Under the pieces are notes generated by a model, which saw only the letters and a list, made by a program, of their open reading frames with translations, did not search any database and had not been told where the DNA came from. Position numbers and translations under genes: made by a program. Shown piece by piece: positions 1-64,000 of a stretch of 64,000 nt of DNA (position 1 is the first letter of the stretch; each line of letters starts with the position of its first letter). Origin of the DNA: Ascidiella aspersa (taxonomy: Eukaryota); the NCBI GenBank assembly GCA_963924565.1, contig OZ004607.1, positions 2,170,001 to 2,234,000 on the forward strand, read 5' to 3'.

Positions 1-130
1 CTGATTTCCGTTTTCCTGTCGGGCTGGTGTCGCTAATCCCCAACGCAGTCGCTTTTGCGCTATATATTCTAATGCTGGAACTGTAGAACGCGATCAAATT
101 ATCCGTTTGCTTCACTTGTTATGCTGCGCC
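1..130 (+). promoter_or_regulatory. Putative non-coding first exon / promoter-proximal region of ZNF-A (5' end may lie outside the window)
   Basis: Near-identical to 8238-8367 upstream of ZNF-B. Both copies end at a donor-like site (GTAAGC at 131; GTGAGT at 8368) and similarity collapses about 10 nt later. Contains an ETS-like TTCCG/TTCCTG motif. Confidence 0.55.
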
Positions 131-143
131 GTAAGCTGTAGGC

Positions 144-556
144 CAAGGGTCTCAAACTCAAATTGCTCTGAGGGCCAAATGAGGACGTGTAAAATGCCCA
201 AGGGCCGCAATTCACAATAAATAAGAACACAATATAATATAAACACATGTAGGCTGATTTTGGGCTACAGTTATTTGTTCTGGCTACTTTACTGGCAGCG
301 TTTTTCAAGGACAAGAATCTCTATATTGGGCTTCAAATTGTCAGCAGAAACAAATCTTAGAGTTGCTTGCAGATGTGGACTGCCTAATATTGGCAAAGAA
401 AATTCTTTGTTTGCAAAATGCTGGTTTAACTTTTTATTTTTTTACTTTGCCCTGGTAAGCATGTTATTTATCGCGGTGCATTGTTTCGAAGTGCAAACCC
501 TTGTTATACTTCTTCATAACAGCGATCTTTCTGCCAAATAAGGCCTCTGACCGCGG
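144..556 (+). mobile_element. Truncated hAT-type MITE inserted just inside the ZNF-A 5' intron
   Basis: Starts with a CAAGGGTCTCAAAC terminus followed by GGGCC subterminal motifs, and is absent at the paralogous position (~8380). Right end and TSD not resolved. Confidence 0.4.
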
Positions 557-1091
557 TGACAAAATATAACTCCTCCCCCTTATCTTGAAAAACTTTTCTT
601 TCGTCTGTGATTTTTCTCATTTTTGAAGCAAAAGACAAGTGTAATTTAGCTTTTTAAGCTATAGAAATTTATTTCAATACTAGGCTAGAACAATCAAAGC
701 CTACAACTCGACAATTAATTTATACATTATGAGATGACCAATTACACTAACACCTGACTGACGCACTATCCAGCTTTATTGTGACAACTGTACAGAGTTG
801 AATAGGAAATGTGACGTAATAGTAGATCTTTCACCGCATAAATGGTAGCGTTTGAAAGTGATATGACAGTGAAGTTTGGTGAGTATATTTTCAGTTTTTT
901 GAAGCAATTTTAGAGTGAATTTTAACTTTCAAATCTGATTAGAAAAATATATGTGGCACTTAAATATTGTTAAATACTTGGAAATCCAAAATTTTTTATT
1001 TTTATCTCATTTTTACAAGATTCCGGTATTTATTAATTTAGAAGCGCCACTGTCCATACGACAACGCACAAAAATACCGTCTCTTTGGTAT

Positions 1092-1345
1092 AGATCGTCT
1101 AAATCGAAAGATATAAGACCAAAACCCGTCGGAAAAAGACCTAAATTGCCCGAATAAGGGCTAACACAGCCTTTTCATAATTTATCACTAACTACCCCAA
1201 AATTTTAACCCTAGCCAAATCGGCCGATGCTACAGTTTCAGGATGTTTGCGTCCTATATAGGTCGTATTTCGTATAGTTTAGAACTTATTTTGTGCTGGA
1301 TATTACTGCGTATTATGTTTTTATGTCGTTGGTCTTAATACTGAG
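1092..1345 (+). repeat. Intronic repeat shared by the ZNF-A and ZNF-B introns (other copy ~8770-9330)
   Basis: Shared blocks AGATCGTCTAA...GTCGGAAAAAGACCTAAAT and GGATATTACTGCGT...TATGTCGTTGGTCTT, with a CCTAACCC-like interior. Confidence 0.55.
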
Positions 1346-1561
1346 GTATTCTAGATTATTCTACTCTAGATTGCTTTAAAGGGCTTTCTTGTATATTCCT
1401 GTTTGAAGGCCTATATTAATAAAGCCAGATATAGGCGATGCAGGTCTGTTTTTAAATGATTGCTATTTTATATATGATTGTTCACATTGCATAAGTTTTA
1501 CCGCGTGTTTGTCCATTGCTGTACTTCTGTTGTGCAAGATTTGACAAAACATACCTTAGGG

Positions 1562-1900
1562 CAGGGGTTCTCAAACTTTTTTTACCGCGAACTCCTAAAA
1601 TTTTCTTTCATCTCGCGTGGACCACTGTAGGCAAAAAAATTTAAAAAATAACGTCATAAATTGACGTCACAGTACAAATAGACTTCATAAATTTGCTGAT
1701 TTTGGTCCAAAATTGTGAAAGTGAAATGTAGTCTAAATACATTCAATGCAAAACCATTTTATTTTTACTTAAATTAATTTCTTTAATAAATTAATTACTT
1801 CTTAAATAAACAATGATATTTCAATTAGACCTTGATGGGCCCCCTAAAACTAGTTCACAGACCCCCAAGGGGTACATGGACCCCAGTTTAAAAATCCCTG
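1562..1900 (+). mobile_element. hAT (Buster/Charlie-type) MITE, 339 bp
   Basis: TIRs CAGGGGTTCTCAAAC / GTTTAAAAATCCCTG. Perfect 8-bp TSD CCTTAGGG (1554-1561, 1901-1908) with central TA. Relatives at 24865-25077 and ~33805-33864. Confidence 0.9.
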
Positions 1901-2515
1901 CCTTAGGGTGTGGCGGTCCAACCTAGATCGACTAATTAAGCGAGCTACCAATTATGTACAATGTCAGGACCTACGTTTTCGTAGCAGTTGGTTAGGAATC
2001 TAGGATAATGTCAACAAGAATATTTTATTATTATTGTATATTTTCTAGCATAGTGGTTGTAGATTGTTGTATGTTGAAAATGAATAGTTATTCTAAAACT
2101 TTGATGAAAGAAAAAGGGTATTAAAAACTTTAAAAATGTTACCTATTACTGTATGGGCTTTGATAATTGTCTAACCACAACCTCCAGTCATTATTTTACG
2201 TTTTTTTCGAAATGTTTAAAATGGATTTACTTCTGTACGCGCCTTGTATATTCTTACTACGTCTTGTTGTAATTGTTGTGAAAATCGTGTTTAAACGACT
2301 GTAACCAAGCCCTACTCATATTTGGAATATATATGACATATATTTTAATTTTATAAATTCATAGATTTAACCTGATTGAAATAAATTTATTGTTTAAAAG
2401 TGTAACATTTGAGCATTTGCTTGTTTAATCTGTAGCGACAAACAAAATTTTTAAAAATGAGAAAAAGGTATGTGTAGTTTATATTTTCTATATATTTCAC
2501 CAGAGAGACTGAAAC

Positions 2516-2794
2516 CACTGGTTTTCAACCAAACTGAGAAGTTCCTCTTGGCCGCTAGTTAAACCATTATTTTCGGTATAAAGATGTTTATTCATCCAAC
2601 AATGGCCATCATGTAAAGATGTGAGATAAGCATAAAGTGCCATATACACAACAAGCATTTTAGACTTAAATATAGTTTGTCACGTGTTAAGGGCGATTGT
2701 AAAATGACTCTATTGTTGTTCTGTTAAAAGTGAGCCGCGAAATAGTTAAGATTTTTCTAGTGTGCCGCGAGCCACAAAAGTTTGAAAACCACTG
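2516..2794 (+). mobile_element. hAT MITE, same family as 31938-32237
   Basis: The right ~140 bp closely matches 32055-32237 (TAAGGGCGATT...GACTCTATTGTTGTTCTGTTAAAAGTG...AACCACTG). No clear TSD. Confidence 0.65.
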
Positions 2795-2864
2795 CTTGAG
2801 AAAGTTTAATTACTTCCATTTTTTTCATACCCTTACCTTTCAAGGTAGTGCTGCGTAGTATCAA

Positions 2865-2939
2865 TGCCAACCTACTATCGGACCAGTACCGATACTACTC
2901 TAGGGTATCGGCTCCGATCTGATATATCGGACATCTCTG
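2865..2939 (+). mobile_element. Terminal fragment of a GATAC/GTATCG-rich MITE family (also ~12828-12854, 35165-35240 minus, 54487-54859, 58245-58436)
   Basis: GGGTATCGGCTCCGATC...TATCGGACATC(C/T)CTG terminus recurs at the listed sites. A remnant lies just upstream of the acceptor in both ZNF-A and ZNF-B. Confidence 0.6.
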
Positions 2940-3011
2940 CCAGCTAAAGATGTTTAAACAGTTCTGCTAAATATTAATATTTTCGGTTTTATACTTTTTA
3001 GGAGTAAAAAT

Positions 3012-4613
3012 ATGTCAAACTCTCAAATCTATCTTGAAACCGTAGATCTAAAAAAACAGAGCGATAATGGATTTTCTGATGATTCTGTTGCCACGATTAC
3101 AAGTGATGGGTCAAAAGAACATCAAACTGTAAACGAAGACCATAAATGTGAAGGGCAAAGTGACTTGGATCAGAAGATTGTTATTAGAGGGAGGAAATAT
3201 GATAAATCAGCAGGAAATGAAGCGGAAGTTAGTTTTAAAGACAAGGACAAGTTTCGTTGTCACATTTGTGAAAAGTCTTTCCAAAGTCCTGGCAAGTTAA
3301 ATTGGCATCTATCTTCAAAACAGTTGAAGAAACACGAATGCAAGGTATGCGGGAAATGTTGTGGAACAACTGGTGATCTAAAAAGTCATATTGCAGTTCA
3401 CACTGGAGAAAAACCTTACAAATGCAACTATTGTGAAAAGTGTTTTGCCAGGCAAGGAGAGCTTACAGTTCATGAAAGAACTCACACTGGCGAAAAACCT
3501 TACAGCTGCAAATATTGTTTTAAATGTTTCAGCCAAGCAGGGGGTCGTAGAAATCATGAAAGAACTCACACTGGAAAAAAACCATTTGAGTGTAACGAAT
3601 GTGGAAAATGTTTTGCCAGGAAAGATAATCTTATCAATCATATGCGAACCCATACTGGTGAAAAGCCTCACGAATGCAAATATTGTGCGAAACGGTTTAC
3701 CTCAAAGAGTGATCTTAATAAGCATGAACGAATTCACACTGGTGAAAAACCATTTGCGTGCAAGTATTGTGAAAAATGTTTTGCCGCGAGTGGTAATCTT
3801 AGTCAACACGAAAGAATTCACACCGGAGAAAAACCATACATATGCAATCATTGTGGAAAATCGTTTGCCAGCAAAGGATACCTTAAATCACATGAAATAA
3901 CTCATACCGGAGAAAGACCTTTCAAATGCAAATATTGTGAAGAAAGTTTTACATATGGAGGAGCTCTTAAAAAACACGAAGTTCATCACACTGGAGAAAC
4001 ACCTTATAAATGCAAACATTGTGGAAAATGTTTTGGCATGCAAGGAGATCTTACAACTCATGAAAGAACTCACACTGGAGAAAAACCTTTCAGATGTAAG
4101 TATTGTGGAAAATATTTCAGCCAAGTTGGAAGTCTTAAAACTCATGAACGAATACACACAGGTGAAAAACCATACAAGTGTAAAGAATGTGGAAAATGCT
4201 TTTTTACTTCAGGAAATCTTGCAAGTCACAAAAGTACTCATACTACAGAAAAACCGCACAAATGCAGTATTTGCGGTAAGTGTTTCACACTTGTATATCA
4301 TTTAAGAAAACATGCAAAGACTCACACGGGAATCAAACCTTTTAAATGCAAACTTTGTGGAAACTGTTTCACCACTTCGCGAGCTCTTAACATCCATGAA
4401 AGGATTCACACCGGAGAAAAACCTTACAAATGTAAAGAATGTGGAAAGTGTTTTGTCCAGCTGGGGCATCTTAAATGTCATGAAAGAATTCACACTGGGG
4501 AAAAACCCTACGTGTGTAATGTTTGTGAAAAAAGCTACAGTCAAATGTCAACTCTCAAAAAACATGAAAACACACACACCAGAAAAATAGCCCTACAAAT
4601 GCAAATGTTGTAA
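3012..4613 (+). CDS. ZNF-A: tandem C2H2 (Kruppel-type) zinc-finger protein, 533 aa, 15 canonical fingers plus 1 degenerate; ancestral last finger lost by frameshift
   Basis: Repeated CxxC-x12-HxxxH with TGEKP linkers at an 84-nt period. Acceptor TTTTTAG|G at 3001/3002, 10 nt before the ATG. Confidence 0.93.
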   Translation: MSNSQIYLETVDLKKQSDNGFSDDSVATITSDGSKEHQTVNEDHKCEGQSDLDQKIVIRGRKYDKSAGNEAEVSFKDKDKFRCHICEKSFQSPGKLNWHLSSKQLKKHECKVCGKCCGTTGDLKSHIAVHTGEKPYKCNYCEKCFARQGELTVHERTHTGEKPYSCKYCFKCFSQAGGRRNHERTHTGKKPFECNECGKCFARKDNLINHMRTHTGEKPHECKYCAKRFTSKSDLNKHERIHTGEKPFACKYCEKCFAASGNLSQHERIHTGEKPYICNHCGKSFASKGYLKSHEITHTGERPFKCKYCEESFTYGGALKKHEVHHTGETPYKCKHCGKCFGMQGDLTTHERTHTGEKPFRCKYCGKYFSQVGSLKTHERIHTGEKPYKCKECGKCFFTSGNLASHKSTHTTEKPHKCSICGKCFTLVYHLRKHAKTHTGIKPFKCKLCGNCFTTSRALNIHERIHTGEKPYKCKECGKCFVQLGHLKCHERIHTGEKPYVCNVCEKSYSQMSTLKKHENTHTRKIALQMQML

Positions 4614-4725
4614 CAAATGTTTTGCGTGAAAAATTCACCTTAAAAGACATGAAAAGACTCATGGAGATTATTTTGAGAGCCCTGCTCAAACCAACCCTGA
4701 CCAACTTACAGCTGTTTTGAAGTGA
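4588..4725 (+). pseudogene. Fossil last finger and C-terminal tail of ZNF-A, now in the 3' UTR
   Basis: Aligns to ZNF-B 14583-14720 with a +1 insertion near 4588 and an in-frame CGA>TGA at 4627-4629. The ancestral stop TGA is at 4723-4725. Confidence 0.85.
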
Positions 4726-5330
4726 CTTGATTTATGGAAAATGTGAAATTAAAACGCTAGATAAATCAATTTTGATTTAAACTGCATTTCTTAAAGTTCA
4801 TTTTTACTTTCTTGTAATATTTTGGCATCTTTGAAAATAATTCAACCCATACGGTAATGTTAGAAATAGAAAGTATGCTTTTATCAGCAAAATTAACAAA
4901 CGCTTTATTGACAATTTGAATGAAATTGTTTATTGTGTTCACACGCTTTGTTTTTTTTTTGTTTTAATTTTACACGTTTAAGCTGGATTTGTTATTCATT
5001 TGTCGCTGTATTATATCAATTTATTGATATCGTTTGTTTGACTGAAATATATCGTCGATGTAATAACCGCCAAACGTTTCTTAGTAATGTCATCTGTTAA
5101 TTAGTTAAATTGAGTAATTACGTACAATTTATATCTTTATTAATAGTTTATTAACTTCTCAAGAAAAGGATTTTACCCCTGACTTGTATATTAAGGCTAG
5201 GACCACCCTATTTTACGTTTTAAGTTGGGTTGAACAGCATTGCATTGTTACCCACGCATGTCTGTCAAGATTTTACTCCCATATCCCTTTTTGCAGTCAA
5301 ATAAAATTAACCAAAACTTATCGTTTAAAC

Positions 5331-5680
5331 TAGCGGTCAGCAAACTATATTATGGCTCGCGGCCAGATCCGGCCCACTGGTTTAATTGATCCGGCCCGCG
5401 GCATATTTCCTCAGGGAAGATCAAGCACAGTTGATGTTCTGTTAAATGCAATTCAGAACTAAATTTCAATGAACATTTTAAACTGTACGACAAATTAGTT
5501 AAGCTCGCTACAGTTTTTATTGCATTGTCGTATATTTCCTTCGTTTAAAGCAATCAGTTTAATTAACTTAGACCAAACAATTTAAATACGACCCGCGTAA
5601 ATCTTGAATTGTTGTCTTTCCCGAGATGGACAGGCCTTACAGATATCTGGACGTTTGTCAAAAAAGCTTGTTGACCCCTG
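5331..5680 (+). mobile_element. hAT (Buster-type) MITE; relative at ~27669-28020
   Basis: Degenerate TIRs TAGCGGTCAGCAAACT / AGCTTGTTGACCCCTG, CGGCCC subterminal repeats, TSD GTTTAAAC / GTTTATAC (7/8). Confidence 0.75.
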
Positions 5681-5696
5681 GTTTATACAAAATCTT

Positions 5697-6243
5697 ACAA
5701 TTGGAGAGCAAAGTAAACTATTTAGCGTTTGTAGAGATCTGTCTAAGCTGGTTATTAATTCCGAAGAGACCAATGCAGACTGACGCAACAGGCGGTGCAA
5801 CATACAGCGTGAAAAAGGCGGCTTTGAAACTTTGCTTAAATAACTGGCAGTCTAGGGCTTTCGGCTTAGTCTAGAGTTATGATTTGTGTTTTGCGAGTTT
5901 GTGTAAAGTAATTCTACAATACACTAACTTCAAGTAAGTAGCATTTGTAAAGTTGAAATAGTACCATCGTTGACGCGAAGCTAGTGCAAGGAGACGTGGA
6001 TGCATATTGCCGGTTAGTCATTGTACAGTTAGCTTGTGTAGGTACTTCCCATCACAGAAGGTCGCAGAATAGAGGGAACTGAACGAGCATAGGTTTACCG
6101 GCCCTCAATTACAAATGACAGAAGCGGAAACGAGAAGAATTATAAAACACAGCAGGAACAGACCTACACTAGACTAGCAACCGTAAAAACAGCAGTCCAC
6201 GCTAAAGTACAATTGAATGAACAACTTTATAATCAAGTTTAAA
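5697..6243. repeat. Conserved non-coding block, copy 1 (copy 2 at 16197-16734)
   Basis: Collinear high similarity, e.g. TGCAGACTGACGCAACAGGCGGTGCAACATACAGCGTGAAAAAGGCGGCTTTGAAAC and AGAAGCGGAAACGAGAAGAATTAT are identical in both copies. Confidence 0.85.
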
Positions 6244-6573
6244 AACAAACAGTAACTTGGAATACCACGAATTAAATTTAGCGAGCTGATATATTTAGTT
6301 GAGGTCCAACTAGTCGTAATGTTGCAGTTACTAGTTGGGCAAAACTCATATCAAAATAGCTTAATTTGACGATTAGCATAACTGCCTTCTGTGTAGTAAG
6401 ACCGAATCGAACTGAATATTAATGTTTTAAATAATTAAGAATAGTTCGATTGCTGTAAGTAATGTGTAAACTTTTGATGGATGTATTGTTTCTTTCTGGA
6501 GATATTATACGATGAAATTTCGAACTGAATGCTTCCCTTTGTTACAGCAGACGTATATAACTGTACTCCACAC

Positions 6574-7330
6574 CAGTGGTCTCCAACCTGTGGGGTCGCT
6601 TAAAATTTTTCTGGGGTCGCCATAACTCACCAAATTCTTGCTGTTTTAGTACGATATATGTAATGACGTCAAAACAATAAACGTGACTGAGTACATAGCA
6701 CAGATAAAATTTTGTTTCTTCTAAATAAAATAGGTGTTTTAGCTGTTAAACTGGTAGGTTACAAGGATTTTAGAAAATAAATATTTACATTTGAATTTCG
6801 ATGTAATTCAGTTAACCTACACGACTCAGTCCAATTTTGTGATTTTACTATACTCTTATATACTCTTTCCGTTTTCAACTACATGGGATTTGTTTAACGA
6901 ACTTCAGCGCAATGAGCATATTAAAAACGAAACACCGTAAATCGCTTGGAAGTAGAGCTTGACGGTTATGTCGGTTATGCTTATGCAAAGTGGGGCCGCT
7001 TTTTCAAAAACTGGTGAACACTACTAAGCTGGCGCAACCATCACACTAAATGCAATTTACTGTTCAAACAAATTGATTTTTTTGTATTAGTTGGTGTGCC
7101 AAATTCAAATACTTAATTTACATAAAACTACCTAAACGAAATCATTTTGGTGCACATATGTAGCCATAGGTCTTTGGAAATGTGTAAAGTTAACGCATTT
7201 ATTCACTCGTGTTACTTTCCATTATTTAGAATATTTTTGTTCCTATCTGAAAACAATGGGGTCGCAATGAAAATTATGATTTCATTTTATTTAAATTGGG
7301 GTCGCCCGTTAAAAAGGTTGGAGACCACTG
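6574..7330 (+). mobile_element. Buster/Charlie-family hAT deletion derivative carrying a decayed transposase C-terminus (~6860-7049)
   Basis: Perfect TIR CAGTGGTCTCCAACCT; TSD CTCCACAC / CTCTACAC. Frameshifted translation ILFPFSTT..FSAMSILKTKHRKSL..RLCLCKVGPLFQKLVNTTKLAQPSH* matches the characteristic Buster/ZBED5-like C-terminus. Confidence 0.9.
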
Positions 7331-7419
7331 CTCTACACAAACCGTTATAAACATTGCAAAATCACATAAGGTGTTTAACGCACATGTTGATTAAAAAAGT
7401 ATTTTGTCGGTTGGGGCAT

Positions 7420-7930
7420 AAAATTGCTTTGCATAAGTGAGTAGAGTTCTATATAACAATGTGGCGCTCGACATTAGCTTGTTCAGACTGCTTGTTTGTC
7501 TTTTTTTTTAAAGGCTTCCAACCAATAACAACTGGTAGTTTGTCTGCAGATACTAGTGGCCCGGTAACGAATTTAGTTGTGGCCTAATACATTAAGCCAA
7601 TTATTACCAAACTTTATTCCTTGGTCGCCTTTGGAAAAAGTTTGCTTGACTTGCGACGCACCAAGTGATAAGAATTTTACTTATTTTGATTGATTTAGTT
7701 GTTTCTTTGTAAAACATAATATCAAAATTAGTCGAACCTCCCAGCTGGTTTGCAAGGCGCAAGAAACCAACTGTATCCAATGCAGCAAGAAAAAGGCAAA
7801 TTTGAAGTACGCTTGGTTAAGTAGCAGGTCTAGGATTTTGCATTCGCAAAGCATGTCAATAACTTTTTGGTTATTGGGACTGTTTTGTATCAGTTGTAAT
7901 GTATGCAAGTATTCATTTTGTCAACAACAG
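7420..7930 (+). mobile_element. Highly decayed Tc1-like transposase remnant
   Basis: Fragments in mixed frames (TGS, HNIKISRT, AGLQG, RKKPTVSNAARKR with RKKP at 7758-7769, FAKHVN, YWD) follow the Tc1 order GL.GR.ARKKP..S...R..FA..H....W. No TIR seen. Confidence 0.4.
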
Positions 7931-8237
7931 CCAAAGAATTAACTAACGCTATGTGGAGTTTTTAGTAAAGTTAATAATAATTAACGTAGTTCTTCATACA
8001 GCCAAGGTTGCTAGTTTACAAAAGTTTAGCTTTCCTTTATTAATTACATTTCTCTACTTTAAGTTAAAATTATAATATTATTGTAAGATTTTGAATTGTT
8101 ATACAGACCCTGTAAGTTATTTAATGGCAATGTGTCAGCCTAACGCTTGATTTTAGCTTATTTTGTGACAAAGAAGTCTACAAACTGTAATGGCGCAAGC
8201 TGTCTAGTGTATGCGCGACTGTGTGTGCGATTATAGG

Positions 8238-8367
8238 CTGATTTCCGTTTTCCTGTCGAGCTGGTGACGCTAATCCCCAACGCAGCCGCTTTTGCGCTAT
8301 ATATTCTAATGCTGGAACTGTAAAACGCGATCAAATTATCCGTTTGCTAAACTTTTTATGCTGCGCT
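8238..8367 (+). promoter_or_regulatory. Putative non-coding first exon of ZNF-B
   Basis: Paralog of 1-130. Donor GTGAGT at 8368; matching acceptor TTTTTAG|G at 12913/12914. Confidence 0.55.
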
Positions 8368-9837
8368 GTGAGTTGTAGGCGATGTATTGAAAGCGGATAA
8401 CTATGCAAGATTTTTTAATTGTAAAATGAATACCGCTGGCTGACAATATGCAATTTTAATTTTCGAGACAGTTTGTTTGGTTTCAGTTTAGTAAAGTCCG
8501 ACAGTTCATTGGTTCAAATATACAAAACCAGTATAAATTTGGAAAGAATATTATTATTTTTTTTATTTAAGGCACAAAGTAATCGCAGGTAGATAGTCTT
8601 TCTAGTTGTTATCTAGTTTGTTAATCGTTGGTGCGACTTGAAATGTGAACAAAATTTTCTTAGCTGCACGCTTGAAAACGATGCTTTAAACTAGCTTTCG
8701 TGACACCCCTTTTTTATTCGAACAAGAATTAAGTCTGACATGCCATTTATTAATAAAGTCTATTTAACAAAGATCGTCTAACTCGGAATGAGAACAAAAC
8801 CAGTCGGAAAAAGACCTAAATGACCAGAATAAGACCTGTACAACGTTACCTAACCCCACCCCACCCTAACCTCAATTTAGCACTAATTCCCCTAATAATT
8901 ATAACCCCAACCTGGTTTCTAGCCTCTACCATTACCCTACTCAACCCCAAATATGGCAAACAATTGTCGTTTTAACTGATCAGCCTACATGGTTTATATA
9001 ACAAAACGCCTGATGCCAAACGTAAAATTTCAGGCTGAATTGCGTCTTTTAGGTTTTATTCCAAATAGTTTATGAACTATTCTAACAAGTTTAGATAATA
9101 TTATGTCGTGAATATTACTGCGTATTAGTTTTTGTTGTTCTCCAGCTAGAAGACTGAGATAAAAAACATCAACGTCGGAATTAAACACAGTTCGGAATCG
9201 CACCAAAATAGGGCTAACACATAATTTCGGACGGATTCCGATGAGTTTAGGGCTTATTCAGGTGATTTCGATCTCATACTGTATAGGATATTACTGCGTC
9301 GATTTGTCTTTATTATGTCGTTGGTCTTCATTGTACTATGATTTTATAGATTTTTCTGCTTCAGGTATTGTTGCTTTTTAGGTCATGTGTTCCCAATTAT
9401 ATACATAACTATATAGGGTTTGTTGAAGTTGGATTTTGGACAGAATTTTATAAAAAAGTGTATTTATGATGTGTTTTCTAAAGGGACTTTACTATTTACA
9501 CTAAATTTAGTAATTATAAATAAAGTATTCCATCAGTGCTCGGCAGACTGTTGCTGTTACCCAAATGTGCGCCTGTTGGACATTTTTAGTGGGCCGCGAG
9601 CAATTTTTTAAGTAATTTTAGGCTTCACGTATCCTTTTAATTGAAGTTTAGCCAAGGTAAAATAAATTAAAACCCTTTTTATAATATTTTTAATTGCTAT
9701 GCTTGGCAAATTTTCAAGGTGGGACCTTAAGAAGGTGGTTTAAAAACATATAAACACAGAGCAACAGGGTGGATAACTTAAATCCTGTGTATGTTAACAG
9801 GCTTGAATATAAATGAAAATATAACTAAACAATTTGT

Positions 9838-10845
9838 TCAACAAGTGTTGTTCTTCCACAAATATACAAATGCAGAAATGCTGCTGTGCCCTACAAAGGT
9901 TTGCCCAATAAAGGCCTTGAAGAGCTTTTCTGTAAGACGAGTTGAGCATGGCTGCCTAAAAAATAAAATTTAGATCAATATAATATACTGCAATAATTAA
10001 ATTATACACTGTCACTGAACAACTTTTTTTTACTTGCATAGTAAAATTTTCAAGTTACCGACTAGAACCACTACAAGTCATGTCATAAAAATATGTTTTA
10101 GTCTGTCATTAACCACCACAAAAACATATTATTATGACTTGTACTAAGTTTGTGGCAATGCATTCTTTAAGCATAGCATTAGGAAATGTATTATTCGTGT
10201 TACACTTTAACTGAATGATAGTGCAATGATTGTGAAACAAGTTCATTTTTATTGTAATTGATATCTTCATAACCCACAAAAATTAAAAAAAAGGTTCACC
10301 CTACTTTGAAAACAAATTAAATCATTAAATAATTTCATACAAAAGGGTAATATGTGTTCCAGATTATTGAAATTTGTGCTTAAACAAGTGATACACAATC
10401 TAACCCAAAAAAGTTGCCCATTACTGGGATATGCAGACCAAACATTAGACACAGCACATATAAATTAAATGTATTTACCATAAATTGAGTTTTTTACCTT
10501 GTGATCTATACTCTTTTGTTGATTTCCACTTGAACTTTGTCACAGACTTTTGTTTTCCCATCTTACACTTTGCAGTTAAAATTCCTGTAAATCAATAAAA
10601 AAATTATGTAAATTTAGTAGCATTCCAAAGTACTACAGATTAAATTTCACATTTAAAGCTTTAATGTCAGATATAAACAATGGAAATGATAAATTAAAGC
10701 TAAAACACATATTAAAGTACCTCAGAAATTTTATAGAGATTGAAAAAACATCAATTTTGGTGAAAATGTTGGAATAATATTTACCATATTTTTTTACATA
10801 TTCTATGATGAAAGGTTCTAAGCAAAAACTTATATATTGGTCAAT
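9838..10845 (-). pseudogene. Decayed, intron-containing antisense coding fragments in a CpG-depleted segment (possibly CxC/KDZ-type transposase)
   Basis: Minus-strand exon-like pieces with strong acceptors (10584-10498; 9955-9838) and only about 3 CpG in ~1.2 kb. Peptides: C....AYPSNGQLF(G)LDCVS and QPCSTRLTEKLFKAFIGQTFVGHSSISAFVYLW. Family assignment is from recalled motifs only. Confidence 0.3.
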
Positions 10846-11304
10846 TTTGAAAAGCAATAGTTTTCCTCGCTGGCCGCTTCATACGAAATAAAAGCCAAAT
10901 GTGAATAAGCTATATTAACGTAAAATATGTAAGTAAAATTTACTTACATTTTTAACCTTAATCGTCCATGAAGCAAGTAATTTTAAGTCGAAAAGAGCAA
11001 TCGGTTGGCTGTCATTGATTGCCCTGAAACAAAGCAGTGTAATCTTAGTATATTTAATGTTATTAAATTGTTAAAAGCATACTTGATTGTTTAACAGAAA
11101 AATTAAATTTCTATTTTGGATAAAAAAACATACAAACCTTGAATGATTCAATTAATTTAATCCTTTTATAAAGTGTAAAGCAACAAATCATCATGAAATA
11201 GTCTTTTACAACTTTCATTGCTTTTGGATTTATGAATGAAATACCTAAAATTATGAAACAAAAATCCAAATTCAGTCACTTCGATTTCCAAGACAAGGCT
11301 TTTG

Positions 11305-11574
11305 GGCGCTCTTTCACTTATGTACGTGAAAAGTTATGCAAAAACATAACAAAATAATACCGCATACCACAACGCATATTGTTCGGGTTAGGGTGGGGGT
11401 TAGCGTTTGGGTGAGGGTGGGTCAAGTAATATTATGTTTATTATTAATAATAACTTGACCCACCCTCAACCAAACGCTAACCCGCACCCTAACCCAAACA
11501 ATATGCGTTGGAGTTTGCGGCATTTGAAGAAAGTTTTTTTTATTAATTTTCACGTACATAAGTGAAAGAGCGCC
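11305..11574. mobile_element. Foldback MITE (nearly whole-length palindrome) with telomere-like arms; GG-start TIR and 8-bp TSD suggest Merlin-like
   Basis: TIR GGCGCTCTTTCACTTATGTACGTGAAAA. Inner arms GGGTTAGGGTG..GTTAGCGTTTGG..GAGGGTGGGTCAAGT are inverted. Perfect TSD GGCTTTTG (11297-11304, 11575-11582). Confidence 0.85.
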
Positions 11575-12469
11575 GGCTTTTGTAACATACATTTTAGATT
11601 CTAAACCTGACAGTCTTGCACAGCTAATAAAACATTATTACTACACATTTATCAAAAAGCAAATTAAAGTATATATGTCACCACTATACACTTTATAGTA
11701 CGCAAAACCGGCTTTAACTGTAAAGTATAACTTGTAAAAGTTCTAAGCTTTTTTTTCTGTTTGGCGTTTCAATATCCACAGGCCAGTGTTCATGTTCATC
11801 GGACCGAATCAATTTCAAATACCTTATGACTTTATTTATTGAATAAACTTTATATGTACACAGAAAATTGTTTTGAAACAAAAAATAATTACTATAATTA
11901 GTTGAAATATATCGTAAATCGAACACTTAATAAAGAATACTTACTGTTCGTCATATGTCAAACCATTTATTCTTGAAAAATATACAAGCTTCATGGCGAT
12001 ACAGCTTTTCTCTAGAAAAAATCCGTGCCGTAGATTGTTTTCATCGCGCGTTTTTTTATTGCTGGCGCAATTTAAGTAGGTCATGGCGGCACAAGACCGC
12101 ACAGCTTCGCTTTGTACTTTGGTACAAAGCTATAGGCAAGCTACATTAATGAAATCATATATTGGATTTAATGGCGCGTTAAGCACACTAACCCGTATAT
12201 TTGTTATTTTAACATAATGTCAAATAGGCCGAACAGATGTTAAGTTAGGAAACCATGATATAAGTAATTTTGTTTATTGTGATCTGTTACGACCATGTAT
12301 GCTAACTTGTTAAATATTTGACGAAATCGATAGACGCAATCGTACATAAAACAACCGCTCAGTGCTTTAAAATAACAATAGCTCTCTCAACAACATCCCA
12401 TCACATCAACATAAATGGCTTAAGCTATAACTTTGCAAGAATGTATCGAACTAAACATGTCTAACAATC

Positions 12470-12690
12470 AACGTGTTAAAATATCAAGTGTTTAATCGTC
12501 AACGTGTTTAAAATCGTTAATTGTGCTTAAAATCTCCCAATATTCTATGTTAAACACGTCAAAATATCAGGTGTTTAGCATAAAATCGTTCAGGTGTTTA
12601 GAATTTAAACATCAAAATTCAAATTAAACACAAAGGTGTTTAAATTAGGTGTTGAAGTGTTTAGATTTTAAACGTGCTTAGACCGTTTTG
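12470..12690. repeat. Degenerate array of short GTGTT(T)AA/TTAAACAC units
   Basis: About a dozen GTGTTTA-like motifs in both orientations, probably transposon-derived. Confidence 0.45.
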
Positions 12691-12923
12691 GTGTTCTTTT
12701 TTAATCGTTTTCTTAAATTTTGTGGTGTTATATTTGGACGAGACAGTTTTATTATATTATAGAGTGAATGAAATCTGGAGATAGAAGCTAGGGGTGAACA
12801 AAACTAAAAAAATTTAAGCCGTAACTGCCCGATCTGATTTTATCGGAATCCCTGCCTGCTAAATATGTTTAAACAGTTCTGCTAAATAATGTTATCTGTT
12901 TTTTTCTTTTTAGGAGTAAAAAT

Positions 12924-14720
12924 ATGTCAAACTCTCAAATCTATCTTGACACAGCAGAGCTAAAACAACAGAGCGATGATGGATTTTCTGGTGATTCTGT
13001 TGCCACGACTACAAATGATGGGTCAAAAGAACTTCAAAGTGTAAATGAAGACTCTAAATGTGAAGGGCAAAGTGACTTCGATCAGAAGATTGTTATTAGA
13101 GGGAGGAAAGAAAATACATTTGGAAGAATCCAAACGGAAGTTAGTTTTAAAGACAAGGACAAGTTTCGTTGTCACATTTGTGAGAATTCTTTCGAAAGTC
13201 GCGGCAAGTTAAATTGGCATCTATCTTCAAAACATTTGAAGAAACACGAATGCAAGGTATGCGGGAAATGTTGTGGAACAACTGGTGATCTAAAAAGTCA
13301 TAATGTAGTTCACACTGAAGAAACACCTTACAAATGCAACTATTGTGAAAAGTGTTTTGCCAGGCAAGGAGAGCTTACAACTCATGAAAGAACTCACACT
13401 GGCGAAAAACCTTTCAGCTGCAAATATTGCTTTAAATGTTTCAGCCAAGCAGGGGGTCGTAGAATTCATGAAAGAACTCACACTGGAGAAAAAACATTCC
13501 AGTGTAACGAATGTGGAAAATGTTTTGCCAGCAAAGCTAATCTTATCAATCATATGCGAACCCATACTGGTGAAAAGCCTTACGAATGCAAATATTGTGC
13601 GAAGCGGTTTAGCTCAAAGTTTGATCTTCAAAGGCATGAACGAATTCACACTGGTGAAAAACCATTTACGTGCAAGTATTGTGAAAAATGTTTTGCCGTT
13701 AGTGGTAATCTTAGTCAACACGAAAGAATTCACACCGGAGAAAAATCATACTCTTGCAATCATTGTGGAAAATCGTTTCCACACAAACGAAACCTTAAAT
13801 CACATGAAATAACTCATACCGGAGAAAGACCTTTCAAATGTAAATATTGTGAAGAAAGTTTTACATATGGAGGAGCTCTTAAAAAACACGAAGGTCAGCA
13901 CACTGGAGAAACACCTTATAAATGCAAACATTGTGGAAAATGTTTTGGTCGGCAAGGAGATCTTACAACTCATGAAAGAACTCACACTGGAGAAAAACCT
14001 TTCAGATGTAAGTATTGTGGAAAAAATTTCGGCCAAGCTGGAAATCTTAAAACTCATGAACGAATACACACAGGTGAAAAACCATACAAGTGTAAAGAAT
14101 GTGGAAAAGGCTTTCTTACTTCAGGAAATCTTGCAAATCACAAAAGTACTCATACTACAGAAAAACCGCACAAATGCAGTATTTGCGGTAAGTGTTTTTC
14201 ACTTGTAGATCATTTAAGAAAACATGCAAAGACTCACACGGGAGTCAAACCTTTCAAATGCAAACTTTGTGGAAAGCGTTTTGCCCGGCTGTGGCCTCTT
14301 ACTATCCATGAAAGAATTCACACCGGAGAAAAGCCCTACGTGTGTAAGGTTTGTGAAAAAAGCTACAGTCAAATGTCAACTCTCAAAAAACATGAAAACA
14401 CACACACTGGGGAAAAGCCCTACGTGTGTAAGGTTTGTGAAAAAAGCTACAGTCAAATGTCAACTCTCAAAAAACATGAAAACACACACACTGTGGAAAA
14501 GCCCTACGTGTGTACGGTTTGTGAAAAAAGCTACAGTCAAATCTCAACTCTCAAAAAACATGAAAACACACACACTGGAGAAAAGCCCTACAAATGCAAA
14601 TGTTGTAACAAAGGTTTTGCGCGAAAATATCATCTTGAAAGACATGAAAAGATTCATGGAGATTATTGTGAGCGCCCTGTTCAAACCAACCCTGACCAAC
14701 TTACAGCTGTTTTGAACTGA
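12924..14720 (+). CDS. ZNF-B: tandem C2H2 zinc-finger protein, 598 aa, 18 fingers; recent paralog of ZNF-A
   Basis: Uninterrupted ORF with TGEKP linkers; acceptor 10 nt before the ATG; collinear with ZNF-A including the proximal 3' UTR. Confidence 0.95.
   Translation: MSNSQIYLDTAELKQQSDDGFSGDSVATTTNDGSKELQSVNEDSKCEGQSDFDQKIVIRGRKENTFGRIQTEVSFKDKDKFRCHICENSFESRGKLNWHLSSKHLKKHECKVCGKCCGTTGDLKSHNVVHTEETPYKCNYCEKCFARQGELTTHERTHTGEKPFSCKYCFKCFSQAGGRRIHERTHTGEKTFQCNECGKCFASKANLINHMRTHTGEKPYECKYCAKRFSSKFDLQRHERIHTGEKPFTCKYCEKCFAVSGNLSQHERIHTGEKSYSCNHCGKSFPHKRNLKSHEITHTGERPFKCKYCEESFTYGGALKKHEGQHTGETPYKCKHCGKCFGRQGDLTTHERTHTGEKPFRCKYCGKNFGQAGNLKTHERIHTGEKPYKCKECGKGFLTSGNLANHKSTHTTEKPHKCSICGKCFSLVDHLRKHAKTHTGVKPFKCKLCGKRFARLWPLTIHERIHTGEKPYVCKVCEKSYSQMSTLKKHENTHTGEKPYVCKVCEKSYSQMSTLKKHENTHTVEKPYVCTVCEKSYSQISTLKKHENTHTGEKPYKCKCCNKGFARKYHLERHEKIHGDYCERPVQTNPDQLTAVLN
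14331..14582 (+). repeat. Three near-identical 84-bp finger units (YVCKVCEKSYSQMSTLKKHENTH)
   Basis: AAGCCCTAC begins at 14331, 14415, 14499 and 14583. ZNF-A has only one copy of this finger. Confidence 0.95.
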
Positions 14721-15262
14721 CTTGATTCATGGGAAATTTGAAATTAAAACGCTAGATAAATCATTTTTTATTTAAACTGATTTCGTATGGTTCTTTTTTA
14801 CTTTCTTCTTATATTTTGGCATCTTTGAATCTTTGCCTTTATTAGCAAAATGAACCAACGGCAGTTTATTGCATCTTACTTAGTCAATTTAAATAAATTG
14901 GGTCAATTTGCTTTTGGCTGCATATTAGTGAAATAACGTAACGTTGGCTCCAGTGTTTTTTACCAGAACAAAATTCTTGTTTTGCGGTTTGGTGTAAAAT
15001 CGATTTTTTGTGAAAAAATGTTTTTAGTTTAGCTTTTGTTTCTGCTGTTAGTAGCTTTAGGGTAAGTTCTTATTGTTTACACGCATATTTTTTGCGTTCT
15101 AAGTTGGATTTGTGTGCCATTCAAAACTACATTTCAATGAACTTTGTTTGCTGGGCGATTTTCACAATATACATCTGCTTAGCAGATAAAAACCATAATA
15201 AAGTGCAAATAGCAATGGCAATGATGGTCAGGGTAGTAAGCCGAAATTAGCTTAGGCGCTAG

Positions 15263-15591
15263 CAGGGCTGCGGAATCGTTGAAAATTAACCCGAGTCCGA
15301 CTTCGGTCAAATGTGCGATTTTGTCCCAACAGCCTGTATTCCGCCAATTAACGAAACTAAAATAACGTGGATTCAGTAATTCACGTATAGGGGTGTCAAA
15401 CAATTCATTCACTTACAATACATGGTTTGAAAATATTCCACCATTTATTATTCCACATTTAAAATTAACATTTGGCAACCATATTAGTTTTAAAATTTGG
15501 TACTGCGCATGCGCATGTCGGACTCAGGACTCGGGTAGTTTTACAACGTCTTACTCGACTCACGACTCCCGAGTCCGACTCCGCAGCCCTG
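15263..15591 (+). mobile_element. hAT-like MITE with CCGACT/GAGTC subterminal repeats (relatives ~31640-31900, ~38690-38745)
   Basis: TIR CAGGGCTGCGGA / TCCGCAGCCCTG; TSD GGCGCTAG / GGCACTAG (7/8). Confidence 0.85.
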
Positions 15592-16196
15592 GGCACTAGG
15601 AAGCGTATGTATTGTTGTCTGAAAATTAAATTAGTATAACCCTTTTGTGCCGAACTAATGCGTTTGGCCGCGAAAATCGCCGTTAAGATAGACTTGGTTT
15701 TCCCTGGGGGGATAGGACTCTTTGTAAATTTTGCTTTCACAGCCTCAGTTTTCTCAGCGCTGCGTGATATCTTTGTGTGCGATTTCGTTTCGGGTTGCGT
15801 CCTGTTTTATAGTAATTCTTCTGGTGGATAAATACGAATGAAAACAAAATAAAGATATAATTTGCGTTCCACAAACACTGACAATAAAAAAATGCGATTT
15901 CCGCATTCCGAATTGCTCTATTGTAACTTTAAATTTCTCCCGCGGAGAACAATAAAAAATGGATAACTTAACATTTACGTACGCTATCTGTTGCAACAAT
16001 TTAAGGTTTATCTATTTGCCAAATAAAGTAGCACTTGTGATACGCTGTATTAGCTAGTCCCGGGCTTTAGAACCTTTCTAGCGTCGTTACCATTACGAAA
16101 CGGCTAAATGAAACTCAACGTATTCTCAACTAAATATAAGCATTTCAGATATCCTGTCAGTATTTTAAGTATTTAGGTATATTCTTTACGTTTTAT

Positions 16197-16734
16197 ACAA
16201 CTGGAGAGCAAAGTAAACTATTTAGCAAGTTTGTAGAGATCTGTCTAAGCTGGTTGTTAATTCCCAAAAGACCAGTGCAGACTGACGCAACAGGCGGTGC
16301 AACATACAGCGTGAAAAAGGCGGCTTTGAAACCTTGCTTAAATAACTCGCAGCCTAGGGATTATGGCTTAGACTAGAGATATGATTGCGGAGTGTTTTTG
16401 CTAGTCTTGTGTAAAGCAATTCTACAGTATGCTAACTTCAAGTAACTAGCATTTGCAAAGCTATTATAGGCAACTTTGGTGTATACTACTACTTGTACAG
16501 TTAGCATGTGTAGCTAATTTTATTACAGAAGGTCGCTGAATAGAGGGGAATGAAGGAGACCAAGGGTTGATGCTCTGGTCCTCAAGTTCAAATGATAGAA
16601 GCGGAAACGAGAAGAATTATAGAGCACATCAAAAATATGAACGCTACCGCTATAAACAGACCTAAACTAAACCAGCAACCGTGAAAACAGCACTTCACGC
16701 AAAAGTAAATGAACAACTTTGGAATCAAGTTTAA
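16197..16734. repeat. Conserved non-coding block, copy 2 (possible promoter/first exon of ZNF-C)
   Basis: Collinear with 5697-6243; lies ~0.7 kb upstream of the ZNF-C acceptor. Confidence 0.8.
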
Positions 16735-17448
16735 ACTCTGGTCATATCGGGCAGTTTGCGATGGCTTTCGGGGAACTACATAAGCCGTAATCGTTGGTCA
16801 AAAAGCAGCTTCAGAAAGGGCCAGATCACAGTTGTTCAACACACATGTGTGTGTGTGTCTTTCATTGCGTATGGAAGTATAGGCAACATTTATGTACATG
16901 TTTCGAAAAACTCTTATTTACAATATCGAACTAACAGTTCGGCCTGTGTGGAAGCGGCATTTAATATCGGAATTATCTGCGTGACCAGTGTTTGTTTTAA
17001 TGTGTTTTGGGGGACCGTTTCGGTCAAATTTCTCCAGCGGTTTCCCAAATTTTGGACTTACAACTTTTTGGTATTTACATGAAACACTTGCGGTCTAAAA
17101 ACTACTTAGCGGTCACCCAAACCAAACCTTAAAAAAAAACCTGTGCGTGACTGTAAATGAAATTCAATTCTTTGTATTTATCGTAAGCTAAAATTCTCAT
17201 AACTATTTGCAAATATAAAAAATCTAATTGTAATAGCGTAAAAGTTGTTATACAAAATTAGTGCAATTATCTGCATGATCACAAAATAAAAATGAACGCC
17301 TTGAGGGAAAGATTTTTTTAGTAGGCTACACTATTTTGTTTAGAAACAAATGTTTAAACTTTGCATTTATAGTACGCGGAAATCATTAAGTTTAGGTTTA
17401 AATGTACTACGAATACCATTCTATTTTTGTTTTTTTACAGCTGAAAGT

Positions 17449-18249
17449 ATGTCTAACTTTGAAATAAGTTTTGTTAAAACAGATATCACCAAACAGAGAG
17501 GTTATCGAATACCTGGTGATTCTGTTGCCACGGTAACTGGTTGTTCATCACACAAAGATCAGATATCAACTGAAGAGTTCGTTTGTGAAGGACAATCCTT
17601 TTGTCATCCAAATATAAAAAGCTTATATTACGAAGATGAAGTCAAAGAGTTTCGATGTTTCGTTTGCGAAAAGTGTTTTGCCAATGGCAAACTTCTAGCA
17701 GCCCATTTATCCACCCATTTTCCTGGGAAACATGGTTGTAAGGTTTGTGGGAAGCATTTCTCAACAATCTATGAACTTGAATGTCATCAGGTTTTCAGCA
17801 ACAGAGAAAATCTTAAAAGTAAAATTGTCCGAGCGATCGCTAATCGAAAAAGTGCTGACAAAAAAATATACAAGTGCAAGTATTGTGGGAAATGCCTTTC
17901 AAATTTAACCTATCTTAGAAGTCATGAACGAACTCACACTGGAGAGAAACCTTACAAATGCGAACAGTGTGGAAAATCTTTGACCCGACTACAAAATCTA
18001 AAACTTCATATTCGTATTCACGCCAGTGAGAAACCTCACAGTTGCAAATATTGTGTGAAGCGCTTCTGCCAAAAACGTGCGCTAGTGATCCACGAAAGAG
18101 TCCATACTCGAGAAAAACCTTTCAAATGTGAAGAATGTGGAAAAAGTTTCGCTAGCCCCTCATGTTTAGGCAAACACAAAAAGATCCACCGCGCACAAGT
18201 TTCTGAATCTACCAAGACCGGAGTTCAAGATGACAATGTACAAGAATGA
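17449..18249 (+). CDS. ZNF-C: C2H2 zinc-finger protein, 266 aa, 5 intact fingers plus 1 broken; older paralog of ZNF-A/B
   Basis: Start moved from the ORF track's 17350 to ATG 17449. Acceptor TTTTTTACAG| ends at 17440, and MSNFEI...DSVAT...CEGQS aligns with the ZNF-A/B N-termini. Confidence 0.85.
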   Translation: MSNFEISFVKTDITKQRGYRIPGDSVATVTGCSSHKDQISTEEFVCEGQSFCHPNIKSLYYEDEVKEFRCFVCEKCFANGKLLAAHLSTHFPGKHGCKVCGKHFSTIYELECHQVFSNRENLKSKIVRAIANRKSADKKIYKCKYCGKCLSNLTYLRSHERTHTGEKPYKCEQCGKSLTRLQNLKLHIRIHASEKPHSCKYCVKRFCQKRALVIHERVHTREKPFKCEECGKSFASPSCLGKHKKIHRAQVSESTKTGVQDDNVQE

Positions 18250-18946
18250 AAAAGTTAGCAATAATTTTAATTTCATGCTTAGGTAAAAACGCTTCAGTGT
18301 TTTAAAGCTGCTTGTTCAAAAGAAATTAAGAAGGCCAAATCCAAATTTTCAGCAAACACAAAATTTTCAATGTGCAAATATTACTAAAATACAGTTTTAG
18401 GATATAACAAAGCAACCACAAAAAAAAATGCTATGGTAGGCATAATTCTGCGTTTTTAAGCTGCTTAGTTAAGAGAAACTGTAAATACAGCCCTTAACAC
18501 TTTTTCTTAATGTTCAAAAAAAGCCGTTGTTATGACATTAATAACCTTTTGTCCTTGATTAATAAACTGCTGACTTTAATTGAGTATTGGATTGAACTGG
18601 CGGACTCCAAGCTATATGGTTCCCTATTGCACTCTTTAAATGAAAATTTTGTCTAATCTAATTTTGCTGTTGGTTTATTATTTAGAGTATAGTATCGTTG
18701 AACAATATCCAGTGGTTTTTTGCAGTTGTAGTAAGCATCCAATTGTACGTATATACGTTAAATTGGCGCAAACTTATCTTTCGGTTATGGAAGTCTGTCG
18801 CACTTGTCGAAATTGCTTCATAAAACATAAAAAAATTATAATGTTTTCAACAAGTCTGGTTATATGAAACTATAAATAGAGTGAGCAACATTTAAAAGGC
18901 CCCCCAAATGGTATTTAATGTATGGTGTAACATCAAAGGGATAGAC

Positions 18947-19425
18947 CAGAGGTGGCCAACACCCGGCTCGCGAACCGCATGTGACTGTTTAACCAGTTAT
19001 ATGCGGCTCTTACGTTCATGCACTTATGATTTTTTTTTTACGTTTATGTACTTTTTTAGAAATGTTTCGTTTTGGTTAAGTTATGGATTATTGTCGGTTT
19101 CGACTCAGACTGTTTGCCTATTTATAGTAACACTTTTGAAACAAGTTAAACGCAAAATTCTGCCTAAATAATACTGATATACGACATTCTATCAAGAAAT
19201 GTATATTTTTTCATTCATTGCGTCGCGTCTCCTTCTAAATTAAAATTTTGTCCAGTTAACGAAGTAAAGGCACTTTTTTTCGCGCTTCATGCGATCGCTT
19301 TCTGAGGTGAGTACGAAATGGAGTGATAGGCCATTCATTTCGTTCCATGTGTGTACGGTGTGACTTTTAACGGTTGACCAAGTAACAAATGCGGCTCTTG
19401 CTATCTGATTGGTCGGTCACCCCTG
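18947..19425 (+). mobile_element. hAT (Buster-type) MITE, 479 bp
   Basis: TIRs CAGAGGTGGCCAAC / GTCGGTCACCCCTG, GCGGCTC subterminal motifs, perfect TSD GGATAGAC. Confidence 0.88.
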
Positions 19426-21369
19426 GGATAGACGTAACAGAAACTGTAAGACACAATTTGTAAGCTAATACTGTTATGGCTTGCCTTTATTTTCTAAAAA
19501 GAATAGAAACATATCGAGTCAGTATTAAACACCTCCGTTTCTTCTGCTTTTAGAGACCCACATTTATCAAACGCTATTTAAAATGTTGCTGACAAAATGA
19601 CGGTTTATGTATTTCCAAACTAGTATAGTTGCTGTTCTGGCTTCAAACGTTTTTGTGGCTGTGGTTTTATCTTTGGTGGCACTAAATCCGACTTAAATCA
19701 CATTAAAATTAAGCGTCCCACAGGTTTCCATGTTTAAACGGTTTTAAAGTTCTAACAGTTTATAAGGAAAACAAGTTGCGAAAAACGCTTGAGTTTAGAC
19801 TCATCCACGATTAAGGCAGATACCAAGGTTAATTAGTAGTGGTTTGACTTCAACAGTTAGTCAACACTAGTTATTGCATTCAGAAGCAAGCGACTTTTGT
19901 CACTTGACGTCACAAACAATATGACGTCACTAGCACTTGCGTAACCTATAATGAACTGTTGTTCGTAACGCCTCTACAAACGCGAACAAAAGATGGCATC
20001 CTGCGCAACGAAAAGCGAGGTTGCAAATATCACACAAAGCCTTACCCCCAAGGAAATCGAGTTGGCGGGTGACAAATGTGAAACGGCGGTTCCCTTGGCT
20101 AATCGCATCGCTTAATAATTTGGCACAAAAGGGCTGCCGTAATTAAATTTGTGACACTAAATAACGGATATGGAGGCAAACACTAGGAGGATTTTTGTCG
20201 GTTTTTTTCCCAGGCGATGGCACCCAAAAGCCACAAGTTTCATTGGATAGAAAAAGTGTAAAGCCTTTTGCGCCTTACGTCATTTTGCTCAACTTTGGTG
20301 GTTAATTAGACGGCTTTGTTGTAGGCAATACACCATTATATTATATTTGCAGTTTATAGGTTAAACTAAACCGTATTTTGTACGATTCCGACTAAACAGC
20401 GATTTAAAAAAAGCGAAAATGTTTTTTTTTGTCAGTTGAAAATTTATTGAAGCCCAAAAAGTTTCCTGGGATCCCTATTTATTCGAAACATCTGTAACAT
20501 GTTAAGTTCGTGAAAAATAGGAATACACGGCCTAATTTGGCTGTAACGAGCCAAAAGCTAATTCATTTGTTGTGTGAATTTCAACAAATCTCTTTCCCAA
20601 GCGGTGGTAACTAATAACCGCAGGGTGTCGGAAAAGAGTCGTATTTCTAACTTTTGGTTTATTAGTATCGGCCTGCTACAAGCTAGTTTTCTCAAAACGC
20701 TCAAAAATTTCCTGCCGGAAACCCTGTTACTTAGGTTTATAAATCGTATAAGCTGCTGTTTATATTTTGCTCAGCCAACAAACATTACGCGTAGCCATAA
20801 CAAAGTTTCAAACCCAGTTTTTTGTATCCCCTAACTTGGTCATGCCCTTCGAAACTGTAACGTTGGCATATTTTAGCCATATAAATGCAAATATTTTAGG
20901 AAAAGCTGAAAGATGTTTCTAGTTTGTCTTATTCCATTTTGATAAAATCATTTTAGCCTAAAATCTGGTCGCACCCTCAAAAATTAGAGTTTTGAAAATT
21001 AAACGACAAAAGGCGTTTATAGTTCTGCGAGAACGATAACAAATTTTTAATGTAGTTTTTAATTTCTCTCAAAATCAAAACCTTAATTAAATGAATCCTT
21101 GAAGTTAACTCTTTAAGACGTCACGTTTTAACATAAATCTGTTGCTTCATCTTTAAAACAATTTCAGGTGGTTGACTTGTTACATTCACTGTTTTAATTT
21201 AAGATTTTATCTCGTAGAACGACGTCATAAACAAGCACGTGAGATGAAGTACGACAGCACTTCATTGTTGCGCAACAATTGAGCTGAATTATAAATGGAA
21301 TGCGGGACAATTTTTCACTATAATTTGTATAGACGTGTGACCTTCACGCAGTGTTTAAATCATGAATAT

Positions 21370-21700
21370 AAATCAGAAAAACGTTTTTAACGAAAATTTA
21401 CATACAATTTGTTAATACGTTAGGTTTCAAACCAACATTTAGATTTTAGTACCAATGTTAGCCACATTTCTCTTGAAATTATTCACAATTTTACATACAG
21501 TAGTCTGTCCAAAATTAGAAAAACGTTTTACCCGAGTAAATTTACATAAAATTTGTTAATACATTAGAATTTAAACTAACTTTTAGGTTTTTTTCTGCTT
21601 AGGTGGACTTAGGTTGAGCAGCGTTAAAAGGGGAGTTAATATTAGCCATATTTAAAATTATTCATAGTTTTATATACCGTAGTCTGTTCAAAGTTAGGGA
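21370..21700. repeat. Degenerate tandem duplication (~145-185 bp units)
   Basis: AGAAAAACGTTTT..AAATTTACATA.AATTTGTTAATAC and GTAGTCTGT.CAAA each occur twice. Confidence 0.65.
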
Positions 21701-22639
21701 CCAACAAAAAGGCTCACAAGTTTATTGTCAAATAAATGTGGTACAACCTTAAAACGCATAGATATCTGGCAAAAAATCGGTAACGCTAAACATACCCAGG
21801 TGCACCGGATTTATGACTTGGTGTCAATATCCTGTGTACAAGATTAAGCAATAAAAACAGGCGTGAAATTCGATCTGAATAGCGGCCTTTCGAGAAACAG
21901 CCATAACTCAAAACCGACTCAGACCTTTTCTGGTGTTGACGCTCCTTTTGCAATTGGGCGTTGCGAAGTGCACCCCCTCGAAAAATCTGTGAATCAAAAC
22001 ACCCCCTAAAAGTGCGACTGTGTCCTCGCGATTAGATAAAGGGCCTTTGTTAAGCGTTTGTTTAGACACGGCTAAATAAAGTCTCCCGGGGTCAGAAATA
22101 CCTTAAATAAACCTTGTCCTTTTTGCGGCCGACTCAGGTATTTTTAACGTGGGCTGCTTTGTATTCATATGATTTTGTCGCGGCCGGCGGAACTAAAATA
22201 GATTGTGCGTCCAAATCCGCTTTGTTGGCGTATTATTGGTAATATGTCCATTATTACCGCGGCCTATTTAACTGAATGCTGTAATATTGGAAAAATGGAC
22301 AAACTGTGACCAAGCATTTATAATGATGACTCAGCAATGTCGAATTTATTCCTGGGCAAAATAAAATTTGTCAAATGCATTTTAACCGTTTAAAAGGTAA
22401 AAAATAGTTATTCAAACCTTAACCTTTACTCATTTGCTTGATATGCACGATTTAGCTCAAACGTTACGCAAAAATTATATTACAAACGTACATTGCACCT
22501 TAAATTACAACGGTAAAAGTAATGACATCATATATCAACAAATGTCGTCGAAATCATACGTTTTTCACTTTATATTATGTGGTTCGACTTAAAATTTGTA
22601 AACATTATAGTTATTTTTTTTTCTTTTCGCAAAAATAAA

Positions 22640-23230
22640 ATTATTTAATCACGGAAAGTAAAAAAAGGCTTTTACTTTAACGAATCTAAACTAACCGCGT
22701 GCTTGGGCATGTAGAAGAAAGGCGAAGTATATTTTAGAAAACTCTCATTTCGATAAAATAAACTTAACTTGAGTTTTTATATAAATTCACAATTACAGTA
22801 AGATGACCACATTTATTTTCAATGAGCAAATTTACAATTAAAATTATTATTTAATCAAAACAAGTATAAAAAGTAAAGGCTTTTACTTTAACGAAACAAA
22901 TGCTTGGAAATGTTAAAGATTTATTTTCAATTCGCAAAAGTAATTTGTTAATCACGAAAAGTATAAAAAATATTTTTATCTAACGAATCTAAACTAACCG
23001 CGTATCTTGGAAGTGTAGAAAAAAGGCGGAGTATAGTATTGAAAACTTAGCTTTTGATAAACTTAACTTGAAAAAGGTTTTATATAAATTCACATTCACA
23101 ATAAGATGATAACATTTATTTTCAATGAGCAAATTTACAATTAATATACGATCATAAAGCGTATAAAAAGTAAAGGCTTTTCCTAAACAAATCAAAAGCG
23201 TGGAAATGTGTAGAAAAAAGGCGCAGTTGT
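22640..23230. repeat. Degenerate tandem duplication, period ~303 bp
   Basis: AACGAATCTAAACTAACCGCGT at ~22679 and ~22982; TTTATTTTCAATGAGCAAATTTACAATTAA occurs twice. Confidence 0.75.
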
Positions 23231-24099
23231 GTTGAAAACTTTCCTTTTCAACCCGACCACAACTTCTCGCACAATTTGCGACAACCCCCAACAGGACCCC
23301 AACCCCAACCCCCTCACCCATCACTCCATCACCCCCTAGAGCTGTCATCCAAAATAGCGATGATGTATGCATCAAGGTCCAGGGGTCACTGTTATTTTGA
23401 GCTCGCGTTTAGCCAGCAATTCTCGCAGTCCAAGACCGTGGCAAGGAAAATGCGCGAGCTTTGTGCAACTTCAAAGCGGCAGCGGCAAGAAGCGTTCCGC
23501 TAAAGTGAAAGTGACTGACTTTGCCGCAACGAACCGCCGTTTGTCAACAACAAACTCTAGTTTTTTTGTTGTTGCTTTTTTTTCGGGATAGCAACAAGTT
23601 TTTCACAGGGAAAATGACACGAAACAAAGGAAACTTTACGGACAACAAATCCCATACATAAGCATTAAAAGGTAGCTAGAAATCTTCCAGCTCCACTTAA
23701 TACCAATATAACTAAACATTTGAAAACTCGATTAAAACCAGGATCAGACATTCTTAAAGAAATGTTTATATAAAAATGTCTGATCCTGTTTGTTGTTCGG
23801 GTTTAAACTTTGAGTTTTATTGTTTATATACGCGTAAGCGGAACAGAGTGATCGACAAGCAAAAACCTGCTGCCAATGGTTTTGGTTTCCATAAAGACCC
23901 GCCCTTTTATAACCCCACCTATTAGAGCTATAGGTGAAAGTGGTGAAAGGTTTGAAAGCGAATCTTAAATCTTGGATAGTAATTGTTTTTGTTGGTTATT
24001 TTAAATATTTTTTCAAAACCAAGGTTTATACCGTTTTCTGAATGATATTTATTTCTCTGGCACTTTTATATTTTACGAGACAATTAATTTACTTCGACT

Positions 24100-24663
24100 A
24101 ATTTGCGACAACTAAAGTTAATTTTAGGTGTAATCTAACTAATCTCCACTTCTAAGAGTAATCTGACTTAAAATAGCAAGAAAATAAACTCTTTTATGTC
24201 GCTTTATTATATCATTTATTAATATCATGTATTGTATTACCTCTAGGTGCGAAACATTACCTCATCGAAATCCGTTTCAGGCGGCAAAACGATATCAAAC
24301 ATCGCTAATGGCTTATACAAGTGTACAAATCCGCTCAATAGGATTACGATTGATACCAGTAGAATCAAGATCAGACATTTTAAAGCAATATTTTTATAAA
24401 AAAATGTATAAAAATTTGGATTTTGGTTTAATTGCTAACTTGTTAGAATTGGCCAACTATATAACTCCAATCTAACTAATCTCCAATTTTAAGAGTATTC
24501 TAACTTGAAACGCTGAAATATTTAGATCTTTCTGACGCGTTTTACTACAGTTTGTGTTGTATTGCCTATATAGCTGCGAAACATTACCTCATCGAAATCC
24601 ATTTCAGGCGGCAAAACGATATCAAACATCGCTAATGGCCGATACAAGTGTACAAATCCGCTC
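24100..24663. repeat. Tandem duplication, period ~327 bp, with an 89-bp near-identical core (24248-24336 / 24575-24663)
   Basis: Cores differ at only 3 of 89 positions; flanks are much more diverged. Confidence 0.85.
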
Positions 24664-24864
24664 GTGTCACGCATCATTGACCTGCTCACGCTCCACTGCA
24701 CACAACCTCATAATTTTTTGCGAGTTTTTTCCAGAACTTGCTCCAAAACCTTTTCAGGACAGGAACCTAAATAAACCGCTTTCCGTTCCATTAGCATTGC
24801 CGCTAAGTTTTGTGCGTTTATTTAGCGCTGAAATGTGTTTAAATGGCAAGGGCTTTATTTAGAC

Positions 24865-25077
24865 CAGGGGTTCAACAATTTAATCAAAAATAAGCCGGTT
24901 TTGCACAGAATGTATTTAGACTCCATTTCACTTTCACATTTTTGGACCAAAATCAGCAAAATTTAAGTCTATTTGTATTGTGACGTTAATTTGTGACGTC
25001 ATTTTTTGGCCTACAGAGGTCCACGCAAAATTCAAGAAAATTTTAAGGGTCCGTGGTAAAAAGTTTAAGAACCCCTG
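24865..25077 (-). mobile_element. hAT (Buster-type) MITE, shorter relative of 1562-1900
   Basis: CAGGGGTTC termini, perfect TSD ATTTAGAC, and interior reverse-complementary to ~1562-1757. Confidence 0.88.
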
Positions 25078-26626
25078 ATTTAGACCGTTTAATGTTTTTC
25101 CACCTTTATTTCTTGTTATTCACACCAGCGGTATTTTTACAGAGTAAATTGATACATTGAACCCCAAGCGAACTTACAAACGCTGATGTGCACAATAAAC
25201 AACGGTATAGGTGGAAAACCTATTACGTTATGCATGCGGCAAGTTAGTATTTTTATTTTGATAAAAATAATAAAATAATCTTTTGGAGAAAAAAATGAAA
25301 CACGTTTATTTAAGTTTGACTAAAGCAAAATCAAAAGCAGTAAGTTCAACCCGCAAAATCTAAATGATGATATTAAAAAAAAAAACACAGCCTAAAATAA
25401 TTTGAATAACAGCGAATACTTTGTCTAAGAACATAATTTAATTTAATGGCTCTTATTTACAATATTTTTGTTAGATTTTAACAGTTGGAAAACAGATGGT
25501 GTATGATTTCACCCTTCAAAGAAATTTAACTTGCATCCATATAATTATACTATCATTTGTTTTTAATTTATAACATTATTTTTTATGATAACCCCCCTAA
25601 AATCTCTTGATCTAATATCAGCGATTGTTATTTTCTAAAAACATAATTAAAAACATGTTTTTTGTTAACATTTTTGTTGTTTCGCGAACAGTAGACCCTT
25701 CGCGAACAGTAGACCAAGCCCCCATGGGACCCGATGGGTTAATGATTTCGAACCCAGCTTTCACCCATACTTATCCACCCACATCCGCTCCCATAAGTGC
25801 TCTACTTTCGGTGTTTTCTTAACCCAGCGGTCATCATCTTTGTTTTCCGACAGGTCACTTAGTTTTCCGCCGTTTTTCGAGTGTTTCACGCCAAATTATT
25901 TCGCCCTGCTTCAATCTTCCCAGAGCGCAGCTGTGGTCGTAATTTCGACGCTTTTTCTCACATATTTCTCACACTTTTTCACTCACTGTGACACCTCTTA
26001 AGGTAGACCTCTCTAAATCTTTTTTAAGTAATTACCTGCGCTGAAAACTTATTTTCCGTGACATTTTGTTTTTTTAGCCGTTGTGCTGTTTTAGCCAACG
26101 GAAAGTTGTTTACCCGAAAGGATTAGTTTAATGGTTTCACCTCAAGTCTAGCTTTAAAGGTTTCTATTACCGTAAAAAGAACCGTTTTTTATTTCTCGTC
26201 TGCGACCTTACATTAGTTTTAATATACACTTTAAAAAAAGTTTTCAATATTAATACCAACAAAGTGACAACATATTAAGTTGTTCTCTTTCGAGGCGGAA
26301 ACGGAATTGGAAAGTACAGTTTTTTTTAATATACCACAAAAACAAATGTTTTTTATTTCTAAACCTGGGACATTATATTAGTTTTAATTGCACCCGAAAA
26401 TGTTTGGAAAGACAATGTTTTTCATATTTTAAGTATTTTAAAAATTAAACATATGTAACGACGTTTTGAATTTTTTGACACCTGTAGCTTAAAATTAATA
26501 CTAAGATAATTTACCGCCGTTAATGTCTTTACCTCTGTAAAAGAGGCAAGCTTATCAGATATAGTTTAATTCACTCTAATTTGACACCTTTGTTCTCGAA
26601 ATTAGACTTTTAATAGGATAATCTGA

Positions 26627-26800
26627 TGGCACTATATAATAAAAATTGTGTTGATTCTCAAAAGCGTTCGCATAACCGATTAACCAGCAGTTCAAAGTAG
26701 AAAAAGTAGATAAAATAAGTTTTCTATTTTGGCCCGATAAAGCACCTTTGTGCGAAAGCTTGTCGAGAATCCAATACAATTTGTCTTTATATAGTGCCAC
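26627..26800. repeat. Inverted pair of ~50-bp units; the same unit occurs in direct orientation at ~34365-34530
   Basis: TGGCACTATA...AAATTGT.TTG(A)ATTCTCGACAAGCTTTC unit in both orientations. Confidence 0.6.
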
Positions 26801-29800
26801 CTGACTACCCTATTTAGACAAATATGGCTATTTACAAATAGTTTTTAATATAACGCTACTGAGAAATCTAAAAGCAGTAACATAAACCATGTCACAGAAA
26901 ATTAGTCAAATGTGGCAACTATAAGCTGTTTCAGCCGGAAAACGCTTCCCAGATGTTTAACTGCTTAAACCTGTGCGAAATTACTATACAAGGAGTAACA
27001 TCGGGCAAGAATCTCATCCATCACACGCCGAGACAGTTGGGAACATTTTGTAAACTCGCAGTTTGCGGCTCTCCTGGGAATCTGAAGTTTCCGCACTTGT
27101 GAGAGCAACTCCAGAAAATTACTGTCAAATTGTCGAAAACAAACAAATCGTTGACGTGGGCCCACAACAACACCGTTTCTTGTTGTTTGTATGCACTAGT
27201 TATTACACCGGTTTAACGCCAGGTAAAACTTAACTCTCCAACGCCAAAATAAAAACAACACAACAAGGCTGCATTAAAAAGCGATAGCTTCAAAAAAATG
27301 TTACCAATTTTCATCAATAAATACTTTGTTAAAAAGAACGTTTACTTCTTCTGTATAAGTCCTTCAAGTGGAAAAAAAGTTTATTGTTACGGTGCACTTA
27401 TTTAATTTACCGCTGCTACATCCTATTTATGCAATATTCAACATTTTGAAGATTACTTATAAATTATTCACAACTTATTTATTTCTAATCTATTTTACTT
27501 TTTTTACGTTTTCCACAAATCCAAGACGGCAAATTAATCAGCTAATGCACCAATTTAGCGCAACTGAATGTCAAAGGAATAATATATTTTATCTAGATAA
27601 AGTTTTTTTAGGTTTGGACGGAGAGAGTATTTGGCTTAAAATTTCGTAGACCGTGCTTTATACTTAGGCAGGGGGCATGAGAGTACGGCCCGCGGCATCA
27701 GACCCGCAGAGTTATTTCTAATATTTTCTACTGGCCGCGGCATATTTCTTTAATGATAAAATACCAGTTGAAATGATGCCGAGTCCAATTTTAAACTAAA
27801 TTTTAGGGAAAGTACAGATTAAACGACAGTTTTTTATAATTTGATTATTAAAAATTTCTCATTAAACAAAGTTTTTATTAATGAAAGTTTTTAATTAAAA
27901 AAAATGGTTTTAATAATAAATGTTTTTTGAGTGTAATTAATAATATTTTGTTCGTTTAAGAATGATGAAGTTAATAAAATCAGACACAAAATTTATACCC
28001 GGCCCACGATCTTAAATTCTTACAGTTATCCAAACCGTTATAAAAAAAAGTTCAGTTAACTATAAGGGCTGGGCACATTTATAACAACACGCCCAAATAA
28101 ACCTGGGATGTTTAAATCGTGATAAGGGCGGGAAAGGAAACGCTATGTCGTAGTGTTCCCACATGACACATCACTCTGGCATTTCTGAGTTCGACGAAAA
28201 TTCCATTGGCACTCCTTGCGTCACGTGACCTCATTATGTGTCAAGACAGGTTTTGCAGTGTATTCAGTAAGTGACATTCCAGGTAAGTTTCAAACCATCC
28301 TGTTTTAATGTACGTACCAGTGTTTTAATGACTTAAGTTAAATGTGGTTAGGCAACCATTTTCCAATTACTTGACTCGACTTAAAATGTGTTAATAAAAT
28401 TACTTGACATTAGTCGTTTCAATAAAATGACTTGAATTGACTCAAGTCTAAAATGACTTAATTTGGACTTCGGTCATTGAGTCAAAATTCTTTTGAAATT
28501 AAGCGTTTTCAACTAATTTTTTAAATAAAATTGTTTGTTTTTATCTTAAATAGCGGTTTAATGTAAGCGTTTTAAAGAATTTTGGTCAAGTTAGTTTTCG
28601 AAACATTGATTTACGGCACCAAGCTTGTTACTTGTGCTTCTTACGTGACTGAAAATAACACTTGACGCGAACGCCTTTTTAATACGATGCTGTGCTGTGA
28701 AAAAGGCCACAAAACGTAAACGTTTTAACCGGTCTGTATATATATAGACAAGCAAGGTTTTAAATTTGTTCAATGAATATTACGTAAAATAACTTTTACG
28801 TTCCAATAAATCATCTAAAAATAATCAATAAATCAGTTAGATTTATTTGCTTTCTAAATATTACAGTATATTTGTTCCAAATTTAAAACCTGAACTTTAT
28901 CTTCAAAGGTTAACATACAATATATTGACGTCGTAAAGCTGTGCAATTAGCGATTACTAGTTTTAATTGCAGAAAATTTAACTGCTAGTAGGCGACAAAA
29001 ACGTACAGAGACGCTTAACATGTTTCAAAGCTAACTGTTGTGGAAAAGTTGCCTGAACGTCAGACTAGACTTCAAGAAGGGTGGCTTGCTTTAAACCCAT
29101 TGGAAGCCGTAGTAAGCCATAAGTATCATGTTGGAGGCTTCGAATAAATCTTTATTCATTTTCAACATAGTTACGTCATTATGGGCTTTAATATTTATAC
29201 AACGTCTTAGTACAACCTCCAACCATTATGCACTGAAGTTTATTTGGAATGAGCTCTACACACGAAACGCCTTTCAAAGCAATTTAATTTTGTTTGTAAC
29301 TTTCCTCCACAGTTCAGCATGTGCCCTAAAAGTTGTTTCTTATTTGCCTGAACAATATCGCCAGTGTATCCAAGTGAAATTACCCGGAAATTGTTGTTAA
29401 TAAATTACACCAAAGTTTACCTTGCTGTCATCCGGTTCAACCGCATTGAGATAAAAGCAAACGCGCTGATTGGATTTAGAGAAAGTTCAATCAGTTTCGC
29501 AAACACACCGTGTGCGCTCAAGCATGAACCGCATGTAATACGTCACCGAATATCGATCTGGAATTACGTCATGCAGAAGTGACTTTGAGGCTTTGATTTC
29601 GTCTATAAATAAGTCTTTGTTGATTTCGGCTATTCAACGCATTAATGCGTGTTCACTGGAGCGGAAAGACGTCCCTTTGTGCGTGGATTCGAATTTAAAT
29701 TGTGACGTATGTGATGGATTTGTAACGTCATATAGTGCAAAGTTCGAGAACTTGTCTTGATAAATTTTATCGTTTAGACAAGATTTGGGTGCGAACGTGG

Positions 29801-30489
29801 GCAAAGTAATGTCTTATTATAATAAACGCTGGGAAAATATCTTCGCCAAGACAAAGGTTAACTCAGGGCGTTGGAAGAATTTGAGAAACCAACTTTATTT
29901 GGTCATTGTTGGTGTGCAACAGGCTAGACCCGTGCTGATGTTAGTTTGATGTTTCGTGAACTTTGTTTGTTGTTGTATATTCTTCTATATATGGTTTATG
30001 TTGTCTTACACATGATGCACGACATCGAAACGACGCATACATTCCGCATAATGTGGTAATATATACTGTTTTATCGTTGTATTCCAATAGTACACAAACA
30101 TTTATATCAAAAAACCTATCGATGGAGCAAAAAATCATTCTGCGTCTTTCTACAACCTCTAGCCAGTTGCTTAAGATTTATTTACAAAATTTACAAATTA
30201 TTACTATACATGCAACTCTACAAACGTTCGACATATATCGTTGTACCACGGCACACAGTTTTACAATCACCGCCCTTCAGTAGAGCGACTTGAGTGATGC
30301 GACGATAGATTTTTGACAGTCGGAATTCCAGCCTTAGAACGGCAACAAATGAGCAGCAACAAATCCCGGAGACCCAACGCTTCCTAATCACCCCGCGTCT
30401 ATCAACGGCCACTCTAAAAGCGTTCGAACGGGGAAAGCTTCCGCAACTGTTTCCGCGCTCACCTTAGTCAGTTAGCACTTCAAACGAAG

Positions 30490-30925
30490 TTGACCGTTCA
30501 GCTTGGTTGTGCGGCCATTTTCTCCCTTTTTGTAACCCATGGTCAGTCAACATACTTAAACTACATTTTATATTTTATATATTTTTTTCTTTTTTGTACA
30601 CTATGGTCATTTATTAGGTTTACTTAAAACGCAGTTTAAAGCGTCTCATGTCATTTCCCCTTTTTATCCCATATAATCGGTCGACACGCTAAAGACGTAT
30701 TTTAACTTTTTTTATGTATTTTGTTACGTTTTTTGTACGTTTTTTGTATTAACCTGTTTATTCAAAAGCAGTTAATTTTTGTAAGCTAGTTTACTTTTTT
30801 ATACCCCATGGTAAGTCAACATGCACATTTTAAACGAAATTGACCATATTTAGTCTTGTTGTGTGGCCTGTTTCGTTTCTACTTTTTGTAAACCAAGGTA
30901 AGCCAACACGCTAAACCAGTATTTT
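30490..30925. repeat. Degenerate local repeats
   Basis: CCCATGGT.AGTCAACA.GC-like motif recurs at ~30537, 30668, 30805 and 30893. Confidence 0.5.
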
Positions 30926-31937
30926 AAACTATATTTATGCACTAAAATTCAGATGTTTAAAATGCCACCTACTTCCATATTCGCTTTAATATTTTACGAC
31001 GAAAAAAACTTTCGACCATCCAAAGCTATTTTTAATTTATTTTTTCAAGCATTGTAAGTATTACAAATAGTGTGAAATAAACGTTTTGTTACAAAAGCGA
31101 TACAAACAACTATAGACCAAAATTTATCGTTAGACTTCAAGTGCAAAAGTAAAGCAATTTTAAGTTTTTTTTGACCTTTTTTTCCCTACATTCCCCTTGG
31201 TCGGTTAACAAGCTTTACATCAATAATATTCGAAAATCGTCTGTTTCCACGTGGTCACGTGACGGGTAAAACGATAACCTGGCGTCGCGACGTCTATTGT
31301 TACGTGTGACGCTGTGCGCGGAAACTGAGATAAGCTTGTTGCCAAAACCCACTCGTCTGTCGCGTTTGGGGAAGGTGTCGGGAAACGTGCTAGCGAGAAA
31401 ATGTAGGGAAAGTTTCACATCATGACTAGGGTGTGTTAAGGCGCGGTTAGCACATTATAGTTTACCTGTAAGCATTTAGTAGGCCCACCATATTCATCTG
31501 TAATTACAGTTTGTAAATTCGGTTTGGAGTTCAAAAGTAGCATATGGACAAGTGAGGTTTACACAGTTTTGCTAATTGATGTTTAGAAATATGAAAGCAC
31601 AGAACGATTGGTAACAGTTCACATGGATTATTTCCCAGTCGGTTGGAAATAACCCGACTCCCGATTCCGACTCCGGCCAAATATTCGATTTCGTCGCGTC
31701 CAGAGTCCGGCTGCACAGTCTGTATTCCACGTAACTATAAAATAAGGCGGTTATTCAGCAATCGGCACTCATATGGGTGTCATATATTTCTTCTCCCAAC
31801 AGTACGTGTTTGATAAATGCGCACGGCGGGCTCGGGACCCGGTTAGTCTTACGTATAGTCTTACTCAAGTCCCGAGTCCGACTGCCACTCCGCTGCCCTA
31901 TAGTATACGGGAAAACATATAATTTTATGTTTTAAAT

Positions 31938-32237
31938 CAGTGATTCCCAAACTGTGTGCCGCGGCACACTGGTGTGCCTTGAGGGATTGCAAAGTATGCC
32001 GCGAAACTTTTTGAAAATAGAGTGTTTGTATTACCAAAAGGCATATGCGCAAGCATTTTAGACTTGAATACGCACGATACCCATTACAAATTGATAATAT
32101 TGGGACATATACATATAGTTTATCGTCTGTTAAGGGCGATTATAAAATGACTCTATTGTTGTTCTGTTAAAAGTGTGCCGCAAAATGTTTAAGAAATTTT
32201 TAGTGTGCCGCAAGCCAAAAATGTTTGGGAACCACTG
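31938..32237 (+). mobile_element. hAT (Buster-type) MITE, 300 bp
   Basis: TIRs CAGTGATTCCCAAAC / GTTTGGGAACCACTG, GTGTGCCGC subterminal repeats, perfect TSD TTTTAAAT. Confidence 0.9.
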
Positions 32238-35200
32238 TTTTAAATAATTGGTGTTAAACATTAAAATGTTTACAGTAGAATCCAGATAAGTTTGAGTTAC
32301 TGTTATCAACTGAAGACATCCACATATATGAGGATAGAGTCGCGTGGATATAGAGATGGGTGATTTGTTTTAAGGTGAAAGATCGCCTTTTTTTCTTTTT
32401 TATGTAGGAGGCATAAGTACAGAACATATAGTCAACCTCATTATCAACCTTTGTAATCCTTTCTGTTTTAAAGAAAAACCTTATCAGATATTTGCTAGGT
32501 CTTTAATTCTGGATTTATTATTTACGTCAAAAAAAAATATTATTTACGTCTTTAAAATCCCTCACTGTGACTATAACTGTGTTTAGCTTTACAATTTGTG
32601 AGGTCTAGGAATGATTTGCACTAACTATTATGAATGTTGGACTTTGTACGCATTTTAAGTGTTGAGAATTCACCTCGGTAGAGCAGCTAGAATTGATCGG
32701 AGGAAGCGAAATTCGACTAAATGACCACCTTCTGAGTGGAATTAGCCGAACCGTTATATATTTGGAATGTTGGCGAGGCTTTATTCAACAGAGGTAAGTG
32801 ATCGCTTTCGCATTTTAGGTAAATTATACCTGTGATAAAATGGGACTCATAAATGCAGAAATGTGTAGCTTGTGTCAGTTAACAGCAACACTGCAAATTG
32901 GACTTGAAACTTATTTCAACATAGTTTAAAATTTATCATAAACACCAATCGGTTGCGATGAAATCAGCTTATGAAGGTGTGTGCTAATTTCGAGAAATAA
33001 TTACACAAAAATTGGGGGAAAAGACGAGTAATTGTGACCTAAAATGGTCATTTGCGCAGAGCGCGGAAATTCAAACCAAAACAAGAATAAGTTTGAGTGA
33101 CATGAAATCCTGATGTTGTGGTATAGTTTAAGCACCATTCCGTGTCCTTACATGGCAATTTGCGGCCTAAATGGCTGTCCAGGATTTAAAAATTTTACAG
33201 CTTAAACGCAAATCAACGGGTGTGCATCAATAAGCTGTAACAGACGTCCTTTTTTTCCAATTTCTGAGCCCCAAATCCAGTTGCGCGGTTAAAAGGCATA
33301 TCGTATTCCAAATTCGACCAGCTGTCTCTCCAACTGTTTGCATCGTAGCGATTAGCGTCTGTTCTAGGGGTCTCAAGGTTTGAAAAGCAAACCACAAAAA
33401 CTGTTTCTGCTCCGCGTGGACCAGGTTCGGCAATAAATGTTTCACAGTTTTATTTTAACGTTCCCAAACAAGAAAAAGAAGTGAGGTTATCATTTGTTGT
33501 TTGTGCAAATATGAAACTGAAATGGGGTCCTAACCAATTAGCAAATCTCAAAACTCATTTTTTAATTGATATACTCTTTTATATACTGTACACCTGTGCA
33601 CCACTAAAAACTATTTTTATTTGTGTTGACCAGCGTCGGCTTTAAATGTTCCAGAGTCATTAAAAAATGGGCTTGTTTTTAAATATTAGTGCAAATATGA
33701 AACTTGAATCCAGTCTTCCATTTAAGAAGAAAGCCCAATATTGTTTTAATTAGATATACTGTTTTCGTTTTATGATCATTCTGAATTTTGAATTTATACC
33801 AAGATTTTATTGGACCTTCATGAACCCCCTAAACTAATCCACGGACCCCAGTTTCAAACCCCTGGTCAATAATGGCACTAACCACAAAAAAACGCAGTTT
33901 ATTTACGGATATAAAACGCAAACCGATATAGCCGAGACCTCCCAAGCGCCATTAACTTGTCTGCAACCGACTAAAACCCGTCAAAAGTCAAATTTTTCCG
34001 CTATTATCGCGTCTACATTGAGTGGCTAACTGCCAAAAACAAACTCGCCATCTGTTAGCATTGCAATTTGATCACGTCGAAAAAGGCGGGCGCAAATGTT
34101 GAGTAACACCTGCTACTTCTGCTAGTTAAGGCGGTTGCCAGTATTGCTGTTGCTGTATTTACTTAGCTGCTGGGGTCGTATAATTTTTGGGTGTTTTTGA
34201 TAACAAATTTTCAATCAATTGCAAAGTCAAAAAGGTCGAGTAGAAGACATCATCTTGATTGGGACTTTTCGATACAAACTTGTATCATCTTCAGTTTATG
34301 TGACTTAAATCTACAAACACTTTGGTGAAAACAAATTTGTATAATTCTAAATAGGGTATAATCATGTGGCACTATATGATGAAAAATTGTATTGAATTCT
34401 CGACAAGCTTTCTCACAAGCAAAGTAGGAAAATAACTACATATACAAATCTTTGTAAATGACTGTTCTTGTCGAATTCCAAAAATGGTAATCAGGTGGCA
34501 CTATACAAAGACAATTTGTAATGAATTTCGCAAAACCGTCAGGCCAAAGTACAAAAAATGACTATATTTACAATGTAGCTACAATCAAGTTAGTAGTATA
34601 TGTAGCGTGATGCCCGAGGCTCGATACAAGTGCCAGCTCCGTCCAAACGTCTCACCGGTTTCCCGTACTTATCGAATTAGAGGAAGCCAGGGGCCCACCG
34701 GCGCCTTCCAGGCCGATTCGGGCGCCTTCCGACCAAAGGGGGACGACCCCCCTAACGGAAATCCCCTTGGCGTCAAAACAACACGATGTTGTGTTGTGTT
34801 GTGAAGTACAAAGCCAAACAGCTGGTGTGGTTTTAGAGTTAGGGTAAAGGCGACAAACATCTGATGTTGGATAAACAAAGCCACAACCTGGATTAAGACG
34901 TGCTGGTGTTTTTGGCTTAAACAAACTCATGACTACGCTGTCTTTGGGTGTTTGACCACAAACATAGACGTTGTATTTTGGTTTATAAATCTAGTACCGG
35001 GTTTAGGAATAGCTGTCTATACCTTGTAACTGGGGATAAACTGAATCTATATGCAGTAGTTTGTCGGCGGAAAATGTTAAAATAAGTCAGGAAGTCTTTG
35101 ATAAGTTTAGCGGTGTGTTGTTTCACCTTCACCAGCATTTTTTCTGTTAAAATACAATTTTTAAAGATGCTCGATAATGTGGGATCGGAGCCGATGCCCG

Positions 35201-35539
35201 ATGCCAAGTGACCTTATCGGTACTTGCCCGATACTGACCAAATTTTGTTACCAATAAACTACTTTTTTAGATAACTTTATCTTTCTAGGTAAAACAGCTG
35301 CGTTTGATCAAAAATTATGGCCGAAATTCGTGATACGACGAACTTAGTCCATGATCTAAAAAAGTACAAAATTAAAATTTTTTTGATTTAAAACAAAAAC
35401 AAACAAAAAAGTATTTAAAGTAAAAAAATGCATAACATCTCCATTTTGCATAAATACAAAAATTCGATCAATTTTATACACAAAGACCCCATACCGAAAG
35501 AAAAACATTTGCTTCGCAGCGTTTGACAACTTTCGAACG

Positions 35540-35860
35540 CAGTCCAATCGACGATTGTTTCGTCACAAGCGCCCGCCATTGTTCTCGCCGCGCGCTTCGG
35601 GTGCTTCCCCAACCGCAAAATCGCGTCGCGTCGAGCGTTTTGTCAGACGTAACCGCGATTTTTCGCGATTTTAGGACCTGACCTGGTGATTAATGGACGC
35701 CGGTAACTGACACGGAGCGTCTCAAGGTCACCGCCTTCGCTCAAGGACACACCACGTGGTCGTTTGTCTTTTGTTCGCTCGAGGGAGAAAATCCGACTTT
35801 TCTGTGGTTTTAAAGTATTTTTTGTATTTTTTATTTCGTTGCGGCATTGTTTGGGCCACA
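35540..35860. promoter_or_regulatory. CpG-rich promoter/enhancer-like island
   Basis: High CpG density; CCAAT ~35545; CCGCCATT; TTTCGCG; TCAAGGTCA 35722-35730 and TCAAGGACA 35741-35749; CACGTG. Motif evidence only. Confidence 0.35.
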
Positions 35861-38800
35861 ATTGTAAAGCGTAACACGTTTTATCGATAAAATTGGTTAA
35901 AAATTAAGAGTTTTGTGTTAAAGGGTTGAGTTTTCGAAGAATTTACTGTAACGAACAATGGCATTTTACACACTTTAAATACTAGAAAAACTAAAACTTT
36001 GCAGTCCTTAATCTTGCGAAAAAGTTGGAATGTTTTTTCAAACATTTATTTTTTATTTTTATGTTTTAAAAATATTTAATGTTTTACAAAATATAACTTT
36101 TTGGCCCTTTTAAAGTTTTCTCACTCTGGTGTGTATCGTTTTAATAATTACTGATCAACCGGAATATAACGCGCATTCGGTTTCTTTCTAAATGCCATAT
36201 TAAACTGCACAATGCACATTCGTGGAAGAAAATTAAAAAAATAGGATCACAGAAATCTTAACTTTCCTACGTTTTAACTACAAATGACCAGCCAAACTAC
36301 TGATAACATACATAAACGCAAAATACTATTTCTAAACATTCCCGGAATCGGCCTACAAAACACCTACGCATTTTAGTTAAAATCTCATACCGAAAATAGG
36401 AAGCACAAAATAAAACATTCTTCAGATCATCACTTTATGTTCTCCAAAAAAATTTGTACCTAGTTTAGAAAACAGTGCGAAAATCGGATTTAAGTTGTTA
36501 AACGACGTAAATAGAAAGAAGAAAAGTCTTAAACTCAAACGCAGCTTAAAAGACTAAATTAACTTTCTATGCGAATAGCGACTTAAACTCCTTAAATAGG
36601 GCGCTCTATATAACCTACAAGTCATGGTTTTGCGTTGACTCAAACTTATTTTCATTCATTTTTAGGCAGAGGCGCTCCCAAAGGGAAACGTGACCGTGTA
36701 TCCATCACATTAAACTGTATTTTTTAGTTTAACTACGTAAATACAAAAAAAAATCAAATGCAACTTTAGTATTGAAATGAGCACCTCACCAACCTAAAAG
36801 TTTAACAAAATGAACGGACCGCGTTCTATACGACGTCATAAGTAACGTCGTGACGTCACGTTTGAAATTGCTTTCTGACGTCGCGTTGTGGTGAACTTTG
36901 TAATTTCTAAATTTTTTTGGTGTCCCCCAAACAAAACATTTGGACCCACAAATGTTATTACGATATGTAGTTAATCCTAGAAAACATTTACTTTCTCATC
37001 ACAGGAAAAAACATATATCAGCCAACCTTTTATCAATGAAAGCAATTCTCAGGCTACTTTCGTGGAATTGTCCGTAATAACCTCGACACCCCTACTTACC
37101 GGTCATTGATCAAAGCGCGAAAACGCCCAATTGCAGTTGGTCAATAAGATGCATCAAACGCAAGCAATTGAGTTACGTTATTCACTTCTCAACCGGTAAT
37201 TTCGCGCGGGTATTTCCCACAGTTAATCCCGCTTCGATTGCTCAAAGGTCAGGGGTCATCTCTGCTTCGGGTGCAAGGTTGCTTCCGCCCTCTAGGAAAG
37301 GGTACTCGGGGTCACCGCTGTGGTCGCTTGACCCCGAGTAACCCCGACGTGCCGTTCTCTCCTGAGATGTCGGAATGTTGTGACTGTCGGGGTTTGATTG
37401 CAGAGATTAACCTAATCCTTTTGTTGCTGTAGACCGGTGCTGGGCCAGACATGCAGGTGTGGGTTTCAAATTGTATGTGAAGGGGAATTGACATGGAGAA
37501 TGCCGTTTGCAGGGGGTTGTTATACTTCTGGCACAAATGCTGACAGCAATACCTCATTATTTCAATATGATATAAATTGCGTTACCGTTTTATAAGTGAG
37601 TTTTGAATTCCAATCTCTTTAGGAAAACGTTATGTCGAAACGTTTTAATCAAGATGATGTCCATTTGCTCGACCTTCGAGATTCGTTAATAAGCTACATT
37701 ACAGATCCGTGCATAGTTTACCTAAATATGTTATATGTTGTAGAAAAGCCACTCAAATTTGCGTAATCCCCCCCAAAAAAGGTCAACCATGTTTGGCTCG
37801 TCGTCTGACGGAACTAAATAGTTAATTCCCCCAAATCCAAAACTATTAGAACTCAGAATGATAAGAATTGCCTTCCACTTTTCATAAGTGAGGTTCCATA
37901 TATTTTAGTGACATTAGCTGATGTTGATACAAGTGCATATCAAACTGTCTCGATCAAGATATTGTCGATTTTTTCGACCTTTTTTGCGCTCTGATGCATT
38001 ATCAAGTTAAAAAAGTTTTTATATTTAGTTTAAATCTTATAAATCACAGATTGATAAACTATAATGACATATTTAACAAGTATAAATTATTAATATAAAA
38101 GGGGTTAGTTTTGTAGATAAAGAGCTTTTCAAAAACAACAAAGCAAAATAAAAGATGGTCTTGTTTTTTTGGAGATATTGTGCGATTGTTCATATGTTAT
38201 GGTCACTAACATTTTAGCGTTACAATTCGCCGCTGAACTTTTGACCCGGTGGAGTTTATTACGTCACAACAGGTTGAATGTTGCCTAAACAATGATTCGC
38301 TATTCGTCTTACGTCGTGACTGGAATTTTGTTTCCACCAACTGCAGAACATTATACGCCGTTGGGAGGTTTTCGTGTTGCCTGAAATCAATACATTTAAC
38401 TATTTTAGTCTCACGGAAAATGTTGGAGCATAATGGTCGGAGGTTGTAGTGAGACGTACTTAAAATAACAAAGCCCATACAGAAGTATACGTAGCATTTT
38501 GAACGCTTAGGATAACTGTTATGAATAAAGATTGATTCGAAAAATTCAAAATGATACCTATTGTGTATGGGCTTTGATTTCAAGATTGCTTAATAAAATT
38601 TAGCTTTGTTTTTCACAAGAAAGCAAAAAAGGAACATATATAGACACAAAAACACAAACTCCCACACAAAAGCAAGGTTGCAAGTCTTAGTAGGACTTGG
38701 GACTCGATTAAAACCTCGTATGATTACTAAAGTCCCGAGTACGAGATTTGTGAAAGAATAAGCTGCGACGTGCGCAAGGCCACAAACTGTAAATTGCAAT

Positions 38801-38918
38801 AGTGGAATAACATATGGTTGAATATTTCCCAACCGTATTGTGAGTACGATAACCATATAAGTGGATTGGTGAAAAAAAAAATCCACCGTATTTAGTTTCA
38901 GAAACAAGCAAAGTTCGG

Positions 38919-39047
38919 AAAAAGATACAGCAAAGAAGAAACAAAAAAAAAGATACAGCAAAAAAGAAACAAAAAAAAAGATACAGCAAAGAAGAAACAA
39001 AAAAAAAGATACAGCAAAGAAGAAACAAAAAAAAAGATACAGCAAAA
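38919..39047. repeat. Minisatellite, ~28-bp unit GATACAGCAAAGAAGAAACAAAAAAAAA x4.5
   Basis: Directly visible tandem array. Confidence 0.92.
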
Positions 39048-40425
39048 GTAAGGTATTGATGAATATGGAGTTTGCATGCAATTGGTTTTGTCTTTTAGAA
39101 ATGCTAACTTCAGATTATATCACAAATAGTTACGCCAGTGTTTGCTTGGGCATCATATAAAACATTTTATAACAAAAACTGGGCTATAGGTCTTCAGAGG
39201 GTTATATCATTACAGTAAGACACGATAAGAGTTTTGCCTACCCAGAAAATAGTAACCCTGGAAAATGACCCAAAACTAGTTGTTTATTTTAGATCCAAGA
39301 GAACTTTGAAGTTGCCGCAATCTCCAATTGCAAATTGCAACAGACTCCGTGCGTACCCTTTATATATTTTTGCATGGGTAGGGGTTTAGGGGGTCACGGG
39401 GGCCGGAAGTACTCGTGCGCTCGGTTTGTGTTGCAACCACCCCCTGATTTCCCATGGATTGATGATGGTGTCAAGTTACCCCCGCTCTCGACCCCACAAA
39501 GCCCCCGTAAGGACCCCTGTCAGTTGCCAGTGTTTGGACCCCAAACCCCGCTGCTTGTACCTAAACAGGGAATCCGGGCGATCGTTTCTCTAACTCGAAT
39601 CGCCTGAAATGTGGGGAATGTGATTTGGAAATAATGGCACTGGTCTAGAATGCTACCACATTTTCGTCTGGGGGTTGAAGTTTTAAGAATATTTTTTTCA
39701 ATGTGTACACATCTATCTTTGCATTGTGTGGACATGACTGTTAATTGTTGTAGTTTTAAACAACAAAAAATAATAAACTGCTAATAAAGTGTGCTAAAAA
39801 TGCTTTTCTAACCGATTAAAAAAACTACGTGTATTCATCTAAATACTGTAACTACCACATTTTTAGCTGGGGGGTTATAAAAATGAGGTAATAAAAAGTG
39901 CTAATTTTTAGCGTTCTGCTTAACAATTATCGCATGACGGGTTTAAATGTATAGCTGCAAAAAGCTGTTTGAGGAGATCACTTATAAATTTGAACTCGCA
40001 ATAATAATAGAGTTAGTCAGACTGGGGATTTTTAGCATATCTTTATCGGGCATTCCGTTGAGAAACATATTTTGAAGCAAATAGCAAGCAATATTTAGAC
40101 AAAACATAGCCGACGTGATAAAATGTTCATTTTTTAGCCAAACAAGAGATGATTTATCGGAGGTTTGTTTTCTTATCAGTAACATATTTTAAAGCCAATT
40201 TATTCTTCTAAAGTACGACAACCTGTCTCGTTTTTCACCCGACCGCGGCTCATGTGCTTCACTTGTAAACAGCTTGTAACCCAAGCCACTTGTTTGCCAT
40301 TCCACTTGGCTAAGTTCGAGGTGTTTCGCTCAGGTTTATTTAGCACGGTTCGCGTCCAATTAGGATTTAGATTTGTGAGCTATTTCGAAGGAATTCGCCC
40401 GAAACAGACCAAATGTATCGTTAAC

Positions 40426-40787
40426 CAGTGTTGTAAATAAGTCATTTGGAACAGACTAAAGTCCAAGTTAAATATTTTGCAGAAAAATGTCTATAGTCAA
40501 GTCCCAGTCCAAGCGAAAAGTTACACAAGTCAAGTTCCATTCAAGCCATTATCAAAGCAAGTTAACTCCAAGTCAATTGATTGATATAACAAAAAAACTC
40601 GTAGAATTACGAGCAATAACTCAAGGTAAAAAATAACAAAAAAACCGACATATATTGTTTTACAAGCAAACATAAAGATAAGTAACCCGATTTTATACAA
40701 AAATATTAATCGAAACATCTTACGAATCAAGTCACTATTGTTTAAAACATTTAAGTCAAATCAAGTCATTTTACCAAAGCGACTTGG
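40426..40787 (+). mobile_element. MITE fragment with AAGTC/GACTT subterminal repeats (complementary fragment ~28318-28490)
   Basis: CAGTGTT terminus followed by many CAAGTC motifs. No TSD found. Confidence 0.5.
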
Positions 40788-40934
40788 AGGCATATTTCCC
40801 AGCATATACCTCGTATTCAATGAAGAATTATCAGCAAATATCATTAGGCAATGTAAAAAAACCACAGAAACTCGATTGGCAGACGCGGCATTTTTTATAA
40901 CAGCATGCATGTTGTTTTGTTTTTGTTGAACAAA

Positions 40935-41275
40935 AACAGCATTTTTGCAACGCTTGTATAGCAACTCCCTAAATTTCAACCAAATGCCCTTTAAAGCCTG
41001 TCAAATTTTTACAGAACATTACTAACGGCTTGATGACAAACAGCAGATTTTTAAATGTGTTTTTTGTCGTTTTAAAACCAGGCAGCATTCTTGCAACGCT
41101 GGATTAAAATTCTCTAAATTTCAACCAGACACCGCACAAATATTGTTTGAATTTTGCAGAACATTACTAACGACTTGATGACAGAAAGCACATTTTGAAA
41201 TATTTTATATCGTTTTAAAGCAAAGTAGCAGCTTTGCAACGCTTGTTTAAAAATTCCCCAAATTTCAACCAAACT
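40935..41275. repeat. Degenerate tandem repeat, ~145-bp period, ~2.5 copies
   Basis: TTGCAACGCT.G...AAATTTCAACCA occurs three times; CAGAACATTACTAACG.CTTGATGACA twice. Confidence 0.75.
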
Positions 41276-41402
41276 TCTCACAAAGGCGCATCAAAAACCC
41301 TAGAGTTGACGCTGGCAACTTCCTCGTTTATTTTGGCAGCGAAAAAGCGAGGTTGCTGCCAGCCGATGTTGTTGGTCTAACATTGCTTCAATGCTTGCCA
41401 AC

Positions 41403-42225
41403 TTTAACACAAGAACGTCGCACTGCGCTGCTGGCATTTATAGGTTGCATTGTACCGCAGTGTGTTTTGGGTGTAGGTGACATTGGTGTCGATTTACGAT
41501 CTTGACTATTTTAGATTTTCAGGTATTTTTTATATTGATTATAACTGGCTGAAAACAATGATAGCCAAAAGTCGAAAACTGGGCTAATTTTGGTGCTCCA
41601 AAAATAATAAATATAAAACTTGCTGTTTCACAATTTCTTTCGTTTAACATTGCAAGCTAAATTCGAGATTTAGAATCAGACAGATTCGACTACACACAAA
41701 GATTTATAAAACAATGATAATAGATAAGAAATTTTTGTCAACCCTTCGGTAAAATCAATTGTAAAAAGGCCATTACACAGAGCCAAGTTGCAGCATTTAA
41801 CACAAGTACTTCGCACTGTGCTGCTGGCATTTATAGGTTGCATTGTACCGCGGTGTGTTTTGGGTGTAGGTGACATTGGCGTCATTTTACGATCGGACTA
41901 TTTTAGGTTTTCAGGTATTTTTTCCAAAGCTTATCACGTAAAGTGGGATATAGGTCACGATTCGACTTCAAGAAACAGTATGCAGTCTCGTTATACTAAA
42001 TTTGCGAAGATTTAAATGTTTTTTTTTCCGTAACGATAGCTGAAAACAATGCTACCCAAAAATTATAAAATTGGGCTAATTTTGAGGCTTGAATAATAAA
42101 TCTGAAACCTACAGTTTAACAATTTTTCAGAAGACAAATACGGCTACCAACAAACATGAATAATAATGTCATTCTAGGTATGCAATCTTTTGACAAGCCT
42201 TCGGTAAAATCAATGTTAAAAAACG
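41403..42225. repeat. Tandem duplication, period ~393 bp
   Basis: CTGCTGGCATTTATAGGTTGCATTGTACCGC.GTGTGTTTTGGGTGTAGGTGACATTGG at ~41428 and ~41821; CCTTCGGTAAAATCAAT occurs twice. Confidence 0.85.
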
Positions 42226-45200
42226 GCATCGATGGCTTTTCTTTTTTTAATGCACAAATTGTTTTACGTAGCATCATTTAACCGCCAGCTTGTTATGTAA
42301 AATCCTGGAACATTGATCGTTTGCTGTTTTGCAAGAAATACCGCGTTAAAGTTGGGAGAAGCGATCCAAATATTCGGGCGCCAAGAAATGTCGGAAATTA
42401 AGTGCAATTATGAAGTGGTTTTGCGGATATTAATAATCCACTCCAGCCGTTCTCCCACGCTTGAAGGTATTTTCTGTATGTCTCCAAATTGAATAAAGGA
42501 TTGTCAAAAACGCTTATTACACAGACAACACACATACACGCATTTATTTTAATACCAATTGCGCACAAGGGGATTTGAAATTTTTGCAGTAGAAATCAAT
42601 TTAATGTAACTTTAGAGCAGCGACATTTTCGCCAAAAAAAGACAAAAAAGATATAATATTTGTAAATTAATATAAAAAACAAAGGAAAAATGTGTATTCC
42701 CCAAATAAAACAAGATAAGGAATAGTGCTACTTTTATATGGGCTTTGATATGCTGTTACGTATAACTAAAACCTCCAGCAATTCTGCCCCAAGTTAAGAA
42801 AAAAGTTTTAATAACCCGATTTTGTCAGTGAAGTGCCAGACTTGTGTTTGCAAGCTTTGTGGGATTTTGACATACTTACACTCTTTAAATTAGCGCTTTC
42901 TTTATTTATAATCACCTGCTACGGTCAAATAGCGATAAAAATATGCGGAAGTATTTATATCCACGGTTTTCCATCAGTGGTTAATATCCACTTTGTGGCT
43001 TCACTGCAATGTGCTTGGGACACACAGAAGCATTGTAACCGTTGAGCTTAACCCGCTAATAACTGCTTATCTCTTGCGCAATAAAAATACTGCGCGTCAA
43101 AAATAGGTTTGATGCTCTGCTATTTATAATTAGACAAACGGCAAATTAAACAAAAACTTGTGATTGACATTTAAGCGTTATTTGACAGCTGAATATGGTT
43201 TAGAAATGAACTGTTCACCTGCTCTGGAAACCACAGGCATCCACAAAAAATCAAAATATCTCATTTGGATGCGCAATTTTTCCCGTTCCATGCTAAAAGG
43301 GCAAGAGTTGATTGAAAATACCTGAAGTCAATAGAGTTGTTATATCTAGTTTTCAAAATGCTAACTTAAACGTTATGCTGCTAGCAAATACTTGTATAAA
43401 ATTACTTAACAAAGATACAAAGTCAACTATAAGCCTACCACTTATTTTATTTTATGACATTTATTAGTAGCAAGATGTTTATAGTTTTATTTCCCCTCTA
43501 GGCCTCAACTGCGTTGTCCTGGACATCTATTAAAATCCCGATTAATCTTGCTTTAACACGTCAATTACGAAACATGTTCTTGTATTCTACTAAAGACATC
43601 ATGTTAGCAGGGGCGGATTCAGAGGGGAACGTCGGGCCATTTCCCCTCTCTAACTACATTTTTTGCTAAACTTTTTCACGCTTAGCGCCAACTTTTGTTC
43701 GTTTTTACTACGTTTAGAACGTTTTAAGAAATCTATTAAGACCAAAGTTAATAAGACGAAATAAAATGACAAGCGACGTCGTGTGGACTCATCAACTCTA
43801 TAAAGTGCAAACTTTTGTGAAATTAACTATAAACGCAGTTATTTCGGGCAATATGCCAATCTCTTTTATGGTCCTAATGCCTAACGTTACTGGATTAAGC
43901 TGCAATTTGCAAACGAGTTAACTCGCGAAAAACAAGTGCTTTTTAAGTTGTTTATGACGTAACTTTGTGACGTCATTCCTAACATTTTCTAGGCCCCAAC
44001 AAACAAAAAGTCTTTTGCTTTTAGTAGAATATTTACTTCCCTTGAGAACCCAATATATGCTAGCTTGGAGATAATTCAGTTCCTTATGGGAAAGATGTGA
44101 TGAACCTTATATTTGAGTTCGCCGCGGCAAATCGTTTTTAGTAAAACCCCTTATAGCTACGTCACTATTTGATTGGGGTAAGCCAAAATAAACGTCTCAA
44201 GCTAAATCAACGTCGCCGCTCCTAAATCAAAGTTTGCCCTGCGTTCGCTCGACAAAAAAACTTATAGGAAAGTTGTCTATTGCAAACGTGTTTGTCGCCT
44301 CGTCCCAGACTCCAGCCCAGTTATTTAGGTTAAGCCTACAAAGTGGTTTGGCTGGCCGGACCCCAACATTACAGGGTTGTGAGAATAGCTTGTTCAGACG
44401 CCTTTCGAGCTTTCCGCCGTCGCATTTTCTCGAGAGCCACTTTGCAAAACAGCTGACGTAACGTGATGCGACGCATGTTAAAACTATAGTGTTGTTGCGT
44501 ATGAATTGGTAAAAAAACTTACAGCGATTTTCTATTGTTTTTTTGTGTGTTTTGTTAGTCATTTCCGTTGCTCTTCTTTGAGAAAATACGGCGGAAAGCT
44601 TTTTTCTGCTTCCTCGCTGTATTTTTCTCAAGGAAAGCACAGAAAATTGATCAAAAATGGCACAAAACGAAAACACCAGCAAAGCGTAAAATACTTTCAA
44701 ATTAAATTCTGTTTGTTGTATTTGGTTAAACACAACAAGGGCAGTATTTAACGACAATCCGTTTCTCAGCTTTGCTTGTTTTCGTCGGTTTAACAATTTG
44801 ATTTTACTCAGAGTCACCTCCGAATCAACTAAACCTAAACAAAATATTTTTCGGTTATATAGGGTTTTAAACTTCCGTTTAGTTACTTTATGAAATCCGG
44901 CTTGGTTTGATTAACTACAAGTGCAAAAAAATACTCCGGCCTGCGTTTTAACAAAATCAAAAATATTAAAAAAATATTTTGACTTTTTGAACTATATTTT
45001 TCAAGGCCTGAGAAAAAAACACCTGAAATAAGGAAAATGTTCAAAAACAATGAAGAACATACGCCATTTTACTTTTGCATGTGGCAATAAATCGTTCACG
45101 AGTGTCTATTCTCACAAGTGGATAGCGGTTCCCGAAATGTGTTGCCATTTCAAGTTTGGGAGCTGCGACCATCAATTTCTGGATACGCCGCGTTTCCGAA

Positions 45201-48200
45201 GAAAGCTTTTAAAATTCCAAATTTGCAAATCACTTGCTTCAACGCTTGTAGTTGTTTTGAACCTAAATTAGAAAGCTTTTAATGGAATGCGTTTTCCAGC
45301 TCCCGATACGCTTTCTCCCAACCGTTTTATTCTATATTTAGGAATGATTACTTGCATGGAATAATTTGTATGTTTTCGGCAAAGACATGTTTTGAGGTTT
45401 TCAATGACACATTTTTAACGAATTTCATAATGCCATTATAAGCCAACTAACTACATTAAGCTCTCTGTGCCAAAATGGGCGCTATTGCAATTTAAACCGT
45501 AGACAGTATTAGAAAAAGTTTGACATTAAAAAATTGCTAAATTTTATTTTGTTAAAATCCTAATTTAAAGAGAATTAGACTTTTTAATGAAGACTTTATT
45601 GACTTTTTTTTTTATTTTATGAAAAGAAAAATAAAACTTTGATGTATAAAGCCCAATTTTAGCAAAACGTCGATCAAATTCGTTTGATGTCTGTTAATAG
45701 CTGCTCGAGAACACACGCCCATGCTTTTGAAAAGGTGAAATCCTCTTCTACTCCAGTCGACGACGCATAAGAGTCAACTTCCCATAAAACTAAATACAAA
45801 GGGGCAAATACTCCGCTCACAAAAGAGCCAACAAAAACACAAAAGGGGGCGTGTTGTCAAAAAAACAGGATTAAAAGCGTTTTTTGACTGAAATCTACCT
45901 TGTCATTCTTCCAAGGTCGCCGAAGGTCAAAAAAGGGATGGGCGTGCGCCTTCGGGGTGTCCTTAATAAAGCGGCGCCCATCTTTGAAGCCACCCTTAAG
46001 TTAGGTTGGGCCGACAGCTGAGAGGAGACTGTACAGCCTGTATTTCGTCATAATGCTCCCCGGTAATAATGGAGATCTGTGACGGTAATAATGCTGACTT
46101 TTGAATGATGCTCACTGGTACGAACCTGGACGGATTCTGGGCTTGTTCGACAAACCTTATAAGATAAAGGCTTTGTTTAGGACTATCCCACCCAGAAGTA
46201 CGCCTAACCCGACATATAAACAACAGCATTAAGCTAGGAGGGGTGCGTTAATTTTAAAACATAAAACAAACAACCACGCTACCGTGTTATGAGTTTATAG
46301 TTCAAAATCGCCTGAATAGAAGCCCATTAGGAGGCTCATGTGGATTAAAGCGTGAACAAAATTAGCTTTCATATCCGTCTAACAGGAAATTGGCTGAAGA
46401 TCATTAGAATCGTTGTGTTCACCGTAACAGTTTGTTTATAGAAAAACGATAGATTTCAAGGTTCACCCTGTCGATAATTGCTTTATCCAATAGCAGAGGG
46501 GTGGGTTTGCTGTTATTTATAGCTTAACACCTAGCACAGTTTCCCTATCTATTAAAATTAATCAACGCCATGAATTACAATTGCACATTTCGTAACTTTA
46601 GGTTTGGTGTTTTTCGAAATTAAACCGTTGCGAAAGATAAAAATCAAATTTTGTCCCAGCTAGTCTCGCTATGATCATTGTGACGTAATATGATGACGTC
46701 TAAAAAATGACGTCATTATTTTGATATGGCTTCCATCAAATCGTCTTCTGGTAAAACGCCTAATTGAAATTATCCCTATTTAACAATGTCACCAAAGAAA
46801 AACAATAATATTTATGTTTTTAACCGATTAATATCTCACATACCTGCGTGTTCATGTACAGCCGAGTGTTCAATAACAACAACAAGCTATTGCCCAGCAT
46901 CGGTCGCATTTTTACAAGTTGATTTACAAGCGATCGACCTTGGACTTTTGATTGCAAAGGTGTCAGAGTCGAGACAACAGCCATTGAAACAGCAGCATTA
47001 TGAGCCGATTGATTCGGTGCTGGTTTGGTTACCGGCCTCTTGACTCCGACACTTTTAATTGCCGGCTTAATGTGATCTGTAACGGCACACATGTCCAATT
47101 GTGATCGATCATCTTAAGTACTGATCCTTTGCTGAGTGATATAAGGTGGTGAAATGATACATCGCAGGTGATTGGTCCATACTTAATAAATATTTCATTT
47201 TTTTAAAGTTAAGGCATTTTTGCACTTTAGACGCCAAGACAGAGCTTAAGTATTTTCGTAAAGAAGTTTGAATTTTTGTGAATTAAACCAACGAAAATTT
47301 AATCATTAAAACCAAAATAAACTCAAAAGAGAAACCACCAGCCTAACGATATGTCAACAAAAGAAATGTCAGAATGGATAATAATCCTAAATGAAACAAT
47401 AACAATAGAGCATAATGATTTAAGGATTCTGTGAAACGTAATAGTAAGAATATCAAAGCACATAATTGATAGCATTTTGAACGTTTCGAATATCTCTTTA
47501 TTCATATTCCACATCCTGCTTGTGTTTGTTCCATGGTGGCTGACAATAAACTTTGGAATACAATAGTTGGAGGTTGTCGTTTAGACGCAGTATGAAAATC
47601 AAAACCCATACAAACAATAACAAGATTTTTTCACCAGATTTTCTCAGCATTATTATGTGATCCAATTACGGCGTGAAGAATTCAACAGCAATTAAAAGGC
47701 TGTAATCTTGCGTGAGAAACCATCAAGTGGCATATTTTCGTCAAAAGCGTGAAAATAACGAGGCAGTAATTTGCTTGATGCTGTCCAGGCATGTTATCAT
47801 GCCAAGTCGGCTCAAGACTTGCTTTTAAGAGGATATGTTGTTGCGAATAAGTCCTTGATTCGACTTGGCACTTACGCCAGTATATAGGCCATGCGTCACT
47901 GGAACAACTTTGGCTTCCAAATCTGTTATTAATTCGCCGAAATTGCCTTATATGCATAAAAATTGCAATGGGGGAAATCGTTGAAACGTGTTGAAACCGA
48001 GTGATGTAATGTTTTCGAAGATAAATTTCAATCAATGATGACGCTAATTTTTTTATTTCGAGGTGTGGTTTAACTAAAAGCACTTATATTAATGTGTGAC
48101 GCATTTCGCCTTGAAACGCTAAATGTTGTTCGAGGTTGGATAACAGCTATCTATAAAGCGACGTCATCCAGAAATGTTTAACTCAGACGTTAATAAGAAA

Positions 48201-48763
48201 AAAACATATATTAATAGTTTTTTATGTAGTCTTAGTAGTTAAAAAGGGAATGTTTTCGTGAATATTGCGGTTCAAACGTGCTTTTCATACTTGCGCCGTA
48301 TACGTATTAAATCACAAGGGCTGTGTTTCTTTTAATTTGTGTTATCGACACCCAATGTGCCTTTAAAATCAGATCGTGCATTCCTATTGAACCAACAAAG
48401 GGGAAACGAAGGGACATCAAACTCAAGAGCAAACCTAATAAGATTATTTAGATTTTAGAAGTTAATAAAAATGTGTACTGTTAATGACCAACATACTAAC
48501 TACTAAATACTTACCCTTATAAATATTTTTAAACCATTATTCAGCTGAAAAACAATTTATCTGTTATTATGGGGAGAAGGCGGTAATTAGCATACCTTTT
48601 GACACAATACAACATACACATAAAGCAAATCATGGTAACTCCATAAGGTGTCAATTTTGCTAGGTTAATATATTTTATTCGGTGCAACTTAGAAGCCAAC
48701 ATGCAAGCCATTCCTCTAAACCACTTTTGTCAGCGAAAGTGTGAGCTGTCAAGCACAGGTTAG

Positions 48764-49003
48764 CACGCAGACGGCCAGATTTCCAGGCCGTTTTAACATC
48801 AGCCGGCTCCTTTTTCCGTTACCTTTTAGTACCATTTTTATACAGTGGGGTTTAAAAATCCAACGCGTTTGAAAGGGCCACTGAAAATGGACAATTTTGA
48901 GAAATGTGGTTAAAAAAGCGTAACTCAAAACGGGGCCTTGCCTGTTTTGAAATAGCCAGAAAATCTGGCCGTTTAGTGCGCGAATCAGTTTTGCGGCGTG
49001 TGC
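48764..49003. mobile_element. Probable small MITE
   Basis: Inverted ACGGCCAGATTT / AAATCTGGCCGT and outer TA|GCAC...GTGC|TA ends. Confidence 0.4.
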
Positions 49004-49645
49004 TAAGTTAATCCTTCCGACAGGTCGACGCGATGGCATTTCAAAACATTCCACATTGGCAGCCTCGGGCTAAAGCAAGCCCTCTGGCTTATAACTCACT
49101 GTCAAAGCACTAACCAATATTATGCCTTGCCATGGTGCTCTATATGCCTCAACTGTCATAAAGTAGTTGTTGTGCTGCTGCATTGATTCTTAACCTGTGC
49201 GTAAAAAAGGGTAATTAATTGTTTTTTTTTTGTTGTTTTTTTAACGGGGGTAACTTTTGACTCAATTCAAAATGCTATATTTAATCGCTAAATACCAAAC
49301 TGAAGTAAGCATTTTTTGGAATTAGTAACATTTTACTGTCAAATCTGCACCAATTATTAGGTCATGTTTTATCTTTTCTGTGACAAGCTCTCTGAAAAAG
49401 ATATGAACCTTATTTCGCCACGCAAAATCGAGAATATTTTTCGTAAATTTTGGTTATAAAACGGGAAATGAATAAACACGATGATTTAACAGGCGATCGC
49501 GTACACATAAAGGTAATTTTAATGCATACAGAATTATAGGCCATAAACTAATCATATGTTTATCTGATTGTTATTACAAACCTATTTAGCAACAACACGC
49601 CTTCGGTAAGAATTTATTTAGTCAAAGTATAGTTATTGTATTACA

Positions 49646-49782
49646 ATATCAAAGCCCATACAGAAGTAGGTGTTATTTTGGACGTTTTGAATATCTCTTT
49701 ATTCATCTTCAACTGAATTACGTCTGTATAGGCTTTAATATTCTTATTACGTCCTACTACAACCTGCAACCATTATGCTCCA
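49646..49782 (+). mobile_element. Best copy of a dispersed hairpin-plus-tail repeat family (at least 7 copies in the window)
   Basis: ATATCAAAGCCCATACAGA...TCTGTATAGGCTTTAATAT inverted arms, then CTACAACCT.CAACCATTATGCTCCA. Other copies ~2145-2260, 29130-29232, 38424-38578 (-), 42728-42790, 47450-47612 (-), 51796-52054. Confidence 0.75.
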
Positions 49783-52700
49783 AAAACTATAATTGTCCAC
49801 TGCGGTGAACTTGTGATATTTCTTGCTAAACAACTTTAATATCTCACAGCGTAAATCGAAAATCAGCGTAAATCGAAAACGAACGGTTTAGAAGAGTTCA
49901 ATAGAGGTTGTTCTTGCGTTAACGAGATCAGTAATTGACGCCTAACCCGCGTTTGCATTTCCACTTGACATTTCTACCGCTCACTGTATGTTTGCATCAA
50001 AATAAATATAAATCCTATTAGCTCATTATGCTCAGTGAAGTTTAGCGTTAAACACAGAGAAGCTATAGAGTTAAATCAGAGCCAAAACGTCATTATTGTA
50101 AAAACATTCACTAATAACCATAAATAAACACAGAACCAAAGCCGATTTCATCAAAGCTTTTATAAAATTAACTTTTTTTCATATATTACTAATAATTTTT
50201 TTCGGAAATTACTTATTTCCCCTTGGGTACGGTAATCATTTTCTTTTTACTGAAATCGAAAACTATTTAATGCTTTAAATATAAAATATACCATTAATTT
50301 TTCCAAGTGTAAAACATGTTTTATTAAAGCTTTTTTCGAACGACTGAAAGGTTAAAAATGTATGCATGGTTACGCCTACAGGATATTTTTGTATGTTGTT
50401 AAATAAACAATTTTGACTGTATTTTAAAGAAAGCGAACTGCTCACAGCAATTTGCGGCTAAACGTCGAAAATTTTATATTTTGAAATCTTTATTACACTT
50501 CTATTTGCCTTTTAAATTTTGTATGGACTGCAGCATTTTTGGCAACTAACTAGGCCTACTCAAAAATAAACTTATCTTCCCTAAAATTTTTTAAGCATTT
50601 TATTTTGAAAAGCCTCCAGCTGCTTGAACTTTACTGTTAATCCCTAAAACTAAATATTTGTAATGATTTTAGAGTATTTATTTGCGTTGACATCATTCTC
50701 TGTTGCAGATATAGTTTTTGTACGACAGAAAGCTCTAGCATTCATGCATTGCTACACACACGTGCGTCAATGCTAGTATTTATATCACAAACTCTGCTCA
50801 ACGAAGACCCGCCCATCTGAAACCATACAAAGCAAGCAGTGAAGCTAGTTTTTTTAACTTGCTGTATTTTCTGAAATAGAGGCAAGTTTCTAGATCTTTT
50901 AGATAAAAATGAAAATACTGTTCTGCAGGGACCTACATCGGTGTGTATTTTGATTATTGTGATATTTTTCACAATTTTTTTTCTGAATGGCAATATTACC
51001 AGTAAAGTGGTTGAATTTAGTTGTTAGCGGGCATTTTGACTTTTTAGGCAAAGTTAATGTTAAGAATATTTTTATCGGTTAATTTTTTAGGGCTTCAATG
51101 CCGGTTTATTTTTCAAATTCCTTGAGCTTTTATTAAATTGGTACACACTGGATTTCATGGAAATCGACTTATATGGCCCTGTAGATCATGATAAAATGTC
51201 CACTACAGTCCCACTTCATTTTAGAAAAAATTACAATCGATCTGGACTAACTTTTTTGCTACCAGCGAGTTTCAAACTGTCCTCGTACATCTTGTGTCAA
51301 TGACCTCTAACCCCAAATTTAACGCATCGATTATTTGTCACAATGATCAACAATCATCGGACGACTACCACGTGAATAACGGTCATTAAGTTTTACAACG
51401 CAATAGTGATTCAGGCCGAGATACAATTCAAATCCGTAAAACTTCCAAACAAGGTAAAGCGCGACCTAGGAGAATTTAACCGTCAGGCAAAAGTTCGATT
51501 GTGTCGTGACAATGCTACAATCGTGGGCGCGAGAAGGTTGGCGATGAAACGCGAAAAGTCATGGGAACGCGATTAAGTCGTTTAGTATTTTAGTGCTGTC
51601 ACCTGTTTGGGTGAATCAAGACATTCAACTTCAATTAGTAATTTACAAAATGTGCTATAGAAATTTCAAGCTGCCGATTAAATGAGGTTACTTAACGTTA
51701 GCCTTTCGGCCAAAGGAAAAGTAAATTACTTTTTCTAAATTAAAATACAAGCTTGGCTTGTAACCAAATACCTTTTTCCAATATATGTACAATCAATATC
51801 AAAGCCTCTACAAAAGTAAATAGCATTTCGTGAACATTTCGAATAAATCGTTATTGATTTTTACCGTGTTTTTTACAAAATGTAGCCTATACTTCTGTTT
51901 GGGCTTTCACATTAATTTCTATATCTAAGTATTACTTTCTTTTATTTATTAGTTATTCATTCGAAGCGTTCACAAAAAGCTACTTACTTCTGTAAGGGCT
52001 TTGATGTTCATTTTACATCTAACTACAACCTCCACGCTCCAGCCATTATGTTCCATCCTAAGCATGACGCGCATTCCTGTGCATAGTTTAACAATTGCCA
52101 CACTATGCCGGTGGTATTGTTGTTTTCATTGGGCTTCCATGAAGAAGCCTACATGCGCCAAAACAAACTTTGACTTGAAAACACTCCCTATATAAGGTCT
52201 GTTGTTATTTTATTTGCTCAGGAATTTGGAAAGCGAAACGCTACCATTGCTCGCTTTGCAGCCAAAAACAAAAAGTTACTGGAAGCCTCAGGGTTAAAAC
52301 TTGCAGAAATTGGAGCGAAATATCAAAGTACACCTTCCAGTGCACCAAAATCTTCCAATGTGAACGTCTGGGCTTTAAATATTTACTCTAACCAGCTAAA
52401 TATGTGTTTTGGAGGCAATTTCAAGTAAATTATTATTGGTTGCGTTTAAAGCTATGGAAGCAAAAGTAACTGCTGGGCGCGAAATAAAATCAACCCGAGG
52501 TTATTAGAAGCCTTTTACGTTGAAAGCTGTACGATGATAAAATAATACAAAAGTACACGGGATGTTAATAAACTTATAATACCTATTTGAACGACATCAA
52601 GCATAAAAATGTACCCTAACAACCTAACATGATAAAAAGCAAGTTCTAAATTTAAATCAGGGGATTGCGTTTTAGAGATTCAGCGGGTTGACGGCTGTTC

Positions 52701-53256
52701 AAACACAGCTCGAAAGGTACATTTTATCAGCAGGCCTACAGTGCAGTTTGCTGAGCGCCGAAGTAAAGCAACAACCTGCCCTAGGAGTTTGTTTGTGTTG
52801 GTACGTTTGCCGTGCTCACTAGAGCGTTTCAGCCTTTTTTTGCCCGCCCTTTGTAACGTAATAGAAGAAGGCTTGTGCGCCAAAGGTGTACAAGATGAAA
52901 CAAGTCGAAGCTTTTTACCAAGGCTGGAAATTTATTTAGCTGTTGTGGCGAAGCCAAATTTTTTCATGTTTCGGTTTGTTGCATTTACGTTGTTTATACT
53001 AAGAGAGTTTAGACCTGCTTATGGCTCACTAAATCCATGTAGTGCCTTGTGGTAGATTTAGTTCGATATGTATTTGGAATGAGTTACTATACTATCCAGC
53101 TATGGTAATTTCGCGTACCGGTAGGTTTGTTTCTGAAGTTAAACACACTTTAGCTACGTTATTACATCAGTGCTGGGTTATACTCGTCAAATATCGAGAA
53201 AACTTGGCACTGGTTTAAAATCCACTCACATTTTCGTCAGGGGATTTATATTGCTA

Positions 53257-53417
53257 ACAATATTTGGGTTAGGGTGCGAGTTAGCGTTTGGGTTTGGGTG
53301 GGTCAAGTATTATTATTACATTTATTCTTAGATCTTCATGTCTTCTTTGCAATTTCAACTTTGACAACTCGTTTTGTTAGTGTTAAAGTAAATGTGGTAG
53401 GATTCTAGACCAGCGCC
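53257..53417. mobile_element. Arm fragment related to the 11305-11574 foldback element
   Basis: GGGTTAGGGTGCGAGTTAGCGTTTGGGTTTGGGTGGGTCAAGTA matches the arm. It ends in ...CTAGACCAGCGCC, whose reverse complement occurs (2 mismatches) at 39636-39663. Confidence 0.65.
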
Positions 53418-54486
53418 GAAATGTTGAATTATTTAGACTTGAAGTCGTAGTCAACGTCAGTAATTTTGTAAAGGTGTAAAGAGAAACGTATTTCGCCAAA
53501 AGACATTCTATTTTAATAAAAGCTTCCGAAGTTTTTTGCTGTTAAGCATTTTATTTATACATATATTTATACTATCTTTAATTCTGACAAAAAAGTCCGA
53601 AAAATATTTTTTTAATTTGAAGTTATTGTCGTTATTTACAAGGATAATGTGGTATTTTTTAAATTTATTTTGCCATTGAGAACCTTATGTTAAGCAAATA
53701 ATTGTCAGTTTGTGATAACATGTATTGCACTTTTTAGCTGCTGAATCCCATACTGCCAGTGTAAAATATGGTAATTTGGTTTTACCATAGTTGGGAACTA
53801 ATGGTCTACACTACACCTAAAGTAATTAGTCTTTTTCTAAACCAGGGCGCCGTTTCTAACGCTCAAGGGTGACAAGAGATATTCAAATTTCATTTTTCTC
53901 TGTATTTGTAAGCTTTTTGATGCAATTTTTGGTGTAAGGTTAGAGTGCCACAAATCGAGAAGGTTCTTTCTACCTTGTGTAAAGTCGATGGTTGCTGTTT
54001 CAATGTAGTTTATTGTGACGTCACAGTAAACCATTTAGTGAAGATACTAGTGAGGCTGTCGCGTTTTTTTAATGTCTGTAGGCGACCGAAAAATGCCAAA
54101 ACGATTGCTAGCCACTGCTGTAACCAGTTGCAAAAATGTAGTAGCCAGAAATCATCGTGTTTTTAACTGCTGAGTTAACATGTGGTACTTCTAAGCGCTG
54201 GCGTGAATGTTTGTCGAGCAGAAGAACTCGTAAATATCCTGTCACTGGTTTTATATGAGGCTCCTACTAACTAGGTCCCTGGTAAAGTCCTTTTGAAACA
54301 ACTTCGTGTTTTATGCGCGTACCTTAATAGCATGCCTGTTTTGAGATCGTAAAACTGATTTCTGTGTAACGTCAGTTCCCCTGCTTCGTGGTTTATTCCT
54401 TTTAAAACAGATCTTCTACTTAATCAGTATTTCCAATAAAAAATAAAGCAATTAAACAGTTTTAAACGTATAATGTTGTAGTCATG

Positions 54487-54859
54487 CAGGGATGTCCGAT
54501 ACTTAACAGTTTGTTCCGATAATGACACCCGATATTTTGGGGCAGATAATATCGCTTATTAATCCGATACCAAATTATGCCACTGCTGTTCCCAAACAAG
54601 CAAATAGATGAAATTAAAGCGTTCAAAGGTAATTGTTTCCATGTTATTAGGTCAGATGTGTCTCCAATTGTCAACCTACTATATTTGTATGACTTTCAAG
54701 ATTGGTTCTCTGCGCTGGATCGCAAATCATGGCTGAATTCCTATATCAATTTGGTATCGTATCGTTACCACCCTGGTATAGGACATATCACCCTATAGTT
54801 GCGATACTTGCACTTGGCTTGGGGTACCGGCTCCGATCTGGTAGTTTGGGACATCCCTA
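54487..54859 (+). mobile_element. Near full-length MITE of the GATAC/GTATCG family
   Basis: Termini CAGGGATGTCC / GGACATCCCTA with internal CCGATA repeats. TSD not preserved. Confidence 0.65.
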
Positions 54860-55516
54860 TTTGCATACACCGTTATTAAGTTTTTGTGCGTTAAATTTTG
54901 TATGAAATAAACGTTACGCAACATAATCAATATACAACGCTGTTTGAGCCTGGGTGACATTTATCAAGGTCGCGATGTTGGAGAAAACGGTTTTGACTGG
55001 TTAAGTCAAAAAAAAATCAACACCTAAAATGCAAAGTAGCATAAAAAAGTCTCATTTGATAACTCCTAACGTCAAGTGGAAGTGATAATACCTTATTTCT
55101 TCAGCAAACGAGGTTGAACGTATTTTTGTCCCAGTATATTCACAGCAAATGTCACTTTGTTTACCAGCGTAAAACAGTTTTAAAAACGCTGTGTGACGCG
55201 ATATTTTAAGTCTTGAAACTAAAGGCGTATTGTGTCTGGTATCATAGGAAGGTGTCACTAATGTCAGGTGACACTCCCCGCCCAAAATAGCCATCTGTCA
55301 AGCAAGCTATTCATCTCCGCACTAACTTCCTCGATAGAAATACCCGTCTCGGCTAAGAATCTGTTAAAAGGTGCGTGATGTTATTTTCTTACTCGTGGTG
55401 AACGTGCCTTGCTGCCAAATACTGAGGTAACTCAAAGGCCAACTTAAGATTTTTTTAGTTTTCGTTGCTCAGAAGAGATGTGTGTTGGTGCCAGATTCTG
55501 TTCTGCATGAAGTGTG

Positions 55517-55745
55517 CTAAAAACAGTTCTGGAATGTAGTTTTAATCGTAAGGGCTAAAACAAACGTGTTAGTACGATTTTTTTGCAAATCAACCAAGCC
55601 ATTGACACTACATGATCATAATATACTGATTTCGGCAATAAAAACAGTTTTGGAATGTAGTTCCACCCGTTGAGGCTAAAACAAACTTGTTAGAACGCAT
55701 TTTTTTAACTAAGCCATGAAAACTACGTCATGATAATACATTGAT
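55517..55745. repeat. Tandem duplication, ~121-bp period
   Basis: AAAAACAGTT.TGGAATGTAGTT...GGCTAAAACAAAC.TGTTAG occurs twice. Confidence 0.75.
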
Positions 55746-58700
55746 TCCCGTAATAACCTTTTCGAAGGTGCCCTGTTTATTTTGCAAATCTTGTTAACTA
55801 TGTATATAGAACGTAGTGAGTATGTTTTTATGTGAAATTGTTTTAAATTTAAATATGGAATCGAATTGTTGGCTTTACACGTTGTTATACTAAATCGCAT
55901 TTGTGTTTTTCAGTCAGAAATCATGTAAACTATTTTCAAAATGGTTTGCGAATCTCTCTTATTAGTCCAATAACAAACAACAACCTGCATAGCGCAGTTG
56001 TGTTTTTCATCATTTTTAAAATGAATTTAAAACTACTTTACATGACTTGGTCGGTGAACTAAACCAGCAACGTCCGAATGTGGTTCATTGGCGGTCGTTA
56101 GATTCCTTTGGGAAATTCACTTTTACTAGCGAGCCAATTTATCGTGGAGAGTCAGACATCTCCAACCAGCCACCAATTCCGCCTTGTATTGACAAGTGTC
56201 ACTTGCTACGCGCTACAATCACTTGTACGTTGATACGATCTGTTGTTTTAGAAAGTCTGAGTGCCAACAGACCGCTCTACATTGCCACTTCAAAATCAGA
56301 GCGGTTCCTGTTTAGTCGTATGGTTCAACAATTGTGAAAAATGTGGACAAAATGCCAAAAAGAGAGTGAGAAAAATTAAAATTTGTGCAGTGTTTTTTTC
56401 CTAATTGTTAAATCAACAACCATAACTGGTCAAACGGCGAAGGGGACTCTAGTGCGAACATATATGCGGACAACTTGAAAATATGCAACGCGTGGCTTAT
56501 GCCTGACGTTAAATTAAATAAGCAAAGCTGGTGCGAAAATGCGCAAACATTGCGAAAACGCTCATGTTATTGAATTTAGAAATGTTTTACCTACTAATGT
56601 GTTCCCAGTCATCCCTATGATAATCGTATCGTAATAAAAGAGACGGGTGCCGACCTAACATTCTCAATGGTAAAACGACCTATCACACAATAGCAACTTT
56701 GGGTAATTTGGTTTATTAGTATTTCACCTACAGTAAACATATTACTTGGCAATTTTTAGGAATTCACGACCCGATGCCGAAGTATAAAGAGTGAAAAGCA
56801 AAATACGTTAGAAAATGTGCTGTTGACTTTTCAATGCAGTACTGAAAGTGTTTATTCTGTTGTTCCTAAAAGAATTGTTAAGCACAACTAGTCACGAGGT
56901 GAAAAAAAGCGATTGCCAAAATTGACAAATAAACAAGCATTAAGAAGGCTGCAAAACTGAAAAACGCCGGTGAAAATTAATAACGCAATTTGAACGAACA
57001 GACGCGTAGTGTTTATTGGCCTGGCTTTTAGCTAGAAGGCCAAATCCTTTCGTGGAATTGCTTGTTTTTAAGTTGTGATTTGCAGGAAGCACTAGACTTC
57101 CTGCATTACTGGCTTATCGACCTGCATTGCTTGCAACATGCAGGAATGCTCAATTGCAGGCAGGCGGGCAGCTGAGGTTGATTTTATCACTGCTATCACA
57201 ACTCCAATTGAAGCCACTTGCTGCTATGTATTGTAAAACGCCGATGGTTTATTTCCAAAAACTTGAAACCGACATACACAAGTTCCGTGTAAAATTTGTT
57301 CAAATGAAGTACTTAGCGATTCGGTGTCCCGAACAAAATCATGTACAACTGTTAAAAAACGCGTTGGAAATGATTTTTTTGCATGGCTTATACTAGTGAC
57401 AAGTTTGGCCCCCAACCTATATTTTTGTGGTCCACGGAACATCGTGTTAATTTAGTGCTGGGAATTTGACTTCTGCTTTTTTACAGTTTAGAGATTTCGT
57501 GTCCCCGTATCACCTACTTTAAAATAATCTTAAAACCATAAAATCAAATCTAAAAAGCTTAGCAAAATTAAACGTATTTAAACAAATTTAACACACAGGA
57601 AAAAAAAACTTTACATTGTACAGCACGATAGCTAAAAATACGCAGGTTGTTGTTTTTAAAGCCATCAATCTTGATTCATCTGCTTCAGACCTGTAATATT
57701 ATTATTATTACTAAAGTGGTGAAACGCTGATCCGTTCCGAAACAACTTTTTCGTATAGACGTATAGACGACTCCCCGTATACTTTGCAGTTTTTTACCCT
57801 TTATTTAACTTTTTTTACCCGATATGACCCAGAGTCGGCCTCTAGCCCCCACTTTGGTATGTCGACCTGTCTGCAGCTATCTCATCCGGTCCTTTGTTAA
57901 TTACGCTCTACCGGCAAACAATAGCTCCCGTGTGACAGTTCCCTACCGGACTCTAGTTTTGTTGGGGGACAGACGACAGAATAAATGAAAAAACGAACTA
58001 TTCCTTATTTTTCATGCCTGTATAAAGTGTGTATGCTGCCAAAAATTGGGTCGTTTGACGATTTTTTTCGTTCGCAATGACACAGGCGAAAGACAGATCA
58101 CAGATGTTATTAAACACATATGTTTGTGTGTCTTTCATTCATTCATTCATTTCAGCGAAAGACAAACTATGACATTTTATTCTCATTAAAAGTGATGGAA
58201 AACTTTGTAATTTCGTAACGTTTAGGTCGATTTGGATACAAATAGAGTATGTAGAAATGTTCAATACTTTTCATTTCATCCCGCTACCGATAAACGATAT
58301 TAGAACAAAAAGTATTGCGACTTCTATATTTGTTATATAATCGGCAACGATAACCAGGCTAGTATTTTTATACGAGTACTGATATTAATACTTGGCATCG
58401 GGTATCGGCTCCGATCCGATATTATCGGACATCCATTTTAGTATGTATAATGCAGGCGTGATCCCCTCAAACATGCCGACGTGCCAATTTTTATCGTTTA
58501 ACTTCTTCCCGTTCCAAAGTTTAGCAACTAATTTTTTTTCCAATGATAAAAGCGCTTTTATACCAAAAATAAAAAACAGTATAATGTTTTAATATCAGGA
58601 GTAATTGCTTGTTGTCGTTATTGCTGGGATGTTTTGTATTGTGAATAACAGATAATTGGCTGTATAACAAATTTAGCATTGTTTACAATTGGCTATATTT

Positions 58701-59789
58701 TGGGGTCGCTTGCGTGCCATTTTTTATTGGTCGCGTGCCTCATGTTAAACACCCCTGCTGGTCTAATGCCTCATAGATTTCTAAAATTGTGACTGGTGAG
58801 CTAAATCGAGTTTTTGTTCTAATTGAAAATAAATTGTGTATCTCACTTTTATGTCTGGGTTTTGTTTGTTTTTCATTTGGAGAAACCCCGTTAAATGCTC
58901 CCTCGTGCGTTTCTTTTAATACAACCGTGATATGTTGAAACGAAGCACTAGTTTGACATTGCGTGATTGATTATTATTTTTGTTATTTCAAACGTTGATC
59001 AATGACTTTTAAAACGTCAGATGGTTTTAGCTGATATGGCTAGAGCTGGTTTCGAACCGTAATGGGTATTTCGTCAGCTAATTGACATTTATCAGTTTTA
59101 AAAGTTAGGCTTGTGTTTTATACTGGTGAAAGTGTTTTTTTAAGTCAGACTTTTTATGTTGAAAGAACCTAATGTGAGGCTATCTTTATTAAACACTTAA
59201 TTAGAACATGGTAAGAAGGGTCATAAAGCTACAAAGCGCTTTTCGGAGATTCTACATCAGCAATATACTATTGTATAAAAGGTGAAACGTTTATTATTTC
59301 TTTGTTTTCAACAACAATTCTATTTTTATTGGTTAATATGTTGTTTTCTATTTTTGGGTAAAAAGTTCTCGTTGTCCGAGAAACTTGTATAAATTAAATA
59401 GTTTAAGAACCTTTGAAATATTACAAAGTAAATCACCAATTGTTGTACTATGTGATATTGCCAAACGTTGTTCTGTGGTTTCTTCGAAAAATCGACTTCT
59501 ACCGTTTTCATCGACTTGCAAGTGTGATTGTGCCCTGTTGAGTAAGAGACAAACAACCGCCGCGCGCGTTATCAATTGTCCAATCATTAACACGCAACAA
59601 TGCAGGTCATTGTTGGCGCAAGGTCACGTGCTAGTAATGGTTTGCAGACGGATTTATATTCCGACGAAACCGTGAATCTGAAACCCAAACTTATATTGCT
59701 TTAAGGGGTACTTTTTTCGGGGGGTACAATTCCCCTTTTTATAGAGGATTTTGAGGAAAATTTTATTTTTCTTGGATATTATCAGAAGA

Positions 59790-60045
59790 TTTTAAAGATT
59801 GTATATCTGTGTACTTTTTTGTTTTGGTAGTAAGCACTTGACTTAAAATAGACTTAACCTAAAGCATGTTTTTTATAAAATGCGTCACATATTTTATTTT
59901 GGCCACATACTCACTGTACCATAGGACATAATTTGAATATTTCATTTTTATCGAATATTATGCTGAGATGTTAAAGATTGTATATCTGTGTACTTTTTCG
60001 TGGGTTTAATTATAAGGCCTTGACTTGAAATAGGCTTAACCTCGT
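59790..60045. repeat. Tandem duplication, ~179-bp period
   Basis: TTAAAGATTGTATATCTGTGTACTTTTT and CTTGACTT.AAATAG.CTTAACCT each occur twice. Confidence 0.7.
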
Positions 60046-61569
60046 TTGTTTAAGGGTAAATGTCACTTGACTTTAAATAAAGTTTGTTGTATTTTTTCTT
60101 TAAACATTTTTTTCTTTAAAAAAATATGTTTTTTTTAAATTGTATTTTTTCTTAACGCAAGAACTGCTTTTTAATGTCTACGACGAAATTTTGCCCCCCC
60201 CCCTCCTCCCCCCATTACTATCCTAACCTACTCACATTGGCGAATTGCAGCGGCAAGGGCCAGATAAGCGATAAGGATCGTTAACCTTAGCAGACCGCTT
60301 CCTGGCCCCGAGCTATTCGCCTCAGCTCGATCCACGAGCAATTTGCACGGAAGTTGTAAGGGATCTTGCAACCGACTTTTCACGCTTGCCACATTACTTG
60401 GCCCACTTTAACTGCGTGTCTTGTAAAATGGGTAAATGGTTACGCTTTGGAGAAAATAATCGTGTGGCATTTCTGCAGATAGATAAAATACCCGCAATAG
60501 TAGTTTAAATACGCAATAATTGGGTGTTGTGCAATAATTTTATGTTTTCATCAATTGCATGTTGATAATATTTGTCCTTTTAAGCTTTTCTACTGTTTAT
60601 TACTTTTATTGTTAGTTGTTAGCTGTGACTTAGCGGTAAATTAAATCGTTTTCGGACACTCATTTCTTTCCAAAACAACACCATAATAATGGATAAATAT
60701 AACACCGTTTTGGACCCACGAAACACCTTAATAGGAAAACCGGATATGATATTAAACACAAATATATTTATCACCAGTGGCGTAATTTCAACAACATATA
60801 AACTTTATAAAATACCTTCTGTGGTATTTCCATCTCTAACTGCATTTTATGATAACGTGTTTGTAAGTCAGGTTGCTGCAGCTTGTGTATTCTGATTTTT
60901 AAAGCACTCTGTTGAGGGGTTTAACTCCAGAGTATTGATTTATTGAGCGGATGACGCGCGTGCCTTCGCACAGGCTAGGATTATTAGGTCTAGTCGTCCA
61001 GTGCATATTTTGTTCACTAAAAGCTTCTTTATCAGATCTCTAGGCGATGTTTTAGTGTTCACAGCAGCAACCAAGAAATTGAAATTTGCTGCGTAACTGT
61101 AGCATGTTCAAAGTTATATTTTGCTTAGTAAAATAAGTAAAACCACCTCCGCTTCGGTTATTATGTTGAGCTTTCACAGAATGTTGTTGTTTTGTGGAAA
61201 TCGTGGAGAGTGCTATGCAGAGAATTTTGAACTATGCTCATTTTATCCGGTGAAATCAGTCAGATGAAAATATCAAAACAGGAAAAATACAGTGTTTGGT
61301 ATTGATGGTTTATGTTTCTAGAGCTGAAATGCCATAATGAGTAAGTCATGATATTTTTACCTGTTTAATCTATGATATGATGTTTCATTCAATCTGTGTT
61401 ATATTGATTTGTAGACAGGCGAATGTGGTTTGTAGATTCTTATCACAGCAAGGTGTTAAACATTTTATTACTTAACGAGGAAAGCAGAATTACAACATTT
61501 AAAACGTTGCCCAGTTCCGTGCGAGATACAACCACTCGAAACTAAAGTACCCCCTTTAAATACATTACC

Positions 61570-62080
61570 TCATTAATGACGTCACGTCTAGTCAGTAGCC
61601 ACTCAATATCTTTCTCGTGTATCAAACGTGTAACATTTTCACGCCGCCAACAAAACGTCTCGATTTCACGGCTTTTTCTCATTTCTCGAGACATCAATGG
61701 AGGGACGTGGTTCCAGGCACCTGGATATTTCGGCCCGGCGCGCCAGGATATTTGTCGCGGGCTCGCGCGGCGCGTGTGTTACGTCATACAGGGGAAACAT
61801 CGCGGCTATAAATTCCCGCCTGCGTCAGGCGCGCAATAACTGTTAAAAGCGTCGAAGTTACACCGGGTGTTGAGAATGGTCGTCGAAAGCTTCCTGCTCC
61901 AATATTGCCGCCAATTCTCACTTATTGCCGCCAATATTCGCTACCGGCTGTGCCCGCAACACCGCGCCAATAACGCTTCCTTATTGGTCAGAATTTGGAA
62001 GCACTTTGTGACCGAACAATGCTCCTTTGCGCGCTGCCAACGTCAAAGGCGGCCTAACGCGCGATGTTCGGTGTAAAAGC
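61570..62080. promoter_or_regulatory. CpG-island-like promoter candidate
   Basis: Very dense CpG segment. CRE TGACGTCA 61577-61584, TTACGTCA 61779-61786, TATAAA 61807-61812, E2F-like TTCCCGCC 61813-61820, five CCAAT boxes in 61899-61987. Confidence 0.5.
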
Positions 62081-64000
62081 GCTATTTATGGAGCTGGCAT
62101 CGTTTTGTAAGAATGGCGAATTGTTTTGGATACGGTTCCCTTTGCATAAACTTTGCTAAGACAATGGCTTTATGCGTGCTCTTCCGCCAAAGCACATTCG
62201 CTAGGAAAATGTTGTCGTTGAAATATCATAAAGAATGCTGCAGTGAGTTGGCATCGTTTTTGTAGAAATGGTGATTTTTGGTTAAAGACATCGGATTCCT
62301 TTGTATAATGCGCTTGGAAATAAAGTAGCTTTCAGTTGCCTTTTTATATATCAAAGCTAGTAAGTAAGTATAAAGTTGCAAAAACTTTACAGACACATCA
62401 TGCTGTTTTACGCATTTGCCAGTAATTGTTTAAAAGTTGAAAATGACCCTTTTTTATTAAAAAACGTGAGTTCAATTTTAAATCGGCCTCGATCAATTTG
62501 ATTATTTTGTTAGTTTAGTTTGGGTGCCGGTTTGCAGTTGGCAGGACCTCGGTTGACAAACTATTGCTAGTGCCCATGCATTACCAACCATCTGTAGTCT
62601 TAACCATGTGTTTCCCGTAACACGCGTACATTGGCGTTCAGCATCGCACACGTGCCTAAATATTATGAAAGCCTCAATTCACACAATTCGTCGCCGAAAA
62701 ACAACTTTCAAGTTTGTAAGCTTTTTGCCTTTGTGACTGAACGAAAACTTTGGGTTCCACGAAAGCTTTCGGAGTGAACTTGGGGTTTGGCCGATTGAAA
62801 ACTTTTAAAGAAGCACACTGCGGCCTATACCGACGCCGCAACCTTGAAAATTAAGCGTAGGCGAAAAGTTGTAATTTTTTGGCGAATATTTAAAATCTTA
62901 TATTCTAATTTTATATATTAGCTTACTAAGCCCATAAACACATTTCCGTACCCCCTCAAAGGGGTACACATGTGGCCTTGATTAACAAACCCTGTTCCAG
63001 ACCTGGTTACCCATAGCTGTAGCCTTCGAAAAGCGACCAAAATATTCGCCATCTGTTTCCATAGCACGCGTACGCTGGCATCCATGATCGCACAATGCAC
63101 ATATGCCTTAAACTCGTTGCGCAAAACCAGCGTAAGGCAAGCTGCGGAAGCCTATGTGTGACTTAATCGACGTGACTTGGCAGCCCAAGTGAAAATAGCG
63201 CCAATAATCGCCAAATACTTCCTTGCAACAAGCAAAACCAGCGTGGGAACGCTTCGACGGGTCGGTCACGTGTTTCCCGGCCTACGTCAGAGCGCTATGA
63301 CGTCACGCGCGCTGGGAATTGCCAAATTTGACCTTTCGGGTTTGGAGAATGACTTGAGCGCGAAACGACAAGGATTCCATTTTTTTCCTTTTTTGCTAAA
63401 CTTTCGAATTTCCCCCAAAGTATTAATTTGGAAAAGAAACCAATTTTGCGCGACCAAATAATATTTTACGGTATGTGACGAATCTAAGGATCTATTATTA
63501 AATAGTAGTGACCTGCGAATTTAAGATTAAAATTTTCCGATTTTTAAACATTATATTTACAAGCGAAATTACCTATTTTTGTTTTACTTTTTAAATTTAA
63601 ACCGCAAAATGCTTTTTTATCTCAACAATTTACTAATTAGTCTAATTAATCTGATTTAATTGCGGTTTAGGGAATAGAATTACCTTTACTAAATAATTAA
63701 TCTTGACCGGATAACATGAGAATCTGAACATCTGCTTAGTAATTACACGCACACCATTAAATTGAGTGTTTCCCGTTTCCGTCAAATTTTCATGCATACT
63801 TACCTCAACTTATTCCAACAACACGTCTGCCAACTGCAAACCGGTATCCTAACTCAAAATTTAAACTGATCGAATTTACTGAATCGGATTCAAATGTGAA
63901 TTGATGTTAGTTTTGAGCAAAGACCGGCTGCTATCACACTACAATTGCTTTATCGCTGAACGAATTTGCTTAGGTCTTGGCAAGCTTATGATGCATTTGT

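Follow-up and report, generated by a model that had tools for sequence, protein, structure and literature searches.

The closest described counterparts of the genes studied here are expanded families of tandem C2H2 zinc-finger (ZNF) genes. Poly-ZF expansions are described as TGEKP-linked arrays that occur in clusters, gain and lose fingers, and are under selection at helix positions -1, 3, and 6 (Emerson and Thomas 2009, PMC2604467). In the part of that paper used here, positive selection is reported for seven vertebrates and not for fly or mosquito, and Ciona is counted as having 103 poly-ZF genes and is not listed among the species tested. The cyprinid FiNZ-ZNFs are KRAB-less, lie mostly on one chromosome, and have an acidic N-terminal motif and selection at base-contacting residues; the part of the source on which we draw describes FiNZ as a conserved 28-aa domain in its own exon and demonstrates transposon (TE) repression by FiNZ-ZNFs in zebrafish (Wells et al. 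2023, PMC10547256). According to the same part, insect ZAD-ZNF expansions apparently lack TE targets (PMC10547256), so expansion alone does not imply such targets. The general model of ZNF-TE coevolution is already published (PMC2604467, PMC10547256), including the idea that KRAB-less metazoan families take part (PMC10547256). In the sections cited of both papers, the support for invertebrates is a correlation in copy number together with entropy and predicted motifs, and insect dN/dS tests are negative. At stake is whether control of TEs by ZNF proteins is peculiar to vertebrates or general among animals. What is new here is the lineage and a direct result of dN/dS above 1 in an invertebrate chordate.

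The window (the whole 64,000-nucleotide stretch of Ascidiella aspersa DNA that was analyzed) contains two such genes, ZNF-A and ZNF-B, each with one coding exon. The ZNF-A exon (3012..4613, + strand; acceptor AG at 3000-3001) encodes 533 aa with 16 C2H2 fingers, and the ZNF-B exon (12924..14720, + strand; acceptor AG at 12912-12913) encodes 598 aa with 18. Positions 1..130 (+), which end at a GT donor at 131, are likely the non-coding first exon or promoter segment of ZNF-A, and the start may lie upstream of the window. This region is 93% identical to 8237-8379 (143 nt), with donor motifs at 131 and 8368, and 8237..8367 (+) is likely the non-coding first exon of ZNF-B, with the GT donor at 8368 predicted from the DNA. 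A third and more divergent family member, ZNF-C (17449..18249, +), encodes 266 aa with 6 Pfam C2H2 stretches, and its N-terminus matches the family N-terminal profile (E=3.2e-19).

Whole fingers have been gained and lost among the paralogues. Finger positions place the canonical array of ZNF-A (fingers 2-16) at 3333..4577 (+). Of these, finger 15 is unmatched in ZNF-B, and finger 16 is the counterpart of a recent triplication in ZNF-B (fingers 15-17, 14337..14588, +). A third paralogue on the minus strand (G000:C1:2121865) contains the unit formed by ZNF-A fingers 5 and 6 (A5-A6) four times. By direct reading of the sequence, the terminal finger and tail of ZNF-A survive at 4591..4725 (+) only as an out-of-frame remnant with an in-frame stop; both are kept in ZNF-B.

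ZNF-A and ZNF-B arose recently as tandem copies in an ascidian C2H2 family with 152 matches in the genome. Among the 150 matches listed, 145 are on contig C1, where family members lie mostly in four clusters, and 14 have stops in the first 143 codons. Filtering 161 finger ORFs by start and motif left 96 start-intact genes (median 8 fingers; 89 with at least 5), and many of the 65 that failed are fragments. The 714 canonical fingers of these 96 genes have 449 different four-residue codes, and entropy is highest at positions 6, -1, 3, and 2. The family is like the poly-ZF expansions in its clusters, finger turnover, helix-focused selection, and tandem arrays (at least three C2H2 fingers with TGEKP-type linkers; 16 in ZNF-A and 18 in ZNF-B), but this one family numbers about 150 copies in an ascidian, and its omega is above 1.

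No KRAB, zf-AD (PF07776), PR/SET, or repressor domain was found by Pfam in ZNF-A, ZNF-B, or ZNF-C, and genome-wide searches run without a positive control found no KRAB or zf-AD. The matches, Pfam, and the N-terminal profile support the proposal of the sequence-only reading that this is an independent, clustered, and apparently lineage-restricted family with neither KRAB nor ZAD. Tetrapod KRAB-ZNFs share its clustered paralogues, single finger exon, helix-focused change, and finger turnover, but the ascidian family is without KRAB, an upstream coding exon, or a known cofactor. KRAB-ZNFs are further characterised by TE binding and by silencing that depends on KAP1/TRIM28. A hidden upstream exon encoding an effector was rejected because acceptor-to-ATG distances occur in all three phases (32, 30, and 17 of 79 genes), a conclusion drawn from DNA and not from spliced reads. 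PRDM9 finger arrays also combine fast contact-site change with internal repeat duplication, as seen here in ZNF-B fingers 15-17 and the fourfold unit of G000:C1:2121865; unlike PRDM9, this is a multigene family and not a single locus, and Pfam detects neither PR/SET nor KRAB. Insect ZAD-ZNFs are likewise an invertebrate lineage-specific C2H2 expansion, whereas this family has no zf-AD; for the fly and mosquito expansions no positive selection is reported in the part of the source cited (PMC2604467).

The N-terminal region of ZNF-A (3012..3251, +) consists of an acidic Ser/Asp/Glu-rich family motif and a basic spacer; it contains no Pfam family and matches the family profile with E=3.8e-27. Across the family the N-terminus is 30% D+E and is encoded in the same exon as the fingers. 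The FiNZ-ZNFs are similar in being KRAB-less, concentrated on one chromosome (here one contig), and selected at contacts, and in having an acidic N-terminal motif. By description the two are set apart, since the ascidian motif shares the finger exon, is near-neutral in close pairs, and is without a detectable relative. FiNZ-ZNFs are also marked by expression at zygotic genome activation. Pairwise estimates put the omega of the acidic ascidian N-terminus at 0.8-1.1 for close pairs and at 0.5-0.9 for distant ones, and maximum likelihood (ML) gives 0.95 in 24 disjoint close pairs, so its evolution is near-neutral. A FiNZ-like constrained domain is unsupported given the pairwise values of about 1 in close pairs. 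A single-sequence search for relatives of the N-terminus returned only finger matches (108 proteins), a 56-sequence profile matched none of 7991 candidates, and a protein-atlas search returned generic C2H2 clusters. In a set of 1.84 billion representatives the profile had a single match, to a low-complexity protein rich in Ala, Pro, and Lys, which was rejected as chance. Two large protein sets, with tunicate genomes outside the search, thus held no credible relative of this fast-evolving region. Adjacent to it is the family-specific first finger (3252..3323, +, in ZNF-A), with HX4H spacing, a short linker, and, in ZNF-A, Gln in place of the last His. At its non-contact positions the first finger has 4 changes where neutrality predicts 31.9, and this strongly constrained finger is a candidate effector.

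In fingers 2-14, ZNF-A and ZNF-B differ at 17 of 52 contact positions (-1, 2, 3, and 6) and at 29 of 312 other finger positions (Fisher p=2.9e-5), and 11 of 13 finger codes are changed. The sequence-only reading had reached these counts by hand; they were exact on recount, and the five helix pairs it quoted are all correct. The excess persists against the freely variable non-contact positions alone (23 of 169; p=0.003), and the ML omega at contacts for this pair is 2.43 (p=0.0024). The N-terminus of the pair is also fast, with 21 changes where 8.9 are expected; leaving out a single replaced block of 9 codons brings this to 12 where 8.0 are expected. Among single finger positions, -2, which is outside the contact set, has changed most often (6 of 13).

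Selection in the family was estimated by pairwise tests, not PAML site models, in 24 disjoint close gene pairs, with 17 of 190 fingers left out as framework outliers. ML omega at contacts is 1.95 (likelihood-ratio test against 1, p=2.6e-6), and the values are 0.07 for structural, 0.40 for linker, and 0.71 for frame positions. The scaffold is under purifying selection, and change at the predicted DNA-reading residues runs at about double the neutral rate. Counting each changed contact codon once gives 76 against 43.6 expected (ratio 1.74, bootstrap 1.04-2.42). A finger-level test designed against shuffling, in which fingers are paired by framework alone and contact dN is divided by helix-internal dS, gives 2.05, 2.31, and 2.15 in three divergence bins, with every interval above 1.6. 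In 22 of 24 pairs, introns diverge as much as fourfold sites do (0.0350 and 0.0354), which makes dS a fair neutral reference, and depressed dS was rejected as the source of the excess. CpG mutability was also rejected, as the finger-level ratio is 2.1-2.4 with CpG codons removed and under a gene-pair bootstrap. Diversifying selection very probably acts on the DNA-binding specificity of this family.

From general C2H2 biology, these arrays would be expected to bind DNA, and changes at the contacts to alter specificity. We propose that selection keeps retuning the helix contacts to fast-changing repeated DNA, such as transposons, and that the family proteins would mark repeats for silencing. Repeats as targets and heterochromatin as the outcome are suggested by analogy with KRAB-ZNFs and FiNZ-ZNFs. 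In the most speculative step, the constrained first finger, and not the near-neutral acidic N-terminus, would recruit the cofactor. The same contact-residue signature is known from vertebrate transposon-silencing proteins, and by this analogy a transposon target is likely in the ascidian family. We are evenly divided on the explanation as a whole (young copies, a family of about 150 genes, selection-driven retuning to repeats, and silencing). By the same analogy, repeats or TEs may be the main target, a claim with about as much for it as against it. MITEs as the specific target seem improbable. A bolder version, which we think unlikely, is a transposon-surveillance ZNF system invented by ascidians, members of the vertebrates' sister group, and lacking a separate repressor domain; the first finger would recruit the cofactor, and the downstream fingers would race young mobile elements by point change and internal repeat-and-diverge shuffling.

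Alternatively, positive selection may be real and the moving target may be satellites, other selfish repeats, viral DNA, host enhancers, or the cluster's own genes, and not transposons, a reading we consider plausible if somewhat doubtful. The selection evidence is silent on the target, Pfam found no repressor domain in the three window genes, and an N-terminus so acidic and near-neutral fits an activation-type region equally well. Against one of these targets, the factors that read host enhancers are as a rule conserved. The part of PMC10547256 cited here bears on both sides: among the frequent targets of KZNFs are satellites, promoters, and other KZNFs, and Drosophila ZAD-ZNFs apparently do not target TEs, but knockdown of a positively selected poly-ZF family, the zebrafish FiNZ-ZNFs, leads to TE derepression.

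Retuning by selection is also to be weighed against neutral birth and death, in which the fold is kept by selection and the contacts drift in redundant, weakly expressed copies; we regard this as quite improbable. Early stops, the 65 of 161 finger ORFs that failed the filter, and the loss from ZNF-A of its terminal finger and one first-finger His are consistent with it. So is a near-zero RNA signal in one run (stage not given, 6% read), where read depth was taken over the part of ZNF-B upstream of the fingers, with depth 0.3-0.7 at the start of its coding exon and 0 on its predicted first exon (8237..8367). Only 14 of 24 pairs exceed neutral expectation at contacts, several keep their finger code (for example, 1 change where 4.5 are expected), and 33 of the 76 contact changes come from two pairs. 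Once every codon with multiple base changes is removed (42 of the 119 contact codons that differ), contact omega falls to 1.31 (p=0.15); this exclusion is conservative because true double hits are also lost. The dN/dS check at -1/2/3/6 proposed by the earlier reading gives about 2 across paralogues and loses significance without multi-base codons. However, drift would give omega of 1 and not 2, the N-terminus at about 1 under the same model is an internal neutral control, and the ratio is still 1.7-2.4 when multi-base codons are treated as single events. Relaxed helix constraint, the alternative raised by that reading, is argued against by contact dN/dS above 1, and with structural residues at 0.07 relaxed constraint alone is unlikely.

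Fingers 2-14 of ZNF-A and ZNF-B are collinear, yet not all are orthologous. ZNF-A finger 6 is 2 nt from finger 5 of G000:C1:2121865, and ZNF-B finger 6 is 6-8 nt from the four repeat copies in that gene, the last copy being nearest; these distances suggest that the two are probably not orthologous. The view that the helices of the pair have no donor elsewhere is wrong for fingers 5-6, given these copies. Identical alternative helices recur across other gene pairs, and with helices common to non-sister genes the pairs are not fully independent. Although these matches to different copies of the unit, the recurring helices, and the removed outlier fingers would suit an artefact in which unequal crossing-over or gene conversion has led to comparison of fingers that are not orthologous, we consider this very improbable, as a swapped helix carries its own synonymous sites and contact dN is still twice helix-internal dS in every bin, the ZNF-A/ZNF-B excess persists without fingers 5, 6, and 14 (10 of 40 contacts against 20 of 240 others; p=0.004), and most helices of the pair have their partner as nearest neighbour among 1118 library fingers.

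The family raises the sharp question of how a ZNF without KRAB, ZAD, or FiNZ recruits an effector. Through the shared N-terminus a knockdown of the whole family, like that done in zebrafish, is feasible, and the embryos of ascidians are amenable to experiment.

The earlier observation that MITEs are abundant in this genome was borne out, and retroelements are likewise abundant (1374 RT candidates, of which the best 150 were scored; many intact RT frames). Within the ZNF-B intron, genome matches, ends, and ORFs define a dispersed repeat of about 3 kb without a long ORF (9664..12704, no strand assigned), which is missing from ZNF-A. It has 107 genome-wide matches, with near-full-length copies at 13 other sites (81-89%). 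Nested in it is a 270-bp MITE (11305..11574, no strand assigned) with 40-nt terminal and 75-nt internal inverted arms, which has very high read depth and is missing in two other copies of its host repeat. The 3-kb repeat also contains a spliced RNA joint (9954-10497).

The zinc-finger feature in the window is real and larger than first noticed: its genes belong to a clustered family of an ascidian and carry a measured signature of selection. Three C2H2 genes lie on the forward strand: the tandem paralogues ZNF-A (3012-4613, 16 fingers) and ZNF-B (12924-14720, 18 fingers), and the divergent ZNF-C (17449-18249). Across fingers 2-14 of A and B, the counts of the sequence-only reading proved exact: 17 of 52 contact positions (helix -1, 2, 3 and 6) differ, against 29 of 312 positions elsewhere, and 11 of 13 fingers have a changed four-residue code. 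The contact excess gives Fisher p=2.9e-5, or p=0.003 when contacts are set against freely variable non-contact positions alone (23/169 differ). Without fingers 5, 6 and 14, contacts differ at 10/40 positions and others at 20/240, with a contact excess over neutral (p=0.008). Finger turnover is seen directly in the sequence: one ZNF-B finger is triplicated (14337-14588, forward strand), ZNF-A finger 15 lacks a counterpart in ZNF-B, and the terminal finger of ZNF-A has lost its frame and carries a stop. A segment of ~550 bp 3′ of both genes (5696-6243 and 16196-16735) has 75% identity, versus 91% for the coding exons.

Searching the genome (G000; 308.6 Mb, 75 contigs; its cellulose synthase matches Ciona CesA at 96% identity, which marks it as an ascidian) with ZNF-A residues 1-143 gave at least 152 matches, 150 of them listed. 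This is a lower bound on the family, since scoring covered 150 of the 1043 candidates and other searches show additional members. Contig C1 holds 145 of the 150 listed matches, and its clusters at 0.63-1.05, 1.34-1.56, 2.1-2.9 and 5.25-5.39 Mb hold most of those listed. We retrieved loci for 146 of the 150 places, yielding 161 closed frames with at least two fingers; in 96 of these the start codon and family motif are both present, and the other 65 (fragments and genes missed by the pattern, among others) were excluded from selection tests. Directly before the window, loci L116, L117 and L110 (G000:C1:2144000-2161000) contain at least four more members, three of them outside the selection tests, with a different and more charged set of helix codes. 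Other long C2H2 arrays (G000:C6:2.94-2.97 Mb and C4:1.31 Mb), unlisted by the N-terminal query, are possibly separate families.

The sequence-only reading proposed a test for dN/dS (omega) above 1 at the contacts across paralogues, and our own pairwise implementations, which are not PAML site models, give about 2. From 84 of the 96 genes we formed 42 disjoint pairs; the main set is the 24 with <10% nucleotide difference. Counting methods give a contact omega of 1.7-2.1 in this set, with bootstrap intervals above 1 (1.76, 0.99-2.74, without the window pair). A pairwise maximum-likelihood codon model, fitted after removal of 17/190 fingers with outlying frameworks, gives 1.95 at contacts (p=2.6e-6; 24 close pairs), 0.89 at other helix positions, 0.71 in the frame, 0.40 in linkers, 0.07 at structural positions, 0.24 in the first finger and 0.95 in the N-terminus. 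Divergence is equal in introns (0.0350) and at fourfold sites (0.0354; 22/24 pairs). Counting each changed codon once, there are 76 contact changes versus 43.6 expected (ratio 1.74, 1.04-2.42); the 18 more distant pairs, where finger orthology is less certain, give 2.5. The excess over expectation is confined to 14 of the 24 pairs, and 33 of the 76 changes come from just two, so the selection is episodic. Removing all multi-base codons lowers omega to 1.31 (p=0.15). The A/B N-terminus is fast too (21 changes versus 8.9 expected; 12 versus 8.0 once a single replaced block is left out), a hint that chance has lowered dS for this pair. A nine-codon block of the N-terminal spacer (A 3195-3224, B 13107-13136) is fully replaced between the two genes at equal length.

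Helices recur among non-sister genes. In a test designed to withstand shuffling, the 714 canonical fingers were paired by framework alone and contact dN was compared with dS of the same helix, which moves with any swapped segment. Omega is 2.05 (1.62-2.63; 177 pairs), 2.31 (72) and 2.15 (49) by divergence bin; a codon-level version with gene-pair bootstrap gives 2.12 (1.51-3.22) and 2.38, or 2.17 and 2.27 minus CpG codons. Diversifying selection on the contact residues is very probably real.

The paralogue closest to A and B, L003 (G000:C1:2121865, minus strand), lies ~48 kb ahead of the window and carries the A5-A6 two-finger unit four times. The copies have near-identical frameworks and a different helix each, and one finger of the unit has a framework within 2-3 nt of A/B. 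Finger 6 of A differs from the first copy by 2 nt and that of B lies 6-8 nt from all four, nearest the last; part of the A/B difference therefore predates their split. The four copies form a compact natural series suited to binding assays.

Family proteins consist of a short lead, an acidic motif (30% D+E, 20% S), a basic spacer, a non-canonical first finger (HX4H) and canonical fingers. Pfam finds no family in the N-termini of ZNF-A, B and C and no KRAB, zf-AD, SCAN, BTB or SET domain in the proteins, in keeping with the original description of a family having neither KRAB nor ZAD; genome-wide KRAB and zf-AD searches, run without a positive control, gave no matches. An N-terminal profile search outside the genome found no credible relative. 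An ATG follows shortly after the splice acceptor in every gene, and because acceptor-ATG distances occur in all three phases (32/30/17; 79 genes) the upstream exon is most likely non-coding and would therefore hold no hidden effector. A 143-nt block common to A and B (93% identity, GT donor at its end) is a candidate for this exon. The acidic motif (omega 0.8-1.1 in close pairs, 0.5-0.9 in distant pairs) is not clearly constrained in the former and modestly so in the latter. The first finger is under constraint, with 4 non-contact changes versus 31.9 expected (ratio 0.13), compared with 145 versus 264 (0.55) for the summed non-contact classes of canonical fingers. It would be the top candidate for a shared protein-binding module; that of ZNF-A has lost one His ligand.

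Poly-zinc-finger expansions in seven vertebrates show positive selection at -1, 3 and 6; the same study reports none for fly and mosquito and counts 103 such genes in Ciona (PMC2604467). Transposons have been argued to drive ZNF evolution throughout animals, with dozens of uncharacterised families, in a paper whose main text gives dN/dS for zebrafish only and omits tunicates (PMC10547256); a term search of the main text of a 2026 tunicate comparative genomics paper finds zinc fingers nowhere (PMC13746493). The supplements of these papers may contain ORF counts for tunicates. The literature searched, which leaves most subscription journals outside its coverage, yielded no account of a ZNF cluster in ascidians and no report of dN/dS>1 at the contact sites of a multigene ZNF family from an invertebrate. 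The proposed arms race with transposons would, at about even chances, be the likeliest single mechanism. Many of the genome's 1374 reverse transcriptase candidates (the best 150 of 1374 scored) lie in long uninterrupted frames, and MITEs occur within the window; this abundance provides no link from the fingers to any element, and the suggestion that MITEs are the targets has no support.

In one RNA run (6% read, stage unspecified), depth is 0.3-0.7 where the ZNF-B coding exon begins and 0 at the inferred first exon of this gene; a DNA run covers both. The ZNF-B intron contains a dispersed ~3-kb repeat (9664-12704) without a long ORF (at most 110 aa across the four loci examined), found elsewhere at 13 near-full-length places (81-89%) and as many incomplete copies across 8 contigs. 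Thirteen RNA reads of this repeat family show a minus-strand GT-AG splice (9954-10497). Within it lies a 270-bp MITE (11305-11574) with nested inverted arms, which two further copies of the host repeat lack. The read depth of this MITE is very high, the top of the stretch with mapped reads. Another element (6574-7330), which we take to be a hAT-type MITE, has terminal inverted repeats of 15 bp and an almost perfect target duplication of 8 bp; similar ends are also seen near 1561-1905 and 2776-2795.
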